From Mantamonas sphyraenae STR306 (Eukaryota > Protista > CRuMs), in the NCBI GenBank assembly GCA_026936335.1, contig JAPMXV010000041.1, forward strand, positions 62,001-126,000: a stretch of DNA of 64,000 nucleotides. The letters run 5' to 3'. Positions 1 through 64,000 of the stretch are shown here, one piece after another (positions within the stretch are counted from its first letter, which is position 1; every line of letters begins with the position of its first letter). The notes under the pieces were generated by a model. The model worked only from the letters and a program-made list of their open reading frames with translations. It made no database searches and was not told the origin of the DNA. The position numbers were made by a program, and so were the translations under genes.

Positions 1-2066
1 CGCCCCCTCCTCCCCCACCACCTCCGCCTCCGGTTGTGCTCCCACGTCCCCGTTTCTTGCCATCCACTCCCCCCTTGTCGCCATCGCCCATTCCTCCATC
101 GCCCATGTCCCCTCCGCCGTCGCCTCCTCGCTTCCCGCCGCCCTTGCTGCCGTCGCCCGACTTGCCGCCGTCGCCGTCGCCACCGCTGCCGTCACCTGCG
201 CCTCCGCCGCCGCCGCGTGTGTACGTTGGCACCCACGGGTGGGAGAGTTCGGTGTGTGACTTGAGCACCCACGGCAGGTGGGTGCCCACGTTGACGTTGC
301 CGCCGTTGGGGTGGATGGGAAACACGTGCGACGTGCCACGCGTGGAGCTGCCAATCACCCAGCGGCTGTCCACACTGAAGGACAGGTCACGCACCGTGGC
401 TGCCGAAATGCCTCGTTCCAGTGTGTACAGGTGGTGATGTGAGGCGTAGGGCTGGCCCGCACGCGGTGTGATCTTGTACACCTTGAACTCGTTGCCATCC
501 ACACTCGACGCAATCACCATCGATCCCGACGGGTCAAACGCAACTGCAGACAGCGCCTGCTGAAACGGCCGGAAAATCGACACTGCACGCAACTTGGTCG
601 ACGACGTGTTGCGAATCTCCACCGTGCCTGCATCCAGCGAGCGACGACCACCCATCCCACTGCCCAGCGCCTCGTCCAGGGCACTCTCCAACCCAGACAT
701 GCCCGAGGACGACGACGATGATGATGATGATGACGACGACGATGACGACGATGACGATGACGATCCACCTCCTGCACCACTGCCTCCTGCACCTCCTCCA
801 CCACCCCCGCTGCTGTTGCTACTGCTGCTTCCGTCGCCATCCTCGGCGTAGTAGTAGTTGTAGGCTGCGTTGAAGCCCCAATTGGAGGCTTGGTAGAGCA
901 TGGAGACGCCGTCGGAGAGCATGTTCATGACGCCGTCGTTCTGCACCTGCACACCCGTGGGAGGGGAGAACGTGGGTGGCGAAAACACAAGCCATTTGCT
1001 GCCCATGTCAAACACGGCATGTGGCGAGGGATACGTGTCCAGAATCTGCACCGAGCTGCTGCCTCGTTTGGGCGCCATGTTGAGCACCCACAGGGTGTTG
1101 TTGTCCAGCGCACACGTCAGGATGTCCGCCGTCGCTCGGATCTGCCTCGGTGTGCCCATTCGCTTCAGCAAGTAGTCGTGTTCGTAGTCGTATGTGATGA
1201 GTGAGTACAGTCGGATCGACGCAGGTTCACCGTCCGTCCCTGCAAAGCCCAACGCAAGGAAGGGCCCGTTCCGCGTCAGGCTGCGTTTCCGCTGCTTTTT
1301 CGGCTGTGGCACAAACTGCGCTCCCCATAAAGAGTGCAGTGTCGTGATGGTGTGCATCCCGTGGACGTTCGCACCACATAGAAAGGTGGTACGGTATGTG
1401 TGTGTGTGTGTGTGGTGAGATTGTCCATCAGGAGAAATGGCGGCGTCCCGTGTTGTGTGTGTCAGCCGTTGCCCACAAACTCGCACCTGCACTCTCCCAT
1501 CCCGTCAACTTCCGCTCCCTACACCTCCCCTGCCCCACCCTCCACACCCCACCCTCCACTCCTCCCCACTCCCCGTTCTCCATGTCCCAACCCCGACACC
1601 CCAACGTACGCAGAAGCAGGTGAGCGTGTCCAGGTCAGTGTCGACGGAAACCAGTTGGAAGATGTTGGCTTCGTCTCCCACGTCCCACACCTGGAACCCG
1701 TTGCGGTATGCAATCAACAGGAAGCTACGACTGCAACATTGGTGCCCGAAATCCACGTCCAATTGCCCATTGTGCACGTCACGCCCGTGTGTCAGCATCA
1801 CCGGCCAGCCCCAAAAGGGCAAAGGGGAAAATGGCCAACAACCCCGGAGAACCTACTGCACGCCGTGGAGCTCCACTTGCTGAAAGTCGGCCCAAATCAT
1901 CACGTCCTTCTCCGAGTCTTCGCTGGGTGGGTTACCCTTGAAGTAGCTGACGACGCTGGGAACGTATTCGTTTGCGAGTTCACCCACGCGACCCGGAATG
2001 AACTCTGTCAACGACGCAAACAGCCCGTTTTCACTGAGGAATGGCGTGTGGTGTGAGCAAACACCC
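1..2066 (-). CDS. BCAS3: BCAS3 / plant ATG18f-h-like WD40 (PROPPIN-related) protein, multi-exon; 3' end runs off the window and the 5' end is unresolved
   Basis: Minus-strand exons read ...EKDVMIWADFQQ..., FLLIAYRNGFQVWDV, MGSKWLVFS, and LSAVAFDPSGSMVIASSVDGNEFKVYKI...LYTLERGISAATVRDLSFSVDSRWVIGSSTRGTSHVFPIHPNGG. These are the conserved BCAS3/ATG18 blocks. Confidence 0.8.
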
Positions 2067-2452
2067 TGTCACACACACACACACTCTCTCTCTCTCTCTC
2101 TGAATCCACCTCCCATTGCCACAACACCTACTTTGCTGATTGTTCTTCAGCTTGCAACCGTCCCGACATCGCGTTCGCAAAAACTTTTGCGTGCGCTGCC
2201 GCAATGGTGGGATTGCACTCAACGAAACGAAACAACATACGTCCTGTGACAGGGGCGGTATGCACCCAGGATGCGAGTGTGAGTGTGTGGGTGTGTTGGT
2301 TCGTTGTCTGGATCCTGCAGCGTCGCCGTCTCGTCTACACTGCACTGACCAATGTTGCTTGGAAACACCCTTCCAATCTGATGTTTGAGTTGGATGCTTT
2401 GGTTTGGTTTGTTTTGTTTGATGATGTGACAATCTCTTTTGCCCGACTTTCT

Positions 2453-2922
2453 TCACGCACTCGCCCCTTCCTCCTCCGACGCCGCAGTCACCACAATCTC
2501 CACTTCGCCATCGACGACTCCGTCCTCGCTTTGGCTCCTGCTTCGACGGAACTTGCGCTTGAAGCGTGCAAAGCGGCCCAGTTTCTTCCCTCCTCCTGCG
2601 TGGTCCACGTCGTCTTCGTCGTCGTCGTCGCCACCCAGCCCTGCCTGTCCCTCGCCCTCTGGTGTGTCGTCCACATTCACTGTTGTCTTGCGCTTGTCCA
2701 GCTGTTTCTCCTCATGCAACGCCTCCTCGCCGGCAATCACCTCCACTCCCACAATGTCCTTCACCTCCAGCTCACGCTGCTCCTCCAGTGCACTTTGCCG
2801 CACCTTGAGCTGTCCAATGTGCCGCTTCATCTCGCTTGAGTTGGACATTTCCAACTTCACTGGTGCACCGCTGTACGACAATCGCCGTGCCTTTTTGCTG
2901 CTTCCGCTTGCACTGCCACTCC

Positions 2923-2953
<31 letters not shown>

Positions 2954-3145
2954 ACTCCCTGCCTCGTTCAGGCCGCCCTCCGTCCCATCTTCCGTTTCGC
3001 TCACCTCTTCCATCAGCGGCACTGCATCCTCCTCCTCCTCCGTCTCTGGCGCCGCTCCAACCTCGGCCTCCACGGGCACCGTCAGTTCTGCGTCTTCGTC
3101 CTCCTCCTCATCAAACTCTGCCTCTGGTTCCTCCTCCTCCTCCTC

Positions 3146-3176
<31 letters not shown>

Positions 3177-5031
3177 GTTTCTTCCCCTTCTTCTTGGCCA
3201 TCCTCTTCCTGCACGCCCTCCAACGAAAAGCCCACTTTGCTCTTCTTGGCATGCTTCTGTCCCGTCTTGCTCAACGGCTTTGCAGCCACGGGCGTTCCTC
3301 CTCCACTCTTGCTGCTGCTGCTGCTGCTGCTGCTGCCCCTTGTTTGTCGGCGACGGAGTGCGGTTCCGCAGCGCATCCTGAAGAAGGTTCTCCGACGACG
3401 CCTGTGGCCGCAGTGCAGGACGCAGGGCCAACGTAGACACTGTGTGCAATACACACGCCACCGCATCGTTCCATTGTGCCATTGTGCCGAGTTGGTGTGA
3501 GTGAATGAGTGAGTTCAACGCCTTGCCCGAGTTTGCGATCCAAGGATCCCTTCCCCTCTCTCTCACTATGCAAAAACACCGCCCGCCACACCGTCTTCGA
3601 TGTCCCCTGGACCACAGATGGCAACTGCAGGAGATCACATGCCAACGCGACACCCTGGGATGGGGTACGATGACATGAAGCAGCCCCAGGAATGGGGAAG
3701 GTGTGGCAAGGGGAAAAGGGGGGAAATCCGCACCGTTGAACTTTACCTTCTTTGCCTTTGCCGCTGCTGCTGGAGGGCGACGACAGCAAGGTGGGACTGG
3801 ACTCGGCTCGCTTGAGGACCCGTTTGGAAGCTTCGCGTGCCTGCGACACAAACCGGATGTCGCCACTGTAGCGTCGTTCACGGCGGTCGCCACGAGTGAC
3901 AATCTCGTCGGCATAGAATTTACGGATGGTGGTCATGTCGTAGACACAGGTGGGCAGTCTGTTGATGGCATTGTTGAGGATGTTGAGAGTGAGGAGGCAA
4001 TGGAGCTCACTGGTGGACTCTGGAAGCGAAACAAGCTGGTTGTTGGCCAGCAGGAGTCGGTCCAAGTTGGACATGCCGCCCAAGGCTTCGGGCAGCTCGC
4101 ACAGCCTGTTGTGCGACAGGTTCAACTCTGTACAAGAAACCAGGTTGCCGATGCTCTCTGGCAACCGCTCCAGCTGGTTGCGGTGTGCAATCAGCTCGCG
4201 TAGGCTGAGCAATTCGCCCACAGAGTCTGGCAGCGAGGTGAGCTGGTTGTCGTACATCGACAGGTAGCGCAAGTTGTGCAGCCTGCCGAACGACTCGGGC
4301 AGCGAGGCGAGTTTGTTGTTGGACAGATTGAGCTCGGTGAGGGAAACGAGGCCCTCGATGCTTTCCGGCAGCCGTTCCAGCTGGTTGTTCCACAGGATGA
4401 GCTCGCGAAGATTGTACAGGCCGCCCACGCCGTCGGGCAGCTCCCGCAGCCGATTCTCGTTCAGATCCACCTTGGTCAGCGACGAGCATGCGCCCATTTC
4501 GTTCGGCAGTGTTTCGATGCGGTTGAACGCTGCGTTGATGACCGAAAGTCGCTTGCCCATTTGGGAAAGCGAGGCTGGCAGGGTGGTGAGGGCGTTGTTG
4601 CTGACTTCCAACAGGGGCAATGACACAAGTTGGCCAATCTCAGGGGGCAATTCCACAAGCTTGTTGTGCGCCAGATCCAACAGTTCCAGTTGTGTCAGGG
4701 CACAAATGGCCACGGGCACGCTCTTGAGATGGTTGTGACGCAGGTCCAGCAGTTTCAGGGAGCACAGTTTGCTCATGTCGCTCGGAAGCGTCTTTACGCT
4801 GTTGTGCCGCAACGATAGCTCCACGAGGTTCGTCAGGTGGCCTATTTCGGCAGGCACACTCTGGATCAGGTTGTAGTTGAGTTCAAACACCTGCAGCTGT
4901 GTGCTCGACGCAAGCGTCTTTCGTGGCAGACGCACCACCCCCTGCCGATTGATCTTTACATCCGTGTACCCCGTGTCACGCGCCTCTCGCAGCACCGACT
5001 TTACAATTGGTGAGCTTGTTGATCCTCCCAT
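2453..5031 (-). CDS. Leucine-rich repeat protein (SHOC2/LRRC-like) with an N-myristoylation motif and a probable acidic C-terminal exon
   Basis: About 14 canonical LxxLxLxxNxLxxLP repeats in ORF 3271..5031; N-terminus MGGSTS (MGxxxS). Candidate intron ~3746..3402. The Glu-rich 2453..3466 frame is probably the C-terminus, but the join is uncertain. Confidence 0.75.
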
Positions 5032-5323
5032 TCTTGCGGTTCCGATTGGGTTGGCGACCCTTGGGCAAAGGGGTCAAAAGCGTTCATTGTACCTTGAGTC
5101 ATGCTGTGGGTTTGCTGGCACCTCCTGCACTGTTTGCGATCCCTCTGAAACCAAGACACGCCCCACTGGACCCACATCACAACACCACACAGGTACATTC
5201 CATCACAATCAACACCCCCACACGGCTCCGACACACGTGTCCGACAGTCACAACACACGCAGGAGGTGCCGGGACGCGCTTTCCGGCAACCGGCTCTGCT
5301 CTGTGTGCGCCTCTGGGCTGGTC

Positions 5324-5587
5324 TCAGTGGTAGTACAACTCCAGGCTCATGCCATCATGGACCTCGTAGTCGGCCAATGTGATGTGATCTTTGTACACGG
5401 TATGCCACTTCTGGATCTTGATTTTGTCTGCCTTTGTGCCCATCATGGCCGCGGCCAAGATCTTCAGGTCGCCGATAGTGTCGTCCTGGTTGCACTTGAC
5501 GCGCACCTTGCGTCCCAATCGATCGTTCAGAATCACTTCGATGATTTCCAGGCCATCCAGGTCCATCTCCTGGTCTGCAGTCGACAT
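5324..5587 (-). CDS. UBL5: Ubiquitin-like protein 5 / Hub1
   Basis: [27 protein letters not shown]...[23 protein letters not shown], with the diagnostic C-terminal YYx. Confidence 0.95.
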
Positions 5588-5835
5588 CGCGGCGCGTCCT
5601 GCGTTTTCTTCTGCCTCCTCCAGCGCATCCGCATCCCCGCGGCCCCTTCACTGCCTGTTGCACACACACGTTCCCCTCATCCATTCCCGGCCATATCTGC
5701 GTTGCAGGCACGCACTTGGGAAAACATGGATGCAATGGTGATGCGCACACGCAGCCATCTTTTTCCCCCACCTCCAACCGCCAACGCGTTTGGACCATCC
5801 AACCCCAACCAACCGCAACCACAACCACACTGGGA

Positions 5836-7675
5836 TGAGTGACAACAACGCCGGTCAGTACGACCTGGAATGGTTGAGAGCAGGCCTGCAAACGGGCTAC
5901 GAACGCACGGCGGAGGCAGGACTGGCTGCCGTGGACACTTTCCAATCGTTCAGCACCCCAGCCAAGGTGGGCATTGTCACTGCTGCCACCATGGCCACAG
6001 TGTATGCCACCTCGCGACGCGTGCGCCGGCTGATCCGCTTCTGGACGGGCGCCGGTCCGATTCTTGTCGCCTACCGCATGAAGGAAGCCCGTCTCAAGGG
6101 CAAGGTGGGCCCAGAGGTCGACCGCCAGTGGGAGGACATGCACACCTACTACGCTCCCAAGGCCTACAACATGATCGAGGAGTTGCGAGGCGTCTACGTC
6201 AAGATCGGCCAGGTTATTGGCTCGCGAAGCGACACCACTCCGAAAAGTAAGCTTGCTCCCTCCAGAATCATCCATTGCACCCACCACACATCCAAAAGTC
6301 ATCATCACTCGCACGTGCACCCATTGCGCACCTTGCACATTTCCCACGGTCTCCATGGCTCACACAGCTGCGCTGCTGCGTCGGGTCGTCGTGTTTTCGG
6401 CGGTTTTCCTTCGGTGGAAATCCGTGTGAACTGTCCGTGGTTTGCTTGTTTGCTGTGGCTCCCACCGCCACCACACTCGTCCTGAAATTCCATTTTTGTC
6501 GATCGACTGCAGTCTGGCGCGACGAGTTTGAGAAACTGACGGCAGCAGTGCCACAGGACGAACGGCGTGTGATTGAGCCGCTGCTGGAGCAGGAGTTCCG
6601 TTGCGAGCTGAAGGAGATGTTTGACGACTTTCAGTGGAAGGCGCTGGGTTCGGCGTCGATTGCACAGGTGCACAGTGCCACGCTGAAGGCCACAGGCACA
6701 CGAGTGGCAGTCAAGGTGCAACATCCAAACATGGAATCGATCTTCCAATCCGATCTGACGTCGTTCCGCTTTTTCACCAAGCTGGCACAGCCGTCCATGC
6801 TCCCGTTCCACGACGAACTGGCACGACAGGTCATGCTGGAGTTTGACTTTGTCAACGAAGCCACCCTGCAGATGGAAATCAAGCAGAGCATGGAGACGGC
6901 GTTCCCGGGCAAGGTGCGTGTGCCTGCCATCCCGGACAAGGGGTTGGTTTCCAAGCGCGCCTACGTCATGGAGTACGTCACGGGCATCCCGTTCAACGAC
7001 TGGATCAAGGATCAGTTCGAGAGCCTCAAGGCCGTCAAGGGCAAGGGCATGGAGGAGACCATCCAGCTCATGCAGCTGCAAATCTCCGTGCGTCGCCTCT
7101 TTGACATCATCCTCGATGCGTTTGGCAAACAAATCTTTGAGGATGGCCTGTTCCACGCAGACCCACACCCGGGCAACATCTTTGTGGCGGACAAGAGTGC
7201 ACAACAAATCATCCTGCTGGACTTTGGGCAGGTGAAGCGTCTGACGCAGGCCCAGCGTGTGGATTTGTGCAAGTTTTACTATGTGCTGGCCACCCACGAC
7301 CACACCAAACAAGAGGACCAGGAGCGTGTGGTGGACTTTATGCAACGGGCGGGCTTCAAGAGCAAACACGGCAACAAGGAGTTCCTCTACGGGTACAGCA
7401 GCATGATGTTTGACGCCCGCCACGAGTACTACTGGGATGACCAGGGCAAACGACACGATGTGGACATGCGCACTCGTCTGGAAGCCCTGGAGGAGGTTGA
7501 TGAGCTCACCGGGCTGCCTGAACACCTCGTCATGATGTTCCGCGTCGTCGCCATCCTCTTTGGCCTCAGCACAAACCTTCGCATCTTCATTCAAGACTTC
7601 CGCATGAGTCACAAGTGGGCTCCTTACGTCAACAAAACCCTTGCCGAAGCAGGGGTCGATGTCACCAAGCTGTAA
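5836..7675 (+). CDS. ABC1/UbiB (ADCK-family) atypical kinase, 2 exons (5836-6246, 6513-7675)
   Basis: LRGVYVKIGQ (KxGQ), LGSASIAQVH, VAVKVQHP, EFDFVNEA, FHADPHPGNI and LLDFG motifs; the GTAAG...CAG phase-1 intron restores the frame. Confidence 0.9.
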
Positions 7676-7726
7676 TTGATTTCAGAGCAACAAAACCGCC
7701 TCCTTTCCCCCCCCCGTTTTCCTCAT

Positions 7727-8857
7727 TCATCGATCTTTGCCCTCTCCCACGGACGATCTCCTTTCGCGCGCATGCCACGTTTGCGTGTGGATGCGGCGGT
7801 TGTAGAAGAGGGGTAGATGGAGGGTGTGTGCCGCGTCGACAATGTCAATGAGCAAGGTTGCGAGCAGGTAGAGAAGGGCGACGGCGACAACGGTCAAGGA
7901 AAACGCTGTGGCGTGCCACGAGGGGCGGTGATGAAACTGCGGTGGCATGTCTGGGTCAGCCAGCACATACTTGAGGGCATTGTTTGCTGCGGCAGCCACG
8001 AGGGGCAAAGCAGGGCGTAGGGAAGGCCTGCACGGGTGGGATGACAGGCGGGCAGCCATGACGTGGTGGCTCAGCACTGTGGTGGTGCACAGGAGCAGAG
8101 GCACAAACAGACGTGGTGGCGGGTCGAGGTAGAGTTGGTAGAGAAGGGCGAGGACCACGGTGGCCAACTGAGGCATCCATGGGGTCACCTGATGGAGAAA
8201 CAGATAGGCGTGTGGACGGAAAGGCAGGGTAAACATGGACAGGAGGTGGAGGAGGAGGTCTGTGCCAGCCAGGGCCAGGGTGTGTTCGACGAGATCCGCA
8301 GATGCCAGCGACGACGACCACGCACGCTTGGAGAGAATATAAAGGGGAGCCAAGGCGTACCAAAGACCAAACGGAGTGCGCAAACGCACGCCCGTGACGT
8401 GTTCATGCACCACGCGTGCATGGTGGACGAGAATAACCGTCACCAACACACTTGCACCCAGCATGCGGTGTTGAGCCCATACAATGGGCACAAAAGGCGC
8501 ACAAAGCACACATTGGATGAGAAGGGAGGCATGTGGGACGTGGCGGCCAACCAAGTAGAGATGGGGACAATCGCTGTGCGTACGCATCACTTGTGCGTCT
8601 GCCGTGGCCGACAGCACCAAGTACATCAGCCACAAGGTGGCACACAGTGCCGCTAGAGTGCGTGGCGTCACTGGGAGCAGCCAAGATGCAAGCAGCGACA
8701 GGATGGGACAGGTGAGGGCGGCGAGATGCAGCATCAGCGGCGAGGTCTCCTCGCTCACCAGCGCAGAGGCCAACCACGGCAGTGTGACCGGCAGAGGCGA
8801 CCAGTGACGGTGCTTGCTCGCTTGGTACCGTGCCAGAGCAAGGCCGTCCCTGTCCAT
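7727..8857 (-). CDS. Hypothetical multi-pass membrane protein
   Basis: Intronless ORF from MDRDGL with about 8-10 hydrophobic segments; family not recognised. Confidence 0.55.
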
Positions 8858-8959
8858 GGGGTTGTGTTGAGAATGAGGTGCTGGTGTGTGGGATGAGATG
8901 CGTGTGCCTGCGCCTGCGCTGGCGTTGCCATCGAAAACCAAAAACACTTCCAGACAAAC

Positions 8960-10266
8960 ATGGTACGGCGACACAGCGAGAGGGAAGGCACAGAGACATG
9001 GCAGCACACATGCCGCGCTGCATGTGCACACAGTGCACATGCTGGGATGGGTGCTGTGCCATGGAGAGTGTGTGTGAGCGAGTGGGGACCGTGTGCGTGT
9101 GCAGAGAGACTCACACGCGTGAAAATGCGCAGGCTCGTGGACCGAAGAAACACCTCAAGCGCTTGGCAGCCCCGTCCTCGTGGATGCTGGACAAGCTTAG
9201 CGGCCGCTATGTACGTTGACACACGCGTAGCACGTGCGCATGTGATGTGAACAGCCCTGTGTGGAGCGGGCGGGCGCAGAAAAGGGCAGCGCCCGGCCCA
9301 GGTTTTTTGGCAGCCCTCTGCATGCGCTTTGGCCAGGGTGCAGCCCGGCCCTGGCACACATATGCCGGGGTGGCCGTAGACACAGGACAACGGCAGCGCC
9401 ATACCTGTGGGATGGCATTGCACATGCGTTGTGTCTGTGTGTGCATGTGTGTGTGACGGGAGGGGCCGAAACGCGGGGCTGCGCATGCGGTTTTTTGGTG
9501 GAGCCGCCACTTTTGCGTTTGGCAGGGCCACAGGCAGGCAGAGGAGACTGACACGCAAGGGTACACACTTCCACAGGCTCCGCGTCCTTCGACTGGCCCG
9601 CACAAGCTGCGTGAGTGCCTGCCGCTGACCATTCTGATCCGCCAGCGCCTCAAGTACGCCATGAGCCGCAAGGAGCTGCAGTACATCCTGATGAACCGCT
9701 TCGTCAAGGTGGACCACAAGGTGCGTGTTGACCCGACCTACCCGCTGGGCTTCATGGATGTGGTTTCGATCGACCAGACCGACGAGCACTACCGCATGCT
9801 GTACGACACCAAGGGCCGCTTCGCCGTGCACCGCATCACCAACAAGGAGGCCGCCTACAAGCTGTGCAAGGTGCGCAAGCTGCAGGTGGGAGCTGGTGGC
9901 ATCCCCTACATTGTGACACACGACGGTCGCACCATCCGCTACCCGGACCCCCTCATCCGCGCCCAGGACAGCGTCATCTTCAACCTGAAGCGCAACAAGA
10001 TCACCGACGTCCTCAAGTTTGACGTCGGCTGCCTGGCCATGATCACGGGCGGCCACAACGTCGGCCGTGTCGGTGTCGTCACCAATGTCGATAAGCACCC
10101 GGGCAGCTTCACCATCATCCGCCTCAAGGATGCTGCCGGCCACACCTTTGCCACCCGCCTGTCCAACGTGTTTGTCATCGGCGAGGGCAAGGACCCCATG
10201 GTCACCATCCCCCGCGGCGGCGGTGTCAAGCTCAGCCAGGTTGAGGAGATGCGCCAGCGCGAGTAA
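8960..10266 (+). CDS. RPS4: 40S ribosomal protein S4 (eS4), exons 8960-8962, 9133-9210, 9577-10266
   Basis: M|[26 protein letters not shown]|[17 protein letters not shown]...; strong housekeeping codon bias. Confidence 0.97.
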
Positions 10267-10384
10267 TTTGCAACATGAAATGGAATTTCGCCTGGAAAAC
10301 TTTCACGGGGGCCAAGTTGTGGGTGATTTGTGGAAATCTTGCTTGGTTGTGTTCATGCCGCCATTCTCTGGCCTCACCATTGCC

Positions 10385-13186
10385 TCACACACCCACATCG
10401 TCCTCGTCATCACCATTCTCATCCTCCTCCTCATCATCATCGTCCTCCCACTGTTCCATGAGGTGTGCTGGCGGCGGTCCGTTCATAAACGCAAACGGGT
10501 TGCCCCCGCGATCCATGTGGCCCTTCAACGACACCAGCAGCTGCTTGTTCAGCTCATCCGTCTGTGTCAATTCCCGTTCCACAGGCACCTCCTCCTCCTT
10601 CTTGTCGTCGCCCAGCGCTTCGCCGTGGAAACCCGAACTCGAGCCGACCATGTCAAACGAGTCGCCCTCCAGCTTTGCCTTGCCCTTTGCCTCCATTTCC
10701 ATCTGTCTCTTTGCCTCCTGTTCCATCTGCTTGAGCTCAGCCACCGTCACGCCCTCCTCCTCGCTGCTCTCTGCGTCTCCGCTGCCGTCGTTGTTCTTGC
10801 TGCTGCTGCTGCTGCTGGATTTCTTGTTGTCCGCCTCCTCCTGTGCCTCCCGTCGCGCCTCTGCCACGCCGTGACGTGACATGTACCGTGCCCCTGCGCC
10901 CACAAACATGGACGAAAGGCCGCCTCCGCTTCCGCTTCCACTGTACCTCTTCTTCGGCCGCTGCTCCGGTGTGCTTCCCTTGCCTGCCTTTTCTGCCGAC
11001 GACCCCGGGGACACCACAGCTGCCATGTTGGCCTGTGCATCATCCACCTCGGACGACGATGCCGCAAGCGCATCCTCGTCCTCCTCGTCCACAACATCCC
11101 CATCCTCATCATCCTCATCCTCGTCCTGGAGGTTCCCCATGCTCGGATGGTCACTCGGCAGCAATCCTTCCTCTCCATCGCCTGCCAGTGCATCGTACTT
11201 GGTGCGTTTGCTTGCAAACTCCTCCACGCTCTTGACGTTGAACGAGTCCTGCTCGGCCAGCGTCAGGGCATCCGGCAGATCCTCCACACGAACAAACTCT
11301 GGCACATCACCGGCCCCGTTCCCATCCACCCCTCCCATCCCCGTCTCTTGCTTGTTCTTCTTGTTCTTGTTCTTGTTCTTCTTTGCCTTGCTGTTGCTGT
11401 TGCTGTTGCTGGTGGTGCTGTTGCTTGTGCTGCCAGCCCCGTGGATTTCCGGCCAATCGTCCTCCGTCTCTGACTGCTCGTCCCTTCCACGCATGAGCTC
11501 GTCCATGTCAAACGGGGCATTCGAGTCGTCGTCCGTGTCGTTGTCGCCGTCGCCATCGCCTCCCTCGTCGTCTGCATCTTCTTCCTGCTGTTGCGTCAAG
11601 CGCAGCAGACCATCCTCATCCACCTCGTCCTCTTCATCCTTCTCATCTTCATCCTCGTCCTCGGGCTCCTCCTCACCCCATGGCTCTGCAAATGTCATCC
11701 CTTCCAGATCGTGCATGTTTGCCGTGTCGCTGCCCACCTGCACGCGCATCGACGTCGTCCCGTCCAATTGGTCCCCACCCGCCGCCGCTGCTGCTGCATC
11801 CTGCTCCTCTGTCACATGGCCCCACTGTGCAAACAGCTTGTTTGTCGGCTGCCACACATACCGATCTGCGCGTCCTGCACTCCCTGTGCTGCGTGCAAAC
11901 GGGTGCTCCTCGTACATCCTTGCTTCCGCCTCGGCCTCGGCCTCCTCTTCCTCCTCTTCAAAGTCAAAGCGGAACCGTTTGGCGTCGAGCACCTTGCTTG
12001 CGCTGTGCGGTCCGCTGCGATCCCATGCGCTGCCGCTGCTGCTGCCGCTGCTGCTGCCGTGCTCCCGGTTGTACCTGGCACTGCGTGCACTCTTGGGTGA
12101 CTTTTGCGTGGCAATGGGAAACAGCCTGTTCCACCGCTGCTGATCCAACTGGTGGATTTGCGACGCCCTCTGTTCGCTCAACATGCGCAGCTGCGGTTGC
12201 ACCTGATCACTGCGCCCGCCGTAGGCCATCAGCGACTCCACGTCCTCCTCAAACGCACTCTCGATTTGCGCCACAATCTTGCTGTGGATCATCTCTTCGT
12301 AGAGGATGTCCGAAACGTCCTTGAGCAGCTCCTCACGCCGCTCCTCTGCCACCTCGCCCGCATACTTGACCACTGCCTCGCGCATCGTGTATGCCAGCTG
12401 CACGTCTGTCGACAGGTTCGGATACGTGCTAAACACAAGCGTCATGATGAACGACGACAGCGGACGCAGCTGCTTCAGCGTCAACACAGCCACCTCTCCA
12501 CGTGCACGCTCCTCCTCGGTCACCTCCGGCACCAGCGAGTCCAGCTTTGCCGCAACCGCAGCCACAATCGCTTCGTTGCGCACAATGTCGTCCCGATACT
12601 GATTCGCAAGCATTTGCAGCTGTGCACTGTCCACCTCCAATTCGCCTGTCTCCTCTCCGTACTCATCGCCATCGTTGTCGTCGTCGTCGTCGTCGAATCC
12701 CTGCGAGTAACCTCCGTCCGTCTCGTCCTCCTCCTCGTCCTCATCTCCCTCGCCATCGTGGCCAAAGCGCACGGCCACAGCGTTGGGTGAGGGCATGCCC
12801 AGCTGTTGTTCCTCCGAGTAAAACACACGCACGTTTGCCGGTGTGCGTTCGTCCAGCGAGGAATCCATGCTCTCGTTGCTCACCGAGTCGGCCGCTTCGC
12901 TATAATCGTAGCTCAGACCACGCGAGCTGCCGTCGTCGTCATCATCATCATCATCATCATCATTGTCCTCATCTCCTCCATCGTCGTCCCCCTCCTGTTG
13001 CTCGTCGTACTCGCTGGTGCTGCTCTCCTCTGCCGTTTCGCTCCCACTTTCGATCACCCCGTACGGGTTGGGGCTCTCCATGGCCACCAGATTGTTCACA
13101 AACGGATTGTCCTCCTCTTCATCGTCATTGTAGTCGCCGTCGTCGTCGCCACCCGCGTCGCCACGTGGTCCTCCGTACCCACCACG

Positions 13187-13220
<34 letters not shown>

Positions 13221-13933
13221 CCACCTGGCACTTGCACACGCAGCAGTTCCTGTTGGCGTTCAGCCACCGCCCCACGTGCCGTGTTTTCCAACAGTCGCAG
13301 CACACGCTCGCGCAGGTCGGTGCTCGGCAGTGTCTGCACCTGCTCCAGGATCAGCAGCAGAAAGTCGGGGTCCCGCCTGTGTGCACTCACCAGATCCACC
13401 ATCTGTTGGTACAGCTCCTCCTTTGCCTCACGCAGCTCCTCCTCCTCATCCGCCTCCTCATCCTCATCCACATAGTCATCATCGTCAACATTATCATCAT
13501 CGTCGTCGTCGGCGTCGTTGTTGTACCCTCCGTAACCAGGCACGCCAAACTCGTGGCCGTAGTCGACATAATCTGCGCCCTCGTCATCTTCCTCCTCCTC
13601 CTCATCGTCACCGTTGCCCCAACGCGACGGCGTGGTGCTGATTTCACGGCGATCCGGGATGTACACCCCGTCGGCGTCGTCGTCGTCGTCGCCATAGGCA
13701 CTTGCTCCCACGGGCATGCGCATGCCAGCGTCGTCGTCGTCGTCCACATCGTTAAAGTACTCGAAAAACTCGGCAAAGAATGCCTGACGCTGGCTTGCCG
13801 GCAGGTTGTCCGCATACATCTGCGCCAGGTGGATGTCCTCCAGCGCAATGCGGCTCTCCTCCAGCTCACGCGTCAACTGGTTGCTGTAGAACGACATCGA
13901 CGACTGCGAGTTGGGCGACGATCCATTGTGGCC

Positions 13934-13964
<31 letters not shown>

Positions 13965-16900
13965 TGTTGACGCACAGTGAGGACATTGACACCTGCCGAG
14001 TTGTCGTAGTACGCGAGTGGCACGTTGTCGTCGTCGTCGTCGTCGTCGTCCTCGTTATCATTGGCGTCATCGTCGTCGTTGTCATACTCGTCGTCGTCGT
14101 ACGAGTCGCGGTAGTCCCTGCTGTCCTCCCCGTCATCGTCGCCGTCTGCGTCGCCGTACCCGCGCTCGTACGCGTAGCCGTAGCCTTGGCGGTACGCATT
14201 CTGAGCTGCCTGCATGGCACGTTGCTCCTGCGCCGCCTGTTCGCGCTGCAGACGCAGGTAGTACTCATCCTCCTCTTCGCCTTCGTCCTCGTACTCCTCG
14301 TCCTCCTCTCCTCATCATCGTACTCGCCGTCGTCCACATACAGATCGCCTGCCTCGCTGTTGGCTGGCTGTGCTGCGGTGGAAGCCACCTCGGAGCCTGG
14401 GCCTGATTCGCCCTGTGCGCTGCTGCCTGCCAACTCCGATGCCAACTCGTCCGCTGCGTCTTCCAGCATGTTGCGCAGGTAGGCCACACGGTCCTGCACC
14501 GTGTGCAACCTGTTCAGCTTGGCCTCCAAATCCATGTAAAACTGCTCCAGCTCTTCCCGCTCGTCTGCTGTCAGCGGCTCGTTTGGCGTTGCGCTGCGTG
14601 CTGCTTCCAACGCACGTTCACGTGCCACCATGGCCCTGTCTGCACGTTCACGGCCTGCTTGTGCTCGCTGTTGTGCTGCGTAGTACGCTGCCTCTGCCTG
14701 GGCTTCTGCCTCTTCATCATCATCGTCGTCGTCGTCGTCTTCGTCCTCTTCCTCCTCCTCTTCGGCCTCACCCTGCTCGTATGCGTACGCCTGATCGGCA
14801 CGCACGACAATCACCACCTCTTCCTCGTCGTTCTCGTTTAGGATCAGCGTCACCGGCACCTCGTTGCCGTACTGGTCGCGCACATACTCGATCGGCACAT
14901 TTGCAAGCTGTGCCATCGGCACTGCAATCTGCCGCAGCGTGTTCAGATCCACGTACTCGTCGTCGTCCAGCAAGTCCACACTGTACTCTTCCTCTTCGTA
15001 CGCGTCATCGTTCACCTCCAGCCTCCCACGCTGTTGCTGCTGCTGCTGTTGTTGCTGCATGCTTGTGCCTGTGCCGGTGCTTGTGCTTCTGCTGCTCTGC
15101 CCCATCTGCGTCTGTGTCTGTGTCGACTGCTGCTGTTGCTCGTCGTCGTCGTAGTCCTCGTCATCATACTCCCCGTACGCGTCCATCTCGTCCTGCTCCA
15201 TCTGCTCCAACTGTGCCAGTTGAGCCAGCAGGTTGTTGTGCTGTCCCATCAGCGCGTTGTGCTGGCGTCGCAGGTCTTCCAACAAGGCCAGCTGCTCCGC
15301 CGACGAAAGATCGTCGTTCAACAGCCTCTCTTTGGCCGCCTGCAGCTGCTGCAGCTTGCCCACTTGCCGTTGGTACTCAGCAAACGTCTCCTCCATCACC
15401 ACTTGCTTGGCTGCCAGCGCCGCCTCCTGCACCTGCATCTGTGCCTCCATTTCTTCCTCCTGTGCACGCAGACGTGCCATTTCGCGCGATTCCTGCACCA
15501 TTGCGTCGTCGTCGTCGTCGTCGTCATCATCATAGTCATAGTCTTGGTCGTCGTCATCGTCGTCGTAGGCGTCATACTCGTCATCATACGCGTAGCCGTA
15601 TGCTGCAGCACGCTGAGCCTGTGCGGCCTGTGCCTCTTCCATGTGACGCTGTGCACGCCAGGCACGCTCGCGCTGTTCCACCTCTGCCTGCGCTTGGGAC
15701 AACTCGCCCTGTCGCTGACGCAGCATCTCCACGTGCGCCTGGTGCAATTGCAGTCGTTCTTGCAGCTCCTCCAGTGACATGTTGTGAAGCTGTTCGGGTG
15801 TCACAGGCTCTTCCGCCGCCGCCATGGCCATGGCTTGCATGCTGCTTGCCAACACCTGGTTCATGCGTGCTGCAGACCCGCCCGGTCCACCACTTCCACC
15901 CACCACGCCTCCTCCCCCGCCACCACCACCCACCTCTGCTCTCGTCCTCGTGCGTTCTGCATCCTCCACTGGGTACGATGCCGATGTGCTGCGTTCGTAT
16001 CGCTGTGCAGACTCTTGTGCACGCAGCCATGGGAATCCATCCTCTTCCTCGTCTTCTTCCTCCTCCTCGTACTGTTCTTCATAGTCCTGGTCATCTCCCT
16101 CATCGTCATACGCATCTGCATTGTCGTCGTCGTCGTCGTCGTCTTTGTACTCTCCGGCTCGTCCTTCCAGCTCGGCAAGTTGACGCAGCAGATCCTGCTG
16201 GATGCGTCGTTGCTGCTCCTGGTACTCCATCAATTGCTGCAACTGCCGCAGTTGGTCCAGCTGGGCCTCCACCTGTGCATCCTCCTGCGCCTCTGCCTCT
16301 TCGTCCAGGTATGTCTCGTCCACAGCCCCCACGCGGTCGGCCCACATCACATGCGGGCTTGCCGTTGCCTCCTGCGTTTGGTTCACCGTGCTCCGTGTCC
16401 TCATTGTACCTGCCTGCGTCTCCTGTCTCCTACTGGGTACTTCTGCCAGGTTGCTGGCTGCCGTCAGTGCCTCCATCGCCGACGCAAGGTAGTCCACTTG
16501 CGCGTCCAGTTCCTCCAGCTGTTCCACGCTCGTCCCGTCTGCGTGCTCCTGCACCCACTGCAGCTGTTCCTGCAGCTTTGTCAGTTCCGCGCGTGTGCTG
16601 TGTGTTGTTGTATCCCGTGGTCCAGTGTATGTGTGTGCGTGTGTGTGTGTGCGTGTGGCGTTGTGCGGCAACGTGGGGCGTTCCGGGTGAGCGATGTGCC
16701 TCTCTTGTATCTCTTCTCCCACACACTCGACTTTCTCGGGCTCCTTCATCCTGCCACACGTGTTCTGCATGGCACACGACACATCCGACACGTGCCCATG
16801 CCAACTTGCGACACAACCACTCACCTGCGCAGGTTCAGCAACTCGTTGTCGATGCGTTGCAGTTCGCTTTGCTGTGCCGCTCTCGCCTGTTCCATCGACT

Positions 16901-17590
16901 CCAGCTGCTCCAGCATCGCCTGGTGCGTCGCCATCAGATCTTCTGTGTTCATTGTCTCCAGCTCCTCTGTGCTGATGTCCACCGTGCCTCGCGGCCCGCT
17001 TGCGTTCCCACTCGATGCCTGCGCCTGTGTCGACGGTGTGTGTCAGTGAAAAATCGCGCGCAAAATTGCCGCCAAAAAAATTCACACTCTCTTGCCACAC
17101 ACACACTCACCTCTGCTCCAGGCCACGGTCCAAAGTCCTGATAGAACTCGTCTTGCTCGCGGCGCTGCTGCTGCTGCTGTTGCTGCTTCTGCTGCTGTTG
17201 TTGCGCTCGCTGTGGGCTGCGTTGCGCCTCGCCCCACGCCTGGCGAGCGGCCATGAGCTGCGAGAGCCGCGCCTGCTCGGCCTCCAACTCGGCCTGCCGC
17301 CGTTCCCGTGTGGCCTTGGCCTTTGCAGCCTGGCTCTCCAGCTGCGCCTGGGCCTCTTCCATGTACCAGTCGCGTTGCATGTTGCCCGACGGCCCATACG
17401 GCCGTCCCGAGGCGCCTGCCGAGCGAGTGCCTCGCTGCACAGCCGCTCGTCGAGTGCCGCTAGCCTGCGGCGTCTGAACCTGCCTTCCAGCCTGGCGTCG
17501 CATCCGCTGTGCCGCCACCGCATACTCCTTCTGTGGCGTCACCGTCACCTGCACCTCGTTCACTGCTCGTTGCTGCTGTGCTCGTGACAT
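10385..17590 (-). CDS. Very large acidic/coiled-coil protein with a PCM1 C-terminal-domain-like region (PCM1-like); at least 2 introns and one apparent 1-bp indel near 14309
   Basis: Exons 17590-17111, 17024-~16825 and ~16597 onward. Blocks KEELYQQMVDLVSAHRRDPDFLLLILEQVQTL..DLRERVLRLLE and QLAYTMREAVVKYAG..EERREELLKDVSDILYEEM resemble the two conserved PCM1_C helical blocks as I recall them. Confidence 0.65.
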
Positions 17591-17662
17591 GCGTGTGTTG
17601 ACGGACTGGGGTGGTAGCCCCGTCGCGCTCCGAACCACCGCAATTCTGCATCGAACCCCACC

Positions 17663-20102
17663 ATGTACGTGTCCCATCCCACCCCCCCCCCCCCTTCATC
17701 ACCACCACACAGCATCCCCCCCTTCTTTCACACATACCCACCCGGATTCGACTGACACGCGTTACTCCGATTTTGTTTTTCGCCGGCGGCTTTGCTCGCT
17801 TGCTCTCGCTCTCTCTTTCTCGTGTGTGTGTGTGTGGCACGCGCTTGCAGGAAGATCTGCGACAAACTCAAGCAAGCGCTGGAGGAGCGTGACTACTGCT
17901 TTGGCTTTGAGTACTTTCCGCCCAAGACCGAGTCGGGCCTTCACAACCTGTACTCGCGTCTTGACCGCATGGCCAAGCTGGAGCCGCTCTTCATGGACAT
18001 CACCTGGGGCGCCGGAGGCTCGACCAGCGACCTGTCGGTGGAGATTGCCGCCCACATCCAACAATACGTCGGATGCGAAGCCCAGATGCATCTCACCTGC
18101 ACCAACATGCCCGTGGAGAAGCTGTACCAGGGTCTCAAGGAGGCCAAGGAGGCCGGCATCCAGAACATCCTCGCCCTGCGAGGAGGTAAGTACCATCCAT
18201 TTGTGCCTGCGATCTCTCGTTCTGCAACCTCCCATGTGTTGCCCATCCATCCATCCGTCCGCCGTGTGCCGTTGTGCACAAAACGTCAACTGGTCCCTCC
18301 TGGCAGCGCATGCGTCCCGGAACACACGCACCTCATCGCGCCCCTGCCGTCCCCACGGACTTTCACTGCACACGCAGCATGTCTGTGCGGATGGCAAGCA
18401 CACCCGGTTGCACCATGAACAAATCCGCTTCCGCAAATGTGGCGTGTGCATGGCTGGAGGGCGCCGTGACGTGGCGACGTCAAAGGCCGGAACAGGAATT
18501 TTCGCCACGCGCGCAAGTCAGGACAGGTTTCTGCCCGCGCTGACACACACACACACACACACACACAGATCCGCCGCGTGGACAGGAGTGGCAACAGGTG
18601 GAGGACGGATTTGCAAATGCAACGGACCTGGTGCGATACATCCGCAAGGAGTATGGCGACTACTTTCACATCACGGTGGCCGGCTACCCCGAGGCACACC
18701 CGGATTCCGGGGACTACCAGCAGGATCTGGTGTACCTGAAGGAAAAGGTGGACGCCGGGGCGGACATGGTGATCACGCAGCTGTTCTACGACCCGGAGGC
18801 GTTCCTGAAGTTTGAGAAGGACTGCAAGGAGATGGGCATTGATGTGCCGATTGTGCCGGGCATCATGCCGATCCAGAACTACAACTCGTGGAAGCGCATG
18901 TCGACGTTCTGCAAGGTGAACTGCCCCGCCGAGATGGAGGAGAACCTGGGGCCCATTGCGGACAACGATGAGGCGGTGAAGGAGTGGGGTGTGCAGTACA
19001 TCACACGCATGATCGACCAGCTGTGGAAGGGTGGCGTGCGTGTGTTCCACTTTTACACGCTCAACCTGGAAAAGTCGGTGATGCGCATCCTGGAGGAGTG
19101 CAAGTTTACCGAGCACAACGCGTTGCGCAAGCGTCTGCCCTGGCGTCCCTCGGTGCATGGCGAGCGATCGACCAAGGAGGACGTGCGTCCCATCTTCTGG
19201 TCCAACCGACCCAAGAGTTACATCGAGCGCACGCAGGCCTGGGACGAGTTCCCCAACGGCCGTTGGGGCAGCAGCGACAGCCCTGCATACGGCGACAACA
19301 CCACCTACCAGCTGGCCCATTTCAAGCCCCTCTCACCCGACAGCTTCATCGAAATGTGGGGCAAGCCCACCAGTGTGGAGGACGTGTGTGCCCTGTTCAC
19401 ACGCTACGTCAAGGGCGATCTGGAACGCCTCCCCTGGAACGACGGCCCGCTCTCCGCCGAGAGCGAGCTCATCAACGCCATCCTGGCCGACATGAACAAC
19501 AACGGCTACCTGACCACCAACAGCCAGCCCCAGGTCAACGGCGCAAAATCGGAGGACAAGACGGTGGGATGGGGTGGTCCCGGCGGATACGTCTACCAGA
19601 AGAGTTACCTGGAGTTTTTCTGCTCGCCCGAGCAGTTTGAGCAGCTCAAGGCCAAGTTTGACGACTATCCCACCCTTACCTACCTGGCCATCGACAACAA
19701 GGGCAACACCAGCGGCAACAACACCGACGCTGCCATCGCCGTCACCTGGGGTGTGTTTCCCTCCCGCCAGGTTGTCCAGCCCACCGTCGTCGAGGAGCAG
19801 AGCTTTGGCGTGTGGAGTGTAAGTTACGGGGAGAGAGGGATGGGTGGTGGTGGGAGAGAGGAAGAGAGCAGGAAGCGTGCACCCCGCTTGCGAGGATGAT
19901 TTTATCTCAAAGCATAGTTCAGCTGAGCCGCTGCCGATGCAAACATCTGGCAGCATGCAGATAAGCCTTCGGGTTATGAGAACTGAGCAAGCGCGGTGCA
20001 CAGCGCGATAGAGGGCAATGAGGACGTGTGTGTGAGCGTGTGGAAAGAAGTGGATGGCAAAAGCTCACGCATTTGGGTGCACACATGGTCATGAACGACA
20101 CC

Positions 20103-20141
<39 letters not shown>

Positions 20142-20340
20142 CGAGTCGTACCAGCTGTGGACCTGGTGGGCTGAGCTGTACGAGGAGGACAGCGAGTCGC
20201 GCAAGCTTCTGGAGAACATCCGGGACACCTACGTCCTGGTGTGCATCGTGGAGAACGACTACATCAACGGTGACATCCACGCCATCTTTGCAGACGGCAA
20301 CAGCAGCAGCAGCAGCAGCAGCACGCAGGCCAACCTGTGA
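17663..20340 (+). CDS. MTHFR: Methylenetetrahydrofolate reductase (eukaryotic, with regulatory domain); exons 17663-17664, 17851-18185, 18569-19818, 20140-20340
   Basis: [101 protein letters not shown]. Confidence 0.97.
19887..19991 (+). ncRNA. Intronic box C/D snoRNA, probable guide for the LSU rRNA 2'-O-methyl site equivalent to yeast Am807 (snR39/snR59; human U32/U51 type)
   Basis: In MTHFR intron 3: box C AGGATGA 19893-19899, D' CTGA 19923-19926, D CTGA 19983-19986; 14/15-bp flanking inverted repeat (19877-19891 / 19987-20001). The D' guide GCATAGTTCA is complementary to the conserved LSU rRNA sequence UGAACUAUGC. Confidence 0.75.
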
Positions 20341-20453
20341 GGTGGTCAGATGCAACGAATGAAAACCACATCCAAACAACTCGTTCCCATTTCCTTTCTC
20401 AAGAACACGCTGCTGCCAACTGGGTGGATTGTATAGTGAAGAGAACAGTGGGG

Positions 20454-23268
20454 ACTGCATTCACTGTGCCCCTACCAAAACGGCAGGGACATCACCAAAC
20501 ACACCTTGACTCACGCTCGCCTCCATTGCCTCCAGACGACCTCGCCTCGGTCACCCCTCGCGGGAGACACAACCAGCAAGTGCATGGGACATGGAGCACA
20601 CGCTTGTCGAGTTGAAGCGCACTTACTTCTTGCTCTTCTTGGCCTCCTTCTTGTTGACCGACTTGATCACACCGACGGCAACCGTCTGGCGCATATCACG
20701 CACGGCAAAGCGTCCCAGGGGCGGGTACTCGGTGAAAGCCTCCACGCACATGGGCTTGCTCGGGGTCAGGGTCACCATGGCGGCGTCGCCCTTCTTGACC
20801 GACTTGGGGAACTCCTCGAGAGCCTTGCCCGAACGGCGGTCGATCTTGGTCACGATCTCGGTGAACTTGCAGGCAACGTGGGCCGTGTGGCAATCCAGCA
20901 CGGGCGCGTAGCCGTTGGTGATCGTACCCGGGTGGTTCATGATGATCACCTGGGCGTAAAAGTCGGCGGCCTCGAGGGGCGGGTCGCGCTTGCTGTCACC
21001 TGCCACGTTGCCACGGCGGATGTCCTTCACGCTCACGTTCTTGACGTTGAAGCCGACGTTGTCACCGGGGATGGCCTCCTCCAGCGACTGATGGTGCATC
21101 TCCACCGACTTGACTTCGGTGCTGATGCCAGCGGGGGCAAAGGTCACGACCATGCCGGGCTTGATGATACCAGTCTCGACACGGCCCACGGGAACAGTTC
21201 CGATGCCACCGATCTTGTACACGTCCTGGAGCGGCAGACGCAGGGGCTTGTCCACAGGGCGCTTGGGCGGCTCGCAGGCATCCAGAGCCTCCAGCAGGGT
21301 GGGGCCCTTGTACCACTTCATGTTGTCACCAGCGTCGATCATGTTGTCGCCATGGAAACCAGAGATGGGCACAAACGGCACGTTGTCCGGGTTGTAGCCG
21401 ATCTTCTTGATGACCTTGCTGATCTCCTTCTTGATCTCCTTGTAGCGCTTCTCCTTGTACTCGGCCAGATCCATCTTGTTGACACCGACAATGAGCTGAC
21501 GCACACCCAGAGTGAAAGACAGCAGAGCGTGCTCGCGGGTCTGGCCCTCCTTGGAGATACCAGCCTCGAACTCACCCTGACCGGCAGCCACAATGAGGAC
21601 GGCCAGATCAGCCTGAGAGGTACCGGTGATCATGTTCTTGATGAAATCACGGTGACCCGGGGCGTCGATGATCGTGAAGTGGTACTTGCTGGTCTCGAAC
21701 TTCCACAGGGCAATGTCGATGGTGATACCACGCTCGCGCTCAGCCTTGAGTTTGTCCAGCACCCAGGCGTACTTGAACGAGCCCTTGCCGATGTCGTTGG
21801 CCTCCTTCTCGAACTTCTCGATGGTACGCTTGTCGATACCGCCGCACTTGTAGATCAGGTGACCGGTGGTGGTCGACTTGCCGCTGTCCACGTGGCCAAT
21901 CACAACAATGTTGACGTGAGTCTGGAGTGAAGGGAGGAGAGGGAAGGATGGTGTGAGTGTGAGTGGTTGGGGGTGGGGGTGGTGGGGTGGTGTGGATCTG
22001 GGGCATGGGACGATTGCAGAGCGGATGGGATGGGGGATTGTTGCTGGCCCGCGTGTGTGTGTGTGTGTGCTACATGTGCAGGATCTGCAGAGGGTGTGGA
22101 TGCACACCGCGTGCATATTCCTGGCAGAGAAGCACACACACAGAGCATGCAGACACACAGGGAGCACAGGGTGGGGCAAAACGTCACGCGCGTGTCCCGG
22201 ACCGGAAGGATTTTCCACCGTCCGTTTTGGCACGTGGCACGCGTGCTCGTGTTTGCCCGCCTGCAGGTCCAGTGCTGCACATACACACACGCACACGTGC
22301 CGCAGACGAGGCGTACGCATGTGGCGTGTGCGTGTGTATGTGCGCATCTGTGTGTGCTGTTCCCACAGCCCGACCAGGACTGTCGAAACAGCGAACAACA
22401 CAAAGGACGGCAAAACCGCATGCAGCGAAAAAATCCTTTGGCTCCACGCCCAGACGCAGCACAGGTGGCCACGTGCGCACGAGGTCTGTGTGCGCACAGC
22501 ACATGGCTGCGCACACACATGCCGCGTGCAGCCGGGTGGTTGTGCATGGTGTCGCGGACGTGTGTCGAGCTGTAGGAGGCGCAGACGTCGCTGTCACCGG
22601 GCAAAATGTGGAAGCACGCACCTTCTCCTTGCCCACTGCATTTGCAGAGCAGCGCGCAGAGGCGGCAAACAGACGCACGAGCGGAAGCACACACAGGGTC
22701 AGCGACGGAGTACAGGTGGACACATTGTGTGTGTGTGCAGTGGAATGGAGGGTGTGTGTGTGTGTGTGGTGGATGGTGAAGCGAGAGGGCTGACGTACTT
22801 TTCTGAGTGTGAGTTTTTTCTTTGTTCGGGTGGCAGCCGCGGCGCATCGGCAACAGGCAGGGTGAAATGTCCCACACACTGCAGATGACAGGGAGGAGTG
22901 GTGAGGATACGGAGGAAGGGAGGGAACGGGGATATGTGGTCTGTGTAGGTTGGGGATGGGGTGTGGCAGCGAGAAGACGGGAAGGAGCGAAGGAAGTGAT
23001 GCGATGCAGGGACAAAGGCAAGTCGACATGTCGACACAGAAACAGAGTGACGCACGAGTGAAGGAGGATGGAGAGGAGAATGGGGGCAAGCTGTTTTCGC
23101 CGAGTGCAGAGCGGAACAGGGAACCGATCCTGGAGCAGCTGCTGAAGCTGAAGCCGACGGGGCCGATCTTGACGGTGGCGTCTGGGACGGGACAGCAGGA
23201 CTCGTACTGGGCGACAGAGCTGCCACAAGTGCACTTCCAGCCTACAGAGTACCTGAAGGAGAACCTGG
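20454..23268. repeat. Left arm of a ~2.8 kb inverted segmental duplication (EF-1alpha plus the 5' part of METTL26)
   Basis: Near-identical reverse complement of 26429-29250, including introns and UTRs. Confidence 0.95.
20623..22799 (-). CDS. EEF1A: Elongation factor 1-alpha, copy A (exons 22799, 22635-22622, 21921-20623)
   Basis: Spliced A|TG GGC AAG GAG AAG|ACT CAC gives [37 protein letters not shown]...; full-length canonical EF1A. Confidence 0.97.
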
Positions 23269-23681
23269 TGTCCATCGATGCCTACGTGAAGGAAGCTGGC
23301 CTGAGCAATGTTGCACCGGCGGCTTTTCTGGACGTGCTCGCAAACCCATGGCCGTTCACAGAGAGCTACGAGATCATTGTGTGTTCCAATATGATCCACA
23401 TTACGCCTTGGGAATGCACGGAGAGTCTGTTTGCGCAGGGTGCGCTTGTGCTGCAGGACGGAGGCAAGTTGTGTTTGAACGGCCCGTTCAAGATCGACGG
23501 CAAAGCCACCACAGATTCCAATGCCGCGTTTGACGAGAATCTCAAGTCACGCAACGAGAGCTGGGGCATCCGGGACATTGCGGACGTGGACGCTGAGGCT
23601 GAGAAGAACGGCCTGGTGCGAACTGCCATGAACGAGATGCCGGCCAACAACTTTTTCGTCGTGTACGCCAAACAAGAATGA
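23028..23681 (+). CDS. METTL26: METTL26 / DUF938 class I SAM-dependent methyltransferase-like protein
   Basis: FSPSAERNREPIL, ASGTGQ, FQPTE, NMIHITPW..TESLF, GPF..DGK.T.DSN.AFD.NLKSRN..WGIRD, EMPANN. Confidence 0.88.
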   Translation: MSTQKQSDARVKEDGEENGGKLFSPSAERNREPILEQLLKLKPTGPILTVASGTGQQDSYWATELPQVHFQPTEYLKENLVSIDAYVKEAGLSNVAPAAFLDVLANPWPFTESYEIIVCSNMIHITPWECTESLFAQGALVLQDGGKLCLNGPFKIDGKATTDSNAAFDENLKSRNESWGIRDIADVDAEAEKNGLVRTAMNEMPANNFFVVYAKQE

Positions 23682-23757
23682 AGCGGGTTGTTCCATGGTG
23701 TGTGTGTGTGTATGATTCGAGACAAAGCGAAAAAAATGAACAGCGTACGTGTGTATT

Positions 23758-26366
23758 TCAAGCGCTTTCAAGGGCAATCTTGGCATCCACAGTCTCTAGA
23801 AACTGGGCTACCTTTGTGTGCTCTGCTGAGCCACTCTCGAGGGTGTTGAGCTCGTCCGCCACAATGGCCCGTTCCTCTTCCAGCAAGGTCAGCATGCGTT
23901 CTTTGCTTGTCTGTGCGTGTGCCTTGCGTAGGTTGCCAAGAATGCGCAGCTTGGTCTCTTCATCCTCCTGTGCTCTGTGGGTTGCATGTGTGTCAGCATG
24001 AATGCATGCACATCTCTCTCTCTCTCTCTCTCTTTCTTGCACGCTCTACCCGCGAGAGTGCGTCCTGCATCCCTTCACACTGTCCACTTACTCGTATCGG
24101 TTGCGGGTGTTGCTGCTCACAGGCGATGCCTTGAACGCCGTGGGGATGTCAAACTTGAGCTCCAGGCCGGCAGAGAGCACATCCTGGTCTGCAAAACGAA
24201 AGTAGCTCTCGTGCGAATCGATGCCTGTGTTGATGCCGAAGCGGTTGCCGCGCAGTTGCACAATCACACCATCCTGCAGCATTTCCTTGAGCAGCGATTC
24301 AGCGTGCTCACGCGCCTCAGCATGCTTCGATTCCACCAGCCATGTCACTGCCTCATCACCCACAAACGTGTCGCGGTACAGTGCAATACGTCCCTTGCGG
24401 TCTGCCACCTGCACTCCTTTCGACCCCTGCATGGCTGCCACCACCCCGCCATATTTGGAGTGTGCCAGTCGCATCACCGCAGCTGCTGCCTCTTGCGACG
24501 ACTCTCCCTGGTCATCGCTGCCGTGGGACGCCTCCACACGCTCCTGCGCGGCTTGGATGCACGCACCCAGCTGTTCCAGCCACGCTTTGGCGTCCTGCTG
24601 GTCCGAACACACAAAGGTGAACACCTTGAGATCTTCGATACGCATGACTTGGAACGCATGTTCGTGACTATCGGTCTGCGACAACGCCACCGCCTCCAGG
24701 CGGAATACCGCACGCGCGCTGAACTTGCGCACTCCCGCTGCCTTGAGCTTGAACCGCGAGTTTTTGCTCTTGCACAGCACGAGGATGTCGTTGAATAGCA
24801 CCAGCGTACGCTCCTCCAGTTTGGCTTTCTTTGTCAGCGATCCCGAGCCAACGAGCTGCACTGGACCTTGGCGAACGATTCGCCTGTTTGGCACGCCCAA
24901 ATCCACGTTCTATGGGTGGTGGTGGTGATGGGGAGTGAGTGGGGTGCGTGTGTGTACGTGTGGACGTGTGGACGTGTGGTTGTGCCAACATACGAGTCCT
25001 TCCCAGTCGATGGCCTGCTGCAGCTCGACCGCCGCTTCGACGGCCTTGGAATCCTGCATGGCCTGTTCGATGGCTGTGGTAAGCAGTTCCATCTGTTGCA
25101 GGCAGTACTGAAGCGCGCTGTGGTCGATGTGGAATGGGGATGTCACTTCCACCAGCTTGGCAAACAGCGCTGGATACTCGTCGACGTGTTGTGCCGGAGC
25201 CGTGATGAAGTCCAGCAGGCTGCGTTGCTTGCACTTTGGGTTGTTGCTCGCCTCCTACATGCCGTGTGTGCGTGTGTGTGTATGTGGACATACACATGAT
25301 GGCGGTTTCTGTGTCAGCTTGCTGTGGCGTTTGGTTGCAGGGATGAAAGTGGAAGAGTGGGAGGCCCGTTTTCGATGCCCAAACTGACCCGCACAAGTTG
25401 GGCAAATTCTGCGTTGTCCTTGTTCAGCTCCACAAACAGATCCAGCGAACGGTGGAGATTGGTGCAGTACTGTACATACACCTTGAAATATACAATCTGT
25501 GTGGGTGGTGTGGGTGAGTGAGTCGGGAGCAGCGTTGACGAGGCTGGAGCCCACGAAACGCACCTTGGCCTTGAAGATCAGGCCGATGTGGGACTTCTTG
25601 GACGAACCCAACAGCGACACAGTGATGTCCTGGTGCATCATGAGCAGCTGTTGCATGGAGGAGAACAGGGTGGAGATGTCCTGTTGCGTGAGGATGGCGC
25701 TGAGCGGCTTTGAGAAGACCGTGTTGAGCGTGTTCAGCATTTCCACAAAGGCGCACTCCCGGTCCACAAATGCTTGCACACACTCCTTGCGCGTGTCATC
25801 TGATATTCCCTTGGCCTCCCACTGAGATACACACACGGTGTATATGCACGCAAAGGGGGCACAGGCGTGTCAGTGGCTGATCCAACGGGTTGGCTGGCGT
25901 GAACACACTCACCTCGGCCTTCTTCTCCAGAAACTCGGGCAGAAGGTCGTCCGTAAGCAACTCCAGCAGATGTGCAGCAACTTTCTGCAGCAACTCTGTG
26001 TCCACTGCCTGCTCCTCGTCCACGTGGTCGGGCACCATGGCCACCAGATCCTGTGCAAACAGCCGGTGTGTGTGAGGTCGTGGGATTGGGTCAGTTGCAC
26101 AGGAACGAGTTTGCTCGAAAACAACGTGTGTGGCCGCTCACCTCTGGCAGGAGCAGCTCTTCCTTGTTCTTCAGAAACTTGTCGTGCAAATTCTTGTTCG
26201 CAACTCGCTGTGCCACCGCATCCTCGTTGTCCAGCACGTCGCAAACTGCCATCCACACCGCAAACGGATTCGCGTCGTCCTGAGACGTCTCTGTGCGCAC
26301 AAACTGCTCAAACTCGGCCCGTGTCACGTCATCCGAACGGATGCTGTGGACATCGAGATCGGCCAT
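23758..26366 (-). CDS. RGS - RhoGEF (DH) - PH - DEP multidomain protein, multi-exon
   Basis: RGS-like EFEQFVRTE..NPFAVWMAV..LHDKFL; DH RKECVQAFVDRECAFVEMLNTL...LFSSMQQL...FKVYVQYCTN...FITAPAQHVDEYPALF; PH RRIVRQGPV..ERTLVLFNDILVLCK; DEP YRDTFVGDEAVTWL...LQDGVIVQL..YFRF. Confidence 0.8.
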
Positions 26367-26428
26367 GTTGTCAGATGGCGGTTTGGGTTGAATCCTGTTG
26401 CGCGGGTGACAAACATGATAAACAGAGC

Positions 26429-26669
26429 CCAGGTTCTCCTCCAGGTACTCTGTAGGCTGAAAGTGCACTTGTGGCAGCTCTGTCGCCCAGTACGAGTCCT
26501 GCTGTCCCGTCCCAGACGCCACCGTCAAGATCGGCCCCGTCGGCTTCAGCTTCAGCAGCTGCTCCAGGATCGGTTCCCTGTTCCGCTCTGCACTCGGCGA
26601 AAACAGCTTGCCCCCATTCTCCTCTCCATCCCCCTTCACTCGTGCGTCACTCTGTTTCTGTGTCGACAT
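26429..26669 (-). pseudogene. Duplicated 5' fragment of METTL26 (~80 codons), in frame with the downstream RGS-RhoGEF gene
   Basis: MSTQKQSDARVKGDGEENGGKLFSPSAERNREPIL...FQPTEYLEENL ends at the duplication breakpoint and continues without a stop into MADLDV (26366). Confidence 0.8.
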
Positions 26670-26897
26670 GTCGACTTGCTTTTGTCCCTGCATCGCATCA
26701 CTTCCTTCGCTCCTTCCCGTCTTCTCGCTGCCACACCCCATCCCCAACCTACACAGACCACATATCCCCGCTCCCTCCCTTCCTTCGTATCCTCACCCCT
26801 CTTCCCTGTCATCTGCAGTGTGTGGGACATTTCACCCTGCCTGTTGCCGATGCGCCGCGGCTGCCACCCGAACAAAGAAAAAACTCACACTCAGAAA

Positions 26898-29081
26898 AGT
26901 ACGTCAGCCCTCTCGCTTCACCATCCACCACACACACACACACACCCTCCATTCCACTGCACACACACACACAATGTGTCCACCTGTACTCCGTCACTGA
27001 CCCTGTGTGTGCTTCCGCTCGTGCGTCTGTTTGCCGCCTCTGCGCGCTGCTCTGCAAATGCAGTGGGCAAGGAGAAGGTGCGTGCTTCCACATTTTGCCC
27101 AGTGACAGCGACGTCTGCGCCTCCTACAGCTCGACACACGTCCGCGACACCATGCACAACCACTCGGCTGCACGCGGCATGTGTGTGCGCAGCCATGTGC
27201 TGTGTGCACACAGACCTTGTGCGCACGTGGCCACCTGTGCTGCGTCTGGGCGTGGAGCCAAAGGATTTTTTCGCTGCATGCGGTTTTGCCGTCCTTTGTG
27301 TTGTTCGCTGTTTCGACAGTCCTGGTCGGGCTGTGGGAACAGCACACACAGATGCGCACATACACACGCACACGCCACATGCGTACGCCTCGTCTGCGGC
27401 ACATGTGCGTGTGTGTATGTGCAGCACTGGACCTGCAGGCGGGCAAACACGAGCACGCGTGCCACGTGCCAAAACGGACGGTGGAAAATCCTTCCGGTCC
27501 GGGACACGCGCGTGACGTTTTGCCCCACCCTGTGCTCCCTGTGTGTCTGCATGCTCTGTGTGTGTGCTTCTCTGCCAGGAATATGCACGCGGTGTGCATC
27601 CACACCCTCTGCAGATCCTGCACATGTAGCACACACACACACACGCGTGTGTCAGCAACAATCCCCCATCCCATCCGCTCTGCAATCGTCCCATGCCCCA
27701 GATCCACACCACCCCACCACCCCACCACCCACCCCCACCCACTCACACCCACACCATCCTCCTTCTCCTCTCTTCACTCCAGACTCACGTCAACATTGTT
27801 GTGATTGGCCACGTGGACAGCGGCAAGTCGACCACCACCGGTCACCTGATCTACAAGTGCGGCGGTATCGACAAGCGTACCATCGAGAAGTTCGAGAAGG
27901 AGGCCAACGACATCGGCAAGGGCTCGTTCAAGTACGCCTGGGTGCTGGACAAACTCAAGGCTGAGCGCGAGCGTGGTATCACCATCGACATTGCCCTGTG
28001 GAAGTTCGAGACCAGCAAGTACCACTTCACCATCATCGACGCCCCGGGCCACCGTGATTTCATCAAGAACATGATCACCGGTACCTCGCAGGCCGATCTG
28101 GCTGTGCTCATTGTGGCTGCCGGTCAGGGTGAGTTCGAGGCTGGTATCTCCAAGGAGGGCCAGACCCGCGAGCACGCTCTGCTGTCTTTCACTCTGGGTG
28201 TGCGTCAGCTCATTGTCGGTGTCAACAAGATGGATCTGGCCGAGTACAAGGAGAAGCGCTACAAGGAGATCAAGAAGGAGATCAGCAAGGTCATCAAGAA
28301 GATCGGCTACAACCCGGACAACGTGCCGTTTGTGCCCATCTCTGGTTTCCATGGCGACAACATGATCGACGCTGGTGACAACATGAAGTGGTACAAGGGC
28401 CCCACCCTGCTGGAGGCTCTGGATGCCTGCGAGCCGCCCAAGCGCCCCGTGGACAAGCCCCTGCGTCTGCCGCTCCAGGACGTGTACAAGATCGGTGGCA
28501 TCGGAACTGTTCCCGTGGGCCGTGTCGAGACTGGTATCATCAAGCCCGGCATGGTCGTGACCTTTGCCCCCGCTGGCATCAGCACCGAAGTCAAGTCGGT
28601 GGAGATGCACCATCAGTCGCTGGAGGAGGCCATCCCCGGTGACAACGTCGGCTTCAACGTCAAGAACGTGAGCGTGAAGGACATCCGCCGTGGTAACGTG
28701 GCTGGTGACAGCAAGCGCGACCCGCCCCTCGAGGCCGCCGACTTCTTCGCCCAGGTGATCATCATGAACCACCCGGGTACGATCACCAACGGCTACGCGC
28801 CCGTGCTGGATTGCCACACGGCCCACGTTGCCTGCAAGTTCACCGAGATCGTGACCAAGATCGACCGCCGTTCGGGCAAGGCTCTCGAGGAGTTCCCCAA
28901 GTCGGTCAAGAAGGGCGACGCCGCCATGGTGACCCTGACCCCGAGCAAGCCCATGTGCGTGGAGGCTTTCACCGAGTACCCGCCCCTGGGACGCTTTGCC
29001 GTGCGTGATATGCGCCAGACGGTTGCCGTCGGTGTGATCAAGTCGGTCAACAAGAAGGAGGCCAAGAAGAGCAAGAAGTAA
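26898..29081 (+). CDS. EEF1A: Elongation factor 1-alpha, copy B (exons 26898, 27064-27077, 27783-29081)
   Basis: Same structure as copy A; one amino-acid difference (AADFFAQ vs AADFYAQ). Confidence 0.97.
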
Positions 29082-29295
29082 GTGCGCTTCAACTCGACAA
29101 GCGTGTGCTCCATGTCCCATGCACCTGCTGGTTGTGTCTCCCGCGAGGGGTGACCGAGGTGAGGTCGTCTGGAGGCAATGGAGGCGAGCGTGAGTCAAGG
29201 TGTGTTTGGTGATGTCCCTGCCGTTTTGGTAGGGGCACAGTGAATGCAGTTCCCGTCCGCTTCTGTTGCACACACAACACAGAAACCCTTTGTTT

Positions 29296-31212
29296 TTACT
29301 TTGCAACAGTCCCCTTGCCCCGTTTTGACGCGGAGGCGCCAGCCGGCGACTGTGAGGATGCGCTGGCCGTCTTTTTCGGCGAGGTCCGTTTGACCACGGT
29401 TGCGCTTCCACTTGCACTCTTGACGACTTTGTCGCCTGCATGGCCTTGCAGCTGCACCTCCTTTGTCCCATTCTGTTGTTGCTGCTTCTTGCTGCTCTTT
29501 TTCACCGCGTCATCCCCGTTTGTCTTTTTCGGCTTCACGTCGCTGCTGAAGGGTTTCCTCACCACAGTGTCGTCTCCACTGCCTTCGTTGGCATCCTTGC
29601 TGCTGCGCTTCTTCTTGCCCCTCGGGCTGGCCTCCTGTTTGGCCTCCTTCTTCTGCGTGGACGTTGATGATGATGATGATGCTGATGATGTGGACGCAGC
29701 CGCCGGTGTGGTTGTTGTGGTGCTCGTTGTTGTGCTCTTTTTCTCCTTGGGCTTCTTGTCTTGTTTGTGACCCTCCTTGGCTTCCTTGCCATTGCCGCCG
29801 CTCTGCTCCATCTGCTTGACCTTGTGCTCGACACTGTGACGCATCATCTCCTCGCGCTTCTCCCAAGCAAGCAAATCCTGTCGGGCCTGCCTTAGCTTGG
29901 CCTGTGTGTCCCTAAGCTGTTTGGTGACCTTGTTGAGCTCCGCACGCAGGCTCTCCGCCTCGCGTTCCGCCTCCAGAGGCACGCGTTTGTCGCCTGCCAG
30001 CGGACTTTGAGCCGCATCTGTCATGGGCCTCTCGCGTGCCACCTCGTACGCAATCAACTCATTCCTTCCCTGAGCCAGCTTCTCCTGGGCGAGCAAAACC
30101 TCGCGTTCGAGTTGCAAACGACGCTGGTGTTCGGCCTCGAGTGCCGCCATGGCAGCTTCGCGTTCCTCCTGCATGCGTCGTGCGTCTCGTTCCACACGCA
30201 ACACCGTCAGTTTCATGCTCTTTTCCTGTTCCGCGTTGGCGTGCATGCGTTTCTGCATGTCACGCATCCGCTTGCCATACTCGGCCACCTGGTCGCCGCG
30301 TTCCGTCAGCGCGCGGTCTTCGTCCTCCAGGGCCACGGTGGCACGTTCCAACTCCGTTTCCAGTTTGTTGGCCTCGCGTTTGTGGCTTCGCAGTTGCTTC
30401 TCCAGCCGTGCCACAGTGTGTGACAGCTCGCGGTTGCTCACCTCCAACTCTTCCAACCTGCGCTCCTTCTTGGCCCACACCTGGCCCTCCCTGTCCATCT
30501 GCGACTCCAACTGTGCAATGCGTCGGTTCAACTGCGTGTTGTCATGCACTTGCATCGCCAACGACGCCTTGACATTGTCCAACTCCCGTCGCAGGGCCAA
30601 ACTCGCTTCGTTCTCCGTCGCGTACTTGGCCTGTCGCAACCGACTGTGGATCGCCTCCATGCTCAATTCACCACCAACACCACCACCATTTGTCGTCGTC
30701 GTCGTCGTCTTTGTACCTTCATGATGACCATGGTGTGTTGTCGTCCGCCTTGTGTGTGTGTTGCTGCTGCTGCTGCTGCTTCCCTTGCTCTTGCTCTTCT
30801 TCCCTTTGCGTTTGCTGCTTCCCGTCGTCTTTCGCACGCCCCCACTCTTTGTGCTTCCCTCCTTGCTCGTCGACGGTCCCTCTGGCCCCTTTTGTGTCTC
30901 CTGCGCCTCTGTTGACCCTGTCGATTGCGTGCTCGCCACCCCGTCTGCCTCTGCTTCGGACGGCCCCGACGTTGCATCTGCCTGAGGACCGTTGCCCTGC
31001 CCCGCTTCACTTTCTGCCCCCTTGTCCTCCACCACCGCCTCAGATGGCCCTTTGCTGCTCTGTTTGGCCCCGCCTGTACGCTTGCGCTTTGTTTTCTTGC
31101 TCGACTTTTTCGTGCGAGTGCTCTTGGGCGTGTTGCCGCCCGATGGAGGATTCTCCTCGACCAGCGTCAATGCGTCGCCGGTGCTCTCTGCCTCCTGCTT
31201 CGATGTCTGCAT
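29296..31212 (-). CDS. Coiled-coil protein with Lys/Ser-rich disordered termini
   Basis: Long ORF with a ~270-aa heptad-rich centre (EASLALRRELDNVK...EHKVKQMEQ); family not recognised. Confidence 0.7.
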   Translation of the reverse strand: MQTSKQEAESTGDALTLVEENPPSGGNTPKSTRTKKSSKKTKRKRTGGAKQSSKGPSEAVVEDKGAESEAGQGNGPQADATSGPSEAEADGVASTQSTGSTEAQETQKGPEGPSTSKEGSTKSGGVRKTTGSSKRKGKKSKSKGSSSSSSNTHTRRTTTHHGHHEGTKTTTTTTNGGGVGGELSMEAIHSRLRQAKYATENEASLALRRELDNVKASLAMQVHDNTQLNRRIAQLESQMDREGQVWAKKERRLEELEVSNRELSHTVARLEKQLRSHKREANKLETELERATVALEDEDRALTERGDQVAEYGKRMRDMQKRMHANAEQEKSMKLTVLRVERDARRMQEEREAAMAALEAEHQRRLQLEREVLLAQEKLAQGRNELIAYEVARERPMTDAAQSPLAGDKRVPLEAEREAESLRAELNKVTKQLRDTQAKLRQARQDLLAWEKREEMMRHSVEHKVKQMEQSGGNGKEAKEGHKQDKKPKEKKSTTTSTTTTTPAAASTSSASSSSSTSTQKKEAKQEASPRGKKKRSSKDANEGSGDDTVVRKPFSSDVKPKKTNGDDAVKKSSKKQQQQNGTKEVQLQGHAGDKVVKSASGSATVVKRTSPKKTASASSQSPAGASASKRGKGTVAK

Positions 31213-31377
31213 CGTCGTCGGTCGTGTGTCATCATCCACATGCATGGCATGCATCGTGTGTGTGTGTGTATGTTTGAGTGTGTGTGAGAAGATTGCATGC
31301 GTGTGTGTGTCATGGTGTGTGCGGCACTCACCATCTCGGCCACACAAAACCCCTTTCAGGAAAGCTTCTTCTCTCCG

Positions 31378-32757
31378 ATGCTCGCAGTTGGCTTGCCAAG
31401 CGCAGCGACGCGACGCTCGGTGTTGTTTGGCGTGTGTGTGCTGGCGTGTGTGTTGTCCAGTGCGGTTGCGGTGCGTATGGTGCCCACAGCCGAGTCACTG
31501 GGCACGGGCCAGAGCACACTGCCCGACGACGCTCGCGTCTCCCTCAAGCAACGCATCCAGGCCTTTGAAACAGAGGTGGGACGCACGCCCTACCTCGACT
31601 CTGACGACGAACAGGTGAGTTTGTGCGTGTTGCATTCCTTACCGGCCATGCATACGTGCTCGAGAGCCTGTGGCGGCTCGTTCCTGACGACGAGATGCGC
31701 CACGTTGCTCGTATTCGAGCAAACTGGAGGCGTGCATGGTACGCATGCATGTGCGAGTGCATCCATGTGGTCGTTGCACATCTGCATGGGTGTGTGTGTG
31801 CGTGTGTGGCGTATGCATGCGTGGGACGGCGACAAGTGAGGACGGAAAGGCACCGGAGCCCATTTTCGGGTTGGAGGAGGGAATGCGAAAGCACCACGTC
31901 ATTGCTGACACTCAGGGCGCGTGGTGGCGAACCACACACGCAGGAGGAAGACTCGCCCGAGGCAATTGGGGCGGTGGTGGCCAAGCTGGACAAGCAGCTG
32001 ATGGGAGACATGGAGGAGATTGTGAATGTGGACGACAGCAAGGCCGAGGCGGTGGCCGAGGCGCCGGCGCAGGCGGAGGATCTGTTGGCGCTGGACGACG
32101 TGGAGGATATGGGCGACGTGGAACAGCCGGTGGCACTGAACATCTACGCAATGAGCAAGTGTGAGGACTTTCACACCTACTTCAAGATGGTGCGTGATGT
32201 GTTGAAGCGCGTGGGTAGCAAGGCCTTGTTTGTGCAACTGGACTTTCTGGGCCGCAGCAGCGTGGACACAGCCACACGGCTGGACAGCCAACACGGCCAG
32301 CATGAAGTGTTGGGCAATCTGTACATGCTGTGTGCACAACACCTGTACCGGCAGCGCTACGAACTGGTGGCCGACTTTGTGGCCTGTGCCGGTGAGGAGC
32401 GCGAGGCGATTCCCTTGAATCTGAAGCGCTGTGCGGCCAAGGCACGCCTCAACTGGGGCCGTGTCAAGGCATGTGCCACCTCGGCGCAGGGTGTGCGCTT
32501 GTACCAGAAGAGCATGGGCCGTGCGGTGCAGCAGAACGTCGAGTGGAGCCCGGCTGCCTATGTGCACGGCGCTCGCTTCTGCATGTTCAACTTTAAGGGT
32601 GGCAAGCGCAAGCATTGCCCCGCACAGACTGTCGACCAGCTCCTGGCCTCTGTGTGCGTCCTCTATCAGGGACCCCATCGACCGGCGGCCTGCGAGCAGG
32701 GCGAGCCCCTGGCTGGCATGCGACGACGACGACGACGACGACGCCAGGCCAATGGTG

Positions 32758-32792
<35 letters not shown>

Positions 32793-33059
32793 CAACAGCA
32801 GCAGACGGGTGTGGCACAAGGAGAGGCAAAGGAAACTGCCACGAGCACACCGGTCAAGGCGACGGATGACGGCGACATGCTCAAGGTGACGGATGTGCCT
32901 GTGGACATCCCTTCGGATGACACACGCAGCAAAGAGACGGCCGGTGCGGCAAAGGCAGCAGGCGCAACAAGTGGACGACGCAACAACGCCATGGGCGACG
33001 AGGGTGCGTTTGATATGCAGTTGGATTCGCAACGCACACGAAAGCGCAGGCGACGTGCC

Positions 33060-33094
<35 letters not shown>

Positions 33095-35084
33095 TGGTGC
33101 AGCCGGCAGTCCCTTGGACAATGTGCAGCAGCGTGTGCAGACGGCACGCGTGGACGACGACGAAAAGGCAGTGGTCAACGAGTTGCTCACGCACCTTCGC
33201 AACCAGCAAGAGCGCATCGAGGAGTTGCAACGGCAGCAGGAGATGCTTGCGTCGGGCCAGCTGAAGGAGGTGATGCAGCAGGAGATCCAACAGCAGCAGC
33301 AGCAGCAGCAGCAGGGTCAAAACGGGCAGCACGCACAGCAGCAACAGGGTCACGGCCAGGAGGAGGTCACGGACGCAGACTTTAAGAAGCAGAGCCGAAA
33401 GGCAAAGAAGGAGGCGAAGAAAGCACGCAAGGCTGAGCGTTTGCGACAGATTGAGCAAATGCAGGCGGAGCAGGAACGACTGCAGCTGTTGGAACAACAA
33501 CAACAACAGCAGCAGCAACAACAGCAGCAGGCAGGCATGACTCGCAAGCGCAGGAGCCGCAAGGGAGGCAAACAGGCAAAGGCAGCCAAGCAGCAGCAGA
33601 AGGGTGGTAAAAAGTCGACCGTCCTGTCGAGCAGCAGCAGCGGGGACGACAACGACGGATGGGCGGGGCTCATTTCGGACAACGACCTGCTGGAGATGCC
33701 CAAGGGGGACAAAGGCAAGAAGCCGAAGAAGGGTGGCAAGAAGCAAAAGCAGAAGCAGCAGCAACAAAAGGGCGCGGTGAGTTCGTTCTCAGACAACGAC
33801 GAACAGGACTTTGCAGAGGAGATGCGACGCGCTGTGGAGGCGCAAAAGGCGCAGCGCAAGGAGGGCAAGAACAAGCGAAGCGGCAAGGCTGGTAAGCGTG
33901 GCAAGCAGCAGGGATCGTCCAAGGAGGCACTAAGCAAAGAGGCACAGGAACTGGCCGCCATCCGCAAGCAGCTTGAAGAACAGCAGCGTTTGCAGAGGCA
34001 GCAGCAGGAACTGATCCAGCAACAGTTGTTGATGCAACAGCAACAGCAGCAACAGCAGCAACAGCAACAGCAGGGGCGTGGAAACGATGACCCGTCGTCC
34101 TATTACGACGACCGATCGGAGGAGGTCAGTGACGTGTCGGATGATGAGCGCGAGCAGCAACCGAAGCAGGGACGCGGCAAGCGTGGCAACAAGCGTGGCA
34201 AGCGAAGCAAGGGCGCCAAGGGTGACACGGGAGCTGCCGGTGTGCAGTTGCGTCAGTTTTTGGACATCGATGAGCTGGAGGCTGCCAAGACGGACGGCGC
34301 ACGGGAAAAGATCATTGTGCGTGCTGCGCAAAAGGCTGGCATGGACCCGCAGGTGTACTACATGACACTGATGCAACAGGAGCAGGCGCGTGCCCAGGGC
34401 AAGGCAATGGCCGCAGATGCCGTTGGAGCGCCTGTGGATGGCGGCAAGGGCAAGCGCAAAGGAAAATCCAAGTCCAAGTCGAAATCCAAGGGCCGCCGAG
34501 GCGAGCGACGGGACGAGCGACGCCGTCATGGTGGAGATGTCAACGCACGCCGCCGAGACGGAGGCAGTGAGGTGAGCGAAGTCAGTGGCGACGATGATTA
34601 TGTGAGTTCGGGAGAAGTGAGCGCGGACGAGGATGCAGGACGAGGAGGACGACGAGGTGGACGGCGCGGTGGTGACGATCGACGACGTGACCACCGGCGT
34701 GACGGACGTGATGGACGCGAAGGACGTGACAGGCGTGGACGACGTGATCGACACGAGTCGAAGCGGGAAAAGCGTGCCAAGCAGAGGGCAATGATGGAGG
34801 AGATGATGTATCAGGCAGCAGCAGCACAGCAGCAACAGCAGGTGGGACATGGAATGGCCCCTGCCCCTGCTGCCGTCCAGCAAGCCGCCGGCGAACTCTA
34901 TCCCGTCATCCAGGAGGACGGCACCGTCGTCATGGTCCCTGTGGCAACAGCCAACGACGCACGTGGACGTGGACGTGGACGTGGACGTGGACGTGGACGC
35001 GATCGTGATCGAGGACGTGGTGGACGCGACAGGAGAGATCGTCGTCGACGTGACGACGCCAGCTCAGACGATGGCTGGTTTTGA
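31378..35084 (+). CDS. Signal-peptide protein with a GILT (gamma-interferon-inducible thiol reductase)-like domain and a long Gln/Lys/Arg-rich tail; exons 31378-31614, 31944-35084
   Basis: Hydrophobic N-terminus; VALNIYAMSKCEDF, SQHGQHEVLGNLYMLCA, FVAC, VKACATSAQG..LY and WSPAAYVHG follow the GILT motif order. Confidence 0.65.
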
Positions 35085-35190
35085 GGGAAGTGGGAAATGG
35101 ATCATGATTGGAATGCAAATGGAATGGCAATGGATGTGTGTGTTTGTTGTTATGTAAGTATGTGTGTCTGTGTGTCTGTGTGTGTTGCCC

Positions 35191-36067
35191 TCAGCACCAG
35201 CAACCGCCGTCGTTGCCCTCGGCAGCGTCGACAAGCGCAATGGTCTTGCCGCTCTTTGTGGTGAGCTGGGATTCAGTCACCTTCATCACCTCGTGCAGTA
35301 GCAGTCGTCCACACTCTTCAATGTTGATGTTCTCCTTGGCTGACGTCTCAAACCATGCCAGGAAGCCCTGGTTGTCCACAAACTCCTCCATGATCTCGGG
35401 GGAGAGGTCGATTTCAGAGTCGCGTTGCAAATCGCACTGTGGAGGCCGGGAGACGGGTCAGTGGCACATCGGACGCGTGTGTGTGTGGCGCAGTGGTCGT
35501 GTGTGGACGTGCGGTGGGGTGTGGCACGCATGCAACGCACCTTGTTGGCCAGCAGGACGACGGGGATGTTGTCTCCCGAAGGCAAGAAGACCTTGGAATC
35601 GAGGTCGGCCTTCCACTTGGGCACTGCGTCGAGGGTGCTGCTGCGCGTGACGTCAAACACGAGAAAGGCACCGACGGCTTCGCGGTAATACACCTGTGGG
35701 TGTGCAGTGGCGTGTGTGAGAGGGTGGGGGAGAGCGTTTTTTGGTGCGCGGTGGGGTGTTCGTTGAGGGGAAAATGAGGGTGTCCCTCTTTGGACGCTCG
35801 GCAGCGCCCACGACGTACCCGAGTCATGTTGCCGAAGCGTTCCTGCCCTGCAATGTCCCACATTTGGATGCGGATGACGTACTCCTCCTCGCGGATGACC
35901 TTCATGGCAAAGTCGACGCCAATCGTCGACTTGTACTGCAGCGAGAACGTGTCGTGCACGTAGCGCTTGATGAAGGACGTCTTGCCCGTGCCAAAGTCGC
36001 CCACCACCAGGATTTTGTACAGGAATTCCTCGACCTCGTCGTTCTCCTGCTCCGCAGTGGCAGACAT
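35191..36067 (-). CDS. RAB32: Rab32/38-family GTPase; exons 36067-35819, 35693-35541, 35436-35191
   Basis: GDFGTGKTS, YKSTIGVDFAMKV, the family-diagnostic WDIAGQERFGNMTRVYY, LANKCDL, WFETSAKENINI; C-terminal CWC. Confidence 0.9.
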
Positions 36068-36347
36068 GGTCGACAAGGGGGGGAGTGGTTTTGTTTGGAG
36101 GCATGTGCGATGACACATGGACGCGCATGACGAAAGATGAGCAATGGGTGGAGAAGGGGAGGAAGGAGGGGGAAAGGGGGGGGTGACGACGCCTTGGAGA
36201 GGGTTGGGTGGGTGGAAAGGGAGGGTGAGCGAAGGCGAACCCAGAACTTTTCAAGGTGGGCAGTGCATTCGAATGTGGATGGGAATGCGCAGATGAAGAG
36301 TGCTGACAGTTTGTACGTCACAAACAGGACACACCAGGTAGCCAGGC

Positions 36348-36963
36348 ATGTCTGAACTCATCCAGGCAGTGGCGGTGGGAGGAACGGAGTTGGTTGTGGC
36401 GTTGGTGGAAAAGGGGCGCTGATATCGAAAGCAAGGATTCCAACGGCCAGACAGCGCTGATGTACGCAGCGTCACTGGGCCACACCGACACTGCCATGGC
36501 ACTGTTGGACAACGGGGCACAGCTTGAAGCGGTGGCAGCGTGCAACGGGTTCACGGCGTTGCACTATGCGGCGTTTCAAGGGCACACCGACACTGCGTTG
36601 GCACTGGTGGCAAGGGGAGCCAACATGAGTGCAACCGATGCAAATGGATTGACAGCACAAGCATGGGCAGCACAGATTGGACACTCTCAGACGGCAGAAG
36701 CACTGCGAGACGCTGCTGCTGCTGCACCACCACCACACAACAGCAGCAGCAGCACAACAGGCAAATCCAATAGCCACCAGGATGTGGACACTACTGGAGG
36801 TAGTGGCAACGATGAGGTGATTGCCATGCTTCAGAGCTTGGTGCAGGGACAGAAGGAGATTCGAATCGGACAAGTGGATGTCATGGTTGCTGTGGCTTCC
36901 AAGGGTGCGAGCAGTGGGGGTGGTGCTGATGATGGGAAGGACGATGATGAGGAATTCATCTGA
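36348..36963 (+). CDS. Ankyrin-repeat protein (apparent +1 G frameshift at ~36413-36416)
   Basis: GADIESKDSNGQTALMYAASLGHTD, GFTALHYAAFQGHTD, GANMSATDANGLTA. The upstream MSELIQAVAVGGTELVVALVEK joins if one G is removed. Confidence 0.7.
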
Positions 36964-36999
36964 ACCACTTGCGCTGAGTCATGCAGCACTTCATCCACA

Positions 37000-38369
37000 A
37001 TGGACGACGATTCCCACTCCACCACCCCACCAGAGGACACATCACCGTCACCCACATCCACATCCACATCGTCCTCACCCTCCACCATCACCACCACCTC
37101 CCACCACCTGTCCAATGAAGCAACAACCTCATCGTCGTCGTCGTCCTCTGCCACGTGGCAAACCACCACCGACGCGCAGGAAGAGCACATGCCGAGGGAA
37201 CTGGTGGAGCTCATGCTGACGGCCATGAGTGGCAACAACACCTCCTTCTTCTACTTCTGGCAACAAGTGTACATGCGGGAGAAAGGCCAGCTGGTTGATC
37301 TCTACGAGTCGTACGAACGGACCCTCCAGCAGGGCTCCCTCTCCCCGTCCAGCACCTCCACCTCCAACGCAACCGAACCGCCTGCTGCCTCCGACAACGT
37401 CATCCTATCCACCACCAAGGAGGAGGTGGATGCGCTTCTTGACGCACGTGTGGACGCGGAGGATGATCACCCACAGCTCCAGGACACCGAGCAGCAGCCG
37501 CAAGACAATACAGACACAGGGAAACACGACGAAACGACAGAGGAGGCCATCGAAAGTGACATCAACCTCAATTGGGACAAGCTGCAACAGGCTGCGTTTG
37601 ATCCCAAGCTCATTTACGTGAGTGATCCGTTCCCCACCCCACCCCAACCGACCACCCCACTGACACCGTATTCTCCCCACCCTTTTGGTGAACCACACAG
37701 AAACACGTGCACCTTTGGTTCAAGGCAAGCATCAACCTGCTCATGCCTGTGCTGGACATGCTGCCTGTGGATCAAGACACCGCCGTGCTCGACGTGGGCT
37801 GTGGCAATGGTCACCTGTGCCAGTACCTCCTCACTCTGGGATTCGAACACGTGACAGGCAGCGACTATTCCCCTGCGGCAGTGGAGGTTGCCCAAATCAT
37901 CCAAGAGGCGTGGCGGAGTGGAATGGACGACGCCACGCGTTCCAAACGGCCGCAGGCCTCCTTTGTGGTGGATGACATCCTCAACACCACACTCAACGAC
38001 AACGCATACGGTCTCATTGTGGACAAAGGCACCCTGGACACCATTGGGATGATGGTGCAGAAGGAAGGCGCGGGAGACTCGACCATCCTAGATTCCTCCT
38101 CCTCCTCCTCCTCCTCCACTGACAACGACGACGATGATGACGACGATGACGACCGCACACTGACAGATGTATACGCAGGCAATATCTACGCCACATTGGC
38201 ACCGGGGGGCCTGTACGTGCTCATTTCAGCCTGTTTCGAACCGGATGAACTCGCAAGCCTTTTTCTCGATTATGACATGGATCTGCTCTACATGGACAGG
38301 CAGCAAATCGTCTCTGAGGACGATGTGTTGGACATCCAACTCGCAGTGTGGCAAAGAAGCACAGAATAA
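37000..38369 (+). CDS. EEF1AKMT2/METTL10/Efm4-like protein-lysine methyltransferase; intron 37618-37700
   Basis: FWQQVYMRE, HLWF, VLDVGCGNGHL, VTGSDYSPAAVEVA, FVVDDIL, IVDKGTLDTI, LAPGGLYVLISAC. Confidence 0.75.
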
Positions 38370-38449
38370 ATTGCGAATCAACACAAAGCGATCTCTTTTT
38401 TCTATCGGTGATGTGATCTCTTCCCACCTCCTCCTCCACCGCGCTCCAT

Positions 38450-41162
38450 CTACTCAGCATACTGCTCCATCACCTTTGTCTTGGCCTCCTCGAGAAAGGC
38501 CTTGAGGGTGGCACTCTGCTTGGGGTTGCCTCCACGCAGGGCAGCCTTGAGGTCGACGTAGGGCTGGCCCGTCTTGTTGCTGACATCCACCACAAACTCA
38601 AGGGCGTAGCTCTTGTAGCCCTCGTCCTGGATGGGACGTCCGCTCTGTTGGCCAAAGTACACCTGTTCCACCTCGGCCAGGTTGCCGGCAAACTCCGAGT
38701 GGCGCTTGGTAAACACGCCCATCTTGAGTGTTTCCATGTCCGCCACATCCGCCTGCACCACCAATCCGCCGTGGCTGTTTGCCGTCACTCCCATGGACTC
38801 CAGTGTGGCATCGATGTCCGCCTGTTCAAACACGCCGCCGGCGACGCTGAGGCGAGCCACGTACAGGACGAGGGCCTCCGGGTGCGGGATGCCCAGCTTG
38901 CCACCCTGTTCCAGGTACAGGAGCATGCGCACGGTGGCAATGGTGTCGTCCGGGTGCACACGCACGGTGACGTGTTGCTCGTGGCCGTCCACGGTGGTGA
39001 CGGTGATGGGCAGGGAGACGCCACGCACACCCACCGAGGGCAACTCGCGTGCCACACTGGCATGCTCACGCACCACACTGGCCAGAAAGTTGTCGGGTCG
39101 CTTGAGCAGGAGGGCACCGTTGCATCGAAGGATGTCCGAGCGCAGGATGGTGGGTGCGTCGTACTCCGGGTAGGTGGGATCGTGACCCACCACAATGTGT
39201 GCCGCCAGCTCCTCGGCATACTCCGGGTTGCTGTCCACCAGGTCCATAAACTGCATCATGTCCTGTCCAAACACGTTGATCTGCATCTGGGCCTCGGGTT
39301 CGTCGTCCTTGAAGAAGGAGGTGAAGAAGTTGTCCTCCGCCACCTCTGCGTTGGCAAACCAGTTCACAAACTGGTACAACGCACGCTGGGCCACGGCCTC
39401 GCTAAAGTCCCCGCTGCCACTCAGCATGTCGTTGAACTCGTCGATGCTGGGCGGCATGTCGTCAAACACCACCTTTTCAAACGAGGGCAACACCGTGTCC
39501 GTGCCCGCCGCGTGGTGGGCCACAAACCCGGCGTAGCGTTCGTCCACCAGATTCACACGGATACGCGTGTAGCCCTCCAGACGCAACCGGTTCAGGATGC
39601 GCCAGTCCGTCTGCAGCAGGTTGCTGCTCAGCGAGGTGTACACCAGTCGCGCGCCGCCGTCCTCCTGCGGGTTGGGGCAGGCGGCACGCGCAGCCTCCAC
39701 CACCTTGCGTTCGTACGCGTCATGCAACAGCGCAAAGTCCGTGTAGACATACGGCGGATCCAGCAGGTACTCGCGCAGGTACGCCAGGGGACGCAGGGTA
39801 AAGTCTGCGCAGCTGTCCATCACATACTTGGCCATGTGCACACGCGGCGTGGCCTCCACACGGAACAGGTTGGCCACGCGGTCCACAAACACCTCGTCCA
39901 AAGGATACATCTCCACGCAGACGGCCAGGCCCACCACGTCCGAATCGCCCGTGCTCGACGTGTGCGGGCCCGCACGGAACTTCCAGCGGCGCGACTGCAG
40001 ATGTGCAGCCTTGGGTTGCACCACAGCCACCTCCACAGGGCGTCCGTCCTCGTCCGTGGGTCCGTGCAGCCACTGGCGATTCAGCCGGTTGATGTCCACC
40101 TCCGAGAAGCCGGCCAGGCGAGCCACGTGGTCCGCCAGCTGCGACACGTGCAGACGCTCGCCCGTGACACGGCACGCCACAAACTCGTACGCATCCATGT
40201 CATCCACCATGCCTGCGTTGGCGCCGCCTCCGTTGGATGAGTTGTTGGAGGAAGAAGACCCTCCACCGCCGCCGCCGCCCTGTGCATCCTCGCGTGCTGT
40301 CAGCATGCGTTCGGTGAGCTCGTCGTCCTCGTCGTCTGCCAACCAGCAGCCTGCGTCAAAGTGACGCACGGTGCTGCCCTGCGACGCGTCGCCACAGAGT
40401 TGCACCAGCACGACGGCGTCCAGGTGCCATCCGGGTGTCATGCCCGAGTTGTCGTGGCCGATGCGCAGGCGACGGATGGGTGCCAGCAGGTACGGCAGAC
40501 GCAACTCCACGTGGTTCACCTGGCCGCGCGCAAACATATCTCCGTCGCCCAGGGCCTGCAGCAGCGAATCGCCGCCTGCGTTGGTGTGTGTCACGCCGTT
40601 GCTTGTGCTGTGCTTGCCGTTCAGTGTGTACGTGTCCGACGTCACGCCCTGCTCGTCCACAAACGCCACAAACACGTGTGCGCTGGTGCCCGCGAGGAAC
40701 TTGTCACTGGTGCGGATCGCAAGGTGCACCACCGTCTCCCCCTCGTTCGGACGCATCACACTGTCCACCTGGATGCCCATCAGGTCTGTGTTGCTGTTGC
40801 TGTCTCCACCCTGTTGTTGCTGCTGCTGCTGCTGCTGTTCATCGTCGTCGTCGTCGCCACCAAACATGCTTGCAAATGAGTCCACCAACGACGACTTGCG
40901 CCTCTCCTGCTGCTGGCCGTCCACTGGTGCCTCTGCACTGCTTGCTGGCACACTCAGGCTGTTGGTACTTGCCGACGCTTGCTGCGACTTGTCATGTGCT
41001 GCTGCCGCCTGCGCCTGTGCCGCCTGTGCTGCGCCTGCATCGGCTGTCGCCGTGCTTGCCTCCTCACCGTTCGTTCGGCTGCTGTCGCTGCTGCTGCCGC
41101 CAAAAAAGCCAGCAAACGAATCCACCAACGACGTCTCTTCTTCCTTTGCAGCTGCTGCCTGT

Positions 41163-41194
<32 letters not shown>

Positions 41195-43452
41195 CTGCTG
41201 CTGCTGCTGTGCCTGGACGTCACTCGGTTGCTCCAACGGTGCGTTGCCCGTTGCCTGTGCCTGTTGCAGAGCCAGCTGTTGGTGCAGAGGGTTCGACGAC
41301 GAATCCACACTCGCGTGTTGTGGCACCTGCCCCACCGGCTCAGCCACGGGTTCGGGTTCGTCAAACGGGTTGCTCGAGCCCAGCGAGAACCCTGCAAAGA
41401 TGCCACCTCCCTGGGCGTTGTTGTTGTTGGTGTTGTTGGTGTTGGTGGTGGTGTTGGTGGTGGGGATGGACGAGGAGGCGGTGGAGGTTGCATGCGACTC
41501 GATTGCCGTCTGCTGGTGGTGCTGGTGGTGCTGGTGCTGCTGGTGCTGCTGCGGGGTGCTGGTGTTGCTCTGCACCACCGTGGTGGAAGCCACGGATTCG
41601 TTGGCACGCACCACAGCATCCTCAATGCTTGCACTCCACTGCAGGTAGTCCTCCATGCCCAGGGCCCTGAAGCTGCGCACCTTGGTGCCGGCGTCAAAGT
41701 TGAACTGAAACTTGTCGTCCTGCATGGACAGACCCGTGCCTGCAAGCGGCACCGTCAGCTTGTGTGCCAAGCTGCCCTCCTTCTTGTCTTCCTTGTACAC
41801 CTCCAGTGCCGTCTCAAACAGCCGGCAGTACCGGTCCTTCCAGATGATCTTGTTGCTGCGTGTCTCACACCGCTGCTTCAGCACACCCTCCACAAGCACC
41901 TGCTGACCCGTGTGGTCCATCTCACTCACGTCATCTGATCCCGATCCCACCGACAGCATGCTCATCGTCGAGTCCATGCGCTCCACACGTCCCAACGGTC
42001 CCTGACGGACACTCGGCGACCACCCACCATTCGCCTCGTCACCCCCAGCACCTCCAGCACCACCATTGACTGCACCGGACGCAACCTGGTTCTTCTGCGC
42101 CTCAAGGTACGCAGGCCACACCTGAACAAAGGGCGACTTGCTGTCCACTCCCTGCAGACCCAGCGGGTTCTTGCCCACAAGCACCTTGGGGCACTCGTTG
42201 CCTCGGTTGTAGAACAGTTCAAAGTCCGCCGGCAGCGATGTCAGCTGGTTCGACGACACATCCAATGTCTGCAGCTTGGGCAGCGAGCCAAACCCTTCTG
42301 GAAGCGCTGTCAGCTGGTTTTTGGCACCAGCAGCTTTTTCAGCGATTCAATGTGGGCCATGCCCGCAGGAATCGACGTCAACTTGTTCCCACTCAGGCTG
42401 TGTGTGTGTGTGTGTGTGTGTGTGTGCATGTGTGCATGTGTGCATGCGTGTGTGTGGGTGTCGTTGATGCAAACACAGTCACCCCGCATATGTGTGTCAG
42501 CATGGGACGTTTGTTCGCCGACACGGCGCCAATCCTGGAGTCGCCAACTCACCGCAAATCAGTCATGCGTTCCAACAGCTCAAAGCTCGACGGCAACTCT
42601 GTCAGACCGTTCTTCTCCAGGTTCAACAGCTGTGTATGGCACATATGCAGTGTGTGCGAGTCAGCATGTGTGCATGTGTGCCTGCATGCCTGCGAAAAAC
42701 GCGCCAACAGGGTGGCTCCCTCTGCTGCGAATTTTCGCTCCCGGTCCCGAGGCAACTCACCAGGATGTGCGTGGCCTCTGCAATCTCCTCTGGAATATGC
42801 GTGATCTCATTGGATGCCAGACGCAGACGCTTGAGTCCCTTGAGGTGCACCACCTCCAACGGGAAGCTGTGTGTGCGCATGTGCGTGTCAGCAAACGCAG
42901 GTCAAGACCCACCGCGTCGCAAAGAGAGAGGGCTTCACCAATGTTGCCTTTTGCCGCCTTTCGTGCCTCCGTTCTGCCTCATGCACACCTACCTGCTCAG
43001 TCGGTTGTTGTTCAAATCCAACACCTCCAACTTGCTCAGCTCGAGAATGCGTTCGTCGACCGATTCGATCTCGTTGTTGGCCAAATCGAGCTGCTTGAGG
43101 TCTGCGCATTTCGGTGTCCCCGTGTCAGCGAATCCTCCCGTCGTGTGCCACTTCCGGCCCCCGGTGCTCTCGTCCATGCATTGTGCTGCGCATGCAATCT
43201 CATCCAACATCGCATCACCCGTCCATCCACACAACCTACCAGTGAGTTCAAACACCTCGTCAGGGATGCTCTTGAGCCCTCTGTCGTTGATTTTCAGCTT
43301 GCGGGTTCTAAATCGACGTTTGTCAGCCACCGTTCGTACCAGAGCACCCCTCCCGTCCTCTTCCGTCCCGCTTCTCTCCTTTGCCACATCCCTCCACATC
43401 CCCGTCCCACTCACTTCTTGGCTGCCGCCAGTTCCTCAGCAAACGCAGACAT
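38450..43452 (-). CDS. Multidomain LRR - PH - PLAT/LH2 - ubiquitin-like protein, multi-exon
   Basis: N-terminal LRR exons; PH VEGVLKQ..WKDRYCRL..YLQWSASIE; PLAT IRTSDKFLAGTSAHVFV..FARGQ..LRIGHDNSG..PGWHL..CWLADD; Ubl ITVTTVDG..VRVHPDDTIATVR..ATLESMGV. Confidence 0.75.
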
Positions 43453-43688
43453 GGTGTCGTTTGGCGATGCGATGGAAGGGGAAAATCTGTGGTGGCAACT
43501 CCGCCCTCCCTTTCCACTCCATTCTGCTCTGCTTCTCCAGGGTGGTTCCCAACCCAACATCGAAATCACAGGTGTGCGTTGCATGCACATGTAACAATGA
43601 GCCCTTGCACAAGTTGGGTTTTCATCGATTTCCTGTTGACGTGATTTCAAAAACCCCCCCCCCCCTCACCCGTACCAAGCGGCTGTGC

Positions 43689-44591
43689 TCATGCGTTGAC
43701 ACTTGCTTCATCGACGCCATCGTAGCCACGTGGGCCACCTGTGATGAGGCGAAGGAAAAGGTGTTTCCACAGGAGGAGGTTCTCCTGGGTGGTGCCGAGG
43801 ACGATAAAGACGTCGAGGCCGATGGACGAGAGGGCAATGGCATGGCCCAACTCCAACGCAAACACAGGATCCTTTGGATGAAAGGCCTGATAGGCACGGT
43901 GCACAAACATGGTGATGAAGATGGCAAAAAACACAAAGACAAACACCACGTGCCTGCCAAAGGTGAACCGGTCCACCTGGGTGACGTTGTGAATCTTGAC
44001 CATGACGGCAGTCCACAGGACGGTGCCCACCAGCAGGAGGAGGCCCATGACGGCGTAGAAGAAGGAAAACTGGATGCTGCCCTCTTTCACGCCTTTGATC
44101 CAACACCACAAGCCCAGGTAGCCCATGTTGTCCGTAAACATGGGCACTAGGGTTAGTAGCACGGGGAAGCCCAGTGAGAAGATAAGGAAGCGCTTCTCGT
44201 TGCGGTTGTCCGTGTGGAACTGCTCGCGGCAGATCAGGTCGTACAGGTTGACCACGATGCAGAACCACCAGCAGATTGTGGACGTGCCCATGTACTGAAT
44301 AAAGAACGCCTGCGTGAGACACAGTGCATTGTTGGTCACCAGCGCACCGTAGCCTGAAAACTGCGGGATGGTCAGGGCCGCGCTCAGGGCGCACGCAGGC
44401 AGCGCAAAGTACAACGAAAGCCGCTGCGGGTATCTCCTCTTGCGTTCAAACACAAGGTAGGTGAGGACCACAAAGGCACTGGTGATGAGCGAGGCCACAG
44501 AGATCACCTCGTAGGTGTGTTTCAGCAAAAGTTGCTCGTCTTGCGTGAACGGCGTCGGAGGCATCTGTTCCGCCCCACCCGGCTGTGACAT
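43689..44591 (-). CDS. 7-TM GPCR of the cAMP-receptor / Frizzled-Smoothened-like-sans-CRD type
   Basis: Seven hydrophobic helices; TYLVFERKRRYPQR after TM1, LCLTQAFFIQY..STICWW in TM3, GLWCWI in ECL2. Confidence 0.8.
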   Translation of the reverse strand: MSQPGGAEQMPPTPFTQDEQLLLKHTYEVISVASLITSAFVVLTYLVFERKRRYPQRLSLYFALPACALSAALTIPQFSGYGALVTNNALCLTQAFFIQYMGTSTICWWFCIVVNLYDLICREQFHTDNRNEKRFLIFSLGFPVLLTLVPMFTDNMGYLGLWCWIKGVKEGSIQFSFFYAVMGLLLLVGTVLWTAVMVKIHNVTQVDRFTFGRHVVFVFVFFAIFITMFVHRAYQAFHPKDPVFALELGHAIALSSIGLDVFIVLGTTQENLLLWKHLFLRLITGGPRGYDGVDEASVNA

Positions 44592-44737
44592 GATGATCAA
44601 TGTGTGTGCTAATGTGTCGGATTGTGTGTGTGTGTGTGGATCGAGTGTCGATGAAATGGGTTGGATTGACAACGGCAACAACCACCTTTCTTTCTTTCTT
44701 CTCCCTCTCATTTCCTCCCCATCACCACCAATCATCA

Positions 44738-45382
44738 TCATCCGAAAAGCTTCATGTAGCAATCGGAGCAATACGGGTGGCCCTTGGCGTCGTCGTGGTA
44801 TTCCTGGCCTGCAAGGAGGCTGTTGCACAGGTGGCAGAGAAAGTGCTCGGGGTGCCACTTCTTGCCCAGTGCGGTGACACATTTGCCCTGGATGGCCTGG
44901 TTGCAGCCACCACAGATGGTGCCTGCAAAGCTGTTGTAGTGTGTGGCACAGTAGGGGAACCCATCGCGTTCGTAAAAGGTGCCCGATGTAAAGGGACCAT
45001 TGCAGGTGGCGCAGACAAAGTGTTCCGGGTGCCACGTCTTGCCCAGCGCGTTCACAAGCTCCCCCACAATGGGCATGAGACACTTGGCACAGCGTTGCGA
45101 GTACATCTGATGGAAGCACGACTCACAGTACGCCTGCTCGTCACGCTCGTAAAAGGTGGCCCCGTTGAACGGCGTGGCACACTCGGCACACGCAAAGTGC
45201 TCCACGTGCCAATACTTGTTCATGGCAATGATGGAACCCTCCATCACCGGCTGGTGGCATCCCGCACAACGTGGGCTAAACAGCTCCGTGTAGCATTCCT
45301 CACAGTACGGCTTGTTCTCATTTGCATAGAACGTCACCTGGCCCAAATCCCGGTTGCACGCCTGGCAGCTGAAGCACGCCTG

Positions 45383-45427
<45 letters not shown>

Positions 45428-46496
45428 CCCATCACACAACCACCAAATCCACACACCCCATTTTGTGTACAGCCATCCACACAGCCCCGTTTCGTGTCAG
45501 TGGCGCTCACCAGGGAGAGAGGGGCTTCTTTGAGACTCGGGATTCTCCACACACGAAAAAAAAATGGGGACAAGCTAAAAAAGGGCCACGTACGTTATGC
45601 CACGACTGTTCCAGAGCCTCGAGACAGGGACCAACGATGTTCTGTTGGCATTTGCCACAGGTCTTGACGCCTGTCTGGGACTTGACGGTGCTCATGTCCT
45701 TGTCCAGGCCGCTGAGGATGCTGTCCAGAGCCGTTCCGCCTCCGCTGCTTGCCTGCGTCTCGTTGAGCTTCTGCAGTGGCGTGCTGCCTCCACCATTGCT
45801 GGCAGAGTTCAGCAACGAGTCCAGCTCAGACACCTGCGGCTTGATCTGTCCTGCACTGCTCAGCAAGGCGTCCAAATCGCTGCCGCTGTTGCTGCTCATT
45901 GTTGTTGTTGTCGTCGTCGTCGTCGGCTTGCTCCCACCACCACCACCACTCAGTGAGCCCATCAGAGCATCCAATTCACTGCTCCCTCCACGGCTGCTTG
46001 CGCCTGCGCTGCTCGTCGTCGTCGTCGTCGTCGTCGTCTTGTTGTTTGTGCTGCTTCCGCCGCTCAGCGAGCCCATCAGGGCGTCCAGTTCGCTACTGCT
46101 GCTGCTGCTGTTGTTGCTTGCCTTGGTCGTCGTGGTACCACCACCACCACCACCACCACCTCCTCCTCCTCCACCCAATGACCCCATCAGTGCGTCCAGT
46201 TCACTGCTTCCGCCGCTGCTGGCCGTGTTTCCGCTTGGGCTCTTTCCGCCTCCAAGCGACCCCATCAACGCATCCAACTCGCTGCCTCCTCCCGACGGCT
46301 TCGGCGGCGCCACGTTCGGTCGCTGTCCCGCTCCTGTTCCGCCACTGCCCAGCGAACTCATCAGTGCGTCGAGCTCGTCACCGCCTCCACCTCCTCCGGG
46401 TGCAGGCGGGGGCATGTTCGGTCGCGACCCCGCAGCCGACGCGGTGTTGCCGCTTTTGCCTTGCAGACTGCCCAGAAGTGCATCCAAATCAGACAT
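44738..46496 (-). CDS. PXN: Paxillin-family LD-motif / 4xLIM protein; exons 46496-45594, 45379-44738
   Basis: Starts MSDLDALLGSL, carries repeated LDxLxxxL motifs and four C-terminal LIM domains ending CYMKLFG. Confidence 0.88.
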
Positions 46497-46637
46497 CGTG
46501 TGTGCGTTTGTGCGTGTGTAGGTGATGTGACGTGATGTGATGTGATGTGATGTGTGTGCTTGGGAGCAGCAGCAAGAAAACGCAATTCAGAATGATTGCC
46601 GGCGTCGTCGCAGCCATACGAATCTTCCCTCACAAAC

Positions 46638-49600
46638 ATGAGCCGTGCGGAGAGGGAAAGATGGGACGGTGTCGTGCAACTGTCCCAGCAGCTGGTCATG
46701 AATCTGAGCGGCCTGGACCCACACGAGGACCAGGGTGACTTTGTCACGGCCACTCACTTTGTCCTCGACAACCTGGACAACCACACGTTTCTCGACGTCG
46801 ACCCACACAAGCAGCGCAAACTGTATTCAGGGTGAGTTTTGAACCGCACAACCAAGCCGGAATTGCCCGCTGGTTCCTGACACACGCGAGTTTGCTCCAA
46901 ATCCGAACTCCGCACACAGCCTCGTCGACAAGCTCTCTTTGCAGGGCCACGAGAGCAAGAGCAACCGCCTGGCTCAGCTCCTGGCCGAATTTGCACACAC
47001 AGATGTACATACAGAAATCTCGAGGGTATGTGTGAAAGGTGGAAAGGGCAGAAACGTGCGTCGCGGCGCGGCGAAACACTCACCCTCGTTTTTGGCGCCA
47101 TCCACGTACAGGACGCCCCCAGCGCCATTCTGATGCTTCTCCACCTGCTCTCCAACAACCCAGGCGGTTTACTGGCAGGCGACCGTGCCACAGAGGTGAC
47201 AGATGCTGCCGCACATGTACAGGAGGGCAGCGGGAAGCCGGACAACGAGCGAGACGGAGATCAGCCGAAAGCCATGGTGTTTGCCACGCCACTGCCACGC
47301 CACACACTGCGCACACGGATTGAAGAGTTGGCAGAAGAGGCACGTCAGGCAGCACTGGAGGCCGAAGAGGAGGCCGAGGAGGACGTATGGTCAGACGAGA
47401 GCGAGTTGTCTGATTGGGGATCGCTGACGTCTCATGAGGAGGAGGAGGAAGAGGAAGAGGAGGAGGTCGATGATGAAGTTGCGGCCGGCAAAGATGCTTT
47501 GGGGCGACTGGATGACTCGGTGGAGATTACATTGGACGACAAGGCTGATGCAAAGGTGATGGAAGGAGATCCGGGGCGGGTTCAAGATGGGGAGAAGCAA
47601 CAGGACTGGTTTGTGGACTTGGAGAGGAGGAGACACATGAGGCAAAGGGTGCAACCTGGATTCTGGAAGACGAGCAAAGGACCAGGGAGCAGCAGGGCGG
47701 CACAGGCAAGATGGATGGAGCTGCAAAAGAATGCCATGTGGAGCAGCGCGGTGTTGCTGAGACATCCAGAGTTGACACAGGCTGCATGTGACGCAGGCAT
47801 GTCGGACGTGTTTGAGGTGGGCGAACGCAAGGTGATGGAGGAGCGTGTGCTGGTGAGGCAAGTGTGCGACATGTTGGCAGACGTGCAGACGGATCTGTTT
47901 GCGTGGGAGGAGCAGGCGCAACGGTATGTGGTGCGCAACCAAGGCGTGCAGTTGGCGCACGTGTCTGCACGCGCGGTGGAACAGTGTCTGTCGCCGCTGT
48001 TGGACATGGGGTCGCGCGTGGCACAGCTGCGCGTGTTTGTGCGAGACGCAAACGATCCGTACAGCGACAAGAGCAGCGTGCTGCAAGGGTTTGCCCAGGG
48101 CATTGCGCACGTGTTTGCTCTGTTCCAACACGATCTGGAAGTGCTACAGCGGCGCGCACGTCACCTGACCGCGTCTGGAGCGGCGTCCAGCGCATCGGAG
48201 GATGTGCACAACATGCGCGCCTACGAGAGTGTGGCACAGCGGCGCATGTGCAGCACACTGATGGGGCTGCACACGTGTCTGGCAGACTGGGAGCGGGACT
48301 GGGCGCACCTGCACGCCCTGTACATGGCGTCGTATGTGGATCTGGCACACATGTTGGCCGGGGATATGCATGCAGACGAACACAAGGTGACGTACTTTGA
48401 CGACTATGGGGACGTGATGCGGTCAGCGCACACGCTGCAGGTGCTGTACGACGACGTGCAGGGCCTGAGCACGGCGGCGCCTGCGGGCACGTCGCACACG
48501 CTTGCATTTAGCATGCACGTGTTTCTCTGCGCCCTGCGTCCCTATGTGGACATCATGGACACGTGGCTGTACGACGGCACCCTGAACGACCCCAAGCGCG
48601 AGTTTTTTGTGCAACAACGCAGCGATGTGCAGCCACGTTCGCTGGAGTATTGGAAGCAGGCGTTCATGCTGCCGCTGCACTCGTTTGGCGCCAGGTCGCA
48701 GTCGGGTGTGGCATGGGGCTCGTTGGGCTCGCTGGTGCCTTCGTTCATGCACAAGCTGGCCGTGTGTGTGCTGGTGGTGGGCAAATCGGCACATTTGGTG
48801 CAACTTATCGACGACGTGCCACTCAGCATACACAAGCACTTTGGGCAGGACTTGTCACGCAGCAACCTGGCGGATCTGAGCGGCATGAGTGCCGAACGGG
48901 GCGCGTTGGGCAGGGTTTCCCTGAACGCCTTGTTTGTGACCTCGCTGTGCAGTATGGTGGAAGACATAGCCAGCGTCGGTGAGGTGGAAGTGAGCGTGAG
49001 GGACGAGTCTGAGGAGGAGGAGGAGGAGGAGGAGGATGACGAGTCGGTGGAAGTGATTGAGATCGAAGAGGTGGTGGACGAGAGCGGAACAGACGTAGCA
49101 GTAGCACAGCAAGACGAGGTGCAAGGGTTGTTTGCGCGTGCCGATGGCCTGGCACCCATCGCTACGCTGGCCACCCGGTGTGATGCAGGTGACCTGTTGG
49201 ACGTGTCGTCGTGGACGGCTGCTCAAACGCACGAGGCCAGTTTGGCCGCATGGATGGACAAGACGCAAGAGACGCTGTGGGTGACACGGACAGTGGACAG
49301 TCACGGTGCACACAATGGGAACAAGCAGGAAGAGGGACAGCGGCTGGGTGAGACGTGGCTCGCGCAGGAGGAGATCGGAGAGGTGAGTGTGCAGACGTTG
49401 ATGCGCTGGATGCAAACATGTGGGGGCTCTGCGTGGTTCAGTGCACGCCAAGTGGTGGACCAGTGTCTCGGCAAACACATCTGGAAACGGTACGGGGAGA
49501 TCAGTCCGTCTCTGGTCCAGCTCATGTTCCAGGAATGCGAGCTGGAGGGCCATCTGGAAGTGCTCGCGGACGTGCTGTTGCACCAAGCGGGACCCGCCAT

Positions 49601-50426
49601 GCACCATTTTGGCTGCGGACTGTTTACGTTGGTGCAGCGTGGCAGCGACGCGTGGCGTGACGAGTACCTGCTGAACGAACAGCTGCAGGAGTCGGTGCAG
49701 GTGTTTGTGGACGACCCGTTTGTGGATCTGGAACAAGGGCCCAGCCACAGGTTGTTGATGGTGACGGTGCACGAAGAGGTGGAGGTGGATGTGGCCGGTG
49801 CAGGGCTGTTTGATTGCATCGAAGTGGACATGCAGACGGAATGGCCGTTGAATTTGGTGATCAACGTGCCGGCCATGGCCATGTACAACCAGGTGCACAG
49901 GTTGGTGCTGGAGGTGAAACTGGCCAAGTGGCAGCTGGACGAGAGTCTGCCCAGCAAGGTGAGTGGACTGAAGGGTCGCCGGCGGGCAGGCGACGCCCTG
50001 GTGCACAGGCTGGAACTATTGCGTCACCGTATGCTGCACTTTGTAGACACCCTGTACGGCTTTGTGTTGGACCAGGTGGTTAACCTGCAGCGGGTGCAGT
50101 TCAAGGAGGAATTGCAGGCGGCTCGCGATCTGGACCAGCTGCTTGCGGCGCACCAGGACTACCTGGAGCGATGCCTTTACGTGTGCTTTCTCACAGACAA
50201 GCACGCACCTCTGCTGCGTGCGCTGCGTGTCATCCTGTCCCAGTGTGCACGCATGCGATCACTGTACGTGCGGCAATGCGCACAGCGGGATGGCCAGGAT
50301 GCGGAGGAGCGACGCAAGGTGCGCACGCAGCTGCAACAGCTGGAGGCGGACCATGCGCGCTGGAGTGAGTTTGTCATGGGGCTGCTTGCACGTGTGGGAA
50401 GTGGCTTGGCGGTGTTGTTGGGATGA
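46638..50426 (+). CDS. TUBGCP5: Gamma-tubulin complex component 5; exons 46638-46831, 46920-47025, 47112-50426
   Basis: GCP5-like N-terminus (FVLDNLDNHTFLDVDPHK..GLVDKL..ESKSNRL); ERVLVRQV, RPYVDIMDTWLYDGTLNDPKREFFV, VPSFM..VVGKS, WPLNLVI..YNQV, DLDQLLAAHQDYL. Confidence 0.85.
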
Positions 50427-50489
50427 TTGTCAAAGTCAATGGAAGTTGCTCGCACAGCGAACCAGCGAAACCAATTCGTTTGTGCAGTC

Positions 50490-53400
50490 ATGGTGCGTGA
50501 TGGTGCAGGGTGTGTGGTTTGTGGTTTGTGTGGATGTGTGTCGCTAACATGTGCGGTGTGCGTGTGTGTGTGTGTGCAGTCGCACGGGATCCAGCAATTC
50601 AGCGAAGAGGAGCAGGAGAAGTTGCTGAAAGATTGCAGCTCGACGGTCAAGGCGCAGGGGTACTACATGAAGCGGTGTCTGGTGAGTGCGCAGCGTGGCC
50701 ATGTTGCTGCAGAGTGGATGATTCGAGGGCAGGGCACGAGAAAGAGCACAGAAGCTTACATTGAACTGTGTGCATGGACAGGACGCGCACAAGCTGATGG
50801 ATGCGCTGAAGCACGCGAGCAACATGATCGCCGAGCTGCGCACGTCGATGCTCAGCCCCAAGAACTACTACCACGTGTGTAGGTTGAGAATTGTGGCTAC
50901 GGTGGCCTTGTGGTCATGTGTTGCCCGTCTGGCATTGTGTGGTGTGCATGGACGGTGGCGCCAGAGTCCACGCAAGCCCCAGCTGGGGTCTTTTTCCCTC
51001 CCTGGGTTTGGCGCACCCTGCACGCACATGACGACGCCGTGTGGCCTCTTGATTGGGTGTAACGCAGGCGTGAGATGCATAGGCACAGGGTAGCAGGGAC
51101 ATGTGGTCGTGTGCATGCGTGTGTGTGGCGCATACGGGAACCGGAGGCGGGAGGCTGACACGGCATTTTCTACGCTGGGCCCCACTTCTGGGCGACATAC
51201 CACACAACGGCGGGGTCGTGTGCACACGAAATGGTGTGTGTGTGGAACGGCGTGTGTGTGTGTGTGCGTGTGTGTGTGTGTATGACCACAGACTGCCTTG
51301 TGTTTGACGAGCTGAACCTGCTGGAGCAGTATCTGGTGGAGGAGCAGAAGCGAGGCAAGCGCATTGCGGAGCTGTACGAGGTGGTTCAGTACGCAGGCAA
51401 CATCCTGCCGCGTCTGTACCTCCTGGTCACGGTGGGCTCCGTGTACATCCGTTCACAGGAGGCACCAGCCAAGGACATCCTGCGTGACATGGTGGAAATG
51501 TGTCGCGGCGTGCAGCATCCCACACGAGGCCTGTTTCTGCGCAACTATCTGCTCACGCTGTGCAAGGACAAGCTGCCGGACACCAACTCGGCATACATTG
51601 GCAAGGGAGGCGACGTGAACGACAGCGTGGATTTCATCCTGCTCAACTTTGTGGAGATGAACAAGCTGTGGGTGCGCTTGCAGCACCAGGGCGCCGTCAA
51701 GGACCGCCAGCGACGCGAGACGGAACGCAAGGACCTGCAGTTGCTGGTGGGCACGAACCTTCGTCGTCTGTCCGATCTGGAGGGTGTGACACCGGAGTTG
51801 TACGAGAACACGATCCTGCCGTCGATTCTGGAGGAGATCATCCGCTGCAAGGATGTCATCTCGCAGGAGTACATCATGGAAATCATTTCGCGTGTGTTTC
51901 CCGACCACTTCCACCTGCGTACCATCGACCAATTCCTGGGGGCGTGCACGCAGCTGCAGAGCGCGGTGGATCTGCGTCGCATCATCACCTCGCTGATCGA
52001 CCGCCTGGCCAATTACATCAAGACCACGGAGAACAAGTCGGCCATTCCGGACGACCTCTTTGCCACCTTTTCGTCCTACGTCAACAAGGTCATCCAGTCG
52101 CGTCCCAAGATGCCCATGAGTGACATGCTTGCCCTGCAGGGCAGTCTGCTGAGCCTTGTGTTGAGCACGAGTGAGTTTGTTTGGTGGGGAAGGGGGGAAA
52201 GGGGGGAAGGGTGAGTGTGTGATTAGGGCCCCCACTGACACAGGCAGCGCACAAAAGACCCCGATCGCATCGACTACGTGGACGGGATCCTGGAGTTTAC
52301 GACGACCATCCTGGGCAAGCTGCCAGAAAAGAGGCTGGAGAGCTCGACGTGCATCTCTCTGGTGAAGCAGATGCTGATGAGCCCGCTGGCGACGTACAAG
52401 AACATCCTGACGGTGCTGGATCTGTCGCACTACGGCAAAACGTTGGAGTATCTGGACTTTTACACGCGGCGCGACGTGGCGGTGGCGCTGTGCAACACGG
52501 CCATCCGGTACCACAAGACTCTGGAGGACCCTGAAAAGGTGCACTTCCTGTTTACGTACGTCAACGTGCTGCTGGAGGACCAGGACGACTTTTCGGATGC
52601 CATCTACGACGACGAGGACTTTGCAGAGGACTTGGTGCTGACAGCCAAACTGGTGAACCTGCTGTACTCGGAGTCGCCGGAAACGATGTACAGCTTGCTG
52701 AAGGTGGCCAAGTCGCACCTGAAGAATGGCGGGGAGCGTCGTGTGCGCAGCACCATGTTGCCGCTGCTGTTCCGCTCGCTGATGCTCACCAACCTGATTG
52801 AGGAGGCCAACGGAGAGGAAGAGGGCAGTGCCGGGGTGGCATCGCAGAAGGCATACAAGTTCATGTCGGACTGCGTGACGGCAGTGTCGGAGGTGGATGC
52901 GTTCCTGGGCATCAAGATGATGCTGCAGTGTGCGCAGAACGCGGCGTCGTTGTCGTACGAGGACATTGCGTACGACTTTATGGAGCAGGCCTTCCTTGTG
53001 TACGAGGGAGAGAACGAAATCAAGTGGCAGTACGACGCCGTGGTGCTGATGATCTCGTCGCTGCAGGCGATGAGCGGGTTCAGCACCGAGTCGTACGAGG
53101 CGTTGGCACAGAGTGCGGCCGGGTATGCCATCAAGCTGCTGCGTAAGCCGGACCAAAGCAAGGCAGTGTGTCTGGCCACACATCTGTACTGGACGGCGGA
53201 GGACAGCGACGGGGAAGGGGGCTACCACGACGCAAAGACGGTGTTGAAGCTGTTGCAAAAGTCGATGCGTGTGGCAGACAAGTGGGTGGATCCCAAGGTG
53301 CAATTCCAACTGTTTGCAGAGATCCTCAACCGCTTCCTGTACTACTTTGAGGCGGGCAACGAAGAGGTGGCAGAGTATGTGAACCAGCTGATCGAGCTGA

Positions 53401-53546
53401 TCGACACCAAGATGGAGAGCTACACAGAGGCCGCGGAGGATCTGGACGAGGTCAAGGACTTTGTGAGCAACACCATGCGGTATGTGAAGAGCAAGCAGGA
53501 GGGAGAGGAGGCTGCCAAGTGGAAGGCGATTGTGGTGGGAGCATGA
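50490..53546 (+). CDS. VPS35: Retromer subunit VPS35, 5 exons
   Basis: [83 protein letters not shown]; AATAAA at 53593-53598. Confidence 0.97.
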
Positions 53547-53619
53547 GCATGAGCATGAGAGCTGTATTTTTCGTTTGTGCGTGAACGCACTCAATAAATG
53601 CACTCAAACTCACATAAAA

Positions 53620-53770
53620 TACTTGACCATGTCCAAAAGTCGGCTTACTTCGGGACAAATGGCTCCCAGGGCATCGTTGCTGTCTGCCCTGGGCACACCG
53701 AGCGGTGGCTTGCGCTCGGTGATCTTCGCAGCTCCAGTCGTCGATGGAACTGCCCTCACATCCTGTTCAC
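53620..53770 (-). ncRNA. Candidate Fanzor omega-RNA scaffold / element end
   Basis: Four consecutive hairpins directly after the Fanzor stop: 53728-53753, 53696-53721 (perfect 9 bp), 53665-53693 (perfect 9 bp) and 53627-53662, then CAAG-TA and AT-rich host flank. Confidence 0.7.
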
Positions 53771-56700
53771 TCACCCTTCCGTACCGGTGGTGACTTGATC
53801 ATTGGACGTGGCTGTGGCTGCTGCTTCCTTCTGTCTGCTGAATGGCATGGGTCGTTGTCCCGATTTGATTTGTTCAACAATGATCCAGAAGAATGCTTCG
53901 CAGGAGTGCTGGTCTCGCTGCATCGCCACGTGCAATGGAATGTCCTCGTCGTTGTGGATTTCCCGTTGCAGCAGCGCAAACAACGTCTGCTTTCTGGTGT
54001 GGTGATTGCGCGACTGGTAGCCGCATGTTTTGCAGAACTGGAGCCTGCCCAGGGGTTTGCGCGACACATTGGTGTTGAAGCTGAGTGTCGTTCCACACCT
54101 GTGCACACTGGATGTGCCATACTCGTCCAGGTCCTTGACCACGTTGTAGTACACGGCCAGCTTGTCCAACACGTCGCCCGTCCGTCCGCCGAGGCTTGAT
54201 TGTTTCTTTCCTCCCACCACCAGCACGTGCTGTTTTGGCATCCCTCTGTTGGCCATGAGTTTCTGTGTCTCTTCGATTGACCGTTGCAGGAACTGCGCCT
54301 GGATACGCGTGCCATGCCTCCGTCGTCGCATCTCGTTGTGCGTCATCGTCGGGATCGTCATCTGGAACACCTTGTTGTTGTGTGTCCACATGAGAACCCA
54401 TGTGTCCCGTGTGACGCCCCAATCCACCAAGGCGAACAAGGTGTCGTTGACAATGGACACCCACTTCTCCTCCTTCACGGTGTCTCCGTCGTTGCCACCG
54501 GGGTCATCGACAGCACCAGCATCCACCTCGCTCTCCTGTGCCTCGCCCTCGTAGTTGCCGCCTGTATCGTCGTCTCTGCCCTGTGCACTGTCCGTCCCTG
54601 GTGCCGCACCCACTTCACCTTGTTGTGTCTCCCTCGACGCCGACCCGATCGTATGAAACTTGCTGACCCCCCGGGACCCAACGTTCCGTCCAAGGTCCCG
54701 CAGGCGCCCATACTCCGACTTGTTCACGAAGGGAGCCATCCATACGGGCAGGGTGTTGGAATACTGCAGGATGTTGGTCGCTGCTGTGAACAGTGGTCCG
54801 GAAACCTTGTTGAGTCGGTTTTTCCCAGTGTCCTTGTCGCTGCTCTTGTTGTTCTTCGCTCGCGTTTGCATCTCTGCCTTGATACGCCAGAGATGGGTCA
54901 AACACTCATGCTCAATCTTGGCCACCAGTGCGCTGTGCGTCTCGGTGTCGTTGTGGGCGAGCGGGTCTTGGACCAAGGTTTTAGGATAGAACACGATCGC
55001 GGCTGTCCCGGCCGACGATACGTGCGTCGTACCTTTCCAGTGGTGCAGCTGAGTAGGACGCATTCGCATCACGGCTGTCGTGTTGGCCGCAACGCTCGCA
55101 AACATGTCGTCGAACAGCGAGGTCGCGTCCTCGCCCAACGACGCCCACCACCTCGACACTGCACAGCGCACCTTTTCGGGGAACTTGCCTTTGTGCGTCT
55201 TCCACAGCTCCAGCACTCTCTTCCAGGTTGCTGTGCTGATCGAAAGCGCCTTGCCGTTCTCTCCCAGCGTCACAGCTGCCTTCACTGCCTGCCATTGTGT
55301 GTCGTTCTCCAGCAGGAATGGGATCAGCATCGTCTTGGCGTCCTCCGGAGCGAGCATCATCCCCACATCCGCCTCCTCCAGTGTAAGCTGCGGCAGCAGG
55401 TTGTGCAGGATGCAAAGCGGCGCGTTTGCCAACGCTTTCGCCTTGTGCCCCTTGCTCTCGGTCGCAAGCATCGTGCCGTTCGGATCGATGGCCTTCAGCA
55501 GCTCCCTCGCCTTCAACAACAGCATGCGGTAGCTCCTGGATCGTCTGATCTCACCCGCCTTGGTCACTGCCTGTGTTTGCGCGTTTGTCCGTTTCTGCGC
55601 CGCTTCAGCTGCGTGGGCATCGTAGGCAAACCCCAGGGCAGCCTTGCACACACCATGGCGTGTGAATGCCTTGTGAACGCCCCCGTTTGGGTGTTCTTCA
55701 CTTGATGCGTCGACAGCTGCAAGCAGGGCAGCCTCGCGGATACCCTGCGCTCCCGGTTCTTGTGCTTCAGCGTAATTAACCAGCAGAGTCACGTACAAAA
55801 GCGCCCTCTTGCTGGTCACCACTTGCTTGAGCCTCGACGTCACCATGTTGGCCAGGAGCCAGCGCATGCGAGTGGCCGCAGCACCCAGGTGGCTGATGTC
55901 TGGGGCAGTGCAGTCCACGCTGCATGTGTTGCCGCCGTCCTTGCTCACAATGCGTCCTGTCATCCTGTCCACGTACAGTTGTCCCTTCACCTTTGTCAGG
56001 ACATCCCACACGAGGCCATCTTTTGACGCACTGGTCATGTACTTGACGGCAGTTTCAATTTGGGTTTGGTTGCATCCCTGAAGGACACCGACAACCGCAT
56101 TGACAGCCGTCAGCACACATGGGACAATGTCGTTGTATGTGTCCGCCAGGCGCTGAAGAAGCTGGTCTTCGCTTTCGAGAGCGTGGAACCCGAGGTCACC
56201 GAGTTGGGCGACATTGTGAATTGCCCCAAGGCCAATGGGAATGGTGGTGTCTTTCACGCCTGCGTCGGTCATAGCAGTTTGGATGAACTCGGTCACGTCC
56301 TGGATCAACAGGTCCTGGTCATCTGGTGGAGGCGCGCTTCTTGAGGTGCGTTTGCGAGGGCGTCGCTGCAGTTGCGTCGTGTCGTGCTCAACGCTCTCCT
56401 TTGGCATGTCATCCAGCGAGCCTATGGCATGGGCAATGCGTTCTTCGCCTTCGTGTGCTCCTGTGTGAAACGCCGCCGCGGTTTGAGTTTCGTCGTACAG
56501 CGAATTCTCTGCCAAGCTGTTCAGGTCTGCCTCGGTGAACTCGATTACCTTTTCGAAGGTATTGATGTCGTGCAGGAGCACACGTGCAGAGCAGTGCCCA
56601 TTCAACGCATCGGCTTGTGCCCTGAGGACCCGCTGGAGTGTGACCACCTGTGAGTGCGCCACGCCCATCTCTACGCCGCTGGAATCCACATGACCCTTTG

Positions 56701-59541
56701 CTGCAAGGTTCTCAGCCATATAGTCCACCAGGTAGTCCCAGACGTGGTGTCTGAACGCCTCCATGTCCATCGCGGCTGCAGTCCCTTTGCCTGGGTTCTG
56801 AACGTGTTCGGCGCGGAGTGTGGCCAGATTATGAAAGACACTCACGGCCTTGTCGTCCTCGTCATGCATGATGGATGCCAATGCCATCTCTGGCTCCTCC
56901 AGCTTGAGGTAGAGCTCCATCTTTCCAGACAGCGTGGCTGTGGCGCTGTGAAGCGGACGGTGTGGGAGGATGAACCTGGCACCGCCGTCGACAAACAGAG
57001 CCGTCCGCACGGCCGCGCACATGCACGCCCGCCCGCTTGTGCTCTTGATGGCCTTGCCACCCGATACAATTTCGATGTTGATCTCTGCCCCGTTCAGTTC
57101 GCCACATAGAAGCAGCAACGTCCCGAGCCACTGCTTTGCCCGTGGAGACGTCGAGTGCAGCCTGAAAACGGTGTTGTCCGTGCTGTTTCTGAGCAGCTGT
57201 ACGATGGTGGCTTCGTCGGCTGGGGTGTGTTTCTTCAAGGCCTTGGCGAGCCTGAAGTAGGGCCTCATCTGCCCCGCCTTCTTGCCGTTGTAACTCCACA
57301 TCCTGCTCGACGAGATGAGCAAACGGCGCTGCATGCTCGCTGTCACGCCTGGGGCACCTTCGATGATGGCGTCATGAGTTGCGATCCCCAAACACACGCA
57401 AGCCTGTGTTGTTTTGTCCGGCCCACCGACCTTTCCGAACGCGTACGAGCCCAAATCCACCACGTCGATGTACTCCCGCTTGTCCGCTTCCTTGTCATTC
57501 TTCTCTTTGTTGGCCTTTTCTTCTTTCGCCTTCTTCTCCTTGGCCGTCACCAGCTGTTCAAGCGCCTTTTGCGACGTGGTGGGTTTGCCCGGCAGGGCAC
57601 CGCGTAACGCCGCAAATCCTTGTTCATCCTTTTCCTTGGCACCCTTCTTGAGCATGTTGTCGCCAAACGTGTAGCAGACAACGTGCACCTGGTGTGCAGC
57701 ACCGTTGTTTCCACGCACATACATCATCTTTGCGTTGGCGAGCGAGTACTCCAGCTGGCCAACCAAGTACTCTTCGCTCGCCTGCAGGCAGGCCTGTTTC
57801 TCCTTTTCGCGCTGGTTCTGTTGCTGCTCTCGCCTCTTTTCTGCAGCACGCCTTTTCTTGTTCCGCTTGCCACGGCCACCGCCACTTGCTTTGCGCCGCT
57901 TGTTGGAGTTGCTCCCCGTTTCTCTGGTGGGAACGGCGGGCATGGGCAACCTGGTGATTGACGACTCGTGTGGACGCACCGGCGCAGCAGCAGCAGCGTA
58001 TGAGCATGGCTCCGTGGTCCCGACTGTCGCGTGGACGACACCAGGCAAATTGGGTGTCCACTCGACCGAGCTAATGGCGTCGTCGTTGAACTCGAGCCAC
58101 GTTCCTGTGTGGATACGCACCATTGCAATGTAATGACCGGCGTTGGCATCTTCGGATGGGTGGTACAGCATCACAGTGTGCACTTGCGCCGCAACTTTCA
58201 CAGCCAGGTTGCTGGCAACAACTGCGCCGTTTTCGTATCTTCCGTGGTTGTACGTGTACACAGCAGTGGGCGTGGAGCGCAACTCAGTCGTACTCTTGCC
58301 CTGGATCGCGGGCTTACTCTTGCCTTGGATCGGGGTCTGTGGGCACTCGCTGCAGTTCCATTCAAACGTCCCGCCTTGGGTAATTGGATGAACCGGATGA
58401 TCAAGGAAGAATGCCTCTGTTTTGCGCGACGAGAGCTCGTGCTTGCACTCCGGGCAAACGGCATCCGACCTCACAACGACGACGCCACAAGGCAGCGCCC
58501 CGAGGTCGTCCAGGGGGGTGTCTTCGCGTACCGCTTCGAGTACCCCATCCACGAATTGTGTGTGCCCTTGGATGAACTCTCCGAGTGTTAAGAGTCTGGG
58601 AAGGGACAGTGTGTGTTGGCTATGGTCAGCGACGGAACGGCGTTGTTGGAACGACGATCGCCAAAACTTACGCCTCTGTGGACGCCTGTTGCTTGCGCAT
58701 CTTTTCTCCGCGCTCGGTGGAGAACCACGCATGGAGCAGAATTGCGGCCTTGGAGGCCGCGTCCTCGTCGTTGCGTCCGTTCCCCATCATGTGTGACCAC
58801 AGACACAAGAGAGAGCGGAGTTGCCAAGTGCGCTGAATTGTCTGAGTGCTCCAGTCGCAGATGCCTCTGCCGAGTGCAATTAGGAGGACACGTACGGCCA
58901 CAGTCATGTAGCACAGTACCGCGCGCACGTTGCTGTGTTGGTGGTAGGGGAGGGGAGGGTGTGTGTTGGTGATTTGGGGAGGGGAAAAGAGTGCACCTTG
59001 CACGCTGCACGCCAGAGGATGACACCACGGGAAATGCTTACCGGATACCGCGACGTGCATTCAACATGTGTTCCACCACGGGGTTGGCCCCAGCAGAGTA
59101 CTCTCCCTCGTCGTCAGCACCCAACGTCTCGAAGAGAAACCCGACAACACTCTGGTCGATTTGGGGCGCAAACTCCTCACACAGACCGTTCACGGCGGAA
59201 TGGATGGTCTGCGGTGCATCTTGTTCCTGTGCAGGCGTGCCCCCAGTGTCTACTACAACAGGTGTCAGCGCTTGGCGCGCAGCCGAAAAACGAAAACACA
59301 GGCAGGATAACGCACAGCTGCGCTCCAAAAACGCAAAACACGCTGATGGGGTGCTAGATTGCCAATCAAACTCATCACTGGTCGGCTCCTGATGGTGATG
59401 GTGACTCCCGACATCGGGAGGTGTCGGTGCGAAAGTCGATTCGTTCTCCGCGGCGCCAGCTGCCGCCAGCATCCGTTCTGCCACCCTTCTTGACCGGCGA
59501 GGCCCAGTTGGGGCAGTGTTGCCCGGCGTCTCGTCACTCAT
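53771..59541 (-). CDS. USP (peptidase C19)-Fanzor1 fusion protein, ~1861 aa; exons 59541-59042, 58932-58672, 58595-53771
   Basis: USP Cys box GIRNVRAVLCYM, QQASTEALL, two CxxC, His box GHYIAMVR..W.EFNDD. RuvC-I LVDWG, RuvC-II VLVVG...DEYGTSSVHRC, CKTC, RuvC-III QRD, C-terminal GQRPMPFSR. Both GTAAG..CAG introns are phase 2 and keep the frame (5586 nt total). Confidence 0.8.
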
Positions 59542-60237
59542 GGTGTTGCGTGCCGGGTGGATACGTTGTCGACGCCCGCGCCAAAATCCGAATCCTGAAT
59601 CCAACCCATTCTCATATCCACCTTCATGCTGCATTTCCGACACGTACATACACTACAGGACACGGAGATTAGATACCGGAGTTGTATGACATAGCTGGTG
59701 GTGTCAGATGCACCCGCCTGGGGAGCCGCCAATTCGATGTGCGCTTGCGCTCGTCCAGTCGATTCATGGGTCGTGAATCCATACCACGCGCACGCCAAAC
59801 ATACGCGGAGTATCTACATACCCGCTCTGGTCATCGGTAATCATCCAGCCAGTGTGGAACGAGATTGGCCAAGGCTGCACGCCGTGCCAATTTCAGCGCA
59901 CTGGTCCGGCGCCCTCAACCCTTGTCAGCGACCTGTGCTTCAGTCAGTGAATGCACGCTCACGGCCCGTAGCAGCAGATCAGATCAGCTGCCGTGTTTAC
60001 CCGGATGCAGTTGTTTTGGTTTCCCGGACGTCGCACGGGAAGACAACAGCAGCAAGCGAGGCGGATGATGTGCAAACCCCGTGATAGTGTGGATCTTTAT
60101 CGGTGTGCACGAGGCCCCTACGGTGCCGTGTCTCACTCAAACAGACGTCATCGACGGGAACACAAGCCGTAAATGCTGTGCAATTTCATCGCAGGTGTGC
60201 CAAGCCGTCCCGTCGTTCTTTTGCCACCTGGAGAGTT

Positions 60238-61168
60238 CCATGTCGGTTGTGGGATGCCCGGGATGGTGTACAAGGAGCGTGGGACACCGTGCCGGTGGTT
60301 GCGTTGGAGATCGGCAGCGAATGACCCCGGCGCTGGACAACCTTCCCATTGCGTCCCTTTCGTAATTCAAAGTGTGCTCCATGTCGGTTGTGGGATGCCC
60401 AGGATAGTATACAGGGAGTGTGGGACGCCGGGTTGATGCTGGCGTTGGAGATCGGTGTGGTGAATGATTCGTGTGCAGAACAGCCCTGCCATTCCGTTCG
60501 AACCGAGGTTGGTAGAGTGTTCCATGTCGGTTGTGGGATGCCCGGGATGGTATACAGGGAGTGTGGGACACCGGGTTGATGCTGGCGTTGGAGATCGGTG
60601 TGGTGAATGATTCGTGTGCAGAACAGCCCTGCCATTCCGTTCGATCCGAGGTTGGTAGAGTGTTCCATGTCGGTTGTGGGATGCCCAGGATAGTATACAG
60701 GGAGTGTGGGACGCCGGGTTGATGCTGGCGTTGGAGATCGGTGTGGTGAATGATTCGTGTGCAGAACAGCCCTGCCATTCCGTTCGAACCGAGGTTGGTA
60801 GAGTGTTCCATGTCGGTTGTGGGATGCCCGGGATGGTATACAGGGAGTGTGGGACACCGGGTTGATGCTGGCGTTGGAGATCGGTGTGGTGAATGATTCG
60901 TGTGCAGAACAGCCCTGCCATTCCGTTCGATCCGAGGTTGGTAGAGTGTTCCATGTCGGTTGTGGGATGCCCAGGATAGTATACAGGGAGTGTGGGACGC
61001 CGGGTTGATGCTGGCGTTGGAGATCGGTGTGGTGAATGATTCGTGTGCAGAACAGCCCTGCCATTCCGTTCGATCCGAGGTTGGTAGAGTGTTCCATGTC
61101 GGTTGTGGGATGCCCGGGATGGTATACAGGGAGTGTGGGACACCGGGTTGATGCTGGCGTTGGAGATC
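60238..61168. repeat. 143-bp tandem repeat, ~6.5 units, with A/B alternation (286-bp higher-order repeat)
   Basis: The unit start CCATGTCGGTTGTGGGATGCCC occurs at 60238 (diverged), 60379, 60522, 60665, 60808, 60951 and 61094. Confidence 0.97.
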
Positions 61169-61299
61169 GTGCAGGGTTTTCACATATTGTGCTTGGTTCA
61201 CTCCCCACATGAGCCGCTTTCCAAACGCAGAGCATGGTGGTCTATGGCAGCCTTGTGCAGATGTCCACGCGATGATGATGCCGCCATGGCCTTTCTTGG

Positions 61300-61884
61300 A
61301 GAGGTGTCGACGCCCGGTTTTACGACGACCTCCACACTCGCAGGTCGACTCCAGTCTCGTCGGCCCACACTATATTCTTTGCGCGCATTCGTGCATCTGT
61401 GCGCTGCAGCCGTTCAAACTCGCGCCGCCGCATACGCACGTGCGGCTTCTCTTTCAGCTGAGAGATTCTTCAACTTTTTCAGTCGCAACTGATGCCGTTG
61501 GCAGAATATACACAGTGTAGCCAGGGAAACTCGAAGATGGAATTGTCTCGTCAAAGCCAGCCGCATCTCATCAAGATACGAGGCACTGTGCTTCGCTATA
61601 CGGCGGACAAGGGATCGTTTGTGGTGCGCCTGCAATTTTCTGGCCGCCCACCGGCACGAAGTGGAGTTGCCACACCTCCTGTGACACGAAACTGGGCAAC
61701 GTACTTGTGCACAGCACCTACGCTGACCTTCCAGTGCAAGGCTACCTGCTTCATTGATTGCGGGGTTTGCGTTCAGGTAGCCGTTTACTATGTTGAGACG
61801 CATCGCTTCCGGGATGGCTGAACCAGACTTGTACACCCCACCGTGTGTGTTGATCTTGAACGTTGGGTTCATTGCACTGGGCAT
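61300..61884 (-). pseudogene. Frameshifted, truncated IS630/Tc1-mariner transposase with a paired-like HTH
   Basis: INTHGGVYKSGSAIPEAMRLNIV..., VSVGAVHKYVAQFRVTG (shifted frame), YLDEMRLAL..VSLATLC...LRLKKL, and first catalytic motif VWADETGVD (61345-61370). No second D or E motif found. Confidence 0.75.
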
Positions 61885-62315
61885 GTTGGTTTGGTGACAA
61901 TTGCTGATCCGTCAGGTTGGCGTCTGGTGCGCCTTGTCCATCACACCTGCTTGACATCCCTTCTCGTCCACACAATGCATTATTCGCAAGGATTCATTGT
62001 TTCCATTGTATAGATGACTTTGGTAAGCTTCTTTCAGTGCACGTGGAAACCGAGGGGGAGTGGGAACGATTGGCCGATAGAGCACAGCCATGAGCACACG
62101 CCAAACCGGGGTGTGAACATCTCTGTGATCACAAAGAACCCACAGAGGAGTGATATCATGCCTCGGTGAACATTCTATGTGTTTCTGGGCGTTGTTCTCG
62201 GTGGTGGAGCCATGTTCACGCTCAATTGCAACCAACTGAGCGCGAGTGTCGTGGCAAACAAAAAAATCGCAATCGAAGGGGCACCATTGAGCAGATCGAC
62301 TTGTGGGCAGCGGTG

Positions 62316-63935
62316 ATGGGAAACAGTAGTGAGGACAAACAACGCCGTGGACACGCGGGCGATGATGAAGATGAGGATGCGGTGGAAGACGTTGATCTCC
62401 ACGATGATGATGATGATGATGATGTTGATCGTGTCATGAGGTTGGAACGCAGGCCACCAGAGGATCGACGTGGCATGGCGTATTGGGTGTTTGTGCTCCT
62501 GGGTGCGGGCTTCCTGTACCCGTGGAACATCTTCATCACGGCGGTGGACTTTTTCCAGTTTCGATACCCGCGGGTGGGGATTGAGTTTGCCTTTTCGTTG
62601 GCGTACATGTTGCCTGTGTTTGTGTTTCTGGGTGTCATGGTGCGCTACGGCAACCGGTTTACATTCACCAAGCGCATCCTGCCTGGGTTTGTGTTGTGGT
62701 TTGGCATCCTGCTGGTGGTGCCGTGGCTGAACAACGAGCCGAGCCTGTTGGCCTCTGGATTCGCCCTCACCTTTACTCTGATCTGCATGGTGCTCATTGG
62801 TGTGGGCGACGCCATTGTGCAATCCTCTTTGTATGGGATGGCCGGTCTGTTTCCGCCCATCTACTCGCAAGCCATCCAGGCGGGCAACGGCGTGGCTGGC
62901 ACCAGCGTGGCTCTGCTGCGCATCGTCACCAAGGCCTCCATGCCGGCCAACGAACAGGGGCTCATCGAATCCACCTACCTCTACTTTTACCTGGGCGCCT
63001 TTGTGATGATCCTCTGTGTTCTGGGCTACCTGTGGCTCATACGCATGCCGTTTGTGCAGTTTTACCTGCAGCGAGCGCAGGCAGGAGGAGACGACACAGC
63101 AGCGTCGGCGGCGTCGGGCGACACGTTGGCGCTGGAGGACATGACACATACACACAGCAGGCACACAGAGACAAGCGACGGGTACTTGGAGGGGGAAGGA
63201 GCAGGTGGGGTCGATGAGGACAGCGACCAGGTGGGCCTGGTGGCCACGGGAGGAGGGGATTCCATGGTGGGGCTTGCCAAGGCGGAGGAAAAGGAGGCAG
63301 CAGCTCGGTTGAGGATGGCAGACACGTTGAATTACAGACGCATCATACGAGCCATTGCAGTGGATGCTTGCACCGTGTTCTTTGTGTTTTTTGTCACCCT
63401 CATGCTGTTTCCGGGCATGGTGACGCTGGTGAAGAGCACCGACGAGAGCGTGGGTGATTGGTGGCCTGTCATCACCATTGTAGGTTGGGGACACAGGGGA
63501 GAAAGGGGGAATGGGGGAAGATGCATGTCAACACACATCTGACACAACACACACACACATGCACACATGCACACATGCACACAGGCATTGTTTGATGTCA
63601 GTGATCTTGTGGGCAAATCCCTGCCTGCACAGGAGTGGGCTCGTCGTCCAAGCAGACGTACGGTGGCATGGGTGGCATTGTTGCGAGTGGCATTCATTCC
63701 CGTGTTTGTGCCCATGGCCCTGGGGTACATGGTGAACGACGTGCTGTTTGTGCTGCTCATGCTTGTCTTTGGCCTCTCCAACGGCTACTGCACAAGTCGT
63801 GCCATGTCCAATGGTCCCCAGAACGTACGTGTTCACGAACGTGAGCTTGCTGGCATCATCATGTCCTTTGCCCTCGTCGGTGGGTTGACCTTTGGGGCAA
63901 TTGCGGGCGCGGTGATCAACGCCTCGATGGTGTAG
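62316..63935 (+). CDS. Equilibrative nucleoside transporter (SLC29/ENT); intron 63480-63584
   Basis: PPEDRRGMAYWVFVLLGAGFLYPWNIFITAVDFF, QSSLYGMAGLFPPIYSQAIQAGNGVAG, FFVTLMLFPG, FDVSDLVGK, FGLSNGY. Confidence 0.93.
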
Positions 63936-64000
63936 AGTGTTCAAACATCCACCAACATACGATCCAAATCAGGGGCATCTGCCACCGACCACAGTTTGCC

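Follow-up and report, generated by a model that had tools for sequence, protein, structure and literature searches.

The locus and its features

The sequence analysed here was taken from the deep-branching protist Mantamonas sphyraenae STR306 (assembly GCA_026936335.1, contig JAPMXV010000041.1, positions 62,001-126,000 of the forward strand). This whole stretch of 64,000 nt is referred to as the window, and coordinates are window positions unless another contig is named. The M. sphyraenae genome has been published as diploid (PMC10492846), and paralogous copies were sought in all 78 of its contigs (25,061,354 bp). Next to the host gene VPS35 the window carries an element of about 8.7 kb (62238-53562), which was inserted 15 bp past the VPS35 stop codon, lies in the orientation opposite to VPS35 and is bounded by imperfect 25-bp inverted repeats. 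Its features, other than the hairpins treated below, are as follows.

52278-53546, plus strand: last exon of VPS35, the host gene (PF03635, E 1.9e-85)
53545-53559, minus strand: predicted guide of ~15 nt (53561-53547 if the duplication is counted); boundary from copies, length and placement by analogy (PMC10432273, PMC10711439)
53560-53561, minus strand: 3' copy of the target-site duplication, CT (a 3-bp CTC fits the window copy equally)
53562-53586, minus strand: right terminal inverted repeat, 25 bp, imperfect, with the element end at 53562 (from copy alignment)
53593-53598, plus strand: AATAAA inside the transposon end, in subfamily A1 only
53771-58732, minus strand: giant Fanzor1-like ORF, 1,653 aa from the first ATG (open frame of 1,671 codons)
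60231-61169, no strand assigned: 143-bp tandem array, 6.6 copies, between transposase and Fanzor
61323-61884, minus strand: broken, truncated IS630/Tc1-type transposase
62214-62238, minus strand: left terminal inverted repeat, 25 bp, starting CAGTTGG, not overwritten in the window copy
62239-62240, minus strand: 5' copy of the target-site duplication, CT

A preliminary description of the locus had assigned the element to the IS630/Tc1 type, and this was supported by the inverted repeats and by sister copies. Four of these (on C11, C43, C46 and C59) encode an intact 355-codon DD34E transposase that matches Pfam DDE_3 (E 2e-24) as well as HTH_32/PAX. The genome contains another set of IS630/Tc1 transposases that look intact and are 44-48% identical (C57, C2, C44, C11, C14, C58, C68, C29, C40 and C17), several of which lie ~7-8 kb upstream of other giant Fanzors. 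In the C46 copy, a repeat of short period (~66 bp, judged from BLAST offsets) is greatly expanded within the Fanzor ORF, at about 5100-8460 of L036.

A giant Fanzor1-like protein

The ORF upstream of the hairpins had been called a Fanzor, and its catalytic triad, profile matches and predicted fold bear this out as Fanzor1-like. The window protein contains a RuvC triad of D1437 (in DWG), E1537 (in DEYGTS) and D1607 (in RD), a zinc finger and a C-terminal GxRP. The three acidic residues and the zinc-finger cysteines are invariant among 11 paralogous C-termini, six of which match Pfam Cas12f1-like_TNB, and an alignment of 66 sequences gave the consensus DPG..ExxTSxxCxxC..CxxC..RDxxAxxN..GxRP. The spacing of Bao and Jurka, D-X(125,275)-[TS][TS], is 102 aa in the window protein, and its zinc finger starts with His (H-x-C..C-x2-C), the other paralogues being C4; judged by its residues, the window protein carries a variant of the Fanzor1 motif. 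The coding sequence is under purifying selection.

Pfam and PDB searches with the single unspliced 1,653-aa protein gave no match, and no WED or REC domain was found by Pfam in the N-terminal ~1,400 aa of the unspliced ORF. A word-indexed search with the full-length protein returned no long homologues and was uninformative on shorter kin. A profile built solely from this genome recruited 372 proteins; against PDB it yielded just two matches, both of them Fanzors and both weak (E 0.29 and 0.42). The extended profile matched PpFz1 (E 5e-26), SpuFz1 (E 8e-25) and GtFz1 (E 1e-15), with scores largely carried by the recruited homologues. The last 259 aa were modelled at a pLDDT of 78.9; with this model the best four Foldseek matches were all SpuFz1 (E 3e-4 to 8e-4, TM 0.41-0.45), and VIA-align placed Cas12, TnpB and Fanzor proteins nearest (Z 7.8-10.4). 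The modelled C-terminus thus appears to be a Fanzor1-like RuvC-TNB fold with the triad intact.

The best homologue outside this genome was a Mantamonas plastica transcript; the transcriptome of that species contains an expressed Fanzor-like relative of 927-1,048 aa as assembled (P0001/P0151). Near the Fanzor N-terminus (58060-58150, minus strand), the string GHY...W.EFNDD resembles by eye the His box of ubiquitin-specific proteases, with no Pfam match for the unspliced ORF.

Element boundaries and target site

Seven copies of the right end were recovered from the genome: those of the window and of C2, which form subfamily A1, and five of subfamily A2. Identity to the window was 98% for the C2 copy and 78-79% for the A2 copies. 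All seven, the six others being on six other contigs, are alike as far as 53562 (...AATACAG) and diverge right after it. The element had previously been thought to end at a TA at 53621, with the AT-rich stretch past stem 4 belonging to the VPS35 flank. That boundary is refuted, since similarity among paralogues runs on to 53562 and the empty allele (see below) lacks the 53621-53562 stretch; the AT-rich sequence lies within the transposon. Paralogous copies whose similarity runs past ~53621 had been named beforehand as a refuting outcome, and this outcome was observed; other copies do share the scaffold, with compensatory changes.

Target sites were compared in 15 elements, namely the seven with the window-type right end and eight with the same left end but another Fanzor and right end. 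The target consensus was TG-NN-CA, and the duplicated dinucleotides were CT, CA, CG, GT, TT, AC and GG. The TA duplication typical of IS630/Tc1/mariner elements, which the preliminary description had expected, was absent across all 15; in the window, CT is duplicated in a TG-NN-CA-type target whose 5' flank is CG instead of the usual TG. A fixed duplication of 3, 7 or 9 bp was ruled out, because match lengths span 1 to 10 nt. In geometric terms, a 2-bp duplication with a 25-bp repeat fits these junctions best.

One copy on C51 (522457-523302) is an internally deleted 850-bp element that retains both ends and the entire hairpin region and has no intact genes. By analogy with the ghost elements of SpuFz1, it may be a 'ghost'-like carrier of the candidate omega-RNA. 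The window and C2 copies are 72% identical in DNA overall and 64% in protein, yet 94-98% identical over the RuvC end and the hairpins (53561-54450); this pattern suggests a recent exchange of the 3' part, nuclease plus RNA, between the two.

Hairpins downstream of the Fanzor stop codon

Four hairpins had been described on the minus strand directly after the Fanzor stop. All of their arms were found at the positions given, from 18 to 144 nt past the stop codon, and a fifth hairpin follows them.

53728-53753, minus strand: stem-loop 1, 9 bp, arms 53753-53745/53736-53728; one U-G pair is C-G in A2
53696-53721, minus strand: stem-loop 2, 9 bp, arms 53721-53713/53704-53696; compensatory C-G to U-A between subfamilies
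53665-53693, minus strand: stem-loop 3, 9 bp, arms 53693-53685/53673-53665; basal pair C-G in the window, A-U in A2, A.G mismatch in C2
53627-53662, minus strand: stem-loop 4, bulged, ~14 bp, arms 53662-53653/53634-53627; U-A to U-G, pairing kept
53564-53622, minus strand: terminal hairpin (stem 5), enclosing the right inverted repeat and closing 2 nt short of the element end

Folding of this region was beyond chance: the four stems scored z -4.75, the interval 53770-53622 z -4.03 and the interval 53773-53562 z -5.5. Across 128 background windows the mean z was -0.14, and 1.6% of them scored -3 or lower; as controls, the left end of the element gave +0.98 and the adjoining coding sequence -0.84. 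The strand opposite to 53773-53562 folded at -2.8, and in subfamily A2 the antisense strand scored -4.5 against -4.3 for the Fanzor strand. The GUAUUU/AAAUAC helix that closes stem 5 had pair probabilities of 0.83-0.90 in the window and 0.96-0.99 in A2, and was weak in C2. An Rfam search of the region returned no meaningful match, and a scan for bacterial promoters and terminators there was uninformative.

The paired columns were strongly conserved. Between A1 and A2, 8 of 78 paired columns differ (10%), as compared with 34 of 74 four-fold sites upstream (46%; p 7e-7); 12 of 68 unpaired columns differ (p 3e-4 versus the four-fold sites). The four stems are the best-conserved part of the region; the tail contains indels and is the most divergent between subfamilies. 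Within the four stems, two pairs have changed at both positions between A1 and A2, and two at a single position. Five base pairs differ by substitution, two of them via double change, and pairing holds at five of five in A2 and four of five in the window copy; ~18% of random single changes would be expected to leave a pair intact. The compensatory changes predicted among copies were thus found in part: there are two double-sided changes, but they come from two lineages only and 30 of 500 shuffles reached the covariation score, so that the structure-keeping changes are suggestive and not significant.

An empty allele at the VPS35 locus

In two DNA sequencing runs, a contig leaves the window at 53562 and resumes in the sequence past 62240. 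This contig represents the empty allele, where the duplicated dinucleotide occurs once, accompanied by a linked 2-bp indel. Read depth over the element was about half that of the flank (26 versus 44 in one DNA run, 32 versus 60 in the other). The half depth and the empty-allele contig together establish that the window insertion is heterozygous. The empty allele, at which the predicted guide would be aimed, exists in intact form.

The RNAs of characterised Fanzor1 systems extend over the right inverted repeat and the 3' duplication and stop ~15 nt inside the flank (PMC10432273, PMC10711439, PMC13565253). Placed by this analogy, the guide would fall on host flank, covering the VPS35 stop and the beginning of its 3' UTR. 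The earlier position of the guide, 53621-53600, was wrong, as it is inside the element and is taken up by stem 5; the prediction has moved to ~53559-53545, and the scaffold becomes ~60 nt longer. The proposal that the VPS35 3' flank would supply a guide matching the empty allele is supported, given the presence of that allele in both DNA runs. The predicted 15-nt guide has no other exact match genome-wide and 11 matches with one mismatch; it lies in a short CTCATG hexamer repeat (53542-53561).

The position of an AATAAA at 53593-53598 on the plus strand was borne out, but its reading as the polyadenylation signal of VPS35 was ruled out, because it is internal to the transposon and missing from subfamily A2. 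Its possible use by VPS35 would be confined to the filled allele. Antisense regulation of VPS35 is disfavoured as well: Fanzors target double-stranded DNA, and the overlap of guide and VPS35 is explained by the insertion site and implies no regulation at the RNA level.

Transcription of the hairpin region

Run X3 was recognised as RNA by its GT..AG joints. It derives from a poly(A)-selected library and was available as assembled contigs, in which neither strand nor RNA ends are visible. The window's Fanzor ORF is covered at a depth of 12-17 as against ~3 in an intron, and all hairpins are covered, with C2-type letters. One X3 contig links VPS35 to C2-type sequence, probably as an artefact of assembly across the terminal stretch that the copies share.

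Other Fanzor families in the genome

In the eight further elements that share the left end, both the giant Fanzor (1,780-1,860 codons) and the right end differ from those of the window element; the inverted repeat of that right end is likewise paired in a closing stem (z -3.35, with one compensatory change). Giant Fanzor-like ORFs of at least eight divergent families were seen in the genome, with open frames of ~1,600-2,060 codons. In most of them the region after the stop folds strongly (z -2.6 to -5.2), in two weakly, and the 3' ends are sharp and family-specific. When the 3' ends of the genome's different Fanzor families were compared, no sequence similarity was found except between two related ones.

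Asymmetric junctions and possible homing

Right junctions were exact in 15 of 15 elements. At the left, the outer 1-8 nt of the inverted repeat were replaced, in register, by bases of the copy's own right flank (L035, which is the C2 copy, L037, L039, L042, L047 and L049-L052), and apparent duplications reach 10 nt at constant register. When the outer seven left-repeat bases, at 62238-62232 in the window, were compared with CAGTTGG, 14 of 19 deviating letters were identical to the right-flank letter in the corresponding position (mean under permutation 4.8; p 1.2e-4; letters within a copy are not independent); the other five are unexplained and may have been inherited from donor copies. The C2 copy has a 7-nt overlap, a non-consensus 5' flank (TC) and approximately full depth (37 versus 44 and 66 versus 60), which could also reflect two heterozygous copies. 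The heterozygous window copy, in contrast to C2, has an unaltered left end, a comparison of two loci only.

One tentative reading, which we regard as possible though rather doubtful, is that the asymmetry of these junctions is a trace of homing guided by a Fanzor in a living eukaryote. The ribonucleoprotein would cut the empty allele within the guide match, and the left broken end would retain right-flank bases as a 3' tail; this tail, partly trimmed, would be extended in register on the filled allele, overwriting the outer 1-8 nt of the left repeat and leaving the right junction exact. For SpuFz1 and GtFz1, cleavage of the non-target strand falls after base 14-17, and chew-back by polymerase delta has been described in yeast (PMC9477423). 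The window copy, with its clean left end, heterozygosity and non-consensus 5' flank, would then be a site not yet converted. An alternative would be that left-end overwriting results from an unusual transposase reaction.

A candidate omega-RNA and its rivals

Fanzor omega-RNAs at the right ends of transposons are a known kind, and a scaffold alone is unsurprising. In SpuFz1 and GtFz1, the omega-RNA is located between the Fanzor stop and the element end (PMC10432273), and a terminal hairpin that includes the inverted repeat has been reported for Fanzor1 RNAs (PMC10711439). We consider it likely that the hairpins described here are the scaffold of a Fanzor1 omega-RNA (fRNA/reRNA) borne by a cut-and-paste transposon of the IS630/Tc1 type. 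By analogy, the candidate scaffold would be at most ~212 nt long (53773-53562, or 53773-53560 including the duplication). A minus-strand RNA would run from about the Fanzor stop through the four stem-loops, the fifth hairpin and the 2-bp duplication into ~15 nt of host flank, and these final ~15 nt would be the guide. The ribonucleoprotein would bind DNA in which a 5' motif (a putative TAM, probably the transposase preference ...TG-NN) stands directly before the guide match. Motif and match would adjoin only on the element-free allele, which would be cut; with the filled chromosome as the repair template, the element would be restored or spread. The continued presence, at about half depth, of a perfectly matching empty allele argues against efficient cutting at the window locus; the CG flank, which departs from the consensus, is a possible explanation for the survival of this allele.

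Solved Fanzor1 RNAs measure 75-150 nt (PMC11423790), and against these a scaffold of up to 212 nt is long, so that part of the stems may be a feature of the mRNA 3' UTR alone. Carried further, this becomes a distinct proposal: the four stems would be 3' UTR structure of the Fanzor mRNA (for stability, processing or termination), and only 53622-53562 plus flank would form a short, SpuFz1-sized omega-RNA. The poly(A) RNA contig does continue from the coding sequence through all four stems, the RNAs of SpuFz1 and PpFz1 are just 75-90 nt with two stems, and the terminal hairpin folds alone (z -2.4). We nevertheless judge this unlikely, as conservation is best in the four stems and not in the tail, the GtFz1 RNA packs four stem-loops into 150 nt, and an omega-RNA and an ORF can overlap on one transcript. 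Less probable still is that the repeats act as DNA, as subterminal transposase sites or cruciforms, with no functional RNA and the Fanzor as a passenger. The stems adjoin the right inverted repeat, no RNA ends are seen in the contigs, A2 folds equally on both strands and the empty target is uncut, all of which would suit such DNA elements. Yet G-U wobble is accepted on the Fanzor strand, comparable structure is absent from the left end, and the right-end structure follows the Fanzor and not the transposase, being unrelated between two families that have their left end in common; moreover, the intact RuvC triad and purifying selection do not suit a passenger.

The original version of the omega-RNA, which ended at the TA at 53621, took its guide (53621-53600) from VPS35 flank and was antisense to VPS35, can hardly be right. 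The sequence does turn AT-rich past stem 4, and the subfamilies differ most there. Against this version, however, six other contigs share the stretch through 53562 (98% identity in the C2 copy), it is missing from the empty allele, and the inverted repeat occupies 53586-53562.

Comparison with known systems

The candidate scaffold resembles in layout the SpuFz1 omega-RNA of Spizellomyces punctatus Spu-1 (PMC10432273, PDB 8gkh), which likewise occupies the non-coding region from the Fanzor stop to the 3' inverted repeat, has a conserved scaffold followed by variable flank, is kept in Fanzor-less 'ghost' copies and goes with a RuvC-TNB fold. It differs in that the scaffold here is up to 212 nt with five predicted stems, as compared with 75 nt and two; the protein is ~1,650 aa, as compared with ~600; and the target is GC-rich and variable (TG-NN-CA) instead of CA-TA. 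No sequence similarity was found. With the GtFz1 RNA of Guillardia theta (PMC11423790, PDB 9cer) it shares a multi-stem design (four stem-loops in 150 nt in GtFz1), and the proteins are linked by the profile match (E 1e-15); the RNA here is longer and apparently needs no overlap with the ORF, and the third Asp is canonical where GtFz1 has Asn.

The Tc1/mariner elements PGv-1 and PUl-1 (Bao and Jurka 2013, PMC3627910) similarly combine a DDE_3/IS630-Tc1 transposase with a Fanzor1 between inverted repeats, and have common 5' ends with swapped 3' Fanzor cargo. They make TA duplications, unlike the variable dinucleotide in TG-NN-CA seen here, where left ends are often overwritten. The Fanzor-Helitron2 elements CRe-1,2,3 of Chlamydomonas (PMC3627910, PMC10288648) also have exact 3' ends and duplications of variable length from a fixed target motif. 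Their variable duplications occur in Fanzor-carrying and rarely in Fanzor-free copies, and a role of the Fanzor has been suggested, not shown (PMC3627910, PMC10288648). The CRe elements are of the HUH type, are truncated at the 5' end and have duplications of 7-19 bp, in contrast to the DDE element of constant length studied here, with the outer 1-8 nt replaced in register. The proposed targeting is also akin to restorative homing by TnpB/IscB in IS200/IS605 and IS607, where a right-flank guide targets the element-free site (PMC13565253); homing has been shown only for prokaryotic TnpB/IscB, and for Fanzor1 the demonstrated activity is sequence-specific cutting (reviewed in PMC13565253).

A literature search found no report of Mantamonas Fanzors. 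The present analysis provides exact, testable coordinates of scaffold, guide and target for a very large, divergent Fanzor1 in CRuMs, carried by an IS630/Tc1-type element that does not use TA, with a natural target allele on the homologous chromosome of a culturable diploid. The junction pattern in the 15 elements may render the role of Fanzors in their own hosts, namely homing, directly testable. If that reading is true, Fanzors of ~1,650-1,900 aa, ~2.5 times the size of the characterised ones, would be active gene-drive-like nucleases.

Follow-up and report, generated by a model that had tools for sequence, protein, structure and literature searches.

A transposon carrying a giant gene

The window analyzed here is a 64,000-nucleotide stretch of the genome of Mantamonas sphyraenae STR306, a deep-branching protist (contig JAPMXV010000041.1, positions 62,001 to 126,000). 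It holds a giant gene whose predicted product joins a USP-fold protease to a Fanzor-type nuclease; Fanzors are RNA-guided DNA-cutting enzymes, eukaryotic cousins of CRISPR-Cas12. The gene is cargo of an 8,677-bp IS630/Tc1-type DNA transposon (62238-53562) inserted at the VPS35 stop codon +15 bp, with a nucleoside-transporter gene directly downstream. These flanking genes, assigned by Pfam, are ordinary host genes, and a proviral stretch was therefore ruled out. The element consists of the following parts outside the fusion gene:

53562..62238, minus strand: whole element; ends sharp and common to seven copies, flanks unrelated
62213..62238, minus strand: left end, a 26-bp terminal inverted repeat, imperfect in that 17 of 26 positions match its right-end counterpart; no mismatch in the inner 9 bp
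61300..61884, minus strand: IS630/Tc1 transposase, broken by deletions and frameshifts
60231..61169, no strand: 143-bp tandem array, 6.6 copies
53562..53770, minus strand: candidate omegaRNA scaffold, 209 nt; four hairpins and a terminal stem, stopping at the element's right end
53542..53561, minus strand: predicted guide, placed by analogy with Fanzor1; a piece of host flank that overlaps the stop codon of VPS35

The left-end sequence has 18 matches genome-wide, and across copies 14-18 of the 26 positions of the terminal inverted repeats match. A 346-aa DD34E transposase (HTH plus DD34E) is intact in four sister copies; that of C11 matches Pfam DDE_3 (E 2e-24), and its relatives, about 30% identical, are transposases of the DDE_3 type. 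Among the element copies retrieved, only the window copy has the 143-bp array expanded. Insertion sites read G-NN-C with variable NN, and the target duplication is 2-4 bp, its parse being ambiguous; neither a TA target-site duplication nor perfect terminal inverted repeats occur in the copies compared. The element behaves like an ITm member, but not a canonical TA-inserting one. The transposase, the element ends and the candidate 3' RNA all lie outside the interval covered by the earlier note on this DNA, which mentions neither the transposon nor its multiple copies.

Exon structure of the fusion gene

59316..59541, minus strand: exon 1, low-complexity N-terminus
59253..59315, minus strand: intron 1; 63 nt, keeps the frame; five other copies have an intron here too
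59042..59252, minus strand: exon 2, stopping within the USP Cys box (G-I-R)
58933..59041, minus strand: intron 2, 109 nt, interrupting the Cys box; position kept in 6/6 copies
58672..58932, minus strand: exon 3, USP thumb and QQ box; Asn147 (58929-58931), catalytic Cys153 (58911-58913)
58596..58671, minus strand: intron 3, 76 nt; position conserved
57995..58595, minus strand: USP fingers and palm; CxxC zinc-ribbon pairs at 58456 and 58354, His387 (58133-58135), Asn403 (58085-58087)
57780..57910, minus strand: K/R-rich, NLS-like stretch by sequence; basic also in the other subfamily
54640..57780, minus strand: about 1,050 aa without an assigned domain; 31-67% identity between subfamilies
53828..54469, minus strand: Fanzor-type RuvC and zinc finger; Asp1624, Gly1694, Glu1724, HxC..CxxC, Asp1794, RP tail

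The earlier note had proposed two introns and 1,861 codons. Its two GT-AG introns (59041-58933 and 58671-58596) do give one open frame, but a third, at 59315-59253, was overlooked. This intron is very probably present, because its equivalents in C2 (65 nt), C46 (71 nt) and C43 (61 nt) must be spliced or the frame is lost; it has GT..AG ends, a CTGAC branch-like motif and a possible alternative acceptor at 59250. With three introns, the protein is therefore about 1,840 aa long instead of 1,861. The rest of the described layout holds: the second intron does split the Cys box, and the catalytic codons lie where they had been placed, at 58911-58913 (Cys), 58133-58135 (His), 54422-54424 (Asp), 54122-54124 (Glu) and 53912-53914 (Asp).

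Two separate genes are excluded, since the His box and RuvC share one unbroken exon of about 1,608 codons, as seen in four copies. All searches and folding were done exon by exon, and the joined protein was used only for the frame check and for comparison of copies. To judge from its composition, the K/R-rich stretch may serve nuclear localization.

The N-terminal USP domain

When the USP part of the last exon was searched against PDB profiles, all 60 of the 60 matches listed were USPs, with a best E of 3.6e-7. Pfam UCH scored 19.2 bits (E 1e-3) with this last-exon part as query, below the gathering threshold of 23.9, and exon 3 alone, which carries the Cys-bearing part of the intron-split Cys box, gave no Pfam match. 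The Atlas assigned 0.92 to a giant-virus USP cluster, with a family agreement of 10/10. A search of the genome itself with the USP region returned host USPs directly after the fusion copies, while a word-index search with the USP alignment returned no match. The profile match and the conservation of the Cys/His/Asn(Asp) triad among copies support the USP fold proposed for the N-terminus.

With USP/C19 proteases (Ubp8, USP12/46, USP14, USP7 and the compact Nucleocytoviricota USPs) the domain shares a Cys box, QQ box and two zinc-ribbon pairs in canonical order, a GHY His box, W..F[ND]D and a His-to-Asn spacing of 16. It differs from them in a one-residue insertion in the Cys box, in a changed QQDAxE motif and in its score under the Pfam cut-off. 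Specifically, the Cys box reads G-I-x-N-x4-L-C in all six copies, placing Asn at -6 instead of the usual -5, and the QQ box reads QQ[AS]STE. Given these divergent boxes, the domain could be a protease for a ubiquitin-like modifier or a self-cleaving one. The model of this half has a mean pLDDT of 47, and its fold matches have E values of at least 0.014; its best-modelled portion is the zinc-ribbon fingers, with which USPs grip the globular body of ubiquitin. USPL1, a SUMO-cleaving USP, is among the weak fold matches.

The C-terminal RuvC and the middle region

The AlphaFold2 model of the RuvC has a core pLDDT of 85-95. Foldseek, the check suggested for this part by the earlier note, ranked SpuFz1 first (E 1.7e-3), and VIA matched the model to nucleases of the RuvC, Cas12 and terminase kinds with Z of 8-10. 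The D-E-D triad (D16, E116 and D186 in the alignment) is invariant in eight diverse family members. RuvC-II is rearranged, with Gly1694 at the canonical site and Glu1724 shortly before the zinc finger (His1731, Cys1733); the pattern by which Fanzors are recognized has Gly or Pro in the canonical RuvC-II place, with the Glu some six residues ahead of the zinc finger (PMC10530073, PMC13565253). Compared with the motif of Bao & Jurka, D-X(125,275)-[TS][TS]-xx-C4 finger-X(5,50)-RD (PMC3627910), the order and the RD spacing fit, but the Asp-to-TS spacing is only about 103 aa, below 125-275. The finger is H-C-C-C in the window's subfamily and C4 in a sister family.

The best profile matches of the RuvC are proteins of 580-930 aa that have the TNB type of zinc ribbon as well as an RP tail, to one of which hhalign gave 96% probability. 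The fusion gene's companion is a transposase of the DDE type rather than a serine recombinase of the IS607 kind. Pfam gave nothing significant for either the full last exon or the RuvC part, a word-index search with the region gave no match, and an Atlas structure search with the model gave nothing beyond generic RNase-H-like folds. Two sets of matches were rejected: those of the RuvC sequence in PDB, chance matches such as enterotoxin B subunits (E of at least 0.25), and the top representative match, P0001, a repeat-rich HYR surface protein aligned over 29 columns only and thus an artefact. The fold match to SpuFz1, the invariant triad and the shifted glutamate support a Fanzor-type C-terminus.

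Between the two domains, the roughly 1,000 residues noted before as unrecognized amount to about 1,050 aa with no Pfam match and a blank Atlas feature search. A profile of this region was not significant against Fanzor1 N-lobes, the Fanzor1-like matches or the sister family. It is under purifying selection (dN/dS 0.19-0.30) and would presumably hold the REC/WED lobe.

A candidate omegaRNA at the right end

Past the stop codon, the 3' end resembles an omegaRNA and is a candidate for one. The scaffold folds with z -5.1 against shuffles, and five base pairs show two-sided, compensated changes between two subfamilies. Its boundary against the variable flank is sharp in seven copies, and the structured right end is retained in an 842-bp internally deleted copy. 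Rfam gave no match for it. The predicted guide stretch includes a 6-bp unit three times.

Copies, selection and junction footprints

The fusion gene is present in six copies that are 37-97% identical, 4/6 of them intact. All six preserve the domain order, the three intron positions and both triads, the introns and the USP triad being retained even where the USP regions are just 29% identical; as residues, both catalytic triads are kept, in line with the earlier note, to which they looked intact. dN/dS is about 0.2-0.4 across domains and about 0.3 for the USP. For the window copy against C2 it is 0.31. RuvC is the most constrained part (0.08-0.19), the N-terminal part diverges faster than it, and the linkers are low-complexity and relaxed (0.8-0.9 ahead of RuvC). 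Because six copies keep order, introns and triads with low dN/dS, the arrangement is beyond chance, and a chance ORF was ruled out. A domesticated host gene was likewise ruled out by the differing flanks and the transposon ends.

Of 15 copies belonging to two families, 5 carry, in place of the left end's first 5-7 nt and in register, a duplicate of 7-8 bp of the right flank; among cross pairs the count is 0/98. Such footprints are consistent with homing, as they would arise if an empty allele, once cut, took up a copy of the element. For the family of the window, excision footprints followed by re-insertion could also account for the long duplications. Published Chlamydomonas Fanzor1 elements show a similar pattern (PMC3627910), and the M. 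sphyraenae genome is diploid (PMC10492846).

At least 48 Fanzor-like RuvC matches occur in the 25-Mb genome, most within giant ORFs. Most of these giant ORFs are without a USP of the window's family, so the USP is not required for the family. Pfam and two large protein databases miss this wider family. The viral and metagenome contigs scanned held no relative, and no sequence relatives above about 25-30% were found outside its own genome.

Comparison with known systems

With Fanzor1 proteins (SpuFz1, GtFz1, PpFz1; Bao & Jurka PMC3627910, Saito PMC10432273, Jiang PMC10530073, Xu PMC11423790) the window protein shares a C-terminal split RuvC, the canonical RuvC-II Gly, Glu before the zinc finger, the RD motif, the RP tail, spliceosomal introns, a basic NLS-like stretch, a conserved structured right end past the stop, and an internally deleted 'ghost' copy with the RNA end. 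It differs in its length of about 1,840 aa, its N-terminal USP, its 1,050 unassigned aa, the short spacing from RuvC-I to TS and His as first zinc ligand. That Fanzors are usually far shorter is true of typical Fanzor1, at 600-700 aa, but PMC3627910 Additional file 1 already lists Polysphondylium giants in Sola2 elements: PPa-1 (1,699 aa), PPa-4 (1,827 aa) and PPa-7 (1,756 aa). These share size, introns and a transposon vehicle with the window protein; they differ in belonging to the Sola2 superfamily and in having no protease domain reported. A crude text search for the His-box tripeptide found none in the passages of that supplement that were returned. Mariner/Tc1-borne Fanzor1 elements (PUl-1, ROr-1, MCi-1, PGv-1; PMC3627910) share an upstream DDE transposase, a co-oriented Fanzor and short TIRs, whereas the window's family has a non-TA duplication, imperfect repeats and elements of 7-12 kb.

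Protease fusions are also known, namely Ginger1-OTU/Ulp1, Mutator-Ulp1, Helitron-OTU and Trichomonas transposase-C19, and a role in repair has been proposed for transposon-protein fusions with OTU, Ulp1 and C19 proteases (PMC2836005). They too join a DNA-processing enzyme of a mobile element to a papain-fold deconjugase; here, the partner is a Fanzor-type nuclease, not a transposase. As such a partner would be guided by RNA, the protease would become sequence-addressable. Precedents thus exist for giant Fanzor1s, for Fanzors borne by Mariner elements and for fusions of transposase and protease, while the pairing of Fanzor and USP was not found described in the literature searched, in agreement with the earlier note.

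Interpretation

Profile, fold and conservation tests agree in supporting a single predicted polypeptide with a USP and a Fanzor-type RuvC. We consider it rather probable that the whole is a composite selfish element, mobilized by a DDE transposase, in which a giant Fanzor-type nuclease homes with a USP-fold protease alongside, the fold matches being individually weak (best E 1.7e-3 for RuvC, at least 0.014 for the USP half). The transposase would cut and paste the element, in cis in sister copies and in trans for the window copy, and the giant gene would yield one nuclear protein. Its RuvC would bind an omegaRNA made from the right end and extending into the host flank as guide. The complex would then cleave the empty allele, either the homologue in a diploid or the site after excision, beside a TAM that is probably YTG-like, and repair would copy the element back. 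At the cut site, the protease may strip ubiquitin or a ubiquitin-like tag, most plausibly from the giant protein itself, which would be stabilized, or from local chromatin or repair factors, which would favour copying over end-joining.

The divergent Cys and QQ boxes, the nearest Atlas cluster being a compact giant-virus USP, USPL1 among the weak fold matches and the relaxed low-complexity linkers bordering the domains would also suit a self-processing or SUMO/NEDD8 protease that cuts the 1,840-aa precursor to an ordinary-sized Fanzor. We regard this as unlikely: the ubiquitin-gripping fingers are kept and best modelled, and an unsystematic look noticed no conserved cleavage motif. The low dN/dS of the large unassigned region, together with a RuvC core that falls short of the Fanzor1 motif in length and with His as first zinc ligand, could instead point to an effector more than a nuclease. 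Here the deubiquitinase, together with the unassigned 1,000 aa, would be brought by the RNA to chosen loci, for chromatin opening, sustained element expression or transposition guidance, with cutting secondary or absent. Both this and its proposed purposes seem to us quite improbable, given that D-E-D is invariant in eight diverse members, that RuvC has the lowest dN/dS and that the junction footprints suggest breaks. That the USP is passive cargo, joined by chance from host or virus to an element working as a plain Mariner-borne Fanzor1, would accord with the giant ORFs that have none and with the faster evolution of the N-terminal part; it is very improbable, however, as the triad and three introns survive saturated synonymous divergence and dN/dS is 0.31 for the window copy against C2.

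More speculative, and in our view rather improbable, is that about 45-50 giant Fanzor-type proteins of Mantamonas form a radiation of natural RNA-guided effector platforms whose N-terminal enzymes can be exchanged; the present one would use an active, omegaRNA-delivered deubiquitinase to edit ubiquitin on chromatin or repair factors and so steer repair of its own cut to homing. On this reading the protein would be a naturally evolved programmable nuclease-plus-deubiquitinase. No earlier natural RNA-guided nuclease with an enzyme of the ubiquitin system turned up in the literature searched, and the present protein would be the first. The host is diploid and grows in culture, its assembly is near chromosome level, and it offers many element copies as well as junction footprints. 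The benefit of Fanzor1 to eukaryotic DDE transposons becomes testable, as does the reason for the repeated capture of OTU, Ulp1 and USP proteases by transposons. The element would show a bacterial-derived OMEGA nuclease adapting to eukaryotic chromatin and proteostasis.

The gene model

The earlier note had read the USP-Fanzor gene (59541-53771, minus strand) as a two-intron gene with 1,861 codons in a single open frame. All of the motifs and codons it quoted were found in place and the frame is indeed open, but one intron had very probably been missed.

Introns and other features of the window copy
62238-53562, minus strand: whole element, 8,677 bp, delimited by the shared left and right ends
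60231-61169: tandem array, 6.6 copies of 143 bp, between the transposase and the Fanzor gene; open in two frames on the element strand
59315-59253, minus strand: additional intron, 63 nt, GT..AG with a branch-like CTGAC, from sister-copy comparison; in frame here
59041-58933, minus strand: intron of the earlier note; removal keeps the frame
58671-58596, minus strand: intron of the earlier note; removal keeps the frame

Because the homologous introns in the copies on contigs C2 (65 nt), C46 (71 nt), and C43 (61 nt) must be spliced, we infer the additional intron here as well, and the protein is likely to be 1,840 aa long. The predicted active-site residues in this model are Asn147, Cys153, His387, and Asn403 (USP) and Asp1624, Glu1724, and Asp1794 (RuvC). 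Database searches and folding were run exon by exon; the spliced model served to check the frame and compare copies.

The His box and the RuvC domain share one exon of approximately 1,608 codons. Four copies have it unbroken (proteins of 1,840-1,856 aa), whereas the C43 and C46 copies have a broken ORF. Between the window copy and C2, dN/dS is 0.31 for the USP, 0.19-0.30 for the middle, and 0.19 for RuvC. Judged from these sequence comparisons, the fusion is one protein under selection. The synonymous difference between these two copies is approximately 0.55 but falls to 0.04-0.23 across the last 300 codons, and their RNA ends (the 3' candidate omegaRNA scaffold) are 99% identical, which indicates a recent exchange of a RuvC-plus-RNA module between diverged copies. 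Across 53562-54700, RuvC and RNA end are near-identical to C2, with approximately 62% identity elsewhere. In the C46 copy, a 66-bp unit in the pre-RuvC linker has grown to approximately 3 kb, with frameshifts; sister copies have shorter forms of this repeat.

The two predicted enzyme domains

The USP fold expected by the earlier note was supported. For a profile built from the last-exon part of five copies, the 60 PDB matches listed were all USPs (best E 3.6e-7, followed by Ubp8, USP12/46, USP14, and USP7), and in its own genome the profile found the six element copies first and host USPs next. Pfam UCH reached only E 1e-3, below the cut-off. The half-domain model was poor overall (pLDDT 47) with confident zinc-ribbon fingers; the first 18 Foldseek rows were USPs, with weak E-values. 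A feature search of the Atlas protein resource pointed to a compact giant-virus USP cluster at a score of 0.92, and the ten best family-bearing matches all agree; we regard this as a lead that does not imply viral origin.

To the earlier note the USP triad looked intact. The Cys box (G-I-x-N-x4-L-C) and the GHY His box are invariant in all six copies, and W..F[ND]D follows the His box in all five copies still in frame there. However, textbook USPs have the Asn one residue nearer the Cys, and the QQDAxE box reads QQ[AS]STE, which leaves room for a specificity other than ubiquitin.

For the nuclease, an alignment of eight diverse RuvC regions from the genome has invariant D, E, TS, CG, CxxC, RD, and G-x-x-P. 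The structure model is confident in an RNase-H-like core, for which Foldseek ranked SpuFz1 first (E 1.7e-3). The structure-comparison tool VIA matched it to nucleases of the RuvC, Cas12, and terminase kinds (Z 8-10), with no preference for Fanzor. Against 1.8 billion representatives, the RuvC profile gave weak matches (E 2e-6 to 8e-4), several with a TnpB/Cas12f zinc ribbon and Fanzor-like motifs (hhalign 96%). Gly occupies the canonical RuvC-II position and Glu directly precedes the zinc finger, a combination published as the Fanzor signature (PMC10530073, PMC13565253). Fold, triad, and signature agree with a Fanzor; the D-to-TS spacing, in contrast, is approximately 103 aa rather than 125-275 (PMC3627910), and the first zinc ligand is His. 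Exon-wise searches located no REC or WED domain. On all counts tested, of sequence and fold, the nuclease appears to work like a Fanzor1 and is a candidate member of that clade.

The element and its copies

We searched the 25,061,354-bp assembly (78 contigs) of this diploid CRuMs protist (PMC10492846). Seven loci share the left end and a 3' end that stops at the same base, amid unrelated flanks, so the fusion gene is transposon cargo; its neighbors are typical host genes, encoding a gamma-tubulin complex component, VPS35, and a nucleoside transporter. A 346-aa IS630/Tc1 transposase with DD34E spacing is intact in four copies, broken in the window copy, and lost from C2. The terminal repeats match imperfectly, at 14-18 of 26 positions. 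Insertion sites are G-NN-C, with NN variable, instead of TA; comparing filled sites only, the target duplication is 2, 3, or 4 bp depending on the parse.

An internally deleted copy of 842 bp (C51:522458-523299) keeps both ends, consistent with a ghost element retaining the RNA end; it lies 159 bp away from sequence that one BLAST match shows to be identical to window 61842-62000, in the shared left-end region. The left end matches 18 places in the genome. Eleven of these, on C8, C45, C62, C53, C25, C30, C58, C10, C55, and C31, lack this right end and may carry other cargo.

The RuvC profile marks at least 48 places, most in ORFs of 1,400-2,100 codons and in several families, and only six also have the USP profile. 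A second family (L021-L028) has eight copies of approximately 5.5-kb elements without a transposase in cis, with single ORFs of approximately 1,720-1,760 codons (L025 broken), no Pfam match across the first 1,400 aa, and its own conserved 190-nt 3' end. Word-index searches with RuvC and USP and scans of viral and metagenome contigs found no relatives outside this genome.

RNA end and junction footprints

The 209-nt stretch that follows the stop codon folds into four hairpins, far more favorably than shuffled sequences do (z -5.1), and has no Rfam match. Between two subfamilies, five base pairs have both partners changed, which lends modest support to the structure, from two independent lineages only. 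By analogy with Fanzor1, the predicted guide is host flank from 53561 downwards, overlapping the VPS35 stop. A candidate TAM is YTG, the last three bases of five of the seven left flanks.

Five elements, three of the seven in the window's family and two of the eight in the second (C11, C2, C46, L022, and L028), lack the first 5-7 nt of their left end and have there, in register, a 7-8 bp duplicate of their right flank, against 0 of 98 cross pairs. Such overwriting could be a homing footprint, left when a cut empty allele is repaired from the filled one; in the window's family, excision footprints followed by re-insertion are an alternative. Chlamydomonas CRe Fanzor1 elements with 5' truncations show similar duplications, of 7-19 bp (PMC3627910). 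A 6-bp unit that includes the VPS35 stop codon is present three times at 53541-53561, next to the right end and within the predicted guide. The right ends on C11, C2, and C46 are likewise followed by short repeats; these repeats are possibly repair scars or excision footprints.

Proposed mechanism and novelty

Anatomy, conservation, and footprints are direct observations; expression and both enzyme activities are presumed in what follows. The transposase would mobilize the element, the Fanzor-omegaRNA complex would cut empty alleles and drive restoration or homing, and the fused USP would work in cis, its target being ubiquitin or a similar tag carried by the protein itself or present at the break. 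Taken together, this is the account we consider probable. That the USP is instead a self-processing or SUMO/NEDD8 protease seems unlikely. A guided effector with little cutting is a more doubtful reading still, and a USP that is passive cargo we regard as the least probable of all.

Mariner-borne Fanzor1 and Fanzor1 proteins of up to 1,827 aa have been published (PMC3627910), as have transposases fused to OTU, Ulp1, or C19 peptidases (PMC2836005). Jiang et al. (PMC10530073) describe extra domains as frequent in Fanzors. Full-text literature searches, covering the main text of Jiang et al., found no Fanzor-deubiquitinase fusion, in agreement with the earlier note, and no Fanzor work on Mantamonas. 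The USP-Fanzor fusion is real and well supported. Large Fanzor1 proteins, Mariner carriage, and transposase-protease fusions were known; what appears new, from the literature searched, is the pairing of a Fanzor with a putative deubiquitinase.
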